The notes below the pieces were generated by a model that searched no databases, was not told the DNA's origin, and saw nothing but the letters and a program-made list of their open reading frames with translations. Of a stretch of 64,000 bases of DNA, positions 1 to 64,000 are shown piece by piece. A program made the position numbers and the translations under genes. The DNA comes from Patescibacteria group bacterium (GTDB taxonomy: Bacteria; Patescibacteriota; Microgenomatia; UBA1400; PJMF01), in assembly GCA_041747555.1 (NCBI GenBank), contig JBGTEY010000011.1, forward strand, positions 118,274 to 182,273. Reading direction: 5' to 3'. Positions within the stretch are counted from its first letter, which is position 1. Every line of letters starts with the position of its first letter.

Positions 1-107
1 CCTGTTAAAAGCAGCGCGCCAACTAAAATCATCGCAATCATGGGCAATTTTGTGAGATTTTCGCGTTTCATATAGAGACACTATATAATAGTGAAAGGAC
101 TTAGTAA

Positions 108-755
108 ATGACACCGATCACGATTACCACGTTAGAACTTGGGGACTTGAGCACAAATTGCTATCTTGTTTCTTGTGATGAAACCCAGGAAACGGTCATT
201 ATCGACCCTGCTGATGCTGGAGAATTTATTGCTGATCAAATTACAGTACTTGGGCTAAAACCAACGGCTATTGTCTTGACTCACGGGCATTTTGATCATG
301 TGCTGGGGACGCTTTCCTTGGCGTTGGCATATGATTTGCCGGTGTATTTGCACCCTGCAGATCATTTTTTACTTGATAAAGCGCAACAGAGCGCTGAATA
401 TTGGCTGGGGCGGGCCGTTGACCCCGTCCTTCCCGCTGAATTGACGCTGGATATTAGAGAAACACCTGTTTTTGGCGATGGATTGAGTTTTTCTTATGTT
501 GAGACACCTGGGCATACTCCCGGGAGCGTGTGTTTGGAAGTTTTACAGCATGGTGAGCCACTTGATCAGCCAATTATGCTGGTTGGAGATACGTTGTTTA
601 AAGCTGGTGTTGGCAGAACTGATTTTTCATACTCGAGTCATGAGGATCTTAAAAAGTCCCTCAAATTGCTCTCATCTAGAAATCCAGACACCCTCTGTTA
701 CCCCGGTCATGGGGAGCCAACAACTATTGGCAATGAGCTCAAAACTCTGCTATAG
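108..755 (+). CDS. MBL-fold metallo-hydrolase (hydroxyacylglutathione hydrolase-like)
   Basis: 215 aa ORF with the THGHFDHV zinc-binding motif, downstream D and H residues (PGHTPGS, GDTLF, PGHGE) typical of glyoxalase-II/MBL fold. Confidence 0.8.
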   Translation: MTPITITTLELGDLSTNCYLVSCDETQETVIIDPADAGEFIADQITVLGLKPTAIVLTHGHFDHVLGTLSLALAYDLPVYLHPADHFLLDKAQQSAEYWLGRAVDPVLPAELTLDIRETPVFGDGLSFSYVETPGHTPGSVCLEVLQHGEPLDQPIMLVGDTLFKAGVGRTDFSYSSHEDLKKSLKLLSSRNPDTLCYPGHGEPTTIGNELKTLL

Positions 756-762
756 TGGTGAT

Positions 763-1095
763 ATGGCAATTCTTCTTAATCTTCTTCTCAGCGCACTCGT
801 AGTTATGGTCGCGGCATATATTGTGCCTGGTGTGACCGTTGCGTCATTTACAACTGCTTTGGTTGTGGCGGTGGTTCTGGGACTTTTGAATGCGATTGTT
901 AAGCCGATTCTTATTTTACTCACCCTCCCAATTACGATTGTGACATTGGGGTTGTTTACTATTGTTATTAATATTGGACTTCTCTTCCTTGCAAGTGAAC
1001 TTGTCCCTGGATTTACTATTGATTCGCTCCTGGGCGCCATTCTGTTTGGCTTAGTGATGAGTTTGATTACCACGGTACTTGGCACTGTTAAGTAA
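763..1095 (+). CDS. DUF360 / phage-holin-family-4-like small membrane protein
   Basis: Internal ATG at 763 of the long 496..1095 frame; 110 aa, 3-4 TM helices, motif NAIVKPILILLTLPITIVTLGLF...LVPGF characteristic of YvlD/DUF360 family. Confidence 0.75.
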   Translation: MAILLNLLLSALVVMVAAYIVPGVTVASFTTALVVAVVLGLLNAIVKPILILLTLPITIVTLGLFTIVINIGLLFLASELVPGFTIDSLLGAILFGLVMSLITTVLGTVK

Positions 1096-1139
1096 TTAGG
1101 GGTTCGATTCTCTGTAGGCTCACAATTTTTAGTTGACAA

Positions 1140-1766
1140 TCAGGAATATTTCTTTTTGATTGTCTCGTATGCTTCTGTCAATTCTTCTCGGACATTTTCA
1201 AAAAAGATTTTACTATTAAAGTCTCTCTCTATTTTTTTAAGTATCCATAATCTATGCTCTTCATTGGTCATCGCCAATCCAAATAGTCTTAATTGTTCTA
1301 TAGTCATGTCGTTATAAAAATTTGTTCCTAAATGCCCATAAGCATCCGCAGTTGACACAACTTTAGCTTCTAATGTCTTAGGCATATTTTCAGGGTATGC
1401 TGAGTGCGTTTTAAGTATCTCACTAATTATTACTTCCACTTCATCCACCGAAAAACCAGCTTCCAAGAGAATATCTCGAGCTATTTGTTCAGACTCTACA
1501 TCATGATTTTCATCACTTCTTAACAGTTTAGTATCTGCAATATCGTGAAGCAACGCTGCAGATACAACCTGCTCTAAACTGGCATGAACTCTCTGGGCAA
1601 TTTCTTTAGCTTTTAAGGCTACAATTTGGACGTGTGTTTCCCACATCCATCTTGCTGCTGGTAATTGGGAACGCAAGTACAAATTTTCTACAGTTGATCT
1701 AACTAGTTCATCTCTTTGATTTAACATTTCTGAGTTACTCATGAGATGCATTGTAGCATGGCACAT
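1140..1766 (-). CDS. HD-domain phosphohydrolase
   Basis: 208 aa; H..(LLHDIADTK) HD motif, predicted all-helical. Confidence 0.55.
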   Translation of the reverse strand: MCHATMHLMSNSEMLNQRDELVRSTVENLYLRSQLPAARWMWETHVQIVALKAKEIAQRVHASLEQVVSAALLHDIADTKLLRSDENHDVESEQIARDILLEAGFSVDEVEVIISEILKTHSAYPENMPKTLEAKVVSTADAYGHLGTNFYNDMTIEQLRLFGLAMTNEEHRLWILKKIERDFNSKIFFENVREELTEAYETIKKKYS

Positions 1767-1823
1767 ACCTCATATTTTAAATTTTCACAACAAAATTTAA
1801 GACGTAATCCCTCGAGGTCCGTA

Positions 1824-3104
1824 TCACTCCATAAATTGATATAATTTATCACCCAAGTAGCCCGTTACTTCTGGTTTAATAATTTCTTGATTCAAAAATA
1901 ATCCTGATCTGACGGTAAATAATCCGTATTTTTTACTGAGCGAATCTACCGCGCGCGCCACGCGTTCTTGTTTCCAGTAGTCTGGCAAAATTGGTTGAGG
2001 AACTTGTTGCAACGGCTCAAGTAGCCCTAAGTACACCACAAACTTGATCACCGGGAACTGCTCTTTCCACTGCGAGACAAGTTGATTCCAAAGAATATCA
2101 AAATATTCTGAAAGATGGTTAATATGCCGTCGTAGCGTCACATACGTACCCCAACTATTAGGCCCATCACCACGCAAATAAACGCCAATCACACGCCCCG
2201 CCAAGTCCATCCGCCGCACCTTGTGCATGACTTCGGTTGCCAGATTGTAGAGCACTCTTTTAATATGATCGTGCTCTTTGGAGAGGGAAAAAAGGGTGAT
2301 TGATCTGCTGACGCTTTTCATGTGTGGGTTGCGGTCGATTCTGGTGAGGAACAGCGGCTCGTCTCCTCTGGCCATTTTTTGGAGTTCTTCTGTCCAGAAT
2401 GGGCCAAAAAGTGAAAGCAGCGTCTCTCTTTCTATAAAATTAATTTGAAATGGCGTGGTGACATTGAGTAATCGCAATTTTCTCTCGAGTCGCATGCCAA
2501 TTCCGCAGACATCGGCAAATGAGACTCGTGCTAGCAATGCGTCTCTATTGCGTGGCGTTACCTCGGTGACACTGCCCTTGGGGGACGTTTCACCCGTCAT
2601 TTTTGCCAAAAAACGATTGTAGCTAATCCCGACGTTGCAGGTTACCCACTCGCCGAGTGTTTTTTTGATTTGTGTTTGAACCTCGAGACCGAATTCTTGG
2701 GGAGAAGGATAGAGTTTTCTGAGCGGGGTGAAGTTGATAAATGATTCATCGAGTGAAAAGACTTCTACATCGGGCGCGAGTGAGGTAAATAGTTGCTTTA
2801 GGTCCTTCGTCGCAGAAAGATACATGTCAAATTGGGCGGGGACGGTGATGATATCGGGGCATTTTTGACGAGCGTCCTTGAGGCGTTCACCCGTTTTGAT
2901 GCCAAATTTCTTGGCTTCTTTGGACGCGGCAATGATGCAGGTTCTACCCACATCCTTGATGATGCCGACGGGTTTGCCCCTGAGCGCTGGCGTTTCTTGT
3001 TGCGCGAGTGTCGCAAAGTATGAGTTGATATCGACGTGCAGGAATGTTTGGTCTGGAATGTCTTCAGTCACACCACACCTCCTCGAGTTTCCAGGTTTCT
3101 TCAT
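1824..3104 (-). CDS. dinB: Y-family DNA polymerase IV
   Basis: FLHVDINSYFA...DESF(I) catalytic motifs (HVDxDxFFA / SxDE) of DinB/UmuC family; start placed at MKKPGNS (internal to longer ORF) by alignment logic. Confidence 0.8.
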   Translation of the reverse strand: MKKPGNSRRCGVTEDIPDQTFLHVDINSYFATLAQQETPALRGKPVGIIKDVGRTCIIAASKEAKKFGIKTGERLKDARQKCPDIITVPAQFDMYLSATKDLKQLFTSLAPDVEVFSLDESFINFTPLRKLYPSPQEFGLEVQTQIKKTLGEWVTCNVGISYNRFLAKMTGETSPKGSVTEVTPRNRDALLARVSFADVCGIGMRLERKLRLLNVTTPFQINFIERETLLSLFGPFWTEELQKMARGDEPLFLTRIDRNPHMKSVSRSITLFSLSKEHDHIKRVLYNLATEVMHKVRRMDLAGRVIGVYLRGDGPNSWGTYVTLRRHINHLSEYFDILWNQLVSQWKEQFPVIKFVVYLGLLEPLQQVPQPILPDYWKQERVARAVDSLSKKYGLFTVRSGLFLNQEIIKPEVTGYLGDKLYQFME

Positions 3105-3309
3105 CGCGGTTGAAGACAACTCGGTAGGCGTTACCCTTGGAAATGAGTGAGTACATGCGCTTTTGGACGCCGCCATCACGGACGTTGGTGACAAAGGTAA
3201 TCTCGTCAACACGATACACCCGACTATTCCATAAGAATTTTTTGGGCACAAAGGCCGCTTCTTTGTAGACGCCAATGACGCTGATTGTTTCGTGTATTCT
3301 TTGGTACAT
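3064..3309 (-). CDS. hypothetical 81-aa protein overlapping dinB 5' end
   Basis: ORF immediately upstream of and 40 nt overlapping dinB; no recognised motif. Confidence 0.3.
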   Translation of the reverse strand: MYQRIHETISVIGVYKEAAFVPKKFLWNSRVYRVDEITFVTNVRDGGVQKRMYSLISKGNAYRVVFNRDEETWKLEEVWCD

Positions 3310-3523
3310 GTGCTGTCATTTGTACCAAATCCCAGACCCTAATACAATCGTGCAAAAGGGATTGGAGTGGGTCATTTGATTGGGGTTTGTTTGGGTTTTT
3401 TGGGGAGAATATTTTTGCACCGAAGTAAAAATTTGTGAAGGTTGACAACCTCAGATAAACACACGTAGAACGACTTTAGTATTACGTGAGAGCACATCGT
3501 CAAAAATGCTCAAAAGGAGAAAA

Positions 3524-3856
3524 ATGACAAGAACAACAGTTTCTGAGAGGAATGCTGAGATAATCGGAGTAAGGAGAGTTGAAGATATACTTACTAATTT
3601 GGATGATTTAGCCAACCAATGTATTCTAGATGAACAGAAAAGGGTCATCTTGGCTAATAAAGCAATAGTTGAGTCCAACTTCACACTACAAACGATATTA
3701 GATGCAAATGTATACCAAAGCAAGCGAGTGGTGAGCGCAATTCAAGATCTGAATAAGTCGACTAAGTATACTGAAAAAGTAATGATTGGGCTGACAGTTG
3801 CGCAGATAGTGCTCGCTATCGCGAGCATATGTGTTGCGATAAGTTTTAGAAACTAG
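3524..3856 (+). CDS. hypothetical protein with C-terminal TM anchor
   Basis: Start chosen at ATG preceded by AAAGGAG RBS; C-terminal hydrophobic helix (IGLTVAQIVLAIASICVAI). Confidence 0.4.
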   Translation: MTRTTVSERNAEIIGVRRVEDILTNLDDLANQCILDEQKRVILANKAIVESNFTLQTILDANVYQSKRVVSAIQDLNKSTKYTEKVMIGLTVAQIVLAIASICVAISFRN

Positions 3857-3970
3857 CAAAAGAAATAAATAATCGTATTAAAAGAGCCAACTCAGTTTAT
3901 TGCTGTTTTCTATAAGTGCGGCGACAATGATGAGGATTAGAGAGAGTCCAAGCATAACACTGAGACAAGC

Positions 3971-4708
3971 TTAGTTTCGATATAGCTTCATTTTTATATC
4001 ACCTATTGCAGATTTCAGTTGATCAATTCGCCCCCTCGGATAACTGGGAATTATAATTTCTGTTTTGCCAGTTGTTGAGCACACTGATGGCACTATAAAA
4101 ACATTACTAATTGACCTCAATCTCAGGTTTTCATCTGTGCGACCCTGAAATAAATTGCGAACAATTAGACTTAGTTTTGATCGAAGTGAAACCTGCTCGC
4201 TGGTACGAGATTCGCGTTCTAAAAATAAAAAACGTACTTTTTGACCAAAAATTTCTTCTAAATTTCTAATTAATTCTGCTCTTTCTTCTATCGTCGTTCC
4301 CGCACCAGTTGCCGTAATGAATATAGTTCTCTTAGACGCAATATTTTCATTTAGCAGCGGTATGAATCCAGTTAAATTCAATTCTTGCTCGATCTCTAAT
4401 TTACTGTACCCAACAATTGGCAAATGTAAAGACACTACATTCCCTTCCTCGTCTGACGCAACGAGCAGAGAACAATAGCTGGCGCCATGCTCAAAGATTA
4501 TATTCGGATTTTCATGAGTACTGCAATTTGCCTGAAACATTGTGTCCAAAAAACCAGGAGTGCCCTTGATAAAGCTCTCTAATTTGCTGAAATCTTGAGT
4601 AGAAAGACCAACATTGCGATCACTCAATTGGTTAATTAGATCAGGACTATTGCTGAGTCTTTTACGATCAAGGACTCTGCCGTCAATTGGTTTTAATCCA
4701 TCCATCAT
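3971..4708 (-). CDS. hypothetical protein, possible Rossmann/SLOG-like nucleotide-binding fold
   Basis: 245 aa; segment IFITATGAGTTIEERAELI resembles the PGGxGTxEE signature of LOG/SLOG Rossmannoid domains; last gene of a 4-gene operon. Confidence 0.4.
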   Translation of the reverse strand: MMDGLKPIDGRVLDRKRLSNSPDLINQLSDRNVGLSTQDFSKLESFIKGTPGFLDTMFQANCSTHENPNIIFEHGASYCSLLVASDEEGNVVSLHLPIVGYSKLEIEQELNLTGFIPLLNENIASKRTIFITATGAGTTIEERAELIRNLEEIFGQKVRFLFLERESRTSEQVSLRSKLSLIVRNLFQGRTDENLRLRSISNVFIVPSVCSTTGKTEIIIPSYPRGRIDQLKSAIGDIKMKLYRN

Positions 4709-4716
4709 TTGTTTTC

Positions 4717-5250
4717 CTAGCTATCAATCTTACTATAAAAATGCACCTTCCCCCGAGACTCCCGCACCTCCCACCCCGGAAACTCAAAATAGTTAGAAGC
4801 CACCACCGCCCCAGGTCGCAATTCCGCCAATAATTTCTTCTCAAGTTTTGGCATCAGATACGTCGTGCCATACACAATCACCATGTCGTACGGCTCAAGA
4901 GTAACATTCCAAAAAGAATTTCTATAAATGTGGGCAGAAAGTCCTCTTTTTCGCACCTCTCTTTGTGATTTCCAGGCTAAAATTGGGTTGATTTCGATGC
5001 CATCAACGGCGTGCTCTCGCTCAGCGAGCGCTAACACAATCGTTCCATCGCCAGAACCAAGATCAATAATTTTTTTAGGCTTTGATCGTGCTACTTCATA
5101 CAAAACCGCATCAATAAAAGCTTGATCAGAGCGCACAAAAACCGCCCCATGCACCATAACACTGGCGTAGATGATCATCCGGATCAGAAGCACCACCAAA
5201 ACCAACGACACAATTCCAAGAACAATAAGAAAAAATAGTTGCGAGGTCAT
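4717..5250 (-). CDS. class I SAM-dependent methyltransferase with N-terminal TM anchor
   Basis: IIDLGSGDGTIVLALAE (motif I) and downstream acidic residue; N-terminal hydrophobic helix; start ATG overlaps upstream gene stop. Confidence 0.6.
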   Translation of the reverse strand: MTSQLFFLIVLGIVSLVLVVLLIRMIIYASVMVHGAVFVRSDQAFIDAVLYEVARSKPKKIIDLGSGDGTIVLALAEREHAVDGIEINPILAWKSQREVRKRGLSAHIYRNSFWNVTLEPYDMVIVYGTTYLMPKLEKKLLAELRPGAVVASNYFEFPGWEVRESRGKVHFYSKIDS

Positions 5251-5669
5251 CACACCATTGTAATCGAAAACCACACCCCCACCCCCGCCAAAACTGCCAC
5301 ACACTGCCAAATCACTTGATTAATAAACCACACCGCGTCACTTTTGATGAATGGAAAAAGAACATGATTCTCTGGTGGCTCGCGCTTGAGTGATGAAAAT
5401 TGTACCAGCAGCCAATACTGCACCTCTCCAAGAGAGCGAATCAACCAAAAAAGTGAGTATACAAACGCCAACACCTGCCAAGATCCCCACAACCAGATGC
5501 CAGCCGTGACAACCATCCAAAATAAGCCAAACACCAGCGCGTCTCCCCACACAAACACCCCAAGCGGAAGGAACCAAAATGCGTGACCGTAGGGATTGCG
5601 GTTTTTGATGGTGGTGGTGTAGCCGGCAACTAAGCAGAGCGTGGCGTACAAAAAAAGTAATAAGAGCAT
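5250..5669 (-). CDS. hypothetical integral membrane protein (4 TM)
   Basis: 139 aa, four hydrophobic helices, W-rich; translationally coupled to neighbours. Confidence 0.45.
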   Translation of the reverse strand: MLLLLFLYATLCLVAGYTTTIKNRNPYGHAFWFLPLGVFVWGDALVFGLFWMVVTAGIWLWGSWQVLAFVYSLFWLIRSLGEVQYWLLVQFSSLKREPPENHVLFPFIKSDAVWFINQVIWQCVAVLAGVGVWFSITMV

Positions 5670-5678
5670 TATTCAGTA

Positions 5679-6797
5679 CTATACTTCATTTAAAATTTGT
5701 TGTGCTGCCATCCACATTGTTGCTGGCACACTTTGTTGCGGAAAATACCTTGTTTCCCACTTTTCCCCAAACTTCTTTGCGCAAAAAATTCCGTTATCGG
5801 GTTTATGCCAGTGATTGGGACCACGATACGCGCTCCAAACAATCTTGAGTGGTATATAACCCTCTCGGGTTACTTCTTCGTACACGCCTTCATCTGGATT
5901 AAACGGGTCGTTACCAACTATTGGTTTTCGATAGGTAAACTCAGGTATCTTGTCACTGTTCTCAGGGACTTTAAAAGTAGCTTCCTGTCGCTTGAGTGAT
6001 CCATTCTCAATTACGTAATAGTGTCCAACACCCACTAGTCGGCCATTGGTTGCAGTAATCGTGTCAGCTTGAATATCAGCTGGAATATCAAACCTTCGTT
6101 CTGTCTTTTTGGGAGGTGCTTCTATTGGAGGAGAAACTTTTTGTATGGCGCGCGCCTTAGGCTTATCTTGGCCTGCATATGCTCGCAACGCAGCAAGTGT
6201 TGCAGGGCGCACGTCGTGCTCACTCAGTAGATCTAGTTTATCCTGAGAAATTGTGACAATTTGTCGACCGCTCTTCGCCATATTTTCACAAATTGCCTGG
6301 CACTCCTCATCGTTGAGCGTGTAATAGTAACCTGCGATCAAAAATAGTGCAGATTTTTGAATATGGTGAGTACCATTGCGTTTCTCCGATACGTCTCTTT
6401 GTTGTTGAATAAAAGTGCGAATGATCATTTTGCGGAGTTTCTTTTCATCAAGCTGAAATCCAAGCTCCTCACCTACCTCGCGTTGAATAGCTTCCTCAGG
6501 GGATTCTTCTTTGTGATCGCATGCACCTGTGGGTAGGCAGAGCATGCTGGCTTTCAGTTGTGTGAACTCAGCTGGTTCATCCTCACCTATCATTCGTTCG
6601 CGTTTTTTTGATTCCTTATGATCTTCATCAGGTACAGCCGTCAATACTATATGCGTCTCACCATCTATCTGGCACAGCAATACACAGGCTACGCCAAGTT
6701 CTAAGGTTTGCTCGAGTTCTGGATTTCGTTCTGGTCTTATCACGCCTGGTATTATACACCTCTGGAGCAACACCTGTAGGCAATCTGTAAGAAACAT
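5679..6797 (-). CDS. NUDIX hydrolase fused to C-terminal domain of unknown function
   Basis: NUDIX box GACDHKEESPEEAIQREVGEELGF (Gx5Ex7REUxEExGU); ~170 aa C-terminal extension without recognised motif; start trimmed to avoid head-on overlap with recQ. Confidence 0.6.
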   Translation of the reverse strand: MFLTDCLQVLLQRCIIPGVIRPERNPELEQTLELGVACVLLCQIDGETHIVLTAVPDEDHKESKKRERMIGEDEPAEFTQLKASMLCLPTGACDHKEESPEEAIQREVGEELGFQLDEKKLRKMIIRTFIQQQRDVSEKRNGTHHIQKSALFLIAGYYYTLNDEECQAICENMAKSGRQIVTISQDKLDLLSEHDVRPATLAALRAYAGQDKPKARAIQKVSPPIEAPPKKTERRFDIPADIQADTITATNGRLVGVGHYYVIENGSLKRQEATFKVPENSDKIPEFTYRKPIVGNDPFNPDEGVYEEVTREGYIPLKIVWSAYRGPNHWHKPDNGIFCAKKFGEKWETRYFPQQSVPATMWMAAQQILNEV

Positions 6798-6815
6798 GCA
6801 GTACAATGACAGCTC

Positions 6816-8594
6816 ATGCCCAAACTCAGCGTCAAAAAACAATTTCAGAATGCCCACAATCTCCTCAAGGAAATTTTTGGATATAAAGCGTTTCATCCAA
6901 CGCAAGAGACAGCGATTCGCGCAGTTTTAGCAGGAAAAGACGCATTAGTGATCATGCCTACAGGCGGCGGAAAATCAATGTGCTATCAAATTCCAGCGCT
7001 CGTCCTTGGGGGAACGACAATTGTGGTTTCTCCCCTGATCGCACTTATGAAGGATCAGGTCGATGCACTGCGCGCAAATGGGGTCGCTGCGGAATACCTC
7101 AACAGCAGCATTCTCCCCGAACGACAACGTGAAATAATTGCGGACGTACTTGAGGGTACTATCACACTCCTCTATGTCTCAGCAGAACGTCTGATCACGC
7201 CTGATTTTATTAAAATTATCAAAAAAATTCAGCCAAAACTCTTTGCTGTCGATGAAGCGCACTGTATTTCTGCCTGGGGACACGATTTTCGGCCAGATTA
7301 CACCAGACTTTCTCAGATAAAAGCGCTCTTTCCCAAAACGCCAATCATCGCTCTCACCGCCACTGCAGATGAAATAACGCGCAAAGACATAATTTCTCAG
7401 CTAGAACTTACCAATCCTTTAGAATTGATCGATTCTTTTGACCGACCAGGTATTTCACTAACCGTTTTGCCGGGCCAAAAAAGAGTTGAAAAAATAAAAG
7501 AATTTCTCAGTGACAAAGACGGGCAATCAGGAATTATCTACTGTCTGACACGCAAAAAAACAGAAACCATTGCCAAAAAACTACAACAAATTGGCCTCAC
7601 TGCCGCCAGTTACCACGCTGGAATGTCATCATCAGACCGGTCGAAAATTCAAAAAAGCTTTGTGCGCGATAAGACCCAAATTATCTGTGCTACCATTGCT
7701 TTTGGCATGGGTATCGACAAGTCAAATGTGCGCTGGGTGATCCACTACAACCTACCCAAAAACATCGAAGGCTACTACCAAGAAATCGGTAGAGCCGGTA
7801 GAGACTCCGCACCCGCACAAGCCCTCCTCTTTTACACCTACGCTGACGTTGAAATGATTAAGAAATTTTTTATTGACGTTAAGCAGGGTGCACTCCAGCT
7901 CGCAAAACTCGAACGAATGAAAGAGTATGCGGAAGGTGTCATTTGTCGACGCAAGATCTTACTCCAGTATTTTGGCGAAACATACCCAAAAAACTGCGGT
8001 AATTGTGATGTCTGCGAAAACCCCTATCCAACCCGAAATGGCACCAAGATCACCGAAAGCATTCTGTCTCACCTCACAGATATGAGTTCTGGCGATGAAC
8101 CCAACACAATTCAACTTGTTTCGGCCCTCACCCAATCTAGCAGCAAGGTCAGCTTCGCTTCTTGGCATTTTTATCTGGCGCAACTTAAAAATCAGGGAAT
8201 TATCGAAGTCAATTTTGCAAAAAATCAATCATTGGCGGTGACCCAAAAAGGCATAAGTGTGGTCAAAAAGAAAAAACCAGTCAAGTTGGTGCTGCTCGAT
8301 ACTTTTATTGAAAGGCAAGAAAGCGCAGGCAAAGCAAGCAAGAAGCGCTCTAAGAAAAAGCCCAAAAAAGACTATTTCAAAAACCCGCTCTACGAAAAAT
8401 TGCGAGAAACCAGGCTCGAACTTGCCCAGAAAAACTCCCTTGCCGCCTACATGGTCTTTAGTGACGCAACACTGCTCGAAATGGCGCATGAAAAACCAAA
8501 AAATAAACAAGAAATGTTGAATATATCAGGTGTGGGTGAGGTGAAGTGGGAGCGGTACGGTGAAGCTTTTTTAAATGTTATCGCAAAAAACTGA
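6816..8594 (+). CDS. recQ: ATP-dependent DNA helicase RecQ
   Basis: MPTGGGKSMCYQIPAL (Walker A), DEAH box (VDEAHCIS), RecQ zinc-binding Cys cluster, C-terminal HRDC-like region; 592 aa. Confidence 0.9.
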   Translation: MPKLSVKKQFQNAHNLLKEIFGYKAFHPTQETAIRAVLAGKDALVIMPTGGGKSMCYQIPALVLGGTTIVVSPLIALMKDQVDALRANGVAAEYLNSSILPERQREIIADVLEGTITLLYVSAERLITPDFIKIIKKIQPKLFAVDEAHCISAWGHDFRPDYTRLSQIKALFPKTPIIALTATADEITRKDIISQLELTNPLELIDSFDRPGISLTVLPGQKRVEKIKEFLSDKDGQSGIIYCLTRKKTETIAKKLQQIGLTAASYHAGMSSSDRSKIQKSFVRDKTQIICATIAFGMGIDKSNVRWVIHYNLPKNIEGYYQEIGRAGRDSAPAQALLFYTYADVEMIKKFFIDVKQGALQLAKLERMKEYAEGVICRRKILLQYFGETYPKNCGNCDVCENPYPTRNGTKITESILSHLTDMSSGDEPNTIQLVSALTQSSSKVSFASWHFYLAQLKNQGIIEVNFAKNQSLAVTQKGISVVKKKKPVKLVLLDTFIERQESAGKASKKRSKKKPKKDYFKNPLYEKLRETRLELAQKNSLAAYMVFSDATLLEMAHEKPKNKQEMLNISGVGEVKWERYGEAFLNVIAKN

Positions 8595-8618
8595 GTTGCG
8601 CTACTGAGTTGCATTACA

Positions 8619-9383
8619 TTACTGCATCAAAGACAACACTTCATCATGAATCGCGCCATTCGTGGCTACGATTATCGATGAGTCAGTGGTCCACGGCTTG
8701 CCATGCTCATCACTGACCGTGCCTCCTGCTTCTGTGATGATACTCACTCCTGCCACCATGTCATGAGGTTGCATTCCTTCAAATGTGTAACACTCGGCAT
8801 TTCCCATTGCGATCTGGGCGAACTCAAAACTACTCGCATCAATCGCACGTATCCAGCCCGTTTTCGCGCCTACTTTAGGGAAACGCAGCCCGTCTCTGGA
8901 CTCTGCGGTTGAAATGTAATAGAGCCCTTTATCCAATGAGCGATCTGAAACAGAAATAGGCTTCCCATTTGCTTGCGCACCACCGCCCTTGTAAGCAGAA
9001 ACCATCAAATCAAGTGCAGGAAAAAACAAAACTCCAAGGATCGGGTGTTTATCTTGCACCAACCCGATTGAAATTCCAAATAAAGGGATTTGCCGCCAAA
9101 AATTTGTAGTGCCATCAATTGGATCCACATACCACACAAACTCACGATCGAGGTTATGATTAGTGCCCTCCTCACCGTATACGCCATGGCTTGGATATTC
9201 AGCTTGAATCGCCCTAACAATAAGTTGTTCTGACTCCTCGTCGGCCTTGGTGACCGTGTTGGGACGTCCTGCTTTATCAGTTTTAAAATTAGAAAGCGCC
9301 GGGCTGTCATAGTGCGTCATCACGATATCGCCAGCGCGTTTGGCAGTTTGTTTAGCGAATGCAAGAAGGAAGGTGTTGTTCAT
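8619..9383 (-). CDS. inositol monophosphatase family protein (SuhB-like)
   Basis: WYVDPIDGTTNF motif and downstream D-containing motifs of IMPase family; start moved to MNNTF. Confidence 0.75.
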   Translation of the reverse strand: MNNTFLLAFAKQTAKRAGDIVMTHYDSPALSNFKTDKAGRPNTVTKADEESEQLIVRAIQAEYPSHGVYGEEGTNHNLDREFVWYVDPIDGTTNFWRQIPLFGISIGLVQDKHPILGVLFFPALDLMVSAYKGGGAQANGKPISVSDRSLDKGLYYISTAESRDGLRFPKVGAKTGWIRAIDASSFEFAQIAMGNAECYTFEGMQPHDMVAGVSIITEAGGTVSDEHGKPWTTDSSIIVATNGAIHDEVLSLMQ

Positions 9384-9438
9384 GATGAACAAGAGTATAT
9401 CAGCAAAAGCAATTTTTTTGTAAATTACGCGAAAACTA

Positions 9439-9882
9439 TTAATGCCCGCCATCGTACTTCACAATAACCGAAGTCATGTCGATCTTGGAGTTTTCAATTT
9501 CCGTTTCCAGCTGGTGCTTTTCATAATTTTCACCAATGTTTAACTCGTCCTTGAGCGCAAAAAACCGGAATTCATATCGATGGATAACGGTGTCTGTTGG
9601 ACAGGGACCCGTATAGCCGACATCGCCAAAACTATTCGTCCCTTGACTAGCTTCTGAAGGGATATTATCTTCAAATATTTTTGGTGTTCCGGTGTCCATG
9701 TTCCACAGTAGCCAATGTGCGGGTTCATACGGAGAATCTAAATCAACCATAATCAGCGCAAGCGTGAGCGTTTCTGGTGGGAAATCATAAATATCAAACG
9801 CAGGATTTCTATTTTCACCTCTGCAGGTGTATCGTTCTCTCAGAAAACTTCCGGGAGCAAATGAGTGGCTGGTTACTTTCAT
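9439..9882 (-). CDS. YbhB/YbcL (PEBP / Raf-kinase-inhibitor-like) family protein
   Basis: DLDSPYEP...HWLLWN...GYTGPCP...HRYEFRFFAL pattern typical of bacterial PEBP. Confidence 0.7.
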   Translation of the reverse strand: MKVTSHSFAPGSFLRERYTCRGENRNPAFDIYDFPPETLTLALIMVDLDSPYEPAHWLLWNMDTGTPKIFEDNIPSEASQGTNSFGDVGYTGPCPTDTVIHRYEFRFFALKDELNIGENYEKHQLETEIENSKIDMTSVIVKYDGGH

Positions 9883-10022
9883 GGGTGTAGTATGTCCTGA
9901 GTTGAATTGAATTGTGTAAGAAGGTTGAATGGAATTTGTAAGAGATGATTTAATTTCAGACCCACTGTACAAAAACCTTTTTTAACGCCTCGTACTGATA
10001 GCGCACCTCATCCCCCAAGCAG

Positions 10023-10385
10023 ATGGGTGCCCAAGAATTTCTACAATCTCAAAAACAAATCATTTTCGCGCAACAAAATATTTTTGAAACAATCCGTATT
10101 TTAACTCACCAAAAATTTCCAAACCCCTTCCCAGCCGATGAAGCTGTGACTGCAATTCGCAAGATTACCGACCACGGATTGATTATTTATCCCACTTTTG
10201 AAACTCAGGAGTTGGCGCTGGAACTAGTTCAAAAATATAATGTCACAGGTGCAGAGGTATTTGATGCGTATTTAGTCGCAACAGCTCTCAGCAATAAAAT
10301 TCGAGAACTTGCAACGGATAATATTAAGCACTTACAGAAGTATGAAGAAATTAGCGTACGTAATCCGTTTGAAATTTTTACGTAA
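10023..10385 (+). CDS. PIN-domain-like protein (VapC-like C-terminal motifs), orphan
   Basis: DAYLVATAL...TDN motifs resemble distal PIN acidic residues; no N-terminal Asp motif and no antitoxin upstream. Confidence 0.35.
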   Translation: MGAQEFLQSQKQIIFAQQNIFETIRILTHQKFPNPFPADEAVTAIRKITDHGLIIYPTFETQELALELVQKYNVTGAEVFDAYLVATALSNKIRELATDNIKHLQKYEEISVRNPFEIFT

Positions 10386-10884
10386 GTGCCACTCGTTCTA
10401 CAACTTCCCACTCTTTTGGATCTCCAGAATCTGCTCTGACAATAGTAATTGCTCTCGCCTCGAATGCTTTATTTTTCACGGTAATTTCTTGAGCAATCCG
10501 CACCCTTTCTGTCATATCAAAATCACCATAGACCAAACTTGCGTGCGGCATAAAAACGTGTGGATCTTGAAAATTCAACGCAGTTCTCAGCTTCAAATGT
10601 GCGTCGAGCAGTGAAGCACTTGTTTTAAGTCTGGCAAAAACACACTGAAAATAGGTCGTACTACACTCAACGTCACCAATTTCGAGCACAAACGGAGACA
10701 TATTCTGTGCGGCTTCGGTGACTGCTGCAACTACTTGCTCATCAGTGGACTCCACAGGTCCGTGCAGCGTCATATGTGGAGTAAAAGTAGGAGAGCCTGT
10801 TTTTTGAGCAAATTCAGAAATTATTGTTTCAAATTCTTGGTAGACGTTGTTCTCTGGTACAAGCCACAAACTGTATTTTTTCAT
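10378..10884 (-). CDS. 2H phosphoesterase superfamily protein (LigT / cyclic phosphodiesterase-like)
   Basis: Two H-x-T/S-x motifs (PHMTLHG and PHASLVY) in 168 aa. Confidence 0.6.
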   Translation of the reverse strand: MKKYSLWLVPENNVYQEFETIISEFAQKTGSPTFTPHMTLHGPVESTDEQVVAAVTEAAQNMSPFVLEIGDVECSTTYFQCVFARLKTSASLLDAHLKLRTALNFQDPHVFMPHASLVYGDFDMTERVRIAQEITVKNKAFEARAITIVRADSGDPKEWEVVERVALT

Positions 10885-10890
10885 AAAACC

Positions 10891-12642
10891 TTACTTGGAT
10901 TCCTCACCCACCGCATATATTATTTCATCCTCAGACTCAAAAACCTCCTCGGCATTTGTTTTCTCCCGCCATTCAGATAGTGTCCCTGATTGCGTTGCCG
11001 TGAGTTTCTCTGTATGAATCCTGAGCAGCTCCACATTTCTTTTTTCTAATAATTCCTGGAATGCCTCAGTGTTGGTTGTGTTCAGACTCTCGTCTACAGA
11101 AATATGATATTCGTTGTACGCATCCGGAGAATACCCGCTGTAGCCATTCACTACATTGCAGTTATGATCTGTGGCATCGATCACAATGCCTGTCCAGTGC
11201 TGGAGCATCATGAAAATTCCTCTGCCGTCGCCATATGGATTGTATAAAATTGGATACTCAAGAAGGACCGAAGCGTCGTCGCAGAGTGGTTTGAGATGGG
11301 TACTGATCGCTCTTTCTGGTGTGGCGGGCTCAAAGGTGCGATTCACGGGGAGTGCTTCTGCAAAATAAACGAGCAACACAAGCCCTATTACTGGTGCGTG
11401 CCATTTTACATCTATTTTTTTCAATACTTTTTTCAGGCCTAGAAGCGCAAAGAAAATCACACCAATAAAAAACAATAATGACCAACGGGATGTTGCACGA
11501 ATCGGCTCAAATATCGGAATAAATTTTAATAAAACTGCATACGGTAACGGCGGACCAATATACACCGAACCTACCCGCAGACGTGGTCCCAGAGAGAAAA
11601 TAAGTCCTGAAATTGCCAGCGCCAGGAAAAATAATGTCGAGCGATTCATTGGCAACCCAATTCCAAACTGCAGTGGTTTTTTCTTCTTGAAAATAACAAA
11701 ATTCCACACCGCCAGCGCACTCAAGATAAATGTTGGGAAAAATCCCCCGGCCGCTGTTGCTAGTAATCGATTCCATCGCTGGAAAAGTGCAGTGTTAGAA
11801 AGCACACTTTGGTAACTCGAGTTTGAAACATAGTCAAAAATACTTGCAGAATAATTCACATACTCACCAAAATCCCGCTTCGCATCATAAAATTGCCGTA
11901 CTGCATAATATTTATACATAAACGGACCTGCCAAAACAGCAACTGTCAGTACAAATATGCTCCCCCACCGCAACCAAGTTTTCCAATTTTTCGCAAAATC
12001 CTCGCGCTCCGCCAAAAGTTGCACCAACGCCCAAATTCCAATACAGTACATCAAGAAAATCGACAAATATACGCTTGAAACAAAGGTCACGCTCGTCCAA
12101 AACCCAAGCCAAAACGGCTGCCACTTCCCCCATTTATTATTGAGTAGGTGCGAAAATCCAAACAAAAATGGCCACAGCGTGATCATTTGGTAATGTGATG
12201 TATTAACAATCACAAACGGCATAAGTGCCGTGACGAATGCTGCCAACGACAGGAGTGGGCCATCCCAAGTTTTCCGCCACAAATGCCAACTGGCGATAAA
12301 ATTAAGCAAGAGCGTTATAAAAAACGTGATATTAAATGCGGTAATTATGTTTGGAATAACCAGGTAGATCGGCAGTGCAATCAACGCGCTGGGCAAAAGC
12401 AAATCGCTAAACAGCAACGTATCCTGGAAAGGATAAAAAATATTTGATTGAAAAAACTGCCCCCAGTTCCCCGCCAAAACATGATCCAAATGCTGATCAA
12501 TAATCCAAACAATCAGCGGATAGTCGTTCCAGTCATACAACTGCGTACTGAGATTAAATAGAATTGGACTGAAGAGATAACCAACAACCAGTGCAAAGAG
12601 TAAAAGTGATCCTGCGAGCCAGAGATTTTTTTTGGTTGGCAT
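10891..12642 (-). CDS. polytopic membrane protein, possible GT-C-type glycosyltransferase
   Basis: 583 aa, >10 predicted TM helices in N-terminal two thirds plus C-terminal soluble domain; architecture typical of GT-C/YfhO-like enzymes. Confidence 0.45.
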   Translation of the reverse strand: MPTKKNLWLAGSLLLFALVVGYLFSPILFNLSTQLYDWNDYPLIVWIIDQHLDHVLAGNWGQFFQSNIFYPFQDTLLFSDLLLPSALIALPIYLVIPNIITAFNITFFITLLLNFIASWHLWRKTWDGPLLSLAAFVTALMPFVIVNTSHYQMITLWPFLFGFSHLLNNKWGKWQPFWLGFWTSVTFVSSVYLSIFLMYCIGIWALVQLLAEREDFAKNWKTWLRWGSIFVLTVAVLAGPFMYKYYAVRQFYDAKRDFGEYVNYSASIFDYVSNSSYQSVLSNTALFQRWNRLLATAAGGFFPTFILSALAVWNFVIFKKKKPLQFGIGLPMNRSTLFFLALAISGLIFSLGPRLRVGSVYIGPPLPYAVLLKFIPIFEPIRATSRWSLLFFIGVIFFALLGLKKVLKKIDVKWHAPVIGLVLLVYFAEALPVNRTFEPATPERAISTHLKPLCDDASVLLEYPILYNPYGDGRGIFMMLQHWTGIVIDATDHNCNVVNGYSGYSPDAYNEYHISVDESLNTTNTEAFQELLEKRNVELLRIHTEKLTATQSGTLSEWREKTNAEEVFESEDEIIYAVGEESK

Positions 12643-12662
12643 GGGGGTAGTATATACCTGCC

Positions 12663-13190
12663 CTACTTAATCTCAATATTCCCCTCTTCAACCACCCACG
12701 GCATCCAAGGCGTTTCGCACTCATCACCGTCACAGAGTTGGACGGAAAATATGTCAAAATATGGATTTGGATCAGGATCGTAGTGGTCTTGATCTACCAA
12801 TAGGATTTTTGCTCGTAAATTTGCAGAGGACGTGGCAGTGCCGTATCGAATAAATGCAGGTCCCTCGACTAATGCCGTAGTGCCGCTCCATTGGACAGCA
12901 TCAACTCTCACACCAAGACTTGAAATAGGTGCATCAGGGGAAAGAGTTTTTACTGAAATACTACCTGTGTTGCCCGTGGTTTGGGTTCTTTTATTGGCCA
13001 CATACTCAAATACATCAATGTCGAAACTCACGTGCTCAGTCACGCCCTGACCAACAACTTCTCTGGTTTTCTGCCGAGCGGCAACATCAGTTTGTGTGCG
13101 TTCACCTCCAGAGACGAGTCGCATCGACATGAGTCCGGCAGTCATCACCACACCAACTGTAGCTAGGGTCATAAAATCTTTTTTTGTCAT
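12663..13190 (-). CDS. secreted/membrane-anchored hypothetical protein
   Basis: N-terminal signal/anchor (MTLATVGVVMTAGLMSM); no recognised domain. Confidence 0.4.
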   Translation of the reverse strand: MTKKDFMTLATVGVVMTAGLMSMRLVSGGERTQTDVAARQKTREVVGQGVTEHVSFDIDVFEYVANKRTQTTGNTGSISVKTLSPDAPISSLGVRVDAVQWSGTTALVEGPAFIRYGTATSSANLRAKILLVDQDHYDPDPNPYFDIFSVQLCDGDECETPWMPWVVEEGNIEIK

Positions 13191-13264
13191 GGGTGCCTTT
13201 CTTGTTGAAATTACTATAGCAGTTGCTGGCAGAATGAGAAATAACCACGGGGTATCTTTTTCAG

Positions 13265-13681
13265 CTATTTTTCACCATTCGCAGCGTAACGTTCGTAGAT
13301 TTTATCTGCAATCTCATGCAAGGACATTTCGCTCAGATTAGTATACAACCCTGTCCTCAGTTTTTGCTTAAACTGTTCTGTGAGCTTATTGTTTTGGTCT
13401 AAGCCGTCAAGAATTTCTCTAAAGTCCAAATCGAAAATCGCAGAAAGTTGCACTAACATTTCTCCTGTGCGTCCAGCTCCAGGACCTTCAGCCTTTTTTA
13501 TCTTAATTCGTTGCACAATATCGTCAAAGACTTTTGAATCATTCGCAAATAAATCTAGCAACCAACCACACAATACGGTCCTACTCCCCAATCTCCTTTT
13601 CTCATTTTCAACTTGCCTTCCAACTTCGTCAGCGGCTGCAATTTTTGCTATTTCTAATAGTTCGCTGGTTTCTTCTGACAT
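13265..13681 (-). CDS. hypothetical protein
   Basis: 138 aa ORF, helical, no recognised motif. Confidence 0.35.
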   Translation of the reverse strand: MSEETSELLEIAKIAAADEVGRQVENEKRRLGSRTVLCGWLLDLFANDSKVFDDIVQRIKIKKAEGPGAGRTGEMLVQLSAIFDLDFREILDGLDQNNKLTEQFKQKLRTGLYTNLSEMSLHEIADKIYERYAANGEK

Positions 13682-13747
13682 AATTCCATCAATAATAGCA
13701 TTCTTTTATTACTTGAATCAAAGTACAGAAAACAAGGATGTTGAAAC

Positions 13748-14344
13748 TTAAGCTGCTAATCGCTCCTCTATCAACACCGCTAGAGGTTTGTAACTCAGTT
13801 GCTCATCACTTAAATTCAATACCTGCTTGTGTTTGGCAATGCGTTGCTTGACGTATTCAAGATCTGATCCATCAATCTCCATTTCACCAGTCCAACCCAA
13901 GAGATCAGTTTCCTCAGCACAAAACTCGAGTTCTTGATCTGTATCTTGCCAGACATACCCTTGTTTTTTTTGAATGTGATACGCTTCTCTGAAGCCAAAA
14001 TCGGTGAGAACCTGCCGACATTCCTCCAAACTTCCTTCAAAAATATTTTTCTTACCTTCCGGATACAGAGACCGCTTGAATGAAAATCCATCTTCGTGCT
14101 TCACCTCATCTTTCGTGAGATAGATGGCTGTTGCTAAATGTGGTTTCTCCCAAACGCGAATCCGCACGGTCTTTTCCAGACTATTCCATGCTCCGGAGAC
14201 TGGTTTGTAGTAGTGATCGGTAAATGCGTATTCTTTTATTACTTTTAAGTTTAGGGAATCTACTAATTGTCGAAAAATATTTATATCGGGAATGCTAAAT
14301 CTGACTTCGGTTTCGAATGGTTTGTTTTGTGTGAGGTTGCCCAT
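13748..14344 (-). CDS. CYTH-domain protein (triphosphatase / CyaB-like)
   Basis: N-terminal ETEVRF (ExExK-like), RIR (RxR), C-terminal EMEID (ExExE-like) motifs arranged as in CYTH domains. Confidence 0.5.
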   Translation of the reverse strand: MGNLTQNKPFETEVRFSIPDINIFRQLVDSLNLKVIKEYAFTDHYYKPVSGAWNSLEKTVRIRVWEKPHLATAIYLTKDEVKHEDGFSFKRSLYPEGKKNIFEGSLEECRQVLTDFGFREAYHIQKKQGYVWQDTDQELEFCAEETDLLGWTGEMEIDGSDLEYVKQRIAKHKQVLNLSDEQLSYKPLAVLIEERLAA

Positions 14345-14372
14345 AGGGTAGAAAATGTTGTAACTAATTGAC

Positions 14373-14681
14373 TTAGGTATAGTTGAACATTACAAAAAAA
14401 AGTAGGCATAAACTAGCTATGAGTATCAGCAATACCCTGATATCTTTACTTTTATTTTTCATCTTCAAAAGTCTGCGCACCCTTAAAACAATTGCTATAA
14501 AAAGCATGATGACTATCGGCCAAAAAAGATATGCGAGTATTAAAAGCAAATAATTAATCAACACACCAGGCCCGCAAAGCTGCATCAAGAGAATTGTTTC
14601 AGTGATAGAACCTGAAACACGATGACACAAAGACATCTCCACGGGCATATTTGCAATAGTTTCAGGAGATATCTGTGTCAT
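14373..14681 (-). CDS. small hypothetical membrane protein
   Basis: 102 aa with two hydrophobic helices. Confidence 0.3.
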   Translation of the reverse strand: MTQISPETIANMPVEMSLCHRVSGSITETILLMQLCGPGVLINYLLLILAYLFWPIVIMLFIAIVLRVRRLLKMKNKSKDIRVLLILIASLCLLFFVMFNYT

Positions 14682-14782
14682 AGATACAACAATAGCAGTT
14701 ATGAGTTGGAATTGTAAGTTTTTGGTTACCTAATTTGAACACTCCACACGTTTGTGCAGGGAATAGTAGAGGATGTTGGAAA

Positions 14783-15061
14783 CTATTTATACACTTGTTC
14801 ATGAGTTCCAAAACTAAAAAAGACAATCTTAGTCAGGTTTTTATCTTGCTCATAGTAATAAAGCAATCGATAGGTCATATCTATAGAAACACTCCAACTT
14901 TCTTTTTGCCCTCCACTCAATTTGTGAAGACGTAATGATGGGTGATCTGGATTCTGACCAAATAACACCAATTTCTTTTGAATTTTTGCAAATAACTGAG
15001 CATCACTTTTTTTAACTTTTTGTAATAGTTTCAGGCATTTAGGAGAAAACGAAACTTCCAT
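14783..15061 (-). CDS. type II toxin, RelE/ParE superfamily
   Basis: 92 aa; HPSLRLHKLSG...W..SI...YRLLY pattern of RelE/YoeB-like mRNA interferases; 2 nt downstream of antitoxin stop. Confidence 0.7.
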   Translation of the reverse strand: MEVSFSPKCLKLLQKVKKSDAQLFAKIQKKLVLFGQNPDHPSLRLHKLSGGQKESWSVSIDMTYRLLYYYEQDKNLTKIVFFSFGTHEQVYK

Positions 15062-15063
15062 TT

Positions 15064-15324
15064 CTATAAATCCTGGAGCAACTGATTAACGTTATTAGTC
15101 TGAACTAACTCCCCAGCTTTTTCTGCTTCGACTGCCTCTCGAAGATCATTAACTGATCGGTCCGACATTTCAAAAACAGGGTAGTCTACATCCTGAACAT
15201 CATTTATCACTAAATTTCTGATGTAAGCTGATAAACTAAGACCGTATTTATTAGCTTTGGTCTGTAAGTAACCTTGTAATTGCACAGGTAGTGTAACTCT
15301 TATTTGAGTAGTTTGTGTTTGCAT
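15064..15324 (-). CDS. type II antitoxin (ribbon-helix-helix-like)
   Basis: 86 aa; IRVTLPVQLQGYLQ...LSLSAYIRNLV typical RHH/ParD-like antitoxin N-terminus; paralogous to 24657..24932. Confidence 0.65.
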   Translation of the reverse strand: MQTQTTQIRVTLPVQLQGYLQTKANKYGLSLSAYIRNLVINDVQDVDYPVFEMSDRSVNDLREAVEAEKAGELVQTNNVNQLLQDL

Positions 15325-15390
15325 AAGGCTATTATATGCATAAATGAGTCATTTATCAAGTACAAAAGAAGGCTATTCTATGTATTTTGC

Positions 15391-15463
15391 AGGGCCGGAG
15401 GGATTCGAACCCCCACGAGAGGTTTTGGAGACCTCCATGCTAACCATTGACATCACGGCCCTA
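15391..15463 (-). tRNA. tRNA-Trp (anticodon CCA)
   Basis: Cloverleaf on minus strand: acceptor AGGGCCG/CGGCCCT, anticodon stem GAGGT/ACCTC with loop CTCCAAA, T-arm GGGGGTTCGAATCCCTC; CCA 3' end not encoded. Confidence 0.85.
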
Positions 15464-15601
15464 TTTTCTGGTGTGCTTGAGGGAATCAAGCATGACCACT
15501 GTTGCATTATACGTTGCCAATGCTCCTCGAGCAATTGACGTTCGGGTGATGCGTCACTACTTGCTCCCCGCCCTCAAGTCAGCTACTATATACCTACTGC
15601 C

Positions 15602-16930
15602 ATGCCTGAACTGTACGATCCAATTCTTGTACAAACACTCAAAAAAGACCGTCAATTCCTCGAGGAAACCGATGTTCCGATCGTCACGGTTTCTGCATCG
15701 TTTAAAGAAGACCTCAAAGGTTTTCAGGGCTATCCAGAGGTAGAAACCATCCCAGATGTTGTTTTTTCCCGCGCGCACTACTCGATGGCAGTCGCGGTTG
15801 CTACAGAAATTTGGAAATCCACAATCAATCCCAAAAAAGCCTGGGTGGTTGACCCCACCAATCACGTTTCGCACGACAACTGGTCCACGATTGTCTTGAC
15901 AGAAACTATCGGAAAAACACTCGCCCGCAACCCAATCCTCAAGCTTCTCAAAGATTTTGTAGACACATTTGCTCGCCAAAAACTGCCAATCCTCGACGGC
16001 ATCACCCCACCACTTCTCTATTTAACCGAAAAAATACCAAAAAATAAGACAATTTTGTCTTTGCATATAGCCGCGGGCAATATTTTGGCTGCCCAGGGGA
16101 AAAAAGTCGTCCAAGTCATCACCGATCCCCACGTCCGCCCCGAGTACGTCGATCACGCTGCACTTTCCAGCATGGAGTACTGCGTCTTTGACGAACCTAC
16201 CAAATTAGAATTCCTCGAGATTGCGGCCGTCAGAAACATCAAAGCCGACCCGAACCGTATCCACGTCACCGGCCCCCCGATCGATCCCCGCATTATTCGC
16301 GCACGAGCTAAAAAACACCCGTGGCGCAGTGGTCCGCTCAAACTCTGTATCACCACCGGCGGCCTCGGCACCAACAAACAAGAGATCACCAAGCTCTTGG
16401 ACCAACTCTTACCCGAGCTCCGTCGCCGACCGTCCAAGTTTCAGATCCTCGTCTACGCCTCCACCCACCTCGATATACACGACCTTGTGCTCGAACTCGC
16501 AGAAAAGCACCGTGTATCAATTTCAAGTGACATGGACAAATCTGCAAAATTACGCCTACTTTACCACCCCCAAATCGTCGACGCCAACGAACTTTTGATC
16601 GAATACGGCTTCCCGTGGGCACACGGATTCATCACCAAGCCATCGGGAGACATGGCATATGACGCCGCGGCTTCGGGTAGTTTCTTGCTAACACTTCCTG
16701 AATGGGGCGTGTGGGAGGAACACATTAGAGAAATTTTTGAACAAAAAAGCATCGCCCGCGAGGCCCGAATCGACGCTATCGTGCCGCAACTTAATGTTTT
16801 GATGTCTTCTGCGGGAAAATCTCAGTCTTGGATTGAGAAAGCACAGCACAACGCGCTCAGACTTGAGTCGTTATTCTTGGATGGAACCAAAGAGATTGTG
16901 AAACTTATTTCAACTTCTTCGAAAGCGTGA
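15602..16930 (+). CDS. glycosyltransferase, MGDG-synthase/UgtP (GT28)-like
   Basis: 442 aa; C-terminal GFITKPSGDMAYDA resembles the ITKPGG motif of processive diacylglycerol glycosyltransferases. Confidence 0.45.
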   Translation: MPELYDPILVQTLKKDRQFLEETDVPIVTVSASFKEDLKGFQGYPEVETIPDVVFSRAHYSMAVAVATEIWKSTINPKKAWVVDPTNHVSHDNWSTIVLTETIGKTLARNPILKLLKDFVDTFARQKLPILDGITPPLLYLTEKIPKNKTILSLHIAAGNILAAQGKKVVQVITDPHVRPEYVDHAALSSMEYCVFDEPTKLEFLEIAAVRNIKADPNRIHVTGPPIDPRIIRARAKKHPWRSGPLKLCITTGGLGTNKQEITKLLDQLLPELRRRPSKFQILVYASTHLDIHDLVLELAEKHRVSISSDMDKSAKLRLLYHPQIVDANELLIEYGFPWAHGFITKPSGDMAYDAAASGSFLLTLPEWGVWEEHIREIFEQKSIAREARIDAIVPQLNVLMSSAGKSQSWIEKAQHNALRLESLFLDGTKEIVKLISTSSKA

Positions 16931-17108
16931 AGTCAGAGTGAGCTCTGCACACTTTGCAGTATTTTTTGATGGGAAATGTGTCCTCACCAGAAGTCTGCTT
17001 CTTGAGACGCTCGTTGTTTTTATTGTATTCAGTGATGTAGCCGAACGCACCACAGGTCATGCATTTGAGTCCTGCTGCTTGTCGTGGTCCTTTTTTTGCT
17101 TTTGCCAT
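16905..17108 (-). CDS. rpmG: 50S ribosomal protein L33 (zinc-ribbon type)
   Basis: 67 aa; C-x-x-C ... ERL..KK ... KKYCKVCRAH pattern matching L33 (CxxC...KKYCxxCxxH). Confidence 0.7.
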   Translation of the reverse strand: MAKAKKGPRQAAGLKCMTCGAFGYITEYNKNNERLKKQTSGEDTFPIKKYCKVCRAHSDFTLSKKLK

Positions 17109-17223
17109 AGTGTCTTTCTATTTCAAGAGTATGAAGTATACCAGATGGTCTAATTTTTTGCTATTGAGAAAAATGCTAAAGTGATATGCTAGTATGATCA
17201 ATAAATAAGGAGTCAAATCAAGC

Positions 17224-17565
17224 ATGAAAAATAAAAAAACTGAAGGTACTAAAAAAACATCTCCCGTCGACGGTTTCATAAGCTTTATCCGCGAACAAGG
17301 AGTAATGGGACTAGCCGTTGGATTTCTCTTGGGAGGCGCGGTGTCTAAAGTCGTGACATCTCTGGTAACCGACATTATCAATCCAATTCTAGGCATTTTT
17401 CTGGGGTCAACTGAGAATTTATCAGCTGCCGCGCTGTCCGTCGGGCCAATTGAGATTCGTTTTGGAAGTTTTTTGACCGTTTTGATCGATTTTATTGTGA
17501 TTGCGCTGGTGGTGTATTTTGGGGTGAAGGGGTTGAAGTTGGATCAGATTGATAAGAAGGAGTGA
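17224..17565 (+). CDS. mscL: large-conductance mechanosensitive channel
   Basis: FIREQGVMGLAVGFLLGGA...VTDIINPI signature, two TM helices, 113 aa. Confidence 0.85.
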   Translation: MKNKKTEGTKKTSPVDGFISFIREQGVMGLAVGFLLGGAVSKVVTSLVTDIINPILGIFLGSTENLSAAALSVGPIEIRFGSFLTVLIDFIVIALVVYFGVKGLKLDQIDKKE

Positions 17566-17830
17566 GATTTGATACCAAAAACTACTTGCAAGAATGTAAA
17601 AACAGATTCATTTGCTGTATTATATGAGATGAATTGTAATTTACTAAGGAAAATATGTTTGAATCTAAAACAGGCCCAACACAAGATGCTCCTCCTCTTA
17701 AAGACAGACTCCTTAGGATTCCCCATATGGGAGAAGTACCTATTGAAAGCAATTCAGCACTCATAAACAGAGCACTCAATCGCATAGATGCGGTAAAGCT
17801 ATTCTCTTTCCCCCACTTAATGGAGACCAA

Positions 17831-18220
17831 TTGAGACAGATTCCCAATATTGCAACGCTGGAGGGTGTATATGCAGACATCTTGTCAGCGTGCCAGAGTG
17901 GATTCTTTGTGGTGGAAAAAGTCAGTACTACAGAGGAAAAAGAAGCTTTGGAACAACTTCAATTGAAAGCAGAATCATTAAAAACAAACACACTCAATTT
18001 GCTGAAAGATTATCTTAAAAGCAAAAAGAAACGGACAAGTAAAGCTGAAAAGCTTCCTGTACAACCACCTGCTGAAATTGATGGGACCGCAGATTGGAAG
18101 CGAGGAATCTCCATTGGGTCTATGATAAACAAAATCAATACTCAAGCACATGAACTTTTTCAGTTCCTTCCAAAAACAGTTATCATGGCACCTGAGCAGC
18201 CAGAAACAACTAATCTCTGA
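17831..18220 (+). CDS. hypothetical protein
   Basis: 129 aa ORF ending exactly at the 3' end of the convergent tRNA-Thr; low-complexity, unsupported by motifs. Confidence 0.3.
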   Translation: MRQIPNIATLEGVYADILSACQSGFFVVEKVSTTEEKEALEQLQLKAESLKTNTLNLLKDYLKSKKKRTSKAEKLPVQPPAEIDGTADWKRGISIGSMINKINTQAHELFQFLPKTVIMAPEQPETTNL

Positions 18221-18293
18221 GCCATCTCGGGGATTCGAACCCCGGACCTCCTGTTTACAAAACAGGCGCTCTAACCAACTGAGCTAAGATGGC
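18220..18293 (-). tRNA. tRNA-Thr (anticodon TGT)
   Basis: Minus-strand cloverleaf GCCATCT..AGATGGC, anticodon loop TTTGTAA, T-arm CGGGGTTCGAATCCCCG. Confidence 0.85.
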
Positions 18294-18327
18294 ATGGACC
18301 ATTTAAGTGGTCGATTCTCTCAAACTG

Positions 18328-18410
18328 TGCCAGGTGAAGGATTCGAACCTACGAAGGCGTAAGCCAGCAGATTTACAGTCTGCCCCCGTTGACCGCTTGG
18401 GTAACCTGGC
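18328..18410 (-). tRNA. tRNA-Tyr (anticodon GTA)
   Basis: Minus-strand cloverleaf GCCAGGT..ACCTGGC, anticodon loop CTGTAAA, long variable arm, T-arm GGTTCGAATCC. Confidence 0.85.
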
Positions 18411-18421
18411 GTGGTGTGGTG

Positions 18422-18552
18422 TGATTGAAATGGCTTTATTAGAGTTGCGCTCAGCAACACTTCGCTTGGGGAATGTCTCTCCTCTTCGCTTCAATATCTT
18501 CTAGTTTTCCTGTCGAGACATTCAACAAACTCTAATAAAACCATTTCAATCA
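18422..18552. repeat. 131-bp element with 25-bp near-perfect terminal inverted repeats (MITE-like or structured RNA)
   Basis: TGATTGAAATGGCTTTATTAGAGTT (18422-18446) vs reverse complement of AACTCTAATAAAACCATTTCAATCA (18528-18552), 24/25 match; nested 9-bp inverted repeat GAATGTCTC/GAGACATTC. Confidence 0.4.
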
Positions 18553-18585
18553 CCGGCGACACAGTATTCGTTTTAAAAGAGCTTG

Positions 18586-18657
18586 AGCCCAGGGAGGGAA
18601 TCGGACCCTCGACCTCCATCTTACCAAGATGGCGTTCTGCCACTGAACTACCTGGGC
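18586..18657 (-). tRNA. tRNA-Thr (anticodon GGT)
   Basis: Minus-strand cloverleaf GCCCAGG..CCTGGGC, anticodon loop TTGGTAA; T-loop TCCGATT slightly atypical. Confidence 0.75.
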
Positions 18658-18995
18658 AGTGGCTGCGTGTTGGCGAATGTGAGGTTGCGCAGCTCGTACC
18701 GTTTGCCACTCAAAAATCACTTCGTTTATTCACGATTAACAAAGCAATAGTATACCATCTGGAAAGAAATAATTGACAGCCAAGTGTGAGAGGCACTCCT
18801 TTCCCCCCGAATATCAGGTGGGTAGGATGTCCGGCACACCACAGTGTGACAGAACGCTCCATTGCCCGTTGGCAAAGTGTTGAGGAAAATGCTGTTACCC
18901 CCCACACTTGACTGTAAATGTTGTGCGTATAGTCAGTATACTATATTTTTTTGTTGAGAATTGTTTGAGAAAATGAGTATTTGTTGAAGCAGTGT

Positions 18996-19889
18996 CTACT
19001 GTCCTAGCTCAGCAACCCATTCCCTAACTTTGTGCCCATACTTCTCATTTCGCATCACAAATTGTAGATGGGCCCTGAAGTAATTTTCTGGGTCGCCGGT
19101 GGTCATCCATTCTCCGCGGGTGCGCTCAACGAGAACTCGGCCGGAGCTCGCGACTTGAGTGATAGCGTCGACCGTCCATAGCTCATTGTCTTTACCTGTG
19201 TTTACGGGGATGAGGTGTTCAAAAATTGATGGTTTCAATAAATATCGACCGTATGATGCCAGATGTGATGGCTCGGTCCCTTTGTCTGGTTTTTCGATAA
19301 TATTTGCCAAATCGGTGTCAGAACCTTCTTTGAAACTAATAATTCCGTATTTATCAACTACATCAGGGCTGACTTCTTGCGCCATGATAATTGCGTCGGC
19401 ATCTCGGTTTTGCATGTAGGTGTCGACCATGCTTCTGGCATCGCCATGCTCACCAAAAACAATATCGTCGCTATACAGGACTAAAAATGCCTCCTCGCCC
19501 TCTACAAATCGCTGCGCGGATGCAACTGGGGAGCCATTTCCATACGGCAAACTTTCATCTTGAGTGATCACGACTATCTTGGGGAAATCTAAAATGTGTT
19601 GAACTGGCTCGTATCGATCTTCTTTACCTTGAGTTGCAAGCTGTTTCCTAATTCTATTGACACTATTATTGAAATAATCTTCGTAAATTGGTTTACCTTC
19701 TGGGGTGGCAACGATGATAATTTCTTGCACTCCCGCCTGAGCACATTCTTCAACGATCAACTGCATAATTGGTCGATTTCCAAATGGCAACATGGCTTTG
19801 GGTACGGTCTTTGTGATCGGCAAATACCGACTGGCAAAACCAGCATCGGTGACAATAGCTTTTCGTACGACTTGTTCGGTTTCAGACAT
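18996..19889 (-). CDS. galU: UTP--glucose-1-phosphate uridylyltransferase
   Basis: KAIVTDAGFASRYLPITKTVPKAMLP nucleotidyltransferase N-terminus (GxGTRxLPxTK), ~298 aa from internal start MSETEQ. Confidence 0.75.
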   Translation of the reverse strand: MSETEQVVRKAIVTDAGFASRYLPITKTVPKAMLPFGNRPIMQLIVEECAQAGVQEIIIVATPEGKPIYEDYFNNSVNRIRKQLATQGKEDRYEPVQHILDFPKIVVITQDESLPYGNGSPVASAQRFVEGEEAFLVLYSDDIVFGEHGDARSMVDTYMQNRDADAIIMAQEVSPDVVDKYGIISFKEGSDTDLANIIEKPDKGTEPSHLASYGRYLLKPSIFEHLIPVNTGKDNELWTVDAITQVASSGRVLVERTRGEWMTTGDPENYFRAHLQFVMRNEKYGHKVREWVAELGQ

Positions 19890-20046
19890 AGATACTCCCC
19901 CTACTTTTAAAAAGTACACTTCATTGTAGCATTGTGTAATGAAAATAGGAAAGTCTCCCACACTTTCACTAGAAGTAGTCGCATATATTGTGTAGTATGG
20001 AGATATGATATCTATCGATCCGAGAACTGGCGATGCTGTGTCGAGG

Positions 20047-20388
20047 ATGTTGCTGTTTTTGGCAATAGTGTTTTTGATCTCTGGTTTTGTGGGATTTTTA
20101 TACACGCTCGATTTTAGTCCAAAACCTCAAGTGAATCCCTATCCTTCCCCAACGGTCACGACTGTCTCAGGCTGCAAGCGTGGTGGTTGTAGTAGTCAGC
20201 TCTGTGTTCCTACAGATTCTGAAGATGTAGTAAGCACCTGCGAGTGGCGTGCCGAGTATGGCTGCTACAGAGATGCAACGTGTGAGCGCCAAGCAGACGG
20301 AAATTGCGGTTTTACCATGAATGACACGCTTACTTCATGTCTTGAGGAAATCTATACGAATGCTCCGGCTCAGGATACTCTTTTTTGA
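20047..20388 (+). CDS. membrane-anchored Cys-rich small protein
   Basis: N-terminal TM helix then 8 Cys in ~60 aa; start uncertain (20005 or 20047). Confidence 0.4.
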   Translation: MLLFLAIVFLISGFVGFLYTLDFSPKPQVNPYPSPTVTTVSGCKRGGCSSQLCVPTDSEDVVSTCEWRAEYGCYRDATCERQADGNCGFTMNDTLTSCLEEIYTNAPAQDTLF

Positions 20389-20407
20389 TTAGTTTTAGCC
20401 CTGCCCT

Positions 20408-22120
20408 ATGAATACAACATCAAACTCCACCGCTTCTTCCGATAATCGGAGCACCATATCGTCAAAAAGCGTAAGTCCTTGGCAAACCATAAGCATTGTA
20501 CTCTCAACGCTCCTTGTGATTTGTGGCGCACTCGGTCTCGTGTATTTGCAAAAACCCCTCAGAGAAACTCAGTATATACAACCAGAAGCGTCCGTGGATG
20601 TTGGATTAGTCACTGTTTCCTCAAGAAGTACGACTGGTGCGATGTCACAAGGTGTTCCATCAAGCGTTATTTTTTCTGTTGATACTGCAGGAGCACAAAT
20701 TCATGGGGTGCAATTAGTTTTTAATGTCGTGTCAAATGCAGCGGACAATTTGGGTATCAAAGTCCTTGAAAGTTCCGGTCTCAAAACTGCATTCTTAGAA
20801 ACCGAGCGTACCAATGATGGCTACTTAGTTGGCGTTGTAGCGCTCCCTCAGGAGGAATCAGCAGGATATAGCACGACGGCGGCTACAGATTTTCTTGAGA
20901 TTGAATTCACACCTCGGCACGGTGGGACCATAGAATTTAATTTTGATGTAGAAGAATCTTTTGCATCTCTATATGGTTCAGAGCCACTCAAAGATGAATT
21001 AACGCATATTGAAACAATCATTTACCATATCTCTGGCGAACCGGCCACTTCCACCACTACTGTTGCCGCAGGCCAAGCTCCTGCACCAGATCCAAACAGC
21101 ACCGCACAGTGCAATGAGACGTGCACCGACAATTCAGAATGTCCAATAAATCACCGATGCGTGGATGTCTCGGGCACCAGTCGTTGTCGGCTGGCAACAA
21201 ACATCTCAAGTGAGTATTGCTCAACTAAGCTTACCGTCCAATCGCAACAAACTGCCTCCCAAACCACGTTCGCTCAGTGCAACGAACAATGCACTCGCCA
21301 TGCAGACTGCGCAGCTGGATTCGCTTGTCTTGAAGGAGCATGCCGTCATCCCCAAAATCCAGACAATACATCTTGTCAGGAACCACTAGAGTCGGATCTG
21401 GTAACAATTTCACAATCATGTAATTCGGCCTGCACTCAGAATTCCGATTGTGCAACGAACCTTCGGTGCTTTTCTGGTAGCTGTCGTCTGGCCACTAATG
21501 TCAGTAGTAGCACTTGTGCAGCAGGTTACACCGGAACTGTTTCGTCTATTTACAACAAATCAAAGGGTGGTGATATTTCAAACCAGCAGACAGGCAACAA
21601 CACCCCACAACCTGGCATTGGAAGTGGCGTCAGCGACGAGATCAATTCTTTGGAAGGACAAGTCACCTCTGCAGTTGATGAGATTCCTCCTGACGAAACT
21701 GTATGGGAGATGCTAAAAACTATGCTGCAAACTAGAGAATTATCTCTCCCACTTTTAATTTTATTTGCCGGAAGTTGGCTCTTTATCCTCGCAGTCGCTT
21801 GGCTTATCGTGAGAACAATTAAAGATAGAGCTGCCAAACCCAAACCGCTCACCCCCATCGTCATTGATCGCTCCGCTACAGAAATAAGCAGCACATCACC
21901 AATTTTAGAAATTAAAAAAGAGTCTAGCTCACCAATAACTCCTGAACCAACTACCCTCCCCCCTTCATCTACTATTCCCAAAGTTGTAGACATACCAGTG
22001 CCACCAGCAACTTCATCACCAACCCAAATACCCCCAGCACCAAAAACCTCAATGATGCAGCGAGTAAGAGACAAGGGTATCTCACCTCCCTCACCAAAAT
22101 CACCGCAAAATGACCAATAA
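20408..22120 (+). CDS. two-TM surface protein with three tandem six-cysteine modules and Pro/Ser/Thr-rich tail
   Basis: TM1 near aa 30-48, three repeats C-x3-C-x5-C-x5-C-x4-C-x10-C (CNETCTDNSECPINHRC..., CNEQCTRHADCAAGFAC..., CNSACTQNSDCATNLRC...), TM2 near aa 445-468, PST-rich C-terminus. Confidence 0.55.
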   Translation: MNTTSNSTASSDNRSTISSKSVSPWQTISIVLSTLLVICGALGLVYLQKPLRETQYIQPEASVDVGLVTVSSRSTTGAMSQGVPSSVIFSVDTAGAQIHGVQLVFNVVSNAADNLGIKVLESSGLKTAFLETERTNDGYLVGVVALPQEESAGYSTTAATDFLEIEFTPRHGGTIEFNFDVEESFASLYGSEPLKDELTHIETIIYHISGEPATSTTTVAAGQAPAPDPNSTAQCNETCTDNSECPINHRCVDVSGTSRCRLATNISSEYCSTKLTVQSQQTASQTTFAQCNEQCTRHADCAAGFACLEGACRHPQNPDNTSCQEPLESDLVTISQSCNSACTQNSDCATNLRCFSGSCRLATNVSSSTCAAGYTGTVSSIYNKSKGGDISNQQTGNNTPQPGIGSGVSDEINSLEGQVTSAVDEIPPDETVWEMLKTMLQTRELSLPLLILFAGSWLFILAVAWLIVRTIKDRAAKPKPLTPIVIDRSATEISSTSPILEIKKESSSPITPEPTTLPPSSTIPKVVDIPVPPATSSPTQIPPAPKTSMMQRVRDKGISPPSPKSPQNDQ

Positions 22121-22162
22121 CTACTCCCTATTCCTTTCTGGTGATAAGTTTGTTAAAATAGC

Positions 22163-22348
22163 ATGCTTATGGTACGATTGACGACCTACGTCAGGGAAGT
22201 TATCCGAGAACTCAAGAAGGTAACCTGGCCCACATACGAGCAAACTCAGAACAAGACTTTATTAGTCATTGGAGTGAGCGTTGCAGTTGGCCTTTACATT
22301 GGTGTACTCGACTTTATTTTCAACTGGCTCGTCACGACATTTTTATAA
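22163..22348 (+). CDS. secE: preprotein translocase subunit SecE
   Basis: 61 aa, single C-terminal TM, KKVTWPT motif; immediately upstream of nusG as in the conserved secE-nusG-rplKA cluster. Confidence 0.75.
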   Translation: MLMVRLTTYVREVIRELKKVTWPTYEQTQNKTLLVIGVSVAVGLYIGVLDFIFNWLVTTFL

Positions 22349-22413
22349 ATAGAATTATAAAAATCAATCAAATCGATACCTCAACCTGGTAGTAACTAAC
22401 AAAAAGACACGCC

Positions 22414-23082
22414 ATGGCAGATGACACAGATCAATATGACACAGAAGACATGACCTCGGATGACGCAACCGATTCACTCGAAAACGTTGAAGTTCCAGAG
22501 GTACAAGAAGTCAAAGTCAAAACACCCAACGTGGTGGTTATTTCTGATGACGTTAATCCAAAAGCCCGCTGGTACGTCGTGCACACCTACTCAGGTCACG
22601 AAAATAAAGTCGCCGAAACACTCAAACAACGTGCAGAAACACTCAATTTAACCGATAAAATCATTTCTGTGCTCATCCCAACCGCAGAGAAAATCCAAAT
22701 TCGTCGCGGACAACGCAAAACTGTTCATGAGAAAATTTTCCCGGGCTACATGTTGGTACAGATGCAGTTAACCGACGACTCTTGGCTCGCGGTTCGCACA
22801 ACTCAAGGCGTGACAGGATTTGTGGGCGTTGGCAACAAGCCGACTCCGCTCCCTAAGCACGAAGTTGAAGCGATCAAACAATACATGACTCAATCTGCTC
22901 CACAATTCAAAGCAGATTACTCAGAGGGTGAAGCCGTTAGAATTACTGACGGTCCATTCAATGACTTCCTCGGTACCGTCAAGAGTATTGATGAAGAAAA
23001 AGGCAAAGTCGAGGTTTTGGTCAATATTTTTGGCAGAGAAACCCCAGTCGAAGTCGATTTACTACAAGTCAAGAAAGTTTAA
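22414..23082 (+). CDS. nusG: transcription termination/antitermination factor NusG
   Basis: NGN domain (WYVVHTYSGHENKV), KOW motif at C-terminus (GEAVRITDGPFNDFLGTV); acidic N-terminal extension. Confidence 0.9.
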   Translation: MADDTDQYDTEDMTSDDATDSLENVEVPEVQEVKVKTPNVVVISDDVNPKARWYVVHTYSGHENKVAETLKQRAETLNLTDKIISVLIPTAEKIQIRRGQRKTVHEKIFPGYMLVQMQLTDDSWLAVRTTQGVTGFVGVGNKPTPLPKHEVEAIKQYMTQSAPQFKADYSEGEAVRITDGPFNDFLGTVKSIDEEKGKVEVLVNIFGRETPVEVDLLQVKKV

Positions 23083-23100
23083 AAATTCCAGGAGCACATC

Positions 23101-23529
23101 ATGGCAAAAAAAATTCAAACCGTTCTCAAACTCAACCTCCCTGCAGGAACCGCAACTCCAGCACCTCCAGTCGGTCCAATTCTTGGTCAAGCTGGTATCA
23201 ATATGATGGACTTCCTCAAGCAGTACAACGCTGCCACACAGGATAAAAAAGGTCAAACAATTCCAGCAGAAATTACCGTGTATGCTGACAGATCATTCAC
23301 CTTTGTTCTTAAATTGCCCCCTGCATCAGCTTTAATTAAGCAAGAGCTTAAATTGAAATCAGGCAGCAGCACTGCTGGAAGAGGAAAAACATCAGGAACC
23401 CTCACTCAAGAAAAATTGACTGAACTCGCAGAGAAAAAAATGCCTGACCTCAATACTAATGATCTCGAACAAGCAAAAAAAATCATCGCTGGTACTGCCA
23501 GAAGTATGGGAGTTACCGTCGCGCAATAG
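23101..23529 (+). CDS. rplK: 50S ribosomal protein L11
   Basis: KLNLPAGTATPAPPVGPILGQAGIN... canonical L11 sequence. Confidence 0.92.
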   Translation: MAKKIQTVLKLNLPAGTATPAPPVGPILGQAGINMMDFLKQYNAATQDKKGQTIPAEITVYADRSFTFVLKLPPASALIKQELKLKSGSSTAGRGKTSGTLTQEKLTELAEKKMPDLNTNDLEQAKKIIAGTARSMGVTVAQ

Positions 23530-23637
23530 TTTTAATGACGGTGCACATTTTAGTTAGAGATAAATAATAGTATCAATCGTACTTATGCTGGGGAGTGAGA
23601 AATCTCACAAACACATCGCCCAGTAGCAAGGAGACCT

Positions 23638-24381
23638 ATGGGATCTAAAAAAAACGTCGACATGTCGACCACAGAAGACACAGTAAAAATCGTTGAGGTG
23701 GATGCACCAGCTGAAGCTACAGAAGCGTCTGAAAATTCAGAGAATTCTGATAAACCTGCCAAAAAAGCAGTCGTCAAAAACCGCCCCCACAGCAAAAAAT
23801 ACTTTGCAGCCAAAAGAAATATTGACCGCACTCGTATTTATGAACCAGAAGCTGCAGTTGAGTTGGTTAAAAAACTTTCATACTCAAAATTCCCTGGAAC
23901 CATTACTCTAGACGGCGTAGTCCGCGAAGTTGGTGATCAAGGTGTGTTAACATTTCCCCACTCAACAGGTAAAAAGCGCGTTATTGCTATAGTTGATGAC
24001 GCACTCCTAGAGAAAATCGAAGCCGGTGAAATCGAGTTCGACGTCCTTATTACCGAACCCAAATACATGGCGAAAATTGCAAAATACGCTCGCGTCCTTG
24101 GGCCACGAGGTCTGATGCCAAATCCAAAACAAGGCACGGTCACCCCTAACCCAGAACTCAAGAAAAAAGAGCTCGAAGGCGGCAAAGTCACGATCAAATC
24201 AGAACGAAAATTCCCGGTCATCCACGTCACTCTCGGTAAAACCGACATGGAAACCGCCGAAGTCGTCCAAAACATGCGCGTTCTCTTCTCTACACTCAAA
24301 GGCAAGCTCAGAAAAGCTGCAATTTCTGCAACCATGAGCCCTTCGGTGAAAGTTGATGTGAGTGTGGCGGAGGTGAAGTAG
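23638..24381 (+). CDS. rplA: 50S ribosomal protein L1
   Basis: AGGAG RBS 7 nt upstream; ...LGPRGLMPNPKQGTVT... canonical L1 motif; acidic low-complexity N-terminal extension. Confidence 0.9.
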   Translation: MGSKKNVDMSTTEDTVKIVEVDAPAEATEASENSENSDKPAKKAVVKNRPHSKKYFAAKRNIDRTRIYEPEAAVELVKKLSYSKFPGTITLDGVVREVGDQGVLTFPHSTGKKRVIAIVDDALLEKIEAGEIEFDVLITEPKYMAKIAKYARVLGPRGLMPNPKQGTVTPNPELKKKELEGGKVTIKSERKFPVIHVTLGKTDMETAEVVQNMRVLFSTLKGKLRKAAISATMSPSVKVDVSVAEVK

Positions 24382-24399
24382 GGATTTGCACTCAAGAGT

Positions 24400-24660
24400 C
24401 TAATACTGATCATGATTCACAACATCCGTGAGAAAAACATTCCCGTCAATCAGAACAAAAGTTATGCGAAGGTTGCCTTCTATCCAAATTGAATATTGAT
24501 CTGTTCGTTTTCCTTTAAGTTTGTGAGTCTTGAGTGACGGGTGTATAAAATCCTCTAGCAGAAGTTTGAGTTGCTTAGATACTCTTGCCCGTGCTCTGGC
24601 ATTTTTTACAACAACTTTTCTAAGCTTTCTTTTGAATCGATCACTGTAAATGAGCTTCAT
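24400..24660 (-). CDS. type II toxin, RelE/ParE superfamily (paralog of 14783..15061)
   Basis: HPSLKTHKLKG...W...NLRITF shares HPSL-x-HKL core with first toxin; ATGA overlap with upstream antitoxin. Confidence 0.7.
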   Translation of the reverse strand: MKLIYSDRFKRKLRKVVVKNARARARVSKQLKLLLEDFIHPSLKTHKLKGKRTDQYSIWIEGNLRITFVLIDGNVFLTDVVNHDQY

Positions 24661-24932
24661 AGACCTTCTAGAAACTCATCTATTTCATCTTTTTCGAGCG
24701 CGTGGGTTTTCTTTAGTTTATATTCCCGTAGCTCTTGTAATAACGTTCCTTCCGTCTTGCTACTCATGGGAAATGTTGGCATATCAATATCTTTAACATC
24801 GTCCAAAACAAGGTGCTTTATGTACGTCGACAAGGTTAGTCCAAATTTATCAGCCCTACTCTGGGCAAACTGACGGAGCTCATCAGGCAACGTGACTTTT
24901 ATTTGGCTTGAAGTGGTTGACGTTGTTGGCAT
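24657..24932 (-). CDS. type II antitoxin (RHH-like), paralog of 15064..15324
   Basis: IKVTLPDELRQFAQ...LTLSTYIKHLV aligns with first antitoxin. Confidence 0.65.
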   Translation of the reverse strand: MPTTSTTSSQIKVTLPDELRQFAQSRADKFGLTLSTYIKHLVLDDVKDIDMPTFPMSSKTEGTLLQELREYKLKKTHALEKDEIDEFLEGL

Positions 24933-24995
24933 AGGCCTATTTTAGTACTTAAATAGTGAGTTAGCAAGGACTATTCAAGGACCTTTTGACGCGTG

Positions 24996-26771
24996 TCATG
25001 CTTCCATGACATTCGTCTTTTGCTCTATTTCCTCAAGTACACGCTCCACAAAACTGCTCAACAGCATAACATCCTGCTTCTTTCCCTGTCGTTTCCTCAC
25101 CGCCACCGACTTCGCCTCAGCCTCCTTATCCCCGACCACCAGCGTGTACGGAACCTTCTCCATTGCCGCAGCACGAATTTTAGCCTGGAGTCGCTCTGAT
25201 CGATCATCGAGCTCTACTCTGATGCCCGCCTCACTTAACGTGGCAACTACTTCTTGAGCATATTCATTGTGCGCATCAGTAATCGGCAACACCTTGACCT
25301 GCACCGGAGACACCCAGATAGGAAATGCCCCCGCTGTGTGCTCAATATAGACCGACAAAAAACGCTCCAATGAGCCCATTAATGCAAAATGGATCATAAC
25401 GGGCGTCTTCTGTGTACCATCGCTATCTGCATATTCAAGTCCAAAGCGAGCTGGCTGGACAAAATCAAGTTGCGGTGTCGCCAACTGCCATTCTCTTCCC
25501 AAAGCGTCACGAACCATAAAGTCTATTTTTGGGCCGTAAAATGCTGCTTCACCGTCGGCTTCGTAGTAGTCGAGGTTTTTTTCTTTGGCGATCTCGAGGA
25601 GTGTTGATTGTGCGAGATCCCAGAGTGAATCTTCTCCCAGGTATTTTTCTGGCTCTGCAGGGTCACGATAGGACAAGCGCGCTCGATAGGTCATGCCAAG
25701 AGCGTCATAAAACTGCTGAACGATCTCGATCATTTCACTGTAGACGTCTTTGATTTGTTCTCTGGTACAAAATACGTGCGAGTCATCTTGCGTGACTGAC
25801 CGCACTCGAGATAATCCCATCAGTTCACCGGCTTTTTCATCACGGTAAATCGTGGTTGTCTCAAGGTATTTGATCGGCAAATCGCGATAACTGCGAGGCC
25901 GCGACGCAAAAATTTGCTGATGATGCGGGCAATTCATGGGTTTCATCACCATTTCATCGCTCGTTTCTTGGCTTTCGACCAAGAATAGCTCATCACCAAA
26001 CTTATCCCAGTGTCCTGAGACCTTGTAGAGGTCGTTTTTGGTAATATGTGGGACCCATACTCTCTGGAACCCCTTCTTGAGGCGCAAGCCTTGAGAAAAG
26101 TCGTTGAGGAGTTCTCTCAATAACGCGCCCTTTGGGGTAAAGAGCGGTAGGCCCTTCCCCACTAGATCGGAGAACACAAATAGGTCGAGTTCTTGACCCA
26201 ATTTGCGGTGGTCGCGCGTGCGTGCCTCCTCGAGCATCTTGAGATGGTCATACAGCTCCTGTTTGCTCTGAAAAGCCGTGCCGTAGATACGAGTTAACAT
26301 GGTATTCTTCTCATCCCCACGCCAGTATGCTCCCGCAAGTGACAACAACTTGAAGTGCTTGAGATCTTTAGATGGATGTTCGCAATGTCCGCCCCTGCAG
26401 AGATCGGTAAAATCACCAGACGTGTACATGGTGAGCGTTTGACCTTCTGTAGAGAATTCTTCAATAAGCTCCTTTTTGTAGCTATTACTGCCATAAAATG
26501 CCAGCGCTTCGTCTCTTTTTACCTCTTTTCTGTCAAATTTATCCCATTTTTTGACAATTTCTTTCATTTTTTGCTCAATTTCGGGCAAATCGTGCTCAGA
26601 AATGGGTGTTTTGAACTCAAAATCATAGTAAAAGCCATTTTCAATGGCCGGACCTATGGTTGGTAGCGCATCTGGATACAGTTCAAGCACCGCTGCAGCG
26701 AGTAAGTGGGCGCAGGAGTGGCGTAATTCGTCCAGATTGTGGTCATTTCCGTTATTTTTAGAGTGTGACAT
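24996..26771 (-). CDS. thrS: threonine--tRNA ligase (N-terminal TGS domain absent)
   Basis: HSCAHLL editing-domain start, class II motifs (FRDE..., HRAILGS-like, GxGxGxER), anticodon-binding C-terminus; 591 aa. Confidence 0.92.
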   Translation of the reverse strand: MSHSKNNGNDHNLDELRHSCAHLLAAAVLELYPDALPTIGPAIENGFYYDFEFKTPISEHDLPEIEQKMKEIVKKWDKFDRKEVKRDEALAFYGSNSYKKELIEEFSTEGQTLTMYTSGDFTDLCRGGHCEHPSKDLKHFKLLSLAGAYWRGDEKNTMLTRIYGTAFQSKQELYDHLKMLEEARTRDHRKLGQELDLFVFSDLVGKGLPLFTPKGALLRELLNDFSQGLRLKKGFQRVWVPHITKNDLYKVSGHWDKFGDELFLVESQETSDEMVMKPMNCPHHQQIFASRPRSYRDLPIKYLETTTIYRDEKAGELMGLSRVRSVTQDDSHVFCTREQIKDVYSEMIEIVQQFYDALGMTYRARLSYRDPAEPEKYLGEDSLWDLAQSTLLEIAKEKNLDYYEADGEAAFYGPKIDFMVRDALGREWQLATPQLDFVQPARFGLEYADSDGTQKTPVMIHFALMGSLERFLSVYIEHTAGAFPIWVSPVQVKVLPITDAHNEYAQEVVATLSEAGIRVELDDRSERLQAKIRAAAMEKVPYTLVVGDKEAEAKSVAVRKRQGKKQDVMLLSSFVERVLEEIEQKTNVMEA

Positions 26772-26914
26772 GTATTCCTTTCAATTAGATGACATGAGCC
26801 ATCTTTGGGCTATTATCGCGGTGAAAGCGGTTTTGAGCAAGTCCCTGCCTGGGGGTAGCGCTTTCGCCTGGCGTGCTGGCTCTGTACAGGTCTTGAGCGT
26901 AATAAATCCCCTCA

Positions 26915-26945
26915 AGACACAAAAAACCCTCCGTCTAAGGGAGGG
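26915..26945 (-). terminator. intrinsic terminator/attenuator hairpin in thrS leader
   Basis: Minus-strand CCCTCC-CTTAGAC-GGAGGG hairpin followed by TTTTTTGTG; lies between leader ORF and thrS start. Confidence 0.55.
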
Positions 26946-26972
26946 TGTCGCACGTCACGTCCACTCCTCGCC

Positions 26973-27020
26973 TTAGGCGGAGTTGGTAGTGGTAGTGGTG
27001 ACTAAAATGCTTGGTTGCAT
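26973..27020 (-). CDS. candidate thrS leader peptide MQPSILVTTTTTNSA
   Basis: 15-codon ORF with ACC ACT ACC ACT ACC run ending 28 nt upstream of terminator hairpin; weak RBS. Confidence 0.4.
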   Translation of the reverse strand: MQPSILVTTTTTNSA

Positions 27021-27227
27021 GGGGGTATTGTAGCATATGTAACTCGTTAGAACTTTTTATGCTAAATTACATCCTAATAACTTTGGTTATTGACAATACT
27101 CACACTTATAGTGTTTAATTACCTCTGCACCTTAACATTCCGATGGCAAGAGAAATGAGAAACCGATCATAGTTTGATGGGTTTTTGGTTTCTCTTGCCG
27201 AGAAAAAAATCATAAGGAGTATATTTA

Positions 27228-27752
27228 ATGAACAAAGTAATATTGAGGAAAGTCGCCATTGTTTTACTGATGGCTGGACTGATTTGTACAAAAGCGTTCG
27301 CTACTAGCGTCAGCGCATGCTGGGACCCCACGATCTGTGGGGACTCTGCAGAGCCGCCGCCGCCAGTTGAGACAACGCCGCAGACAGATACAATCACCAC
27401 CATTGGGGTGGACACGATCGGCACCGTGATCTTGGTGCCAAATCATACCACCACACCGACCCCTCCCACCTCCAGAACCGCTCCGGTTGTCCAATCTGGA
27501 GTAGCTGGACTCAGCTACACGGTCACTCGTGGCGATACCTTGTACGGAATAGCCAGCAGACATGGGAGCACAGTAGGCGCCATTCAGATGGCCAACGGCA
27601 TGGGCAACAGCACGGTGCTGTACCCGGGTGATGTCCTCATCATCCCGGGGGCAAGCTTCGTGGCTCCACCCGCGCAGGCACCACCTCCAGTTCAGGCGCC
27701 CATCGTGGTGACTCCACCGTCTCCCTACCATTCCTTTGATGGGAACTGGTAG
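27228..27752 (+). CDS. secreted LysM-domain protein
   Basis: Signal peptide, Pro-rich linker, LysM motif YTVTRGDTLYGIASRHG...GDVLIIP. Confidence 0.8.
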   Translation: MNKVILRKVAIVLLMAGLICTKAFATSVSACWDPTICGDSAEPPPPVETTPQTDTITTIGVDTIGTVILVPNHTTTPTPPTSRTAPVVQSGVAGLSYTVTRGDTLYGIASRHGSTVGAIQMANGMGNSTVLYPGDVLIIPGASFVAPPAQAPPPVQAPIVVTPPSPYHSFDGNW

Positions 27753-27935
27753 GGATCTCCAGAGTTTTTTTTCAAGTCGGAATTGCAAGGTAACCCAACC
27801 TGCGACTCTTTTTAGGCAAGAGAAGTCGCAATGAGGGATACCTGAGTGCAAGACCCTCGGCTAACCCCGGGGGTCTTTTTTATCAAAAAATTGAAACATC
27901 AGCTCGCGGAGATATCCAAAAAAAGTTACTCTGCC

Positions 27936-29528
27936 TCACCCGCCCATCACCACTGGCAAAGAAATACTATTTTCAGGCCTAGCTGCCTCATACTCAATCC
28001 CCCACTTAAGTTTAGCGGGAGAAACATCGGCATTTCCCAGATTAAATTTCATAGTTAACTCATAGCAAGTATTGGGACTCGCACCATTTTCCCAATACCC
28101 CACCGAAAAATCATTGACATCCATGTACCGCCAACCTTGATCAATCACCGTGCCGGAGGCATCTCGCTTCTCTACACGCAACATAAGTAGTGCATTTGTG
28201 TTGGGGATCATGTATCGAGTTTCAACACCATTTTCATGTATATATTCCAACCGCTCAACTCCTTTTTCAAATGGATTTTGGTTTAATTTGAACTGCCCAT
28301 CAATTACTTTTCCAGCAAACGTGGGCTCTGTGGTAAATTTTTTCTTAAGTCGAGTTGAAGCATAATCTTTGTCATACGTTTGATAGATCTTATATTCCAC
28401 GGTTTCATCAGGTCCAGCTACCCAACGATTTTGATTCTCCTGGTCTGCAATCTTGAGGATATGTGTGGGCGCAAATTCTGAGACAAAATCCCAGAGCGTT
28501 TCTGGGTATGTTTTGACGCGATCATGTAGCCATCCTTTTTCGTATCTGCGATTAATAAGCGCTTTTTCGTGTCTTCCAAGCAGGAGCGAGTCTATTCCTC
28601 CTGTCCACATACCATTACGATCATCATCTCGGCTAGACTGCAAGTATTTTAACCACTCAGTTGGTAATCCTTCAAGTGCGCTATCTGTGACAGCAGTACT
28701 GTTTTCAGTTTCCTGTTGTGAAAATTGCTGGAGCGCTTTAATTAATTCCAGTTCAATCTTTGGGTCGCCTCCTACTATCGCTTGTAAGCGCGGTATATTT
28801 TTTAGCAACAGCTTAATCGTATCAAATGATACCTGGTACTCCTCCTGATCAAAATACCCATCAATGGCATAAAAATCAGGCATTCCTGGCAACTGATAAT
28901 GACCTTCCTCATGCAAATATCCTGCGTCAATCATCAGCGCAAATATGTAATAGGCGGCAAGTGTAGGATTATACGGTCGATGAAACCACAACCCAATTAC
29001 CGCATTACTGTCCATAAATGACTCCCCGTCATTAATGTTAAACGGAGTAATTGAAGGCTCTGCATCGTCTGCCATGACAATGACACGCTTGAGTGTGGCA
29101 CCACCAGCTAGATTGGTTTGCCCTTTAAGTATTTCGTCCATTTTTTCATGCTGAGATTTGGCAAAATGTTGGAAATCTTCATGTCCTGTTTCGGTGTGGA
29201 TGGCATGTTCGCCATTGTATTCTTCTGCCCAAACCAGTGCTGTTGCAGTCATGCCATTTACTGGTCTCTTGTTTTCTCCATCTAAAAATTTTTGATTGAG
29301 GTGATCGCGGAGCGCGATTAGTTGTTCGTTGGTGAGGGGTTCGTTATGACCGTATGTCTCAACTCCATTAATAAACTGAGGTTCCGGAACAGCAACAGTT
29401 TCTTGCGCAGTGAGTGTTTCTACTGCTTTGCCCAGAAAACTACTTCTCGCCTTTTTGAGAGCTAGAAGTGCCGCCAAAATAGCGCCCAGCCTCAGAACAT
29501 CTCTTCTTGGTATGATGTGCTTTTCCAT
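27936..29528 (-). CDS. secreted hypothetical protein (possible Tat-type signal)
   Basis: ~530 aa; N-terminus PRRDVLRLGAILAALLAL resembles twin-arginine signal; no recognised catalytic motif. Confidence 0.45.
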   Translation of the reverse strand: MEKHIIPRRDVLRLGAILAALLALKKARSSFLGKAVETLTAQETVAVPEPQFINGVETYGHNEPLTNEQLIALRDHLNQKFLDGENKRPVNGMTATALVWAEEYNGEHAIHTETGHEDFQHFAKSQHEKMDEILKGQTNLAGGATLKRVIVMADDAEPSITPFNINDGESFMDSNAVIGLWFHRPYNPTLAAYYIFALMIDAGYLHEEGHYQLPGMPDFYAIDGYFDQEEYQVSFDTIKLLLKNIPRLQAIVGGDPKIELELIKALQQFSQQETENSTAVTDSALEGLPTEWLKYLQSSRDDDRNGMWTGGIDSLLLGRHEKALINRRYEKGWLHDRVKTYPETLWDFVSEFAPTHILKIADQENQNRWVAGPDETVEYKIYQTYDKDYASTRLKKKFTTEPTFAGKVIDGQFKLNQNPFEKGVERLEYIHENGVETRYMIPNTNALLMLRVEKRDASGTVIDQGWRYMDVNDFSVGYWENGASPNTCYELTMKFNLGNADVSPAKLKWGIEYEAARPENSISLPVVMGG

Positions 29529-29765
29529 TAAAAAAATCATACCAAAATTTGGCAGAAATATAGATATGGAATGCAATAAGATAAAAAAACCCAGCAATCT
29601 GTGCGATCACTGGGCTTCCTCCCGACTCTACTCCAACAACGCCTTTCATCGGGACGCGCGTTGGGACTTTTTTTGCTACTCTGAAAAGCAACTTTGTTTG
29701 GGCTGGTGCCCTAGGCTGACTTTAGGTTTCAATCCTTAAGCCAACCCGTCCTCTAAATCACCCTT

Positions 29766-29936
29766 GACCCCACTCCTGCGTGCGTTGGGATCCGCGGGTG
29801 ATGTGCTTGAGTGAGATGCTATTGGTTGCTGGGTCGACCCAAATAAATGCGCTGTGGAGCTTGAGGGTATTAGCCAAGGCTTCCAGGCTTTTTTTACTAT
29901 ATGGCAACGAGGCAGCTTCTGCACTCATAGCACCTT
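29766..29936 (-). CDS. small hypothetical protein (56 aa), paralog of 30867..31058
   Basis: Translated by hand: MSAEAASLPYSKKSLEALANTLKLHSAFIWVDPATNSISLKHITRGSQRTQEWGQG; shares YSKK-L-AL--TLKLH---W--P-TN--S-KH with the paralog; below 60-aa ORF cutoff. Confidence 0.4.
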
Positions 29937-30010
29937 TCCGCGCACGAAATACTTGATACGTTTTGTCAAATTGCCGTCATCCTCTTGATGACTGGCTAAT
30001 TTTTTGACAA

Positions 30011-30040
30011 AAAAAACCTCCTTTTGTTGAGGAGGTCGTG
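30011..30040 (-). terminator. intrinsic terminator
   Basis: Minus-strand CCTCC-TCAACAAAA-GGAGG followed by TTTTTTTTG downstream of 30246..30521 gene. Confidence 0.5.
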
Positions 30041-30245
30041 CGCTTTTATTTGTTCTGTTTTTGTTAGGTGTGTCTTTCCACCAAGCGTCCGACCTCGCTA
30101 TTGCGAAGTTGGGATTGCTTAATGGTGAAGCAGACCTGTGTAAACATTAAAGAAATAATACTTGAGAGTAGTTGATTTTGCAATGTGTGATGAGTGTGTA
30201 AGAGTTGTGGTGAATTCTCATCCAGGTACTTTAAAAGAAATACAA

Positions 30246-30521
30246 TTACGCACCTCTTTTTAAATCTGCTTCCCTTTTCTTTAGTTTCGCACGTGTTTCG
30301 ATGAGTCTGCTCAATCTTCTTTGGTGGAACGGTGTCAGTTGTTTGCCATCGTATCTCTTGATGCTGGCTTCTGTGGCGGCTATTTGCTCATTAATTTTTG
30401 CAAGTTCAGGATTTCCAGCAAGTCCAGCAGATTTGTCAGCTGTTGCGGTCTCTCCACCCATTGTGGTGTCGGCAGCTGCGGTTTCTACATTGGGTTTTTG
30501 CACCTCTTGAGCCGCAGGCAT
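30246..30521 (-). CDS. hypothetical protein
   Basis: 91 aa, Ala/Thr-rich N-terminus and basic helical C-terminus; between the two small paralogs. Confidence 0.35.
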   Translation of the reverse strand: MPAAQEVQKPNVETAAADTTMGGETATADKSAGLAGNPELAKINEQIAATEASIKRYDGKQLTPFHQRRLSRLIETRAKLKKREADLKRGA

Positions 30522-30866
30522 ATCTGATCGCTCTGCAGCAGGTGCTTGAGGAGTTGGTGACTCAGATAGACCTTGTGTAACACCGCCAGTTGAAAGCAGT
30601 CAGTCTCTACTCCCTTGATCCAATTTAGAATAATCGTCCTCTGCACCACCAATCTTAGCCTCATGCTCCTTCACTCTAGCCAGCAGTCCTTTTTCACCAA
30701 TCATATTTTTATCGTAACCCAATTTACAATAAAAATCACGCTCAGCATTCAGTATACCCATAGTGACAAAAAACCTCCCCGTCGTCCAAAACGTGAGAGG
30801 GAGATACGTTCTGTGGAGATCAAGGGAGGTTTTTGGCGCGTGCTGTTATGAGTTGGATGGCACTAT

Positions 30867-31058
30867 TTAGGAGTTAGTTTGTGTTGCAGAGATTGACCCT
30901 GCGGGCAGATGCTTGATACTGAGTTCGTTGGTTTCTGGGTTGAGCCACACTAATTGTTGATGAAGCTTAAGCGTTTTTGAAAGTGCTGAGAGCGCTTTTT
31001 TTGAATACTTTCCGAGAAATCTTTCTTCCGTGTCGGCCTGGTGTTCATATTTGTTCAT
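30867..31058 (-). CDS. small hypothetical protein (63 aa), paralog of 29766..29936
   Basis: MNKYEHQADTEERFLGKYSKKALSALSKTLKLHQQLVWLNPETNELSIKHLPAGS... Confidence 0.45.
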   Translation of the reverse strand: MNKYEHQADTEERFLGKYSKKALSALSKTLKLHQQLVWLNPETNELSIKHLPAGSISATQTNS

Positions 31059-31189
31059 ACTTTTAGTATAGCAAGCGCTGCAATGAGTAACGAGTGTGCA
31101 CTTGAGGGAACACCCGCACTCACCTTACCACGCACATCAAGGCTCGTCCTCACATTGACGAACCCACCGGACTATCAGACAATGCGCTT

Positions 31190-32107
31190 ATGACTCCCGT
31201 GCTACTGGTAACTGGTTTTTTGGGCTCTGGTAAAACTACCTTTCTAAACTGGCTCCTCAAGACCCATCCTGAAAAAAACATTTCATTAATTCTCAATGAA
31301 TTTGGCGATATCAAACTAGAAAGCCAATTTATTACCAAAAAAGGAGATATTCAAGTTGCCGAGCTCTCAAACGGCTGCATGTGCTGTGTGGCAAAGAGCG
31401 ATATTCCGCGTGTTGTCGAGTATATTTTAGAAAATGCACCGCACACCGACTATCTGGTAATTGAAGCATCGGGCCTGTCCGTCCCCGACCCCATTCATGA
31501 CGCGCTGAGGAGTGACCGATTATCAGAAAAGGTCAGACTCGACGCGGTGGTATGTATTATTGATGCGATTAATTTTGAAAAAACGCGGTCAGAACATAGT
31601 GTCGTACTGTCACAAATTGGTGATGCTGATATTGTTTTGATCAATAAAGTGGCGGATGCTGATGATGAGACAATTTCGCGAATTTCTGAATATGTCTCTA
31701 AAATTGGCAGCAAAAAAAGCGTTCTGGTCTGGGATGACAAACTCGATCCCAAGCTATTTCTTGAGCCAAATGTGGAAATGCACCACCCACGCAATCAAGA
31801 GCGTGATCGCAATCACTTGCATGACCACGAAACCTATACCGAACACTGGTTCATCACTCCATCCTCGATCAATTCTACTGTTTTCAGCCAAGTTATGCGC
31901 AGTCTTCCCGCAAATATCGTCCGTGCCAAAGGCTACATCAACGTCAACGGCACCAAGGCTATGGTTCAGTATGTGGGAAGTAAACTCGAGCTGATTGAGG
32001 CAGATTGGGGAGATCTAGAACCCTCGACAGCCGTTCTTTTCTTGGGTAAAGCCATAGATACTGGAGCGCTTGAGGAAGCTCTCTCAAAAACCCTTGCACT
32101 TCCCTGA
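31190..32107 (+). CDS. CobW/HypB/UreG-family (G3E, COG0523) GTPase, putative metallochaperone
   Basis: GFLGSGKTT P-loop, CxCC motif (NGCMCCV), ExxG, NKxD-like, C-terminal CobW_C-like domain. Confidence 0.8.
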   Translation: MTPVLLVTGFLGSGKTTFLNWLLKTHPEKNISLILNEFGDIKLESQFITKKGDIQVAELSNGCMCCVAKSDIPRVVEYILENAPHTDYLVIEASGLSVPDPIHDALRSDRLSEKVRLDAVVCIIDAINFEKTRSEHSVVLSQIGDADIVLINKVADADDETISRISEYVSKIGSKKSVLVWDDKLDPKLFLEPNVEMHHPRNQERDRNHLHDHETYTEHWFITPSSINSTVFSQVMRSLPANIVRAKGYINVNGTKAMVQYVGSKLELIEADWGDLEPSTAVLFLGKAIDTGALEEALSKTLALP

Positions 32108-32121
32108 CTCCATGCTATAAT
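32094..32121 (+). promoter_or_regulatory. sigma70-like promoter for rplJ-rplL
   Basis: TTGCAC (32094-32099), 16-nt spacer, TATAAT (32116-32121). Confidence 0.45.
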
Positions 32122-32320
32122 TCAAGATGTCCAAAGACAGCGTGCAGCAATAAGTCGCGCCGAGGAGAACGAAACCCACATCTTGTGGTACTGCACGGCA
32201 AAGAGTGTCGCGCATATTTCAAAAACTCTCCTCGGAACGTACTGAAAGCACACTGCTTTGAGTATTTTTTTGAATAATTACAAAAAAAACGCGTAGTAAA
32301 CCGCCAACAGAAAGCACTCA
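32122..32320 (+). ncRNA. candidate ribosomal protein L10 leader (cis-regulatory 5' UTR)
   Basis: ~200-nt untranslated leader before rplJ with several inverted repeats (GTGCAG...CTGCAC; CCGAGGAG...CTCCTCGG); position matches known L10-leader autoregulatory element. Confidence 0.35.
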
Positions 32321-32839
32321 ATGCCAAACGCCAAAAATCAATCACAAGTCGAACTCCTCAAGGAGAAAGTCGATCGCAGTAAATCAGTCGTTGTTGTTGA
32401 TTACTCTGGAACAACCGTGAACGATCAAGTCACCCTCCGCTCTGCAGTCAGCGAAGCCGGTGGTGAAATGCTCGTCGCCAAGAACACCTTGATTGATATC
32501 GCTACTGGCAAGGGAAACCTCACCGATTCTCTGGAAGGCATGAACGCAATTGTCTTCTCATATGAAGATGCCGTGGCTGCTATCAAGAAAGTCTTTGAAT
32601 TTCATAAGGATTCCAGCAAATTGACCATCAAACAAGGCATGATGGACGGTAAAGTTTTGTCAGTTTCTGAAGTTGAAATGCTCAGCAAATTGCCAAGCAA
32701 GAACGAACTTATTGCAACGCTTATCTCAAGATTACAAGGTCCAGCATATGGTTTGGTCAATGTACTCAAAGCAAATCAGCGTGGTTTGGTCTATGCCCTT
32801 CGCGCAATTGCAGATAAAGGTGGCCCCGCTACCAACTAA
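32321..32839 (+). CDS. rplJ: 50S ribosomal protein L10
   Basis: 172 aa, canonical L10 N-terminus ([20 protein letters not shown]). Confidence 0.9.
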
Positions 32840-32926
32840 GATATTTAATAGTAAGGACATCAATTTTAGATTGATGCAACAAGTAATAGTCACAGTCGAC
32901 AACAATATAAAATAGAAAGGGACACT

Positions 32927-33340
32927 ATGTCAGACGACACAAAATCCGAAAGCAAAGAGCTTTCAAAGAAAGTACAAAGCATTCTTGACTCAGTCAAAGA
33001 ACTCTCACTCATGGAAGTTTCAGAGCTCGTCTCTGCACTCGAAGATGAGTTCGGCGTCAGCGCAGCAGCTCCTATGATGATGGGCGCAATGCCTGCAGCA
33101 GGTGCAGCAGAAGCTGTCGAAGAGCAAGATGAGTTTGACGTCATCCTCAAAGATGCTGGTTCAAACAAAATTGGTGCAATTAAAGCAGTCCGAACCCTCA
33201 AGCCAGAACTCGGCTTAGGTGAAGCAAAAGCTTTCGTCGAAGACGCTCCTAAGACCGTCCTCGAAGGTGCCAAAAAAGAAGACGCAGAAGCAGCCAAGAA
33301 AACGCTTGAAGAAGCAGGTTGTGTTGTTGAGTTGAAGTAA
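32927..33340 (+). CDS. rplL: 50S ribosomal protein L7/L12
   Basis: [10 protein letters not shown]...Ala-rich hinge...[23 protein letters not shown] canonical L12. Confidence 0.92.
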
Positions 33341-33394
33341 TTCGCACAACAACTGCGTGAGAATTTTTGTTCTCACAGTGTATTTGAAAATAGA

Positions 33395-33428
33395 AACACG
33401 CTCCAGAAGGGGCGTGTTTTTTTATTGG
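33395..33428 (+). terminator. intrinsic terminator after rplL
   Basis: AACACGC-TCCAGAAGGG-GCGTGTT followed by TTTTTTTAT. Confidence 0.6.
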
Positions 33429-33556
33429 TGAAATGCCGAATGCAATCAGTATCGTCCGAAATACAATTCTGAAGCTATGCTGGACAGCACCCAAAAGATG
33501 TGGTGTGATTAACTGAATATGGAATGTAGAAATAATCAATAAGTAGAGAGCCAAAC

Positions 33557-34450
33557 ATGATGCTAGAAGTAAGTACCGATGAAGCGATCTTTCAAGTTCA
33601 CGATGCAGTACAGCCGGGGGTAGATACAACTGATGTTAGTCCAAACGCAGTCAAAAATACAAAAGATACTCAGATATCAGCTGCTGAAAGCACTCGCAAC
33701 ACACTGAGAAATTTACTTGATCAAGAGGGCCAAAATTTGCCTGAAGCGAGTCTCAGCTATCAACTCGATTGGGCTGTCGACCATCTCTCGGGGGCTGATG
33801 CACTGACTCAAGCTGCTAACGAACAACTTACCCACTTTGTGCGACAAGAAGATTACTTTTCAGTCGTCAATAGACTTCTCTCACCTCAATACAGATCGAT
33901 CTCAATTCCGGCATTCCAGTCAACAGAGGTTATTGGACGACTCTATGAGGAAGCCGAAGCAAAAGGTAATTTTTTCCAAATGCGAAGAATCGCTGAACAG
34001 ATGGCACGAGCTGGAGAGTCAGGAATAAAAGCTGCACTTCCATTTTCACCAGATGATAGCAAGTATAATACTGGCTGGGAAGCCCGTGACCTTAACTTAT
34101 TGGATCAAGATATTGACGCTGCCTGCAAAAGCTGGGAGGAGGCCAGAGATTTGCCTGATTTTAACTGGGAGCTCCATCAGCTGATAGGCATGCTAAAAGA
34201 TGAGATTTTTATTAGTAGCGGATATAGAAATCTGGACATCACCAACCCACACTATGCCAAAATTCTCAAAGCGTATTGTGATCAGCTAGTTCAACGAGGT
34301 ATTCCTGATGCAGCGCTCTCCTTGGCACATCAGTTTCGTCTTCCTGCGACGTCAATTGCTGAGTACCGCAAGCTAGTGCGCAACCCAGCACAAATCATGG
34401 AAAATATGAAACAACGCTTTCAAAAAATTATTGATCTCCTACCAAGTTAA
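33557..34450 (+). CDS. hypothetical protein
   Basis: 297 aa, soluble, helical; no recognised motif. Confidence 0.4.
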   Translation: MMLEVSTDEAIFQVHDAVQPGVDTTDVSPNAVKNTKDTQISAAESTRNTLRNLLDQEGQNLPEASLSYQLDWAVDHLSGADALTQAANEQLTHFVRQEDYFSVVNRLLSPQYRSISIPAFQSTEVIGRLYEEAEAKGNFFQMRRIAEQMARAGESGIKAALPFSPDDSKYNTGWEARDLNLLDQDIDAACKSWEEARDLPDFNWELHQLIGMLKDEIFISSGYRNLDITNPHYAKILKAYCDQLVQRGIPDAALSLAHQFRLPATSIAEYRKLVRNPAQIMENMKQRFQKIIDLLPS

Positions 34451-34488
34451 CGGGTAATAAATGCTTCAACACATGCTATACTCCCCTC

Positions 34489-36879
34489 ATGTCCACGCCG
34501 CATACCCTGATCAAAGACGGCCAGCCCATTCAGTACAACCCTCCGTTTTCTGCGTTTCCTCAGTTTCTTGAGAACCTTGCAGAAAATGATCCCACCAAAC
34601 AAGCCATCGTCTTTGTGCCCATCAAAGGCACAAACATTACGCTCACCAGAGAAGATCTTGCTGACTCCGTAGCCACGCTCGCAGCCACCATGCAAAAAAG
34701 CTGGAATTTAGATGTAAGTGATGCTATCTCATTTTGCCTTCCGAACACCCCAGAGGTGTTACTAATAAATTACGCTGCCTGGAGCCTTGGATTACTGTCC
34801 GTGCCACTCGATAGCACCAGAGATACCACCGAGCGCAAAATTTATAAGCTCCAACAAACCAATGCCCAAGTGCTCGTCACCAGAGACGACAAGAAGTCGC
34901 TCTTTGAAAATGCAGAAATCCAAAATGCTCTGCCCCACCTCAAGATCCTCACCTTCAAAAACTTCACCGACTTCAAAAAACAACTTCTTTCCAAAAAACT
35001 CACTCCAGACTATCCAGAGACCGATTTTTCAGAACCGGCCCTTATTCTCTACACCTCTGGCACGACAGCTCTCCCCAAGGGTGTCGAGCTCACTGTCACC
35101 AGCCTTTTTGCCAACGCTGCTTGCATTAGGGATTGGCTCCAGTTCACCCCAGAGGACCGCTGGCAGGTTCTTTTGCCACTCCACCACATCAACTCAACTA
35201 CTTTTGCCAACACCACCCTCTTGGTTGGTGGGACGATAATCTTAGTTGAACACTACTCCAAGTCTCGGTTTTGGCAGTATTTAGCAGAGACAAACTCGAC
35301 TGGAGCTTCCATCGTACCCACCATTGCTTACGATCTCCTTACAGAACAGCAAACATTTGAAAAACATCAAGCAAAACTCAAGCAAGTTGCGCGGTTTCAG
35401 CTCGGATCGGCCCCTGTACAACCCAGAGTTGTCGAGCAGTTCATGAAACAGTTCAATATTCCGCTCTATCAAGGATATGGCCAGACAGAAACTTCCCTCA
35501 GAAGCACTGGTGTACCCATGGATTTAACCAAAAAAGAGTATGAGCATATCAGGGAACTCAACTCGCTTGGAACAGAAATGTCGCTCGCCAACGTTACCGT
35601 TCTTGACGAAAAAGGCTCTGAGCTCGAGGCAGAAGCAGTCGGTGAAATTTGTGTTCGCGGACCAATTATCATGCGTGGCTACCTCAAGAACATCGACGCC
35701 ACAGAAGAATCTTTCGCTCATGACTGGTTCCATTCTGGCGACACCGGTTACTATCGAGAGCTCTATGACAGAAAATTCTTTTTTCTCAAGGGAAGAAGTA
35801 AGGAAATTATCAAAAAAGGTGGTGTCCTCCTCTCGCCACTCGCCATAGAAAACGCCCTCCTCGCACACTACCCTGACCTTGATCAAGTGTATGTCATTGG
35901 TTTTGACGACGCACGCCTGGGAGAGCGAATTGGGTTCGTCGCAGTGACGAAAGTCCACGACCTAGTCCCCCAAATACTTGAAGATGCTAAAAAAGGCGCT
36001 ATTCCCACGCTCAAACCATATGAATTACCTGATAGTGGTCTCAGGATCACCCCAGAAGTACTCCCCAAAACTGCCACCGGAAAAGTCCAGCGTCTTGAGA
36101 TAAAAAAACAGTTCGGACCGTTACTCTTAGAGGCATTTCGCACCATCGCACTTGCTGATGATGGCACCAGATTCAGATTGATCGGTCCAGAAGAAGAAAA
36201 AGTACTCTCCAAAGCCGCTGAAATCGATGAAAATCGTTGGGGTTCTCACCTTGCTGGCAGTTCCGCATCATTCATGCAAAGAGCACAAAATGGAGCGCTA
36301 ATAGGCGCATTTGATGATCGAAATTCTCTCCTTGGAACCATCTCTGCTGTCCGCCTGGATGAGACTGAATTGCTGGATTCAATTCAACCTGATCACTGGG
36401 CCTCTACTTGGGATGGAATTACTGGCAATGGCACACTCAACACCAATTCGCACAAAGGTGACACACTGGTGCTGGTTGCCGTCGCGGTGGCCTCTGGAAA
36501 AGCAACATCGCCCAGTCCCACCCCACCCAAACCAATTTCAGAAAAACTGCACCAAGAAAGCCTCAAGCACCTCCAAAAGTATGCGAAATCAGGCGAAGAC
36601 CCCGTCCTGGCGTTTCATGGCATGAAAAAAGCTGGAATGCCATCGGGAGCAACGGTTGTTCATAGTCTCCCAAACTCTCGCCCTGCGGATTGGATGGCTC
36701 TTGGTCACAATGTGTTGGTGCAGTATCCCGAGATTTCAAGTGAGCCGGTGATTAGCGTTCCAGCTAGTACCGGCACGCAATTGGTCGAAGCGGCAATCCT
36801 CTATGCATTTCAAAATGGCATCACCAACGTCTATGCCTATTCTCGACCGGCGAAATACCATGATTACCTGACTAAATAA
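34489..36879 (+). CDS. AMP-forming adenylating enzyme (acyl-CoA synthetase-like) fused to ~270-aa C-terminal domain of unknown function
   Basis: ANL-superfamily core motifs YTSGTTALPKG, GYGQTE, FHSGDTGYY, GRSKEIIKKGG, PKTATGKVQR in first ~530 aa; C-terminal region without recognised motif. Confidence 0.8.
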   Translation: MSTPHTLIKDGQPIQYNPPFSAFPQFLENLAENDPTKQAIVFVPIKGTNITLTREDLADSVATLAATMQKSWNLDVSDAISFCLPNTPEVLLINYAAWSLGLLSVPLDSTRDTTERKIYKLQQTNAQVLVTRDDKKSLFENAEIQNALPHLKILTFKNFTDFKKQLLSKKLTPDYPETDFSEPALILYTSGTTALPKGVELTVTSLFANAACIRDWLQFTPEDRWQVLLPLHHINSTTFANTTLLVGGTIILVEHYSKSRFWQYLAETNSTGASIVPTIAYDLLTEQQTFEKHQAKLKQVARFQLGSAPVQPRVVEQFMKQFNIPLYQGYGQTETSLRSTGVPMDLTKKEYEHIRELNSLGTEMSLANVTVLDEKGSELEAEAVGEICVRGPIIMRGYLKNIDATEESFAHDWFHSGDTGYYRELYDRKFFFLKGRSKEIIKKGGVLLSPLAIENALLAHYPDLDQVYVIGFDDARLGERIGFVAVTKVHDLVPQILEDAKKGAIPTLKPYELPDSGLRITPEVLPKTATGKVQRLEIKKQFGPLLLEAFRTIALADDGTRFRLIGPEEEKVLSKAAEIDENRWGSHLAGSSASFMQRAQNGALIGAFDDRNSLLGTISAVRLDETELLDSIQPDHWASTWDGITGNGTLNTNSHKGDTLVLVAVAVASGKATSPSPTPPKPISEKLHQESLKHLQKYAKSGEDPVLAFHGMKKAGMPSGATVVHSLPNSRPADWMALGHNVLVQYPEISSEPVISVPASTGTQLVEAAILYAFQNGITNVYAYSRPAKYHDYLTK

Positions 36880-37278
36880 CGCTGATTTAGTACAAAAACC
36901 CATTTTTCTCTCACCTTTGGTGCATTGGTCCCTGTTGCGCGCGCTGCCTCTTTTGTGGTTTTGACGATTTCGAACATATTTTTAGTAGCTTTTTGTGATT
37001 TTTGACCCGAATTTTATACGAATTTTACAATTTCTAATTAACTTGATCTAATTCACCAACTTTTCCACACTATTTTACTATAGGTTTTATGAAATTATAT
37101 TATAAGACTTGTATGTTGATAAGTAACTAATGTTGATGTATAGGCATTTTTATACACTTGACCTAGTTGTGACTACTCTGCTATTGTTGCTACAACAAAG
37201 TCAATCTTTGTACCAGAAAATCGCAGGTAATAACAACAAAATACGTGCAAAATCGCACAAAAGTACAGAAAGGGTCAC

Positions 37279-37590
37279 ATGAATCAGGCAACACAACCAA
37301 TCGCCAACTTGCCAACCGACAGTCAGGATGGTGATGTTGAAAATTCCGCAGAAGACAAACGAACCGGTCGCGCTGACGATGCCAGCAAACTTGATATCAA
37401 CAATCTTCCGGATCTCTTGACTGTTCGAGAAGTTGCAGATTTGCTCAGAGTTTCTCCGCTCACTATTAAACGATGGGGTAAGCGCGGTAAATTGCCAGCA
37501 ATTCGGATCAATTCCAGAGGTGACAGACGATACAAAAAAGAAGCTGTGCTTTGGCTGCTAGGTATAGACGCATCTGACGATGAGTCATAA
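37279..37590 (+). CDS. helix-turn-helix DNA-binding protein (excisionase/MerR-like HTH)
   Basis: LLTVREVADLLRVSPLTIKRWGKRGKLPAIRI...RYKKEAVLWL. Confidence 0.6.
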   Translation: MNQATQPIANLPTDSQDGDVENSAEDKRTGRADDASKLDINNLPDLLTVREVADLLRVSPLTIKRWGKRGKLPAIRINSRGDRRYKKEAVLWLLGIDASDDES

Positions 37591-37602
37591 CACTGATTGA
37601 AA

Positions 37603-38469
37603 TTATTTTTTAGGCCGCTGTGGGAATACATTTTCTACGGCGGCTTTTAGTACCAACCACCCAAACTCAAGTAATCTCAACTGCCTTCTCCATCTCCAGG
37701 GTTCCTGAATGAGTCGATAGAGCCATTCTAGGTGCATACTTCGCATCCATCGCGGTGCGCGATGCAACTTTCCTAAGAGTACGTCAAAGCTCCCTCCAAC
37801 CACCATTGCGATTCGCACGTTTTGTTTTGTGAGGAACGCGCGGTGTTCTGCAATCCAGCGTTCTTGCCACGGGGCACCAAATGCGACAAACACAATTGCG
37901 GGTTTGTGTGTTGTGATGAGTTTTTGAACTGCGGTTTCTTCTGATTTTTTTGGTTGAGTGATGTCTTCATATCCCGGTGTCCAGTGAATTTGAATCTCTT
38001 TGGCAACATCCTGCCCTGCCTCCTCAAGAAACACGGTAATCTCCCCTGGATCAGATGCGTACCCCTGACCGCCAAGTAGCATCATGGGTAATTTCAGCGA
38101 CTTCCCCATTTGCAATAGCTCAGAAACAACATCTATTCCCGCAAATTTAGTGACAGGAACGAATGTTTCCTCAAGAAGACTTAAGAATTGAAATGCTAGT
38201 GCTGGTCCACTCTCTGCCAGGGCAAGATCTGCAGAACCCAAAACTTTAGCGAAGGTACGATTATGACTTGCTTGAACAAGTTGCTCTGCGTTGGGGGTAA
38301 CCACCATCTGGACCTCTGATGTCCCGATAAGTGAATCATGGAATTCTGTTAGCAGTTGTGCATGTGAACTGCTATATAGTTTTAGACGAGGCAATTTGCC
38401 TGATATAAACGTATTTTTCATATAATTGACCGCTTGCAAGCACTCGAGAGAAAAGCGAAACTCAGCCAA
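37603..38469 (-). CDS. WecB/TagA/CpsF-family glycosyltransferase (GT26)
   Basis: FGAPWQERWI...HLEWLYRLIQEPWRWRRQ conserved GT26 motifs. Confidence 0.8.
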   Translation of the reverse strand: MAEFRFSLECLQAVNYMKNTFISGKLPRLKLYSSSHAQLLTEFHDSLIGTSEVQMVVTPNAEQLVQASHNRTFAKVLGSADLALAESGPALAFQFLSLLEETFVPVTKFAGIDVVSELLQMGKSLKLPMMLLGGQGYASDPGEITVFLEEAGQDVAKEIQIHWTPGYEDITQPKKSEETAVQKLITTHKPAIVFVAFGAPWQERWIAEHRAFLTKQNVRIAMVVGGSFDVLLGKLHRAPRWMRSMHLEWLYRLIQEPWRWRRQLRLLEFGWLVLKAAVENVFPQRPKK

Positions 38470-38857
38470 AGAGTATCGAGCATGCTCGTGACTACACTAT
38501 ACCGCTGATTGTTGAAATTGCCTATCTCAACCCGTTTTGCGGTCGCGCGCGATTATTATTGCATTTTTTGCAAAGAACACACATTGTGTACAAATTTGCA
38601 TTTGTATTTTCTTCGTGGGTAAAATAACAAGTCCTACAAGATACGAAAATAATCCATAATGCATGCCCAACTGTGTGCAAATACTTCACAGGTAATGATT
38701 CATTTTGAAAATTTAAAATGCAAAAACGCTCGTTTTGAGTACATTTTTTTAGCCAACTGCAACGCTCATAGAAAACTAGGAAAGATTTTGATCAAAAAAG
38801 TGATAGGTGGATTCAAAAAGTGATGTTGCTGCGCTCTGGTCGAAAATTATTAACGGT

Positions 38858-39208
38858 CTAATCAGCTTTTTTTTCGTCAAAAACAGACCATTCACACTCG
38901 CTGAGATGAACTCGACTGTCGTTCTTAAACGGCACCCCTTCTTTCTCAAGTACAGCGCGCTGTGCCTCGGGGCCGCCAAATACATATCCGCCAGCCATTC
39001 TGCCATCGGTGTGTACTACTCTATGGCACGGTACTTGACTAGAATCGTCATTTGTGTGGAGCGCCATGCCAATGACTCTGGGGTGTGTACCGGTCAACAA
39101 CGCCAACGTTTTGTATGTCGTTACTTTGCCTGGAGGCACCTGTGCCACAATCTTAAAAATTGCATCCCTAATTACCGCTATTTTTGCCATACATGTAGTA
39201 TAGTACAC
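38858..39208 (-). CDS. ogt: methylated-DNA--protein-cysteine methyltransferase (single-domain)
   Basis: VPPGKVTTYKTLA...PCHRVV active-site motif. Confidence 0.75.
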   Translation of the reverse strand: MYYTTCMAKIAVIRDAIFKIVAQVPPGKVTTYKTLALLTGTHPRVIGMALHTNDDSSQVPCHRVVHTDGRMAGGYVFGGPEAQRAVLEKEGVPFKNDSRVHLSECEWSVFDEKKAD

Positions 39209-39216
39209 TTATTACA

Positions 39217-40662
39217 ATGACTGAATCTGTATCTAACCTCCGCGAACGCTATCCGGTGTTTCATGTATTGAATCCCACCTGGGAACTCGGTGAAACTGCA
39301 TTAAAAATCACGTGTCACTACCAAACCGGCGAGCACTCCTTCGACCATACCCTTGAGTTTCACGACATTCCTTACGATCGCGTTGCAGAATTACCGCAAT
39401 CCGCGCAAGTATACCTAAGTAGACAGATTGCCCTGGTTGAAGTATTTAATTACTGGAAACTCACCTGCTCGCCAGAGATTCATGCCGCTTGGCATATGAC
39501 AACCGAGGAACAAGGCTGGTGGCACAATCTCCTCGAACACGGCATGGGTGAATATTTTTATCAAAATAACATCGCCTTTAGCAAGCCGGATTTCATCAAA
39601 TTTACTTCAGAAGACGGCACTGCACCAGAGGAAACACAACTTTTTGTAGACCGAGAACAACCGTCATATCTAATTCCCGTTGGTGGTGGCAAAGATTCGT
39701 CCGTCACGCTCGAGCTCCTCGGCAAGTATGCCAGACAAGAAGGCTATCGCTCAGCCACAATTATGGTAAACCCCAGCAAAGCTGCTAAAACCACTGCTGA
39801 GACCAGCCCTGTAGAAACGCACCTCACGATCACCAGAACGCTCGATCCGCTCCTCCTCAAGCTCAACGGCGAAGGCTTTCTCAATGGCCACGTCCCATTC
39901 TCTGCGATGTTGGCAATGCTTGGGTTTACTGCAGCAGTGCTTCATGACTACAACTCCATCCCAATTTCTAACGAGCGCAGCTCAAATGAAGGCAATGTTT
40001 CTTTTCAAAACCGCACTATAAATCACCAATACTCCAAAACCTATGCCTTTGAGACAAGTTTTAGAGATTTCGGGGCAATGGCATTTTCACAAAGTCCTGA
40101 TTACTTTTCTTATCTGAGGCCATTGTACGAGCTGCAAATTGCGCAGCTCTTTGCCACCATGCCGCACTATCATCAACTATTTCTCAGTTGTAACCGCAAC
40201 CAAAAACAAAACACATGGTGTGGCACCTGTCCCAAGTGCCTTTTTACCTATAGCGCGCTCCTTCCCCATCTAGGAGAACCAAAAACCACTGAGATTTTTG
40301 GGACCGCTGTGTTAGAAAATGAGTCACTCTTCCCCCTCGCTCTTGAGCTTGTTGGCCAAGAAGCCTGCAAGCCATTTGAATGCGTTGGAACGCAAGAAGA
40401 ATCAATTGTGGCACTGTATTTATGCCAAGAATGGTTTGAGCAACGATCGCTTCCACTCCCCAAATTACTAAAAGAAATCAGCGTTCACGTCCTGCGCAGT
40501 GAACCGGGATTATTTGAGCGCTCTCAAGCACTGCTCGACTCCTGGAATAATCGCCACCACATACCTGTGGATCTCGAGTCAATTCTAAGAGATGCGCTGT
40601 CTCACATTCCGCAACCGCAACTTACTCAAACTGCAGAACCAATACAAAACCAAGATCAGTAG
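39217..40662 (+). CDS. hypothetical PP-loop-like ATPase-fold protein with C-terminal CxxCxxC cluster
   Basis: PVGGGKDSSVTLELL resembles SGGxDS PP-loop; WCGTCPKCLF Cys cluster; translationally adjacent (20 nt) to murD-like gene. Confidence 0.45.
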   Translation: MTESVSNLRERYPVFHVLNPTWELGETALKITCHYQTGEHSFDHTLEFHDIPYDRVAELPQSAQVYLSRQIALVEVFNYWKLTCSPEIHAAWHMTTEEQGWWHNLLEHGMGEYFYQNNIAFSKPDFIKFTSEDGTAPEETQLFVDREQPSYLIPVGGGKDSSVTLELLGKYARQEGYRSATIMVNPSKAAKTTAETSPVETHLTITRTLDPLLLKLNGEGFLNGHVPFSAMLAMLGFTAAVLHDYNSIPISNERSSNEGNVSFQNRTINHQYSKTYAFETSFRDFGAMAFSQSPDYFSYLRPLYELQIAQLFATMPHYHQLFLSCNRNQKQNTWCGTCPKCLFTYSALLPHLGEPKTTEIFGTAVLENESLFPLALELVGQEACKPFECVGTQEESIVALYLCQEWFEQRSLPLPKLLKEISVHVLRSEPGLFERSQALLDSWNNRHHIPVDLESILRDALSHIPQPQLTQTAEPIQNQDQ

Positions 40663-40681
40663 AAAAATCACATAAGGAAAA

Positions 40682-42181
40682 ATGCTCTCACTCAATCCTT
40701 TACCAGAAGAAGTTGCGCACGCAAAAACAATTGTACTGTTCGGACTAGGGAGAGAGGCGCATTCAACGTATACGTTTTTGAAAAACTATGCGTCTCTGAG
40801 TCAAGTAGGATCAGCCCCTGATTTTTCATTTGTGCTCATGGATGATCAACAACTAGAGCAAATCAGTCCAGTCTGGAAAGAAGTTGCAGATCAGGAAAGT
40901 GTGACATTTGTGGGATCGGTAGTGCCAGACGTTGATCCTGCTTCAACACTACTCTTTGTTTCCCCCGGAATCCCACCCACTCATTCTATTCTTGCACAAT
41001 TACTGCAAAGAAATATTCCACACACTTCCAACACCGATCTCGCACTCAAATTACTTCCCAAAAATGTCCACACCATAGGCATCACCGGCACCAAGGGCAA
41101 AAGCACCACCTCCGCACTCATTCACCACGTGTTGACTGTAGGTAAAACACCCACTTTTTTGGGAGGGAATATTGGCACTGCTCCACTTGACGTGGTCGCA
41201 CAGATTGCACACTCACCAGAGGTTGCACATGAAACATCAGCCGCTACTCTTGCAGCCATCGCAGTCCTTGAGCTCTCAAGCCACCAACTCCGCACCACAA
41301 CGGTGAGTCCACAGATTGCCGTCATTCTTGATATTACGCCAGAGCACCTCGATTATTACCATACATTCGAAGAATACCAGTCGGCCAAGGCAAAAATCGT
41401 CGCCCATCAAACAGCTAACGACATCGTTGTCTTCAATCCTGATCACGAAACCGCTGCAGCAATTGCCGCAACATCTGCAGGTAAAAAGCTCGAATTCACC
41501 ACCCATCCGCCGCTCTCGCCAACCTCTGACGACTATCCTGTTGTTGCGTATTTACATGAAAATAAATTGATGTACGGTTCAGAAACCATTCTAGAAGACA
41601 CCGATCAAATGCAAATTATTGGCAACCACAATAGAGAAAATGCCCTCCCCAGTGTAGTTATTGCTAAAGAATATGGGCTCGAAAATCAGCAAATCGCAAC
41701 AGCGCTTCTAAATTTCACAGGATTACCACATCGCTTGCAGTTCGTAGCAGAAGATCGAGGCGTATGGTACATTAATGACTCACTTTCAACAACTCCAGAG
41801 GCAGCAGTGGCTGCGCTGCAGACATTCAACGATTCTTCTGTTGTTCTCATCGCTGGTGGCCACGATCGTCATCTCGACTTTGGCCCCCTGGCCCGCCAAA
41901 TTCTCGCACAATCGGTCACCGCGCTCATCACCTTCCCTCCGACAGGCGAACAAATCACCCGCGCCCTCTACCAGATGCAGCCAAACAGCCCTCTCCTCCA
42001 AGAGGCAGGTTTCAAGGTCAATTCCATGAGCGAAGCCGTCAGCATTGCCAAAAAAATGGCTCGACCAGGAGACGTTGTGCTCTTGAGTCCGGGAAGTGCG
42101 AGCTTTGGATTATTTGAGGATTATGCAGATCGTGGTGAGCAGTTCGTGAATGCAGTGACAGACCATTCAGACGCCCAATAG
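40682..42181 (+). CDS. murD: UDP-N-acetylmuramoyl-L-alanine--glutamate ligase (MurD family)
   Basis: Mur ligase P-loop GITGTKGKSTTSAL, central and C-terminal Mur ligase domains; AAGGA RBS. Confidence 0.75.
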   Translation: MLSLNPLPEEVAHAKTIVLFGLGREAHSTYTFLKNYASLSQVGSAPDFSFVLMDDQQLEQISPVWKEVADQESVTFVGSVVPDVDPASTLLFVSPGIPPTHSILAQLLQRNIPHTSNTDLALKLLPKNVHTIGITGTKGKSTTSALIHHVLTVGKTPTFLGGNIGTAPLDVVAQIAHSPEVAHETSAATLAAIAVLELSSHQLRTTTVSPQIAVILDITPEHLDYYHTFEEYQSAKAKIVAHQTANDIVVFNPDHETAAAIAATSAGKKLEFTTHPPLSPTSDDYPVVAYLHENKLMYGSETILEDTDQMQIIGNHNRENALPSVVIAKEYGLENQQIATALLNFTGLPHRLQFVAEDRGVWYINDSLSTTPEAAVAALQTFNDSSVVLIAGGHDRHLDFGPLARQILAQSVTALITFPPTGEQITRALYQMQPNSPLLQEAGFKVNSMSEAVSIAKKMARPGDVVLLSPGSASFGLFEDYADRGEQFVNAVTDHSDAQ

Positions 42182-42208
42182 GATATATTCGCAAAATTGT
42201 CGTGATTT

Positions 42209-42961
42209 TTAGTTTTTTTTCTCAATTGTTGCGGTAATTGCTTTATGATCGCTCACTCCAGCATGTAATTTCACGTCTCGAGCCACAAATCCGTCAGTCA
42301 AAAACAATCCATCTACCATTAAGTTAGCCGTTTTCCCAATTGGATGAATATCAGGATCAAGTGATGTCACATACTCTTGAGGAATATAATCAGTAAATAG
42401 TTCCGCAAATGCAGTAAATACCTTCTCTCCTCTGGGGGCATTAAGATCGCCGCAGAAAATTAATTCATCATACTTCGCAAACACTTTTTTGAGTGATTCA
42501 AGCGCTTCCCATTGCTCTGGATTGTCTTTGCCGTTGGGTGTCCAGACAAAATGCGTCGTTGCGACGGGATATATCACTCCATCAACCTCAATCTGCGCCA
42601 CAAGCAGTTTTCTGACTGGAGAAAGTGGATCTGTAAATTCTGGAACCTCACCATCACTCTCGTCTCCATTTGACTCTCGATGTGGATTTAGATACAAATG
42701 CGAAGTCACTTCCATTGGGTGTGCAGAAAAACAAGCAATTCCCTGCTCGCCAAACAACTGATGGGTGAATCTGTTTTCTTTGGTAAACGTTGTTAGTGAC
42801 GCATACTCACCGTGCATTCCGCCTAGCATTTCAGATACCAACTCCAAATCCATCTTAAAAATTTCTTGAAAACAAACGACATCCGCTGTATTTTTGGTGA
42901 AAAATTCGGCAAGTTTATCAAGATGTCGGCGGCCTTCGATATTGACTGAAATTAGTTTCAT
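42209..42961 (-). CDS. endonuclease/exonuclease/phosphatase (EEP) family protein
   Basis: VVCFQEIF, GDLNAPR, SDHKAI motifs. Confidence 0.7.
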   Translation of the reverse strand: MKLISVNIEGRRHLDKLAEFFTKNTADVVCFQEIFKMDLELVSEMLGGMHGEYASLTTFTKENRFTHQLFGEQGIACFSAHPMEVTSHLYLNPHRESNGDESDGEVPEFTDPLSPVRKLLVAQIEVDGVIYPVATTHFVWTPNGKDNPEQWEALESLKKVFAKYDELIFCGDLNAPRGEKVFTAFAELFTDYIPQEYVTSLDPDIHPIGKTANLMVDGLFLTDGFVARDVKLHAGVSDHKAITATIEKKN

Positions 42962-44004
42962 ATTCCTATACCTCTCCCTTCCTGCGAATACCCCAAGCTC
43001 TCCCTAAATAAATCCAGATGTTCCAGCGCGGTCGAAATCCCATGAATCACCACCAAATCAGAGTGCTCCACCACAGAAACGGGTACACCCAATCGAGCAG
43101 TCGCAAAACTTGTGAAATCAGAAAGCTGAGCCAGACCACCAGACAACAACAGTCCTTTATCAATCACGTCACTCGTTAATTCAGGGGGTAATTTGGACAA
43201 TAACTTAGTGAGTACATTCAAGTAGCGCTCAGCCACAACGGTCACTTCAGGTAGAAAATCACTAGCTTTGACCGCAACTTCTTTTGGGTTGCCGTGTTGC
43301 ACGTCTTGACCAGCTACAAGTGATTGGGCACCTTCACTTCCGGTCACAGAAACAACAGATTTTAGTAATTTACTTGCTTCAGAACGACTGACAACGATAG
43401 CGTGCTCTTTTTTAAGAGAAAATTGTAAGCGTTCTAGTAAATGAATTCCCGCATACTTCGTATCAACAGCGCTCACAATACTCCCTAGAGAAATAACCGC
43501 ACCCTCAACAACTCCTGCTCCCATGTGCAAGAAAAAACTTCCCGAAGCATCTGCAATCGGCACGCCAGAACCAATACTCGCTGCCAAAGGTTGAGAAATC
43601 GTATACACCTCCCCTGCTCCCACGTCGTACATGAGTTGCGTCATGGCTTGGCGGGCAGTTTGGGTACTGAGCGCTGGGACACTGGCCATGATGACAGGAC
43701 TTATCAGGGGTTTTCGCTTTAATTCTCGCTGTAATAATACCTTAAGCAAGGCTAGGCCAATCGTGCTGTCGTACAATTCTCCCGCAACAACTGGATAGTG
43801 AATTGAGATGTGTTCCCCAACGCGACCTTCCATTTCTTCTGCGTCGGTTCCGACTGCAATCACGCGCTGTGTGGTGTTTTCAATGGCAATGCAGGCTGGC
43901 TCATCGACGATCAATCCACCCGCGTCAACCCAAATTCGCACTCGACTAGAACCGAGATCGATTCCGACACGGCGGACTAGTTTGGGAATACTTGGAAATT
44001 TCAT
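42958..44004 (-). CDS. mreB: rod-shape-determining actin homolog MreB
   Basis: GIDLGSSRVRIWV, EPAAASIGSG-like (SQPLAASIGSG), GAGVVEGAVISLG, LLSGGLAQL motifs collinear with MreB; 348 aa. Confidence 0.8.
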   Translation of the reverse strand: MKFPSIPKLVRRVGIDLGSSRVRIWVDAGGLIVDEPACIAIENTTQRVIAVGTDAEEMEGRVGEHISIHYPVVAGELYDSTIGLALLKVLLQRELKRKPLISPVIMASVPALSTQTARQAMTQLMYDVGAGEVYTISQPLAASIGSGVPIADASGSFFLHMGAGVVEGAVISLGSIVSAVDTKYAGIHLLERLQFSLKKEHAIVVSRSEASKLLKSVVSVTGSEGAQSLVAGQDVQHGNPKEVAVKASDFLPEVTVVAERYLNVLTKLLSKLPPELTSDVIDKGLLLSGGLAQLSDFTSFATARLGVPVSVVEHSDLVVIHGISTALEHLDLFRESLGYSQEGRGIGI

Positions 44005-44040
44005 TGTGACGTCACTCCTACTTCCCTATATAATACCTGT

Positions 44041-45447
44041 ATGCGCAAGCACATCAACAACCTTCTCAGTCGTCGTGGTATGTATACCATATTTGGTGCA
44101 GTTTTTATTATACTTGGCACCTTTGTGGCTATTCAGTATGCTAATGGAAACTTGCGCTTAACCGATGATGGTGTTGTCCAAGGCACCGGGCTTTTGGCAG
44201 CAAATTCATTTCCACCAGGGGCAGAAGTGTTGGTCAATGACAAACTTGTCACTGCTACTGATGACACGATTTATCTCCAGCCAGGTGAATACATCGTTCA
44301 AATTAGAAAAGATGGCTATGCACCCTGGAGCAAGAACTTGCGCGTAGAACAAGAGCTCGTCACTCAAACCAACGCCAAATTATTTCCCTCTGCACCAAGC
44401 CTCTCTCCGCTCACTTTCACCGGTGTGCAGAATTTACACCCTTCTCCAGATGGTCAAAAAGTTGTCTATTACACAGCCAGCGCATCTGCAGAGCGCAAAA
44501 ATGGCTTGTATGTACTTGATCTAAATAGTGGTTCAGCACTGCCATTTCAGCGTGGTCCGAGGCAAATTTCTTTTGATTCATCAATTTTTGATCTAGAGAA
44601 TGCAGATTTTATCTGGTCACCTGATAGTAGTGAACTGATTGTGATGTCAAATGATCGCGAGGTATTACTCAATGTTTCTACCACCAATGATCTCGACACG
44701 TTGTCCGACATCAGCTTTCAGAGACAACAGATTCTCTCGACATGGGAGCAAGAAATGTACATTAGAGAACGCCAATTTTTGAAGGAATTCCCACCTGAAA
44801 TTCTACAAATTGCTACCAGTAGTGCCAAAAATTTATATATCTCCCCAGACAAGAAACGACTACTCTACACTGCGACAGAGGCCGCAACAATTCCTGATAC
44901 CATCGTGCCGCCAATTCCCGCAACCAACACTCAGCCAGAAGAACGAAACCTCGTAGCGGGTGGAATTTATGTCTATGATCGAGAAGAAGATAAGAATTTC
45001 AGAGTAGCAACAGAGGCCGGTGACACCGTATCTGAACTTGCCACAGGCTTAAATCTTGAGGAGAATTTGGCAGAGGGTGCGCGAAAACAATTACTCGCAC
45101 TTGATATTCTTCAGGAACGATCTCCACTTTTGACCGCTAGCCCAAGCGCTTTCACCTCACTTCAAGCTACAGAATCAGCGCAAACTGCGAAAAATTTCAA
45201 TACATACCACAGCTCACTGTATGCAAATACCGTGCAATGGTTCCCAGATTCTAAGCATCTGATTTACTTACAAAACGGAACAATTAAGGTCATGGAGTAC
45301 GATGCATCAAATAAAACCACGATCTACTCTGGACCATTTTTCGATCAATTTGTGTACCCGTGGCCTGATGGAAGCCGGTTGTTAATTAAAACCGCCTTCA
45401 GTCCAGATTCACCGACGAATTTGTATGGAATTGAGCTAGGAGAATAA
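44041..45447 (+). CDS. membrane-anchored PEGA-domain protein with TolB-like beta-propeller repeats
   Basis: N-terminal TM, PPGAEV...GEYIVQIRKDGYAPW (PEGA), repeated SPDG/WSPD motifs. Confidence 0.6.
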   Translation: MRKHINNLLSRRGMYTIFGAVFIILGTFVAIQYANGNLRLTDDGVVQGTGLLAANSFPPGAEVLVNDKLVTATDDTIYLQPGEYIVQIRKDGYAPWSKNLRVEQELVTQTNAKLFPSAPSLSPLTFTGVQNLHPSPDGQKVVYYTASASAERKNGLYVLDLNSGSALPFQRGPRQISFDSSIFDLENADFIWSPDSSELIVMSNDREVLLNVSTTNDLDTLSDISFQRQQILSTWEQEMYIRERQFLKEFPPEILQIATSSAKNLYISPDKKRLLYTATEAATIPDTIVPPIPATNTQPEERNLVAGGIYVYDREEDKNFRVATEAGDTVSELATGLNLEENLAEGARKQLLALDILQERSPLLTASPSAFTSLQATESAQTAKNFNTYHSSLYANTVQWFPDSKHLIYLQNGTIKVMEYDASNKTTIYSGPFFDQFVYPWPDGSRLLIKTAFSPDSPTNLYGIELGE

Positions 45448-45455
45448 TTATTTTC

Positions 45456-45854
45456 TCACTTTTTTGCACCGTGAGTTCGACCTGGGTGTTTATTGACATT
45501 ATATCTTATTTTGGAATTACTTCTGCCACGACTTCGACCATTCCCTTGCTTAAAAGATCTGACATTTTTTGCTAGATACACAGGATCTCCCTGATTGTAG
45601 AGGCGAACGACAAGATCAAATGTTACCTGACTACCTTCAGAAAGTCTTAGATTTGAATCTAAGTTCTTTGGTTTTACCCGCACACGACCAATACCTGGGA
45701 CATCACACTCGATGTACTTCTTCCCACCCTCAATAAATACCACACCATTTAATCCTTGTGTTTCGTGCTCGTCCATCAATTTTCGTACCTCGGTATTCTT
45801 CTGAGCCACGCGAAAACCAGAATGATCGATATTGCCTGCAATTTCTGCCATCAT
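45456..45854 (-). CDS. hypothetical protein with basic C-terminal tail (possible OB-fold nucleic-acid binder)
   Basis: 132 aa, Arg/Lys/Gly-rich C-terminus. Confidence 0.35.
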   Translation of the reverse strand: MMAEIAGNIDHSGFRVAQKNTEVRKLMDEHETQGLNGVVFIEGGKKYIECDVPGIGRVRVKPKNLDSNLRLSEGSQVTFDLVVRLYNQGDPVYLAKNVRSFKQGNGRSRGRSNSKIRYNVNKHPGRTHGAKK

Positions 45855-45912
45855 AAGTGCTAATTATACCAGAATATGCAAATTCGATGTTACAATTACC
45901 CTTTACGGACTA

Positions 45913-45986
45913 CGGAGAGTGGCGCAGATGGCTAGCGCGCTGTGTTCGGAACGCAGAGGTCGCAGGTTCGAGTCCTGTCTCTCCGA
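45913..45986 (+). tRNA. tRNA-Pro (anticodon CGG)
   Basis: CGGAGAG acceptor, D-arm GCGC-AGATGGCTA-GCGC, anticodon loop TTCGGAA, T-arm GCAGGTTCGAGTCCTGT. Confidence 0.85.
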
Positions 45987-45991
45987 CATAT

Positions 45992-46020
45992 AAAAAAGCG
46001 ACCATGAGGTCGTTTTTTTT
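45992..46020. terminator. bidirectional intrinsic terminator
   Basis: AAAAAA-GCGACC-ATGA-GGTCG-TTTTTTTT. Confidence 0.5.
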
Positions 46021-46131
46021 ATATGTTGGAGTGGGCAACGGAATCGGAGCTATTTGGTTCTGCCGCCAAGCGACCGAAACTTATTGCAATGCATGAAAAA
46101 CGAAGCGCGTGGCTAATCCCCGAAGGGGAGC

Positions 46132-46148
46132 GTCCTGTCTCTCCGACA
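46132..46148 (+). repeat. 17-nt direct repeat of tRNA-Pro 3' end
   Basis: GTCCTGTCTCTCCGACA identical to 45972-45988. Confidence 0.5.
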
Positions 46149-46212
46149 AGGAAGTGATTAAAATAGACCGCTAAGCTGACTTTCAAATACAGTTGTCAAA
46201 AAAAGTTGCAAA

Positions 46213-46515
46213 CTAAACTTGCCACGCTTGAGCAATTGATTCGTCTATTTGTTGCCATCCATTTAAAGACGAATAAGTTAAAAGAAACGTTTTGGATATA
46301 GTTTGTCCCTCAGCATTTTTTCCCGCAACATTTACAGCCAGGGCTCTGTTTTCCTGGGATTCTGGAAATTCCAAGCTGATAGAATTACTGTGGCGGATTA
46401 CTGATACTTTTTCAGAAGGAAGAAATCCAACAACTGAAAAGCCAGTCATTTCAGGCAGCAATCCCTCTGGTAGTGGAATTGTTAAAGTTAGATTTCGACG
46501 TAGTTTTTCGCTCAT
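46213..46515 (-). CDS. hypothetical protein
   Basis: 100 aa ORF, no motif. Confidence 0.35.
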   Translation of the reverse strand: MSEKLRRNLTLTIPLPEGLLPEMTGFSVVGFLPSEKVSVIRHSNSISLEFPESQENRALAVNVAGKNAEGQTISKTFLLTYSSLNGWQQIDESIAQAWQV

Positions 46516-46765
46516 ATTCTCACAAAAATGGTTGTTAGTTCTTTTTATGTAGTATTATGCAAACCTATCGATCGCACAATAATGAATACAAGTTATTTGG
46601 TGCTAGAATTAAAAATAATAACTGTTATCTATTGATTAGAGAGAAAAAATATAAAAGGCGAATATGATAGTAGCAAAACTGCAAATTGAAGCAAGAAAAT
46701 ATGGATTTTTGCCTAACTTTATCCCCAACCCCGCTTTGGATGTATATCTATCAAACTAGGATTCG

Positions 46766-47719
46766 ATGTCCAAAAGCACTCCTCACTCAAAAATTACCAT
46801 CACCGGCACCATAGGCCACGACAACATCATGAACTTCGCTGGCAAATTTGCCGACCGAATTATGCCAGAAATGGTCCACCAACTGTCCCTCAGTTTCTTA
46901 ATTGACGAACTCAGAACCGAAATTGGCGGCACGGCCACCAACATCGCCTACTCGCTCAATCTCCTTGGTCACAAGCCACAAATCGTCTCTGCAATAGGCA
47001 ACGATGGCGCGGATATACTAGAATTTTTAGAGAGTCACCATATTTCTACCACCCATATCTTACAAACTCCTAACCACAAAACTGGCGCCTACTTCGTCAT
47101 CACCGACACCGATAATAACCAGATCGGCTCGTTCTACACCGGTGCCACCCAGCGCGCGGCAGAAACCAGCATTCCCAAAGACACCGATTTTGCAGTCCTC
47201 GCCCCCACTCTCCCCGAGGCTATGAATAAATACGTCAAGGAATGTCAAAAGCACAAGATCCCGTATTTGTACGACCCCGCATTTCAAATTGATCATTTTT
47301 CTGCAAAAGAACTTCTCACCGCCATCAAGGGAGCAGCAATTCTGATCGGCAACGACTACGAAATTTCACTCATCAAACAAAAAATTGCCAAATCCCACAC
47401 CGAATTACTCAAATTAGTCCCTATCCTCATCACCACCCTTGGTTCAGAAGGTTCAAAAATAGAGACCGCCACGAAACAACACATAATCCCCCCAGCCAAG
47501 CCCAAAAACACCACCGATCCAACCGGCGCAGGCGACGCTTTCCGCGCGGGATTTCTCGCAGGGTACTTGAGAGGATTTGATCTTGAAATCTGTGGTATGA
47601 TGGGTTCTGTATCGAGCGTGTACACGGTAGAAAAATACGGAACCGTGACACATTCGTACACGATTTCAGACTTTAAAAAACGATTTCAAGAGAATTTTAA
47701 CAAAAAACTACCGTTATAA
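46766..47719 (+). CDS. PfkB-family carbohydrate/nucleoside kinase (adenosine-kinase-like)
   Basis: DPTGAGDAFRAGF (DTxGAGD motif), N-terminal GG dipeptide region; adjacent to ahcY. Confidence 0.7.
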   Translation: MSKSTPHSKITITGTIGHDNIMNFAGKFADRIMPEMVHQLSLSFLIDELRTEIGGTATNIAYSLNLLGHKPQIVSAIGNDGADILEFLESHHISTTHILQTPNHKTGAYFVITDTDNNQIGSFYTGATQRAAETSIPKDTDFAVLAPTLPEAMNKYVKECQKHKIPYLYDPAFQIDHFSAKELLTAIKGAAILIGNDYEISLIKQKIAKSHTELLKLVPILITTLGSEGSKIETATKQHIIPPAKPKNTTDPTGAGDAFRAGFLAGYLRGFDLEICGMMGSVSSVYTVEKYGTVTHSYTISDFKKRFQENFNKKLPL

Positions 47720-49012
<1,293 letters not shown>

Positions 49013-49013
49013 T

Positions 49014-50147
49014 CTAGCTCCGACTCACTTCCCAAACTGTCATCGACCCGCTCCCCACTTTAGCCCGAGTGTCATTGTCAGACAGCTCGACTCTAAATTT
49101 ACTCACAAATGGATAGAGCAAGAAAATACTCTTGGCAGCTAACTTCATGCGATCGCCATATATTTCATTGAACATTTTTGCGAAAGAATCTCGATACCGC
49201 ACCCCTTTTTGAATAAATAATCGCTGGATCAGCCCCGGCATCCAAATCCGGTTATTTCCCTTGGTAAAAGATTCAAATTTCTTCTCAAGTTGCTCCACGC
49301 TAAAATCCAAATGCCACACAAATTCCTCAACTCCCACATGCCAACTGGACCGCACGATCAATGCATTTAAGAAAATATGCTTGTCTTTCTCAAGCGCTTT
49401 ATGCTTCACGCCAGACGCAAACGAGCGATCGCCGATCCGCTCTCTACCAACATGCATTTTGTCCGCTGCAACGAGCGCCCACTGCAATGGCGTCCCTTTC
49501 TCAAGTGGCTGATCAAGCGCAATTAACACCGGCTCTTCATGAAATAATATTGCATAGAGTGCGTGATTAAATTCGTACGGGTGCTCTTGCCATTTATCAA
49601 ACATCTTTGTCAAAAGCCAAGCGCTGTACGTACTGTGCTCTTTTCTACTCAAGAAATTACCAAGATCATGCGTCATGCCCACCAACGTCATCAGCACCTC
49701 AGATTTGGCTCCATATTCTGATCTGCCGTCGTAGGACACACCGGCTCTTTGGAGGAGCTCTACGCCGTTTTGAGTGACCCAGAGGGTGTGTCTGTCGGTG
49801 TGGTCGTTGAATCCGTGCTCGCGCTCAAGATCTAGGACTGGTCCGACATAATCCAAAGCCTTGCCGAAGCCTTGATAGAGGTACGATAATGCAGATCCTC
49901 GAGATCCAAGATGTAAAAATTCTGGGAAATTATAGACTTTTCTGAGTTGAGGCTGTGGATGATACGTTAAGAACGGAAAATCGGACTTGTCATAAGGTAT
50001 GTTGCTTTCTTTGAGAAATTTCCAGAATGGCGTGTCATCTTGGCGCAAGAATCGTGTGTTAGAAAGTGCTTTGTTGAGAAACGTTTGGGGATGCTCGCTA
50101 GCCTGGGTTGTGGATTTTGGTGGTTTTTTTTGTGTTCTTGAAGACAT
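49014..50147 (-). CDS. HD-domain phosphohydrolase (dNTP triphosphohydrolase-like)
   Basis: H...H (DRHTLWV) and MTHDLGN HD motif; 377 aa. Confidence 0.5.
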   Translation of the reverse strand: MSSRTQKKPPKSTTQASEHPQTFLNKALSNTRFLRQDDTPFWKFLKESNIPYDKSDFPFLTYHPQPQLRKVYNFPEFLHLGSRGSALSYLYQGFGKALDYVGPVLDLEREHGFNDHTDRHTLWVTQNGVELLQRAGVSYDGRSEYGAKSEVLMTLVGMTHDLGNFLSRKEHSTYSAWLLTKMFDKWQEHPYEFNHALYAILFHEEPVLIALDQPLEKGTPLQWALVAADKMHVGRERIGDRSFASGVKHKALEKDKHIFLNALIVRSSWHVGVEEFVWHLDFSVEQLEKKFESFTKGNNRIWMPGLIQRLFIQKGVRYRDSFAKMFNEIYGDRMKLAAKSIFLLYPFVSKFRVELSDNDTRAKVGSGSMTVWEVSRS

Positions 50148-50325
50148 TAGTCGTTCCTTGGGTGCGAACCTGTTGCATTTTACCCCTATCAGGAGGAAAT
50201 CGCCATGTGTAGGGATGGTGTATGGAAGTCTATCAATGAAGTTTTTAGAAACGCAATCACTTTTAAGATCAAGAATTCAATCGACGCGGTTGACTCGTAC
50301 GTACATTTATTCTAAAATCGTACGT

Positions 50326-50571
50326 ATGAATACCAAACTCACCCTCAGTTTAGATCGCACAGTTATCGAAGCAGCCAAGCGCACGCTCCAAACAAAGGAC
50401 CAAAGTCTCTCGAGTATCATCGAAGATTATTTCCGCGCACTCATAGCGGTTAAAACAAAAAAAAACCCTACAAGCCCCCTCGTCACTGAACTCTCGGGCA
50501 TTGCCAGCCTCCCCAAAAACACAAGCGACCAAGACGTAATAACAGACTACCTCCTGGAAAAATATCAATGA
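50326..50571 (+). CDS. vapB: type II antitoxin VapB-like (ribbon-helix-helix)
   Basis: MNTKLTLSLDRTVIEAAKR... RHH N-terminus; ATGA overlap with vapC. Confidence 0.6.
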   Translation: MNTKLTLSLDRTVIEAAKRTLQTKDQSLSSIIEDYFRALIAVKTKKNPTSPLVTELSGIASLPKNTSDQDVITDYLLEKYQ

Positions 50572-50981
50572 CGATTTTTGTAGATAATGACGTGATTTTG
50601 GATGTTTTACTTGAGAGGAAGGACTTTCGATACTCGCAGACACTCCTCAGTCTTATTGAGAAAAAGCAGGTTGTCGCATTCACCTCGCCACTCATTTTTA
50701 CCAATAGTTTTTATGTTGTTTCTAAGATTAAAAGTAAAAAAGCAGCTTGGAGTGCATTGCAGAAAATTCGACTACTCTTTAAGGTGACGACAGTCTCACA
50801 GAAAAGCATTGATCAAGCTCTCGCGTCGAGCTTTACAGATTTTGAGGACGCGGTGCAGTATTACGCGGCACTTAATAAAAATGTCGATTTTTTGGTAACC
50901 AGAAATAAAAAAGATTATGAATCTGCAGAAATCGCGGTAGTTAATCCCCAAGAATTTTTGGCAATTCTAGATCTGTCGTGA
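50568..50981 (+). CDS. vapC: type II toxin VapC (PIN domain)
   Basis: IFVDNDVILD (Asp6), FEDA, TRNKKDY PIN acidic residues. Confidence 0.75.
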   Translation: MTIFVDNDVILDVLLERKDFRYSQTLLSLIEKKQVVAFTSPLIFTNSFYVVSKIKSKKAAWSALQKIRLLFKVTTVSQKSIDQALASSFTDFEDAVQYYAALNKNVDFLVTRNKKDYESAEIAVVNPQEFLAILDLS

Positions 50982-51044
50982 AGTATGCTGAGGTATAATG
51001 GCACCCAGAAGCGGCCTGGAATTCAACACCTAATTCCAGAAAAC

Positions 51045-51116
51045 GCTCCCATAGTTTAACGGATAAAACAGTCGCCTCCTAAGCGATAGCTCCAGGTTCG
51101 ATTCCTGGTGGGAGCA
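51045..51116 (+). tRNA. tRNA-Arg (anticodon CCT)
   Basis: GCTCCCA...TGGGAGC acceptor, anticodon loop CTCCTAA, T-arm CCAGGTTCGATTCCTGG. Confidence 0.85.
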
Positions 51117-51132
51117 CAAAATCGCACAGCTC

Positions 51133-51204
51133 GCCCTCATAGTTTAACGGATAAAACAAGGGTTTCCGGAACCTTAGCTGTGGGTTCGATTCCCGCTGAG
51201 GGCA
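51133..51204 (+). tRNA. tRNA-Arg (anticodon CCG)
   Basis: GCCCTCA...TGAGGGC acceptor, anticodon loop TTCCGGA, T-arm GTGGGTTCGATTCCCGC. Confidence 0.85.
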
Positions 51205-51230
51205 CTCTCAAGTTCTGGAATAATTAGGCG

Positions 51231-51890
51231 TCAGATTTTTGCAAAAATGCTTTTTATAGTAAACCAAAGTTGTGCGAAGAATTCCCATATCCGAGAAAAA
51301 ATCGATCTTGAGTTTGATTCACTACCATCTGCAGGATCAAGTACCACGCCCGCAGGTAATTCACTTCCCTCTTCCAAGACAGTAATTACTCCTGTTAAGT
51401 GCGGTCGAAGGTGATCGTTATATTCGAATGTTCCCGCTTTTTCAAAGGTAAAAAACCAGTCTTTCCCAGGAGGAATGCCGTTGCACGAGTCAAACGTTGG
51501 CTCATTCTTAGTTGCGCAGTGGATATCGATCGTGCTGTCATTATGCTCAGTATTGCTTGGATATCTTTCAGAGATTGGCCAGTGCAACTCATTCCCGTTA
51601 TTATGAAAAATCACTGTAGCACCCTGCTCAATCGTCAGTTCTTGAGGCACAAAACCCTGCTCGTCATTAATAAGAACCGTCAAAGCATCATCGGGAGTCA
51701 CTTGAAATTTGGCAATATTTTCCTCACCGAACTCGGAGGTGGTTGTGGATCGTTGTGCTAAGTCATCATCAGAAGACTCTTCATGTGCAGAAATCACCAC
51801 CGGAAAAACAGCAAAAAACACTATCGCTACAGCGTAAAAAGCACAAAACAGTGGGCTGGCAGTTCTACTCTGTTTAGTTTTTAATCTCAT
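51231..51890 (-). CDS. secreted cupredoxin-like protein (tentative)
   Basis: Signal peptide; C-terminal H...C...H..H spacing loosely like blue-copper fold; weak. Confidence 0.35.
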   Translation of the reverse strand: MRLKTKQSRTASPLFCAFYAVAIVFFAVFPVVISAHEESSDDDLAQRSTTTSEFGEENIAKFQVTPDDALTVLINDEQGFVPQELTIEQGATVIFHNNGNELHWPISERYPSNTEHNDSTIDIHCATKNEPTFDSCNGIPPGKDWFFTFEKAGTFEYNDHLRPHLTGVITVLEEGSELPAGVVLDPADGSESNSRSIFSRIWEFFAQLWFTIKSIFAKI

Positions 51891-52365
51891 CAAGCTCAAA
51901 GTCCGTGTAAATAACACAATCTCTGACGCCAGTGTAATCAAATAGCTCGTCATCAGCAAACACAAGTGCGACTTCTCTGGTCGCGTCTTCTTTATTTGCG
52001 GATGCATGGATCAAATTAAATTGTTGACTCATTCCAAAATCACCTCGTATTGAACCAGCTTCTGCTTCTCTACCAAGGGTGGTGCCGACCAGTTTTCTGA
52101 CGACAGGCACCGCATCATAGCCTTCCCAGACCATGGCGACGATGGGGAGTGAGGACATAAATGATTTTAATTCACCAAAGAAACCCTTATCCTTGTGCTC
52201 TTCGTACCATTTATCAAGAATTTCATCAGTCATGTTGAGCATTTTAATGCCGCTGAGCTTAAGACCTTTTCGCTCGAATCTGCTGATAATTTCTCCAATG
52301 AGCCCTCGTTGCAAACCATCTGGCTTGACGAGAACGGCAGTTTTGGTTGTTGTATTTTCGGACAT
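51874..52365 (-). CDS. ndk: nucleoside-diphosphate kinase
   Basis: GSIRGDFGMS...NLIHASA...ALVF aligns with Ndk active-site region (NxxHGSD variant). Confidence 0.85.
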   Translation of the reverse strand: MSENTTTKTAVLVKPDGLQRGLIGEIISRFERKGLKLSGIKMLNMTDEILDKWYEEHKDKGFFGELKSFMSSLPIVAMVWEGYDAVPVVRKLVGTTLGREAEAGSIRGDFGMSQQFNLIHASANKEDATREVALVFADDELFDYTGVRDCVIYTDFELDEIKN

Positions 52366-52395
52366 TTTTTCTCCTTTTTTTGTACAGCGCCTTGA

Positions 52396-53697
52396 CTAGG
52401 CTATATATTTTTTAAATGCTGATTCACTTTTGAATGGCCCGACAATTGCCAAACGGGTATGTCGGTCGACGATTATTTTTTTGGCTAATTTCTGAATGTC
52501 TTCAATGGTGACTTTTTTGAGCAAGTTCATGGTTTCTGTAGGATCGGTGATTTCCTCGAGTAGTAACTCTTTCATACCGTAGAATTCTGCGACTCTTCTG
52601 CTGTCTTCAAGTCCAAGTACCATTGTGCCTGCGGCGTACTCGCGAGCTCGCTCAAGTTCTTCTTCGGTGACGGGTCGCTCACCACTGGCGAGTGCGAGGC
52701 ATTCTTCCCGAATTGTTTTTAGTGCTTCATGAAGCCGATTAGGATCCACACCAGCTGAAACGCCAAATACACCTGCGTCGTGGTAGTAATCTGCGTCTGC
52801 ACTTATGTAGTAACACAGTCCGCGTTTTTCACGAATTTCAGAAAACAATCGAGAGCTCATGCTTGCTCCAAGAATAACTCCGAGCAATGCTTGGGCATAT
52901 CGATCTTTGTGCCCGCGCTTGATACTTGGCCACCCCATGATCAGGTGAGCTTGCTCAGTTTTCTTATATTTGACTGCAATTTGCTTTGAAGACACAGGTG
53001 TTTTATCGGGTAAAAGTCGCTTCATAGAAACCTTGTCTCGTGCTCTAACACCAGCATTCTTATTGAATGCCGTTGTGACTGTCTTGAGCATATCCGCGTG
53101 TGTAATTTTTTTCTTATCACCTGCCAAAACGACAACTAAATTGCCAGTTCCATACCAGTGCTGAATAAATCGCTGAAAATGTCGCCTCTCAAGTTGAGAT
53201 ACGGTCATTTTACTACCAATAATGTCATGACTCAGTCCAGATCCATCGAAAAACATTTGCTCGAAGACATTCTCAACAAGACGCATTGGCGTGTCTTCGT
53301 ACATGTTGATTTCTTCGATAATGACGCCTTTTTCTCGATCAATGTCTTCTTGTTTGAGCAGTGGTTGGAGGAGCATGTCTGATAGCACATCAAGTGCTGT
53401 ATCCAAGTGTTTGCTTGCTGCCTTGACGTAGTAGCCCGTGTATTCTTTGCTCGTAAATGCATTAAAGTCAGCACCAATTGCGTCAATTGCAGAAGCTAAA
53501 ATTTGTGGATCTGGGTACTTTTTGGTTCCCTTAAACACCATATGTTCAAAGAAATGAGCAATTCCTTCTTCTTTGGGTCGTTCGAAACGCGATCCGGTGT
53601 TTGCGAGCACCATTGCAGTTACTGATTTAACGCCGGGCATTTCAACACGAAGTACCGTGAGGCCATTTTTTAATGTATCAATTTTGTGGGTAAACAT
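52396..53697 (-). CDS. M16-family zinc peptidase (pitrilysin-like)
   Basis: HFFEHMVFKGT inverted zincin HxxEH motif; 433 aa. Confidence 0.85.
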   Translation of the reverse strand: MFTHKIDTLKNGLTVLRVEMPGVKSVTAMVLANTGSRFERPKEEGIAHFFEHMVFKGTKKYPDPQILASAIDAIGADFNAFTSKEYTGYYVKAASKHLDTALDVLSDMLLQPLLKQEDIDREKGVIIEEINMYEDTPMRLVENVFEQMFFDGSGLSHDIIGSKMTVSQLERRHFQRFIQHWYGTGNLVVVLAGDKKKITHADMLKTVTTAFNKNAGVRARDKVSMKRLLPDKTPVSSKQIAVKYKKTEQAHLIMGWPSIKRGHKDRYAQALLGVILGASMSSRLFSEIREKRGLCYYISADADYYHDAGVFGVSAGVDPNRLHEALKTIREECLALASGERPVTEEELERAREYAAGTMVLGLEDSRRVAEFYGMKELLLEEITDPTETMNLLKKVTIEDIQKLAKKIIVDRHTRLAIVGPFKSESAFKKYIA

Positions 53698-53723
53698 ACA
53701 GAAAATCGATTATACAACAACTC

Positions 53724-55694
53724 CTACATTTTCTCGACGGCAGGAATACCTAGTGTTTCAAATCCGTGCTTGAAGACTTGCGTTACAGCAAGCGTAGTGG
53801 CCAAATAGAGCGTGGATTCTGCGTCTGATTCCGTCATTTTTTCTGGAACTATCTGTTGCTTGCCATAAAACGCGTTAAACAGCTGCGCTAGGCTATGAAG
53901 ATAGGAACAAATGAGATGCGGACTTGTTTGAGCAGCGGCTTGTGCTACTACATCAGAATATTGCAAAAGGTTTCGCAAGATACCAAACGCATCCATATTT
54001 TTGTTCATGTCAAATTGTGTCGATGTGTTAAGTACTGTATCAAAATACTCAGCAATATTCGTTTCTGTATAACCTATTTTAGTTGCCTTTTCTAAGAGGC
54101 TCAAACCCCTCACGAGCGTGTATTGCAAATACGGTCCCGAATCTCCCTGAAACGACAGCGACTGATCAAAACTAAATGCAATATCAGAGCCGATACTCTG
54201 GCTCAAAAAGGCGTACTTGATGGCACCGAGACCAACTGCCTCAGCAATTGCTTGACGTTCCGTATCAGGCAACTCAGGGCGTGACTCGTCCACTACTGCC
54301 TTGATTCTCTGGGTTGCCTCCTCTACCAGCCACTCTGCGGTGATGATTTTGCCCGTTCTGCTGGACATTTTTCCCTCTGGGAGCCTGACCATTCCGTGTG
54401 ATATGTGAGTGGTTTTCTTTTGGAGATCGGGATTGATCAGCTCAAGCACCTTGAGAAGGACCTTGAAATACTCGGCTATTTCATTGCCGGTGATTACGAT
54501 TGACTTGTCATAGGGAAAGCGTCTGTGCTTCTCTGGTGCGAGGCCGAGTTCTTTGGCTTCGTAGGTTGGGAGTCCGAGTGAATTGATAAATACTCGACTA
54601 TGCAATCCGTATTTTTCTCCTGGGAAAATTATCGCTCCTTGGCTTTTTTCAAAAATGCCTTTAGGGAGATTTTCCATGACAATTTTATACCCGTACTCGG
54701 CGACTAAACTCTCGAAAAAATACTCATCAAAGTGCTTGCCGTTAGCGCGGGGTTTCATGCCGATTTTGCCGTACATGACTTCAAAATATTCGAGGCTCCA
54801 CGCGCGACCGACCTGATAGAGTGCCTTGATGACATCGTAATCCAGCTTGGTTTTGGAAACAAAGTCCAGGTATGGCACTTGAGGTTTCCAATTTTCTGTT
54901 TCTTCTAAATATTCTTGGCCTGCTCTGTAAGTGAGATAATTAACGTCTTTAATTTCAGACTCAGCTTGCTTGGATTCGGTGTACTCGGTGGCTCCAAGTG
55001 CATAGCTTTTACCGAGTAGTTTAATTCTTTCGTTGAGTGGTTTTTTTGACCAAATTTCGATTGCTGATTCTGCAGACTCAAGGGAAGTAATCTCGAGTAT
55101 TTGCATCATTCCCCAGACACTTTTTGCTACGTGCATTCCGACATCACCCTGATATGCGACTCGTTTGACATCGGCGCCAACTGCCTCATAAATTCTTGCA
55201 ATCGAATCACCTACAGCGTTGCTGTACAAGTGACCTATATGCAGCTCTTTAAATGGATTTGGATCAGTGAACTCACACATGACTTTTTGACCAACAAACT
55301 CGGGCAAAATGGTATCAACTTCACCCCTCACAAAGGTTTTTGCGTGCGAAAGTACGGCAAATGTCGAAAGCTTGAAATTAATAAAACCTGGTCCTGCGAT
55401 TTCAATTGACTCTATATGCGAATTCAGTGGTGAGTCAACTAATTGCTCTTTGAGTGCAGAAACGATCTGATTTGCAACATCCCGCGGTGACTTTCCAAGA
55501 CTTGCTGATAATTGCAAGGCTATATTCGTGGTGAAATCGCCATGATCTGCCGACGCTGGATACCTTACCTGAATCTCAGCATCAGACACGAAATTACGCG
55601 CTTTAAGCGCGTTGGCAATCATGGTTTGAATTACATTGATCGTGACAAAAAGCTCGTCATTAATTTTTTTGGTGTGTATCGTGCTTTTTTTCAT
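53724..55694 (-). CDS. argS: arginine--tRNA ligase
   Basis: IAGPGFINF, HIGH motif (HIGHLYS), DALR-type C-terminus ending ...VEKM; start at MKKSTIH. Confidence 0.9.
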   Translation of the reverse strand: MKKSTIHTKKINDELFVTINVIQTMIANALKARNFVSDAEIQVRYPASADHGDFTTNIALQLSASLGKSPRDVANQIVSALKEQLVDSPLNSHIESIEIAGPGFINFKLSTFAVLSHAKTFVRGEVDTILPEFVGQKVMCEFTDPNPFKELHIGHLYSNAVGDSIARIYEAVGADVKRVAYQGDVGMHVAKSVWGMMQILEITSLESAESAIEIWSKKPLNERIKLLGKSYALGATEYTESKQAESEIKDVNYLTYRAGQEYLEETENWKPQVPYLDFVSKTKLDYDVIKALYQVGRAWSLEYFEVMYGKIGMKPRANGKHFDEYFFESLVAEYGYKIVMENLPKGIFEKSQGAIIFPGEKYGLHSRVFINSLGLPTYEAKELGLAPEKHRRFPYDKSIVITGNEIAEYFKVLLKVLELINPDLQKKTTHISHGMVRLPEGKMSSRTGKIITAEWLVEEATQRIKAVVDESRPELPDTERQAIAEAVGLGAIKYAFLSQSIGSDIAFSFDQSLSFQGDSGPYLQYTLVRGLSLLEKATKIGYTETNIAEYFDTVLNTSTQFDMNKNMDAFGILRNLLQYSDVVAQAAAQTSPHLICSYLHSLAQLFNAFYGKQQIVPEKMTESDAESTLYLATTLAVTQVFKHGFETLGIPAVEKM

Positions 55695-56543
55695 AGAAAG
55701 TGCTTGTACTGTGTAGCAATTGTACCGCAAGACTGTCAAATCCGCTCTAGAAACACTACCGATGTAGATATGTGTGCAGTTTGTGGTTTGCTGATTTTTG
55801 TTAATATCTTATGGGATTTATGTGCGATGTTAAAAAAAGCGTTGATTACTTTTTTTTATTGCAATTTACCAACGTACTCTCCCAACTACTCATTGTTGAT
55901 TCACTCCGCAACAACCGAATGTATACCGTAACTAACTGAGTACAAAATGTATTACTCAGTGAGATGGTCATCGGACTCATTGTAGCTTCTAGTTGATGTA
56001 TAAAATGTGTTCAATTTAAGCTGAATAATAATAGTATGTTCGTATTTTGTTCGGTTGGTTATTTTTTTACTAACATGCGTGATTTAATGTAAAAATAAGC
56101 ACCAATCTCAAATTTTAAAATGCTGAGAAATTACAAAAGTAGAGTTCCTCAACCAACAGAAGCAACGATAAGTGAAAGTAGGCGCTCGAGCACCAACTTT
56201 ATTATTTCGCCTGGTGAACCCTGCTTGCTGAATTACAATAACGCAAATCGCATGATTGACCTCCCAAAATCATTTACTTGAGGCAAATGGCAGTTAATTT
56301 TGGGTTATGTTCGTTCTATTACATGCGCAAAACGCCCGCACCAAATCAAGTTTGAAGCACATCAATGCTCATCTCTTCAAAAAAAAAGCCTAAAAGATGG
56401 CGTCGTGTGGATTTTTACAAAATTGCCGTGGGCAATTTACTCAAGAAATCGATATTTGCTACTTGCACGAACTAAAAATATATGGAACAGTTGTCAACAA
56501 GCTCATTAACAGCAATACATGCAGACTACTCCTTTCCTCGAGA

Positions 56544-57485
56544 CTAATCAAGAGTGCTCGGGAGCGTAATGGTCTTACCATCAGTCACAATCTCGATCAC
56601 ACCAGAAGTGTCGGTTCGCAAAATCAGCGCACCCACTTCTTCCAGTCGAGAGATCACCCCTGGTGAAGGGTGGCCAAATGTATTGTTTTTCCCCGAGTTG
56701 ATCACAGAGACTTCGGGTCGCAAATTACCTAAAAAATCAGGGTAAGAACTCGTATTTGACCCGTGGTGCCCGACTTTTAGCACGTCCACGTCCTCTATCA
56801 AACCACTCACAATGACTGCTTCTTCCCCTGCTTTCTCGAGGTCTCCCACAAGTGCGATTGACACTTGATCAAATGTGACAATTAGGCTGATAGATAGGTC
56901 ATTATGATCACTTTCATTAGGTAGCAAAGAGGCAAATATATCCGATAATGTTGTTTCGGATCGTCCAAAAATGGTGCTTTTTTGTGTGTCAGGAGCAAAA
57001 TGAGGCCAGATCACACGACCCATAATTTCATCACCAATTTGCAGCGACTGTCCACGCGCACCAATAACTACTGTTGCTCCATTATCGGCCTCAGTCTGGA
57101 CGGCGTGCTCAAATGCCGCAAAATCGCTCGTTTCTTTTCTTGCTATGGGAATGTATATCAATTCTGTCGTGTAACGAGCAAAAACAGCCTCCATCCCACC
57201 AATGTGATCAGCGTCAGCGTGGGTCGCAACTACAAATTCGATCACTCTGTCCCAAAACGGCATGTACTTGCTCAAACAAGAGACAACACTATCATCAGGG
57301 CCGGCATCAATTAATAATTGTGTCGAACCACGCGATAGCAAGATCGCATCACCCTGCCCAACATCACAAAAAACGATGTGAAGCTTTTCATCGGGTTTCT
57401 GATTATGAATTGCTACAACAATAGCGACACCCATCACTGCCAAAGCTGCCAACATACTTCGTAGGTGACGACTAATCCAAAACAC
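56544..57485 (-). CDS. comEC: ComEC C-terminal part: TM helix + metallo-beta-lactamase domain (split/frameshifted comEC)
   Basis: GTG start; VVATHADADHIGG MBL motif, DVGQGDA; overlaps upstream ORF by 14 nt in +1 frame. Confidence 0.75.
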   Translation of the reverse strand: MFWISRHLRSMLAALAVMGVAIVVAIHNQKPDEKLHIVFCDVGQGDAILLSRGSTQLLIDAGPDDSVVSCLSKYMPFWDRVIEFVVATHADADHIGGMEAVFARYTTELIYIPIARKETSDFAAFEHAVQTEADNGATVVIGARGQSLQIGDEIMGRVIWPHFAPDTQKSTIFGRSETTLSDIFASLLPNESDHNDLSISLIVTFDQVSIALVGDLEKAGEEAVIVSGLIEDVDVLKVGHHGSNTSSYPDFLGNLRPEVSVINSGKNNTFGHPSPGVISRLEEVGALILRTDTSGVIEIVTDGKTITLPSTLD

Positions 57486-58809
57486 TTTGAAACTTTCTCT
57501 TCTGTCGCGCTCGCGTGTGATAGATGAAAATTGAAATCACAAGAAAAAGATAGTACAGTATTGAGTAGATAATATCATTTTTTGCGCTTTGTATCGCTGT
57601 TTTTTCAAGTATAGATAACGAATCAGCTAACCAAAGAAAAACATTCGACACTACTGAAATTGGTTGACCAATCGCGAAATACACCCAGTTTGAAGCACTC
57701 AGAAGCCATGCAATTATTAGCCCTGTAGTCGTTACTAGTGACATAACAATGATAATTGGTACAAATAAGAAGAGAACAATACCCGAAATACTGCTGAGTG
57801 GGTGAAATTCCTGAAAATACTGCAGCAATAAGGGAAAAACAGCCAGCTGAGCCGCTGTAGACACCAGAAATGACTCAACAAATACTGCACCATGACCTGA
57901 TCCTAGTGCAGCTAATAAACTACCTTTTTCACGCATCTTACTCGAGAAAATAGGGTAAAAAAAGAGTACGCCAGCTGTGCCTGCAAACGACAAATGGAGT
58001 GACACGCTGGTTACCAAATAGGGATTAGCAAGCAATAGTATCCATGTTGTGAGGAATAAGGCTGTTTTTGAATGATACTGCCGCCTGTACCAGGCAGAAA
58101 ACAGATAAAAAACTATCATTATAAATGCGCGCAATGCTGGAATTCTCCACCCCGCTACCAGGCAGTATATGAATAAAAGACCAATTAGCAAGAAAATGCT
58201 GGTCTTAGATCGACTATGCGAGAACTGTGCGTCAATCACTCCAAAAATAATCCCAAAATGCAATCCAGACACGGAACTAATATGCTGCATCCCAATAGCG
58301 GCTATAATCGGATCTGCAAACGACCGACCTGTTGGAACTTTGCCAAAAGTCAGCTGCCAAACTAGGCTCAAATATGGTTCCTCAAGTGACGTCTGCAGCA
58401 ATTCGAAAAGCCAGACTCTAGCCTTGATACTGTTTGAGTATGTTTGATAAATCCAACCTTTTACCGAATTCAAATCTGGTGAAAAAGCGTAAAAACTCTC
58501 TAATTTCAACCTTTTTTTAATTAATAAATAGCTATCAAAGACTGCTGCTGGAGTGCTATCGGGCATATCTAGTGTGCCCGTCAGATGCAGCACCGAACCA
58601 ACTTCAAACTGCCCACAGTCTGGGAGGGAGAAGTAAAACCTGCTGGTTTGGTACCAACACGTGTCAGAAACGGAATCGATCACAAAATCTAGACTTATAT
58701 TTCTTGCAAGATTATCTCTATGGTATATATGTAATACACGCAAAAATAGCGTGAGTATTACTAGTACAATTAAATACAATTGATATCTTTGTGTTTTATT
58801 TTTCGTCAT
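57472..58809 (-). CDS. comEC: ComEC N-terminal part: DUF4131 + competence (membrane channel) domain
   Basis: Polytopic membrane protein with ISSVSGLHFGII competence-domain signature. Confidence 0.75.
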   Translation of the reverse strand: MTKNKTQRYQLYLIVLVILTLFLRVLHIYHRDNLARNISLDFVIDSVSDTCWYQTSRFYFSLPDCGQFEVGSVLHLTGTLDMPDSTPAAVFDSYLLIKKRLKLESFYAFSPDLNSVKGWIYQTYSNSIKARVWLFELLQTSLEEPYLSLVWQLTFGKVPTGRSFADPIIAAIGMQHISSVSGLHFGIIFGVIDAQFSHSRSKTSIFLLIGLLFIYCLVAGWRIPALRAFIMIVFYLFSAWYRRQYHSKTALFLTTWILLLANPYLVTSVSLHLSFAGTAGVLFFYPIFSSKMREKGSLLAALGSGHGAVFVESFLVSTAAQLAVFPLLLQYFQEFHPLSSISGIVLFLFVPIIIVMSLVTTTGLIIAWLLSASNWVYFAIGQPISVVSNVFLWLADSLSILEKTAIQSAKNDIIYSILYYLFLVISIFIYHTRARQKRKFQSVLD

Positions 58810-58959
58810 TATCGGCTTACACTATATTGATGCATTTAGTATTTTTAATAGTATTTATGTCCTTTTGCTGTATCTATAATGCCACTTTCAAATTCAGCGT
58901 CATAATAAGATTTTTCAATATTTACTTAATTCACGTCTCATAACAGCAGCCTCATATCA

Positions 58960-59577
58960 CTAAAAACTAATTAAATCCTTAATATCAGCGATAATCTTAT
59001 CGGATAAACCACCTTTTTCTTTTAATTCTTCAAGCGTCTGATAGGGGCGCTGGTCAATCAAGTCACTCGCTCTTTTCTCTCCTATGCCTGGTAGAGTCTG
59101 AAGCTTTGCCTGACTTGCGGTATTTATAGGGATCAAATCCTGGGTTTTGGATGTAGTGCTTACCCCTTCATCCTTGGTTTCTGCTGGTGCTGTGCTCAAT
59201 GTCTCGAGTAATGGCGGAATATAGACCTTCTGACCGTCTGCAAGTGTGGATGCGCCATTTAATTGCTTGGCAACATACCCTACATCTGCTGCCGAGGTGA
59301 CACCTCCTGCAGCAGAAATTGCTTGACTGAGTCTTGAGAGAGCTGGCAGCTTATACACACCCGGCTTATATACCGCCCCACCGACATCGACAGCAATTTC
59401 ATAATGATGATCAATAGCCTTATTTTGAGAAACGTGCTCCTGACTCTCGTTTGCTCCCCTATATAGTTCAGAAACGCCATACAAAATTGCCCCCATGCCA
59501 AGAATACTCAACAAGAGGGAGAACGCAATTATTTTTTTTGGGATGGAATGGTGATTTTTATTGGTTTGGTTCATCAA
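58960..59577 (-). CDS. comEA: competence protein ComEA (SLBB + helix-hairpin-helix DNA-binding)
   Basis: N-terminal TM, VDVGGAVYKPGVYKLP SLBB-like, C-terminal LQTLPGIGEKRASDLI HhH motif. Confidence 0.8.
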   Translation of the reverse strand: MMNQTNKNHHSIPKKIIAFSLLLSILGMGAILYGVSELYRGANESQEHVSQNKAIDHHYEIAVDVGGAVYKPGVYKLPALSRLSQAISAAGGVTSAADVGYVAKQLNGASTLADGQKVYIPPLLETLSTAPAETKDEGVSTTSKTQDLIPINTASQAKLQTLPGIGEKRASDLIDQRPYQTLEELKEKGGLSDKIIADIKDLISF

Positions 59578-59659
59578 ACCAACACTACCCTACCAACCTT
59601 ACATATCGTTGACACCGTTATCGAAAATCGGATAGATTGGTAGTACCAGGGTCAGAGCG

Positions 59660-62600
59660 TTAAGGGGTTGGGGATGGCGAGCTCTGACCCTGATTCAATG
59701 GGGTTGGTACTGGAGACGGCGTAGCTGAACCCCCACTTGAGGGACTTGGTGTTGGAGATGGTTGCGGCGATGCTTCTGGAGATGGGGATGGACTTGGTTC
59801 AACTGATCCGGCGCCTTCAGCACCTTCGCTTGTCTCATCAGTTTCGCCTGCTTCATCTTGATCACCTGCAACTTCACCAGACTCTTCTGGGTCATTGTTT
59901 TCTTCTGGTTGTGGACTCTGACTTGGCTGTGGTGATCCGCCTTCACTCTCGAGAACTTCTACTAAAGCGGCTTCACCACTCGTTGTGAGCACTGCTAACC
60001 AGTTAATTTCAATATCTTGTGCCTGCGCTTGAGTAAGTCTAATGATAAATGATCCAACTTCAACAGATTCTAGGTGGTAACCACCATTGATTGTGCCTCG
60101 AGAACTGAGGTATACAGTTGGGGCGTCCGCATATGCCTTGGCGAAGGTTACTCTCACTTTGGTAGTTCCTGCTGGAATCACCACACTACCTGCTGTATCT
60201 TTATTGACTCGAATACTACCTCTGATGGTGACGTCTGCCAAGAACTCGACACCGCTCTTGAAGACTGCTCGAGTATTAAATACGACCTCTTTGAGGAATG
60301 TCCAGGCAGTGGCTGTTATTGTCGTATGATTATTCAGGTTTGCATTGATTGCCTGGACTTGTGTGTCGATCGCTGCCAATTGAGTCACCGCAAGTTCAGC
60401 TTGTGTTGCCGCATCCTGTGCCAATTGCTGATCAATATTAGATACTCTACCCTGACTATCAAATTGTACTCGATCAGAAAATGTTTTAAATTGTTCATTC
60501 TGCTCTTGCACCGCCCTCACAATCATAGGTGTGACCTTACCGTAATCAACTTTCCAGTGTTCATTTGGATTGTCAAAATAGGCCGTGACCGCGTCTGGGT
60601 ATATTTCATACAACTGTTGAGCAATAAATCCAGTGTGCATTTTGCTTGATCCATCAGCTTTAAAGCTGTAATCCATAACTTGCACCTGGAGCAATTCCTC
60701 AAGACCTTTGCTGCCCATTGAAAAATTTTCCTTTAAACGTAGATCAGAAGAGGTGTTGTATGAAGTCGTACTACTCCCAAACGTGATTGAGCCGACACTT
60801 GTCCCATTGCCATCGTTAAATTGTACGAGTGTTGAGGGGCCTGCAGCTGTATGATCGTCCAATCCAGCTTGAATGGAGATGCCCGATCTATTAGTAGCAT
60901 TCCCATCATTGAAAAATTCTGCAGCATAATCAGTTAAGTTGGCTGAAACTTGAAGTTGACCATTCGTTGCCAAAGTTCCAGAACCCAAAAAGTTAAAATT
61001 TTGATTTAAACTAACATTTCCAAAGTGAAGCGCTTCAGAACCATCGGTTGTCGTAAAGATCATGTACCGACTACCAGATTGAGCAAACTGCAGTGCTGCG
61101 GATTGATTATCTGGAAATCTGATTGTTGTTGCTGAATTTAAATTTATATCACTACCACCTACAACCAAGTCATTCACACGTACATCGCTCTCAAAATATC
61201 CTCCATAATCCCAGTTTGCGCCCTCTTGGTAAATTGCATATTGCGTGCCTGAGACCCCGTTGGTGTCTGTGGCTGGATCATTAATGCGAATTCCATATAG
61301 AGAGTTACCAGTTGATGCAGTGAAATTTGTAAAATCAAGATCAATCAATGTGGTGCTTCCCGTAGAAGTTGTCCCTGTCCCCCAATCTACATTTATAAGC
61401 TCACCAGACGTCCAGCTGGTATTAAGTGCATAATCGGTAAATGTACCAATTGTCCCTGGCGTAATTGTTGTTAACCCTGATAAGGTCAATGTTGTGGAAT
61501 CAACCCCAGCATTTGCATCTAGATTTCCTGTAAATGTCACCTGACCTGATCCTGCTTGTGTAAGTGCTCCAGTGTTAGTGAATGTGAAAAATGGAGTGCC
61601 GTTGTCGGCAATGATGAAGTCGCCTGTGGTTGTGAGATTATATGTTAATCCTGTAGCATTATCGATTTCCATGGTTAAATTAGCCTCAGTGATTGATTGT
61701 GCATACACATCATCAAATGTGGGTGTGCCCGCTACAGTATCTACATACGCTTTAATGCTCTGCTGTGTGGCAAGGGCTGTAGCAGAGTTTGAGACGAGGT
61801 CGTCTTCATCGAGAATTGAACTGACGGCTGTTGAGGCTCCGAGTTGAAGTGAGCCATTGACGAGCAATGCTCCATTTGAGAATGAGAGTAGGTCAGTGTC
61901 TGTGGTAAGCCCAAGAGTCGTGCCATCCAAAAGCAAACTATCTACTGTCCAGCTCGTAAAACCAGTTCCCACACCAGAAGCGTTAATATCCCAACCAGAA
62001 GAGTTTATTGCAATTGCATCTCCGCCATCTCCCAGAGTTACCGTGCCATTTGCGACCAGTGAGCCATTTGCTGTAAGCGTGCTAGCAAAAGTACCCGCAC
62101 CAGCCGTGGTAATTGTTGCATTTCCACCCACGGTGAGTGATGATCCTGTGACATCGAGGCCGCTTGTTACATCCACATTGCCGGTGAGGGTTACTTGACC
62201 AGCTCCAGCTTGAGTAAGTGCTCCAGTGTCAGTGAATGTGAAAAATGGCGTGCCGTTATCTGCAATGATGAAGTCGCCGGTTGTTGTTAGGTCAAAGGTC
62301 AACCCACCCGCATTATCAATTTCCATGTTGAGATCAGCTTCAGTAATAGATTCGGCATACACTTGATCAAATGTTGGAGTTGAGGTGCTTATTTGATTAT
62401 CAACATAGGCCTTTATGCTCTGCTGTGTCGCCAACGCTGTTGCTGAATTTGAAGTGAAGCTATCTTCATCAAGAATTGAACTAACCGTTCCTCCAGAAGT
62501 AAGAGTGAGCGTGGAAGCAGTAATATCTCCTTCAACCGATAAGTTAGCTTGGTATGTTGAATTTGAATTAATAATGGTGTACGTACTATCCGCACCAGCA

Positions 62601-64000
62601 TCAAGCAGGTTCCAATAGACAGAGTTGTCTCCAGAAATCGCGCCAGAGCTCACAATTTCGAGGCGATCATCGGTGCTCTCATCATAAAGGACACTCCAGT
62701 TTGCATCATTTCCAAAAGCAAATCCTACGTTATCCTGCACTTCCCAAGCTCCAGAAATAGCCTGTGCATCTGAGTCAAAAATTAACGCCTCTATTGTATT
62801 CTCGGTCGTCGCATCTGTAGATGCTAAACCGTTTAATGCTCCTCCTGTAAGCGAAGTAGTGCCGTCAGTGAGGGTACCGCCAGTGATGATACTTGAAGCG
62901 TTCAGGGTTGTTACGTCAGAAATTGCTCCTGCATTTATATCAATTCCGTTGATCGTTTCATCTGTATGAGCGGTAATTACACCGCCAGTTGAAAATGAGT
63001 AACTCCCGCCAACAGTCAAGTTTGCATTGGTAACATCAAGTCCATTGCTCGCATCTACATTGCCTGAGAGCGTTACCTGACCTGCTCCTGCCTGCGTGAG
63101 TGCGCCACCATCGGTGAAGGTAAAGAAGGTAGTGCCGTTGTCGGCAATGACGAAATCACCAGTGCTGGTCAAGTCTACAACCAGGTTGCCAGTTAGTGCA
63201 TTAGTTATTGTCGTTGCTGCGTCAAGTGTTAGGGCATCTGCGAGTTCAGTAAAATTCAAAGAGTCTGCAATGACATTGTAGGTAAGTGTGTCAGTTGCAG
63301 AAACGGTTGCGTTAATAGTTGATGAATCTGCGGCGCTGAGAGTATTGGTTGAGCTGATAGTTTGTGAGGTGACGCCGTCAGAAATTACCCAGTTTGAATA
63401 TCCGCCGGCTCCAGCATCAGCATCAATCCATGCTAAGACTCCAGCCGAGTTTGTAGATAAAATTTGATTTGCGCTCCCATCGGCAACGGGAAGTGTATAA
63501 ATAACGTCTCCTGCGAGTGTATCTGGAGCTTTAAATCCAGTATAGTTGTCTCCCCCAGCCTCAAGCTCCTGGAAACGAATTTCACCAGTATTACCAGCGG
63601 CAATACCAAATGGATTAATGTTAAATGCTGACGCAGACACGTCAAAGTAAAATGGTGAGTCGCTCGTGGTATTACCAACAGCAAGGTCGTCTGAGGTGGC
63701 AGTTAAGTAGGTAATTGCACCATTATCTGTCCATTTTGAAGAACCAGAACCACCAGAAGTTACCCAGCCGCAAGTTGGTTGTGTAGGATCACAGAGGAGA
63801 TCGTTACCCCAATACAAACTATCGCCCGCTTCTCCTGCTGCAGCTGCGCCATACGAAAGTACATTGTCTGGATCTGCGTCATTGTTGAGACCAAGGGTGG
63901 TGCCTTGCACCGCAACTGCCCCCGAGAATGTAGTGAGCGCTGCATTAATATCGATATCATCGCTGGCAAAATCGATGCTTGGATCCGTTACTCCGACATC
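59660..64000 (-). CDS. giant repetitive surface/fibre protein with Peptidase-S74-like intramolecular chaperone domain; 5' end beyond window
   Basis: >1440 aa; Thr/Gly/Asn-rich beta-rich repeats (three copies of TTTGDFIIADNGTPFFTFT...QAGAGQVTLTGNVD), SDLRLKENF...GFIAQQLYEIYPDAV S74-type motif, Pro/Ser/Glu-rich C-terminal tail; frame remains open to nt 64000. Confidence 0.7.
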   Translation of the reverse strand, partial: DVGVTDPSIDFASDDIDINAALTTFSGAVAVQGTTLGLNNDADPDNVLSYGAAAAGEAGDSLYWGNDLLCDPTQPTCGWVTSGGSGSSKWTDNGAITYLTATSDDLAVGNTTSDSPFYFDVSASAFNINPFGIAAGNTGEIRFQELEAGGDNYTGFKAPDTLAGDVIYTLPVADGSANQILSTNSAGVLAWIDADAGAGGYSNWVISDGVTSQTISSTNTLSAADSSTINATVSATDTLTYNVIADSLNFTELADALTLDAATTITNALTGNLVVDLTSTGDFVIADNGTTFFTFTDGGALTQAGAGQVTLSGNVDASNGLDVTNANLTVGGSYSFSTGGVITAHTDETINGIDINAGAISDVTTLNASSIITGGTLTDGTTSLTGGALNGLASTDATTENTIEALIFDSDAQAISGAWEVQDNVGFAFGNDANWSVLYDESTDDRLEIVSSGAISGDNSVYWNLLDAGADSTYTIINSNSTYQANLSVEGDITASTLTLTSGGTVSSILDEDSFTSNSATALATQQSIKAYVDNQISTSTPTFDQVYAESITEADLNMEIDNAGGLTFDLTTTGDFIIADNGTPFFTFTDTGALTQAGAGQVTLTGNVDVTSGLDVTGSSLTVGGNATITTAGAGTFASTLTANGSLVANGTVTLGDGGDAIAINSSGWDINASGVGTGFTSWTVDSLLLDGTTLGLTTDTDLLSFSNGALLVNGSLQLGASTAVSSILDEDDLVSNSATALATQQSIKAYVDTVAGTPTFDDVYAQSITEANLTMEIDNATGLTYNLTTTGDFIIADNGTPFFTFTNTGALTQAGSGQVTFTGNLDANAGVDSTTLTLSGLTTITPGTIGTFTDYALNTSWTSGELINVDWGTGTTSTGSTTLIDLDFTNFTASTGNSLYGIRINDPATDTNGVSGTQYAIYQEGANWDYGGYFESDVRVNDLVVGGSDINLNSATTIRFPDNQSAALQFAQSGSRYMIFTTTDGSEALHFGNVSLNQNFNFLGSGTLATNGQLQVSANLTDYAAEFFNDGNATNRSGISIQAGLDDHTAAGPSTLVQFNDGNGTSVGSITFGSSTTSYNTSSDLRLKENFSMGSKGLEELLQVQVMDYSFKADGSSKMHTGFIAQQLYEIYPDAVTAYFDNPNEHWKVDYGKVTPMIVRAVQEQNEQFKTFSDRVQFDSQGRVSNIDQQLAQDAATQAELAVTQLAAIDTQVQAINANLNNHTTITATAWTFLKEVVFNTRAVFKSGVEFLADVTIRGSIRVNKDTAGSVVIPAGTTKVRVTFAKAYADAPTVYLSSRGTINGGYHLESVEVGSFIIRLTQAQAQDIEINWLAVLTTSGEAALVEVLESEGGSPQPSQSPQPEENNDPEESGEVAGDQDEAGETDETSEGAEGAGSVEPSPSPSPEASPQPSPTPSPSSGGSATPSPVPTPLNQGQSSPSPTP

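What the first reader, a model, noticed from the sequence alone, without database searches (positions are those of the whole stretch)
59660..64000. Giant repetitive fibre protein with a phage-tailspike-type intramolecular chaperone domain and long acidic Pro/Ser tail
The ORF is more than 1440 aa and still open at the window edge. It contains three ~213-aa repeats that are ~85% identical at DNA level (about 61540-63200). Its SDLRLKENF...GFIAQQLYEIYPDAV segment matches the Peptidase S74 auto-processing chaperone domain of phage endosialidases and tail fibres. Unusually, that domain is followed by ~330 more residues, including an acidic PSPSP-rich tail. It sits directly upstream of comEA-comEC. 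It is probably a cell-surface fibre or adhesin, or a domesticated phage tail-fibre-like protein.
Basis: partly seen in the sequence, partly recalled or inferred. Interest (0 to 1): 0.6.

Follow-up and report, generated by a model that had tools for sequence, protein, structure and literature searches.

The report
Self-cleaving surface fibre of a Patescibacterium
This is a real, very large chromosomal gene of an ultrasmall (Patescibacteria/CPR) bacterium. It most likely encodes a cell-surface fibre built with the self-cleaving folding domain used by phage tail fibres, followed by a previously undescribed lectin-like end module, which makes it a plausible host-attachment organelle rather than a phage remnant.

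Summary
The ORF (minus strand, stop at 59660) has 1445 codons and is still open at the window edge. A Peptidase_S74 intramolecular-chaperone domain is confirmed by four results:
- Pfam scores 43.8 bits against a cut-off of 22.
- A family profile hits solved phage and MyRF chaperone domains.
- An AlphaFold model (pLDDT 88.5) matches those same structures.
- The Ser1084/Lys1089 dyad is invariant in 36 relatives.

The gene is not in a prophage. The order ATP synthase, giant S74 gene(s), comEA, split comEC, argS, M16, ndk is conserved in three other Patescibacteria loci. The orthologues there share only the C-terminal ~385 aa with this protein and carry N-terminal membrane anchors.

The repeats are real but were overstated: DNA identity is 74-77% over 114-319 nt cores, not 85% over 213 aa.

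Best reading: an exported trimeric surface fibre with a self-cleaving assembly module. This is a new variant of a known kind. Function is inferred.

The parts
59660..64000 (-). 3' part (1445 codons plus TAA stop) of a giant fibre gene. The N-terminus lies beyond the window edge.
   Evidence: Third-codon bias of repeat mismatches shows it is coding.
63419..63631 (-). Shaft module of about 70 aa (aa 123-193, GEIRFQELE..YTLPVADGSANQILSTNSAGVLAW). It is the element most widely shared with other Patescibacteria giant proteins and occurs up to 5 times in P0001.
62738..63397 (-). Repeat unit R1 (aa 201-420)
   Evidence: 37-38% aa identity to R2 and R3. Core DLTSTGDFVIADNGT..FFTFT..GALTQAG.GQVT.
61841..62512 (-). 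Repeat unit R2 (aa 496-719). It includes the phage tail-fibre-type motif SSILDED..SNSATALATQQSIKAYVD (aa 506-533, window 62399-62482).
   Evidence: phrog_24210 (E 6e-9) and phrog_1197 (E 1e-8), tail-fibre and tail-protein families, two stretches each.
61217..61852 (-). Repeat unit R3 (aa 716-927). It includes the second copy of the tail-fibre motif (aa 726-753, window 61739-61822).
   Evidence: 53% aa and 76% DNA identity to R2 (DNA figure over 319 nt).
60749..60988 (-). Conserved pre-chaperone segment (aa 1004-1083). It marks the start of the C-terminal block shared with the syntenic orthologues, and by analogy it would be the distal tip of the mature fibre after cleavage.
   Evidence: 46% and 43% identity to P0025 and P0063 from aa 1004. 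phrog_1980 tail fibre covers aa 964-1171.
60470..60748 (-). Peptidase_S74 intramolecular chaperone / auto-processing domain (aa 1084-1176). The predicted scissile bond is Ser1083|Ser1084. Catalytic Ser1084 is at 60746-60748 and Lys1089 at 60731-60733.
   Evidence: Cleavage position by analogy with MyRF P586|S587 (PMC8326128).
60326..60436 (-). Long helix predicted in the monomer model (aa 1188-1224), read as a coiled-coil-like stalk after the chaperone domain
   Evidence: AlphaFold model helix 129-165, pLDDT 81-94
59963..60265 (-). H-type-lectin-like beta-sandwich (aa ~1245-1345)
59663..59935 (-). Disordered tail (aa 1355-1445): an acidic half, then a Pro/Ser/Thr-rich half. There is no K or R, no LPXTG and no TM segment.
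   Evidence: Tails of the same type occur in 88 of 104 family members.
58960..59577 (-). comEA (SLBB + HHH_3), 82 nt downstream on the same strand. No terminator-like site lies between the two genes.
56544..58809 (-). comEC split into a Competence-domain ORF (57472-58809) and a metallo-beta-lactamase ORF (56544-57485). This is part of the conserved syntenic block, not part of the fibre.

Best explanation
The gene encodes a giant fibre protein of a Patescibacteria (CPR) bacterium. The protein is probably well over 2000 aa, and I infer that it is exported and homotrimeric. It is a vertically inherited chromosomal gene, not a virion component.

Proposed mechanism:
1. The chain is exported. An N-terminal hydrophobic anchor, seen in the syntenic orthologues, probably holds it in the membrane; in this protein that end lies outside the window.
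2. The C-terminal block nucleates trimerisation and folding of the Thr/Ser/Gly/Asp-rich shaft from the C-terminal end. This is how phage tail fibres and endosialidases fold.
3. The S74 domain then cuts the chain between Ser1083 and Ser1084 using the Ser1084/Lys1089 dyad.

Unlike phage S74 proteins, the piece beyond the cut carries three extra elements: a long helix (read as a coiled coil), an H-type-lectin-like beta-sandwich and an acidic Pro/Ser tail. Some relatives add a peptidoglycan-binding-type SH3 domain. I read this piece as a wall- or glycan-binding assembly cap that holds the C-termini together at the envelope while the trimer forms.

The mature fibre projects from the cell, and its modular, fast-diverging shaft is a candidate host-attachment element.

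Shown here: the domain identities, the conserved dyad, the fold matches, the recurrence of the module, the synteny and the non-phage context.

Inferred: export, trimer formation, actual cleavage, wall or glycan binding, and the adhesion role.
For: S74 domain:
- Pfam scores 43.8 bits against a cut-off of 22.
- The family profile hits solved chaperone domains 8jov, 6f45, MyRF 7dc3, T5 8hqz and GA-1 3gud, with the Ser and Lys aligned.
- Ser1084 and Lys1089 are invariant in 36 of 36 aligned relatives.

Extension:
- A phmmer search of aa 1165-1354 against 1.84 billion representatives gave 670 hits at E<=1e-3. All listed hits lie close to the C-terminus, mostly of proteins of 1000-5500 aa; the shorter entries may be fragments.
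- 76 of the top 150 have S74 directly upstream.
- Pfam H_lectin hits are weak but repeated: E 0.012 here, 0.0018 and 0.0058 in relatives.
- SH3_3 tails occur in relatives (E 2e-10).
- Tails of the same composition occur in 88 of 104 members.

Cellular, not phage:
- Downstream genes are comEA, comEC, argS, M16 and ndk.
- The same gene order is found in the BroJett025 Patescibacteria genome, in a Pacebacteria genome and in a third metagenomic contig of unnamed origin.
- No phage genes lie near other family members.
- tblastn of the extension finds nothing in 50,697 phage genomes, and S74 hits there cover only aa 1-118 of the query.
- BFVD fold hits also cover only the S74 third of the model.

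Surface fibre:
- 54 of 70 full-length members have an N-terminal hydrophobic segment, including the three syntenic orthologues.
- The protein has about 1% each of K and R and is rich in T, A, G, S and D.
- The shaft carries tail-fibre PHROG motifs.
- The published view is that very large Patescibacteria proteins are surface-targeted candidate host-interaction factors (PMC13059738).
Against: - The N-terminus is missing, so export of this particular protein is not shown.
- No multimer model was made, so trimerisation is inferred from family behaviour.
- If cleavage occurs, the lectin-like domain is severed from the fibre. That is hard to reconcile with a distal receptor-binding role for that domain.
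- The C-terminal module is the most conserved part of the protein. This fits an assembly role but says nothing about what the shaft binds.
- H_lectin is below Pfam's threshold, and sugar-binding residues were not examined.
- 35 of 89 long family members carry the extension without a detectable S74, so the two are not obligatorily coupled.
- Taxonomic names were available for only a few members.
Confidence: 0.55

Rival explanations
1. The polarity is reversed. The C-terminal lectin-like domain and tail (SH3 in relatives) form the cell-wall anchor, and S74 autocleavage is a release switch that sheds the fibre from the cell. This resembles MYRF, where cleavage frees the N-terminal part from an anchored C-terminal part.
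For: - Several relatives have N-terminal sequences that look like cleavable signal peptides, with AXA-type sites such as VHA|A and VQA|A.
- SH3_3 wall-binding-type domains sit at the extreme C-terminus in relatives.
- As in MyRF, the chaperone domain is internal rather than terminal.
Against: - The three syntenic orthologues have long uncleaved-looking hydrophobic anchors followed by basic residues.
- The window protein has no SH3, no LPXTG and no TM segment after the S74 domain.
- There is no evidence that the tail binds the wall.
Confidence: 0.2
2. The S74 domain serves only as a trimerisation chaperone and does not cut. The coiled coil and lectin-like trimer stay attached as the distal, glycan-binding tip of the fibre, like the foot of R-pyocin fibres.
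For: - The fold resembles receptor-binding lectin domains of R-pyocin fibres and tailspike C-terminal domains.
- The extension also occurs in 35 of 89 long proteins without a detectable S74. In those proteins it must remain attached.
Against: - The Ser/Lys dyad is invariant in 36 of 36 sequences. Both residues are required for cleavage in MyRF and endoNF (PMC8326128).
- A receptor-binding tip would be expected to vary between lineages. Here it is the most conserved region.
Confidence: 0.15
3. It is a phage or prophage tail-fibre or tailspike gene, either a virion component or a recent remnant.
For: - S74 and the SSILDED..QQSIKAYVD motifs are typical of phage tail fibres.
- 295 phage genomes carry similar S74 domains.
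Against: - The downstream flank is housekeeping genes.
- The same position between the ATP synthase operon and comEA is kept in three other diverged loci, where NDK is 76-80% and ArgRS 29-48% identical.
- The extension is absent from phage genomes and from viral structure predictions.
- Relatives have membrane anchors rather than virion-attachment domains.
Confidence: 0.04
4. The fibre is functionally coupled to the DNA-uptake machinery. It would be co-transcribed with comEA and comEC and would help capture DNA or dock to a DNA donor.
For: - The genes share a strand, the gap is 82 nt, and no terminator-like site lies between them.
- The adjacency is conserved in four loci.
- Natural competence is important in cultivated Patescibacteria (PMC10633639).
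Against: - The conserved block also includes argS, an M16 peptidase gene and ndk, so the gene order is general synteny.
- Other family members are not next to comEA.
- No DNA-binding feature was found in the 1445 aa.
Confidence: 0.06

Closest known systems
Phage tail fibres and tailspikes with a C-terminal intramolecular chaperone (K1F endosialidase endoNF, T5 L-shaped tail fibre pb1, GA-1 neck appendage; Pfam PF13884, MEROPS S74)
   Same: - The S74 domain matches by profile and by fold, with the Ser-x4-Lys dyad.
- It sits at the end of a long repetitive fibre that carries tail-fibre motifs.
- Orthologues show the same overall pattern: conserved N-terminus, variable shaft, conserved chaperone.
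   Different: - The gene is chromosomal and syntenic across Patescibacteria, not in a phage.
- Relatives have membrane anchors rather than virion adaptors.
- The chaperone is not terminal. About 270 more residues follow (helix, lectin-like domain, tail), and these were not found in phage genomes.
MYRF (myelin regulatory factor) ICA domain
   Same: - It is a cellular, non-viral protein.
- The chaperone is internal and followed by further sequence.
- The same Ser/Lys dyad is present, and cleavage occurs N-terminal to the Ser.
   Different: - In MYRF the domain is followed by a transmembrane helix and cleavage frees a DNA-binding domain. Here no TM segment follows.
- What lies upstream here is an extracellular-type fibre.
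- Some relatives do carry N-terminal MerR-type HTH domains, but a TM segment separates them from the fibre.
H-type lectins (Helix pomatia agglutinin, discoidin C-terminal domain, SLL-2) and lectin-like foot domains of R-type pyocin fibres
   Same: - Core F..P..GF..W.A positions are conserved.
- These lectins also function as trimers on a three-fold axis (established knowledge).
   Different: - The Pfam H_lectin score is below threshold (16 bits against 24).
- Sugar-binding residues were not checked.
- The domain lies beyond a predicted self-cleavage site.
Giant surface proteins of Patescibacteria proposed as host-interaction adhesins
   Same: - The protein is very large.
- Relatives have signal or anchor sequences.
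- It is lineage-specific and fast-evolving (PMC13059738).
   Different: The published examples carry fibronectin III, adhesin-repeat, concanavalin or integrin domains. An S74-based fibre with this end module was not found in the searched literature.

Membership tests
Peptidase_S74 / intramolecular chaperone auto-processing domain (PF13884) | Profile match above the curated threshold over the whole domain | tested here: met
   43.8 bits (47.7 on the isolated segment) against a cut-off of 22, profile positions 1-58 of 58
Peptidase_S74 / intramolecular chaperone auto-processing domain (PF13884) | Catalytic Ser-Lys dyad spaced i, i+5 (endoNF S911/K916, MyRF S587/K592) | tested here: met
   Ser1084 and Lys1089 are invariant in 36 of 36 relatives. 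They align with the Ser and Lys of solved chaperone domains (PMC8326128).
Peptidase_S74 / intramolecular chaperone auto-processing domain (PF13884) | Fold of solved chaperone domains | tested here: met
   [not shown]
Peptidase_S74 / intramolecular chaperone auto-processing domain (PF13884) | Trimer-dependent autoproteolysis that releases the domain | not testable with these tools
   Needs expression of wild type against S1084A and K1089A, with mass spectrometry
Peptidase_S74 / intramolecular chaperone auto-processing domain (PF13884) | Domain sits at the extreme C-terminus (the classical phage arrangement) | tested here: not met
   307 residues follow the Pfam match. Relative P0001 has the classical terminal arrangement.
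Phage tail fibre / tailspike (virion component) | Encoded within a phage or prophage structural module | tested here: not met
   The downstream flank is comEA, comEC, argS, M16 and ndk. The locus is conserved in three other loci next to the ATP synthase operon. The upstream flank of this window is not available.
Phage tail fibre / tailspike (virion component) | N-terminal virion- or baseplate-attachment domain | not testable with these tools
   The N-terminus lies beyond the window, and the contig was not found in any collection. Syntenic orthologues start with hydrophobic anchors.
H-type lectin domain (PF09458) | Profile match above the curated threshold | tested here: not met
   16.1 bits against a cut-off of 24, E 0.012, although it covers profile positions 2-66 of 67. 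Relatives score 17-19 bits.
H-type lectin domain (PF09458) | Six-stranded beta-sandwich fold of HPA and discoidin | tested here: met
   [not shown]
H-type lectin domain (PF09458) | Carbohydrate-binding site at the protomer interface of a trimer | not tested
   No multimer model was made and no residue-level comparison was done
MYRF-type membrane-tethered factor | Transmembrane helix after the chaperone domain, so that cleavage frees the N-terminal part | tested here: not met
   The maximum 19-residue hydropathy in the 1445 aa is 1.25, so there is no TM-like segment
Sortase-anchored Gram-positive surface protein | C-terminal LPXTG motif, hydrophobic stretch and basic tail | tested here: not met
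   No LPXTG-like motif. The tail ends ...SSPSPTP with no hydrophobic or basic residues.

The most novel reading that the evidence does not exclude
Patescibacteria have kept, at a fixed chromosomal site, a phage-type self-cleaving fibre as a cellular host-recognition organelle, in effect a cellular tail fibre with a rapidly exchanging shaft. The newly defined C-terminal module (helix, H-lectin-like domain, tail, with or without SH3) would be a dedicated envelope-bound assembly or cleavage device.

In relatives the same fibre is wired through one membrane helix to cytoplasmic MerR-type HTH domains. The family could therefore include contact-sensing, membrane-tethered transcription factors. The N-terminus of the window protein is unknown and could be of this type. 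Co-transcription with comEA and comEC could couple host attachment to DNA uptake.
Probability: 0.15. Interest if true: 0.8.

Novelty: new variant of a known kind. Interest (0 to 1): 0.5.

Why it matters
How ultrasmall Patescibacteria recognise and hold on to their host cells is largely unknown beyond type IV pili. A conserved, syntenic giant fibre built on phage tail-fibre principles, with a variable shaft, is a concrete and testable candidate for that role.

The work also defines an uncharacterised C-terminal module with 670 representative hits that has no curated family. It extends the S74 chaperone from a terminal, disposable cap to an internal domain followed by a lectin-like unit. The only well-studied parallel for an internal S74 domain is eukaryotic MYRF.

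Tried and rejected
- **Completing the ORF.** Exact look-ups of ComEC and ComEA, a genome-contig scan (only distant Saccharibacteria shaft relatives) and an exact 40-mer scan of metagenome contigs all failed to find the source contig. The N-terminus stays unknown.
- **Tandem Repeats Finder.** It found nothing because the period exceeds 500 nt.
- **NCBIfam and PDB phmmer.** NCBIfam gave no family and a single-sequence PDB phmmer gave no hit.
- **Single-sequence AlphaFold.** The model of aa 993-1354 was useless (pLDDT 36). Rerunning with a 36-sequence alignment worked.
- **Word-indexed homology search of the extension.** It returned nothing. The exhaustive HMMER search was needed.
- **Profile search with alignment A1.** It was flooded by generic S74 proteins and said little about the extension.
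- **afdb50 fold library.** It was not available.
- **Cluster names.** Ten more family members carried no names, so taxonomic breadth is poorly sampled.
- **Diversity-generating retroelement.** Rejected, because repeat mismatches are third-codon biased and not adenine-specific.
- **Secreted beta-helix enzyme.** No catalytic domain was found at any threshold, but this cannot be excluded for the shaft.
- **Prophage origin.** Rejected on context and synteny.

Full report
**1. The observation**

On the minus strand an ORF ends with TAA at 59660-59662. It runs for 1445 sense codons to 63997 with no upstream stop, so it is open at the window edge.

The product is rich in Thr, Ala, Gly, Ser and Asp, has about 1% each of Lys and Arg, and has only two cysteines.

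Three copies of a module are present at aa ~201-420, ~496-719 and ~716-927.
- DNA identity is 74-77% over cores of 114-319 nt, with start-to-start spacings of 654 and 882 nt.
- Protein identity over whole units is 53% (R2/R3) and 37-38% (R1 against the others).
- Mismatches between copies fall mostly on third codon positions (19/28, 21/35, 29/38). This shows a real coding sequence with old duplications under purifying selection, and it argues against a diversity-generating retroelement.

The S74 claim holds. Pfam Peptidase_S74 matches aa 1084-1138 at 43.8 bits against a cut-off of 22. ComEA and a split ComEC follow on the same strand.

**2. The chaperone domain**

I aligned 36 sequences (alignment A1) spanning the S74 domain to the end of the folded C-terminal region. 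Ser1084 and Lys1089 are invariant in this alignment.

The profile of A1 hits the sequences of solved chaperone domains, with the Ser and Lys in register:
- a putative tail fibre (8jov)
- a long-tail-fibre distal subunit (6f45)
- MyRF (7dc3)
- the T5 L-shaped fibre (8hqz)
- the GA-1 neck appendage (3gud)

In MyRF the cut is N-terminal to the catalytic Ser (P586|S587), and both S587 and K592 are indispensable; they are equivalent to endoNF S911 and K916 (PMC8326128). By analogy the scissile bond here is Ser1083|Ser1084. Cleavage itself is inferred, not shown.

**3. What follows the chaperone**

The model shows these elements after the S74 domain:
- a long helix at aa 1188-1224
- a short beta segment
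- a compact beta-sandwich (aa ~1245-1345) with pLDDT 93-98

The sandwich matches H-type lectins and related domains:
- the foot of R-type pyocin fibres
- the C-terminal domains of several tailspikes

Pfam H_lectin matches end to end but below threshold (E 0.012 here; E 0.0018 and 0.0058 in relatives). I therefore call the domain H-type-lectin-like by fold and do not file it as a family member.

The last 91 residues are an acidic stretch followed by a Pro/Ser/Thr stretch. They contain no basic residue, no LPXTG and no hydrophobic segment.

**4. The extension is a recurrent module, not a one-off**

An exhaustive phmmer search with aa 1165-1354 against 1.84 billion cluster representatives gave 670 hits at E<=1e-3 and 80 at E<=1e-10. 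The listed matches lie close to the C-terminus, mostly of proteins of 1000-5500 aa; shorter entries in the list may be fragments.
- Of the 150 listed, 76 have an S74 domain directly upstream (54 of the 89 that are longer than 700 aa).
- Tails after the domain have a median length of 61 aa. In 88 of 104 cases they are Pro/Ser/Thr-rich or acidic.
- Some tails end in a bacterial SH3 domain (SH3_3, E 2e-10 in P0044).

In phages the picture differs:
- tblastn of aa 1060-1354 against 50,697 phage genomes hits 295 records, all through the S74 part only (query residues 1 to ~118-128).
- The extension alone finds nothing even at E 0.1.
- Foldseek against predicted viral structures aligns only about 100-130 columns, again the S74 third.

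**5. Genomic context**

The window's contig could not be found in any collection. Family members could be placed, however.

P0025 comes from a 1.17-Mb contig named 'Patescibacteria group bacterium' BroJett025. P0047 comes from 'Candidatus Pacebacteria' contigs of up to 1.19 Mb.

In these three loci (L004, L005, and L006/L007 as two copies of one) the gene order is:
- ATP synthase operon (divergent)
- one to three giant S74 genes
- comEA
- comEC Competence ORF
- metallo-beta-lactamase ORF
- argS
- M16 peptidase
- ndk

The window has the same order downstream of the giant gene. Collinear tblastn matches range from 24% (ComEC) to 80% (NDK) identity. So the gene sits at a fixed chromosomal position across deeply diverged genomes. 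No phage genes lie near it there, and none lie near non-syntenic members either.

The adjacency to comEA-comEC is real and conserved, but so is the adjacency of unrelated housekeeping genes. Other family members are not next to comEA. No terminator-like site separates the giant ORF from comEA, which allows co-transcription but does not show it.

**6. Pattern of conservation**

The window protein shares only its last ~385 aa with the syntenic orthologues, from aa 1004. Identity is 46% to P0025, 43% to P0063 and 30% to P0047.

Those three also share about 680-970 N-terminal residues with each other (48-64% identity) and differ in the middle. Their N-termini are long hydrophobic segments flanked by basic residues. 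Of 70 full-length family members, 54 have such a segment in the first 70 residues.

The window fragment therefore probably lacks several hundred N-terminal residues, including the anchor. This is an inference.

The first 1000 aa of the fragment instead resemble shaft modules scattered among giant proteins labelled Dojkabacteria, Buchananbacteria, Gottesmanbacteria, Patescibacteria and Saccharibacteria. They contain two copies of a motif (SSILDED..SNSATALATQQSIKAYVD) that matches phage tail-fibre PHROGs.

A conserved base, an exchangeable shaft and a conserved cleavable C-terminal chaperone is the organisation of phage tail fibres.

**7. Mechanism**

I commit to this reading:
1. The protein is exported and N-terminally anchored.
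2. It forms a trimeric fibre, and the C-terminal block nucleates its folding.
3. The S74 domain then cuts at Ser1083|Ser1084.

The severed piece carries the helix, the lectin-like sandwich and the tail (plus SH3 in relatives). It is best explained as an envelope-binding assembly cap. The shaft is the specificity-bearing, host-facing part. This fits the published notion that very large Patescibacteria proteins are surface-targeted candidates for host interaction (PMC13059738; adhesins are required for epibiotic growth, PMC10633639).

The main rivals keep the same parts but change the logic:
- The C-terminal module could be the wall anchor, with cleavage as a release switch.
- The domain could be catalytically silent, with the lectin-like trimer as the distal tip.

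The invariant dyad and the high conservation of the module speak against the second rival. Neither rival can be excluded without biochemistry.

**8. Comparison and novelty**

The S74 domain passes every membership test that can be run here, apart from its non-terminal position. The protein is not a phage tail fibre, because the context test fails.

I found no paper in the searchable library that links S74 or 'chaperone of endosialidase' to Patescibacteria, or H-type lectins to S74. NCBI labels some relatives 'tail fiber domain-containing protein' or 'hypothetical protein'.

I rate this a new variant of a known kind, of moderate interest. The parts are known, but three things appear undescribed: the architecture, its restriction to cells, and its fixed locus in an important, poorly understood lineage.

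Noticed in passing
Relatives P0002, P0003, P0004, P0009 and P0060, P0065, P0068, P0084; locus L009 8001-13172: Several giant fibre relatives begin with one or two MerR/excisionase-type HTH domains (Pfam MerR E 4e-20). A single TM-like segment follows at aa ~80-170, then collagen repeats, the fibre, S74 and the lectin-like module. This is a cytoplasmic DNA-binding domain tethered through the membrane to an extracellular fibre. The best shaft matches of the window protein are of this type, so its missing N-terminus could be too.
   Followed up: partly
window 56544-58809 (minus strand); L005 15860-18074; L006 18082-19930: ComEC is split into a Competence-domain ORF and a separate, overlapping metallo-beta-lactamase ORF. 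The same split is seen in the window and in the syntenic loci L005 and L006/L007, so it looks like a lineage feature rather than a sequencing frameshift.
   Followed up: partly
L004 4356-15949; L005 5314-14842; L008 227-12182: The locus holds one to three tandem giant S74 genes in relatives, each with the full S74-plus-extension module. In L004 one paralogue appears split into 1368-aa and 510-aa ORFs. The sequence beyond the window edge may therefore contain another such gene.
   Followed up: partly
Relatives P0044, P0054, P0079, P0068 (C-terminal ~60 aa): In some family members the disordered tail ends in a bacterial SH3 domain (SH3_3, E 2e-10 to 3e-5), a domain type that binds peptidoglycan in lysins. 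P0068 has a weak Peptidase_G2 IMC-domain hit where S74 would be.
   Followed up: partly
window 63770-63793 (minus strand; aa 69 and 76): The only two cysteines of the 1445 aa lie seven residues apart (LLCDPTQPTCGW) at the start of the widely shared shaft module. P0017 has a similar C-x8-C (PSCSPTDADCGV) near its N-terminus. This may be a disulfide-closed loop.
   Followed up: no
window 60074-60649 (plus strand): A 191-aa ORF lies antisense inside the fibre gene, over the S74 and extension region. It is most likely a by-product of the composition of the coding strand. It was not examined further.
   Followed up: no
L009 6513-7835: The HTH-bearing family member P0060 sits directly after a large serine recombinase gene (Resolvase/Recombinase domains). 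This hints that some copies of the fibre gene travel on mobile elements.
   Followed up: no
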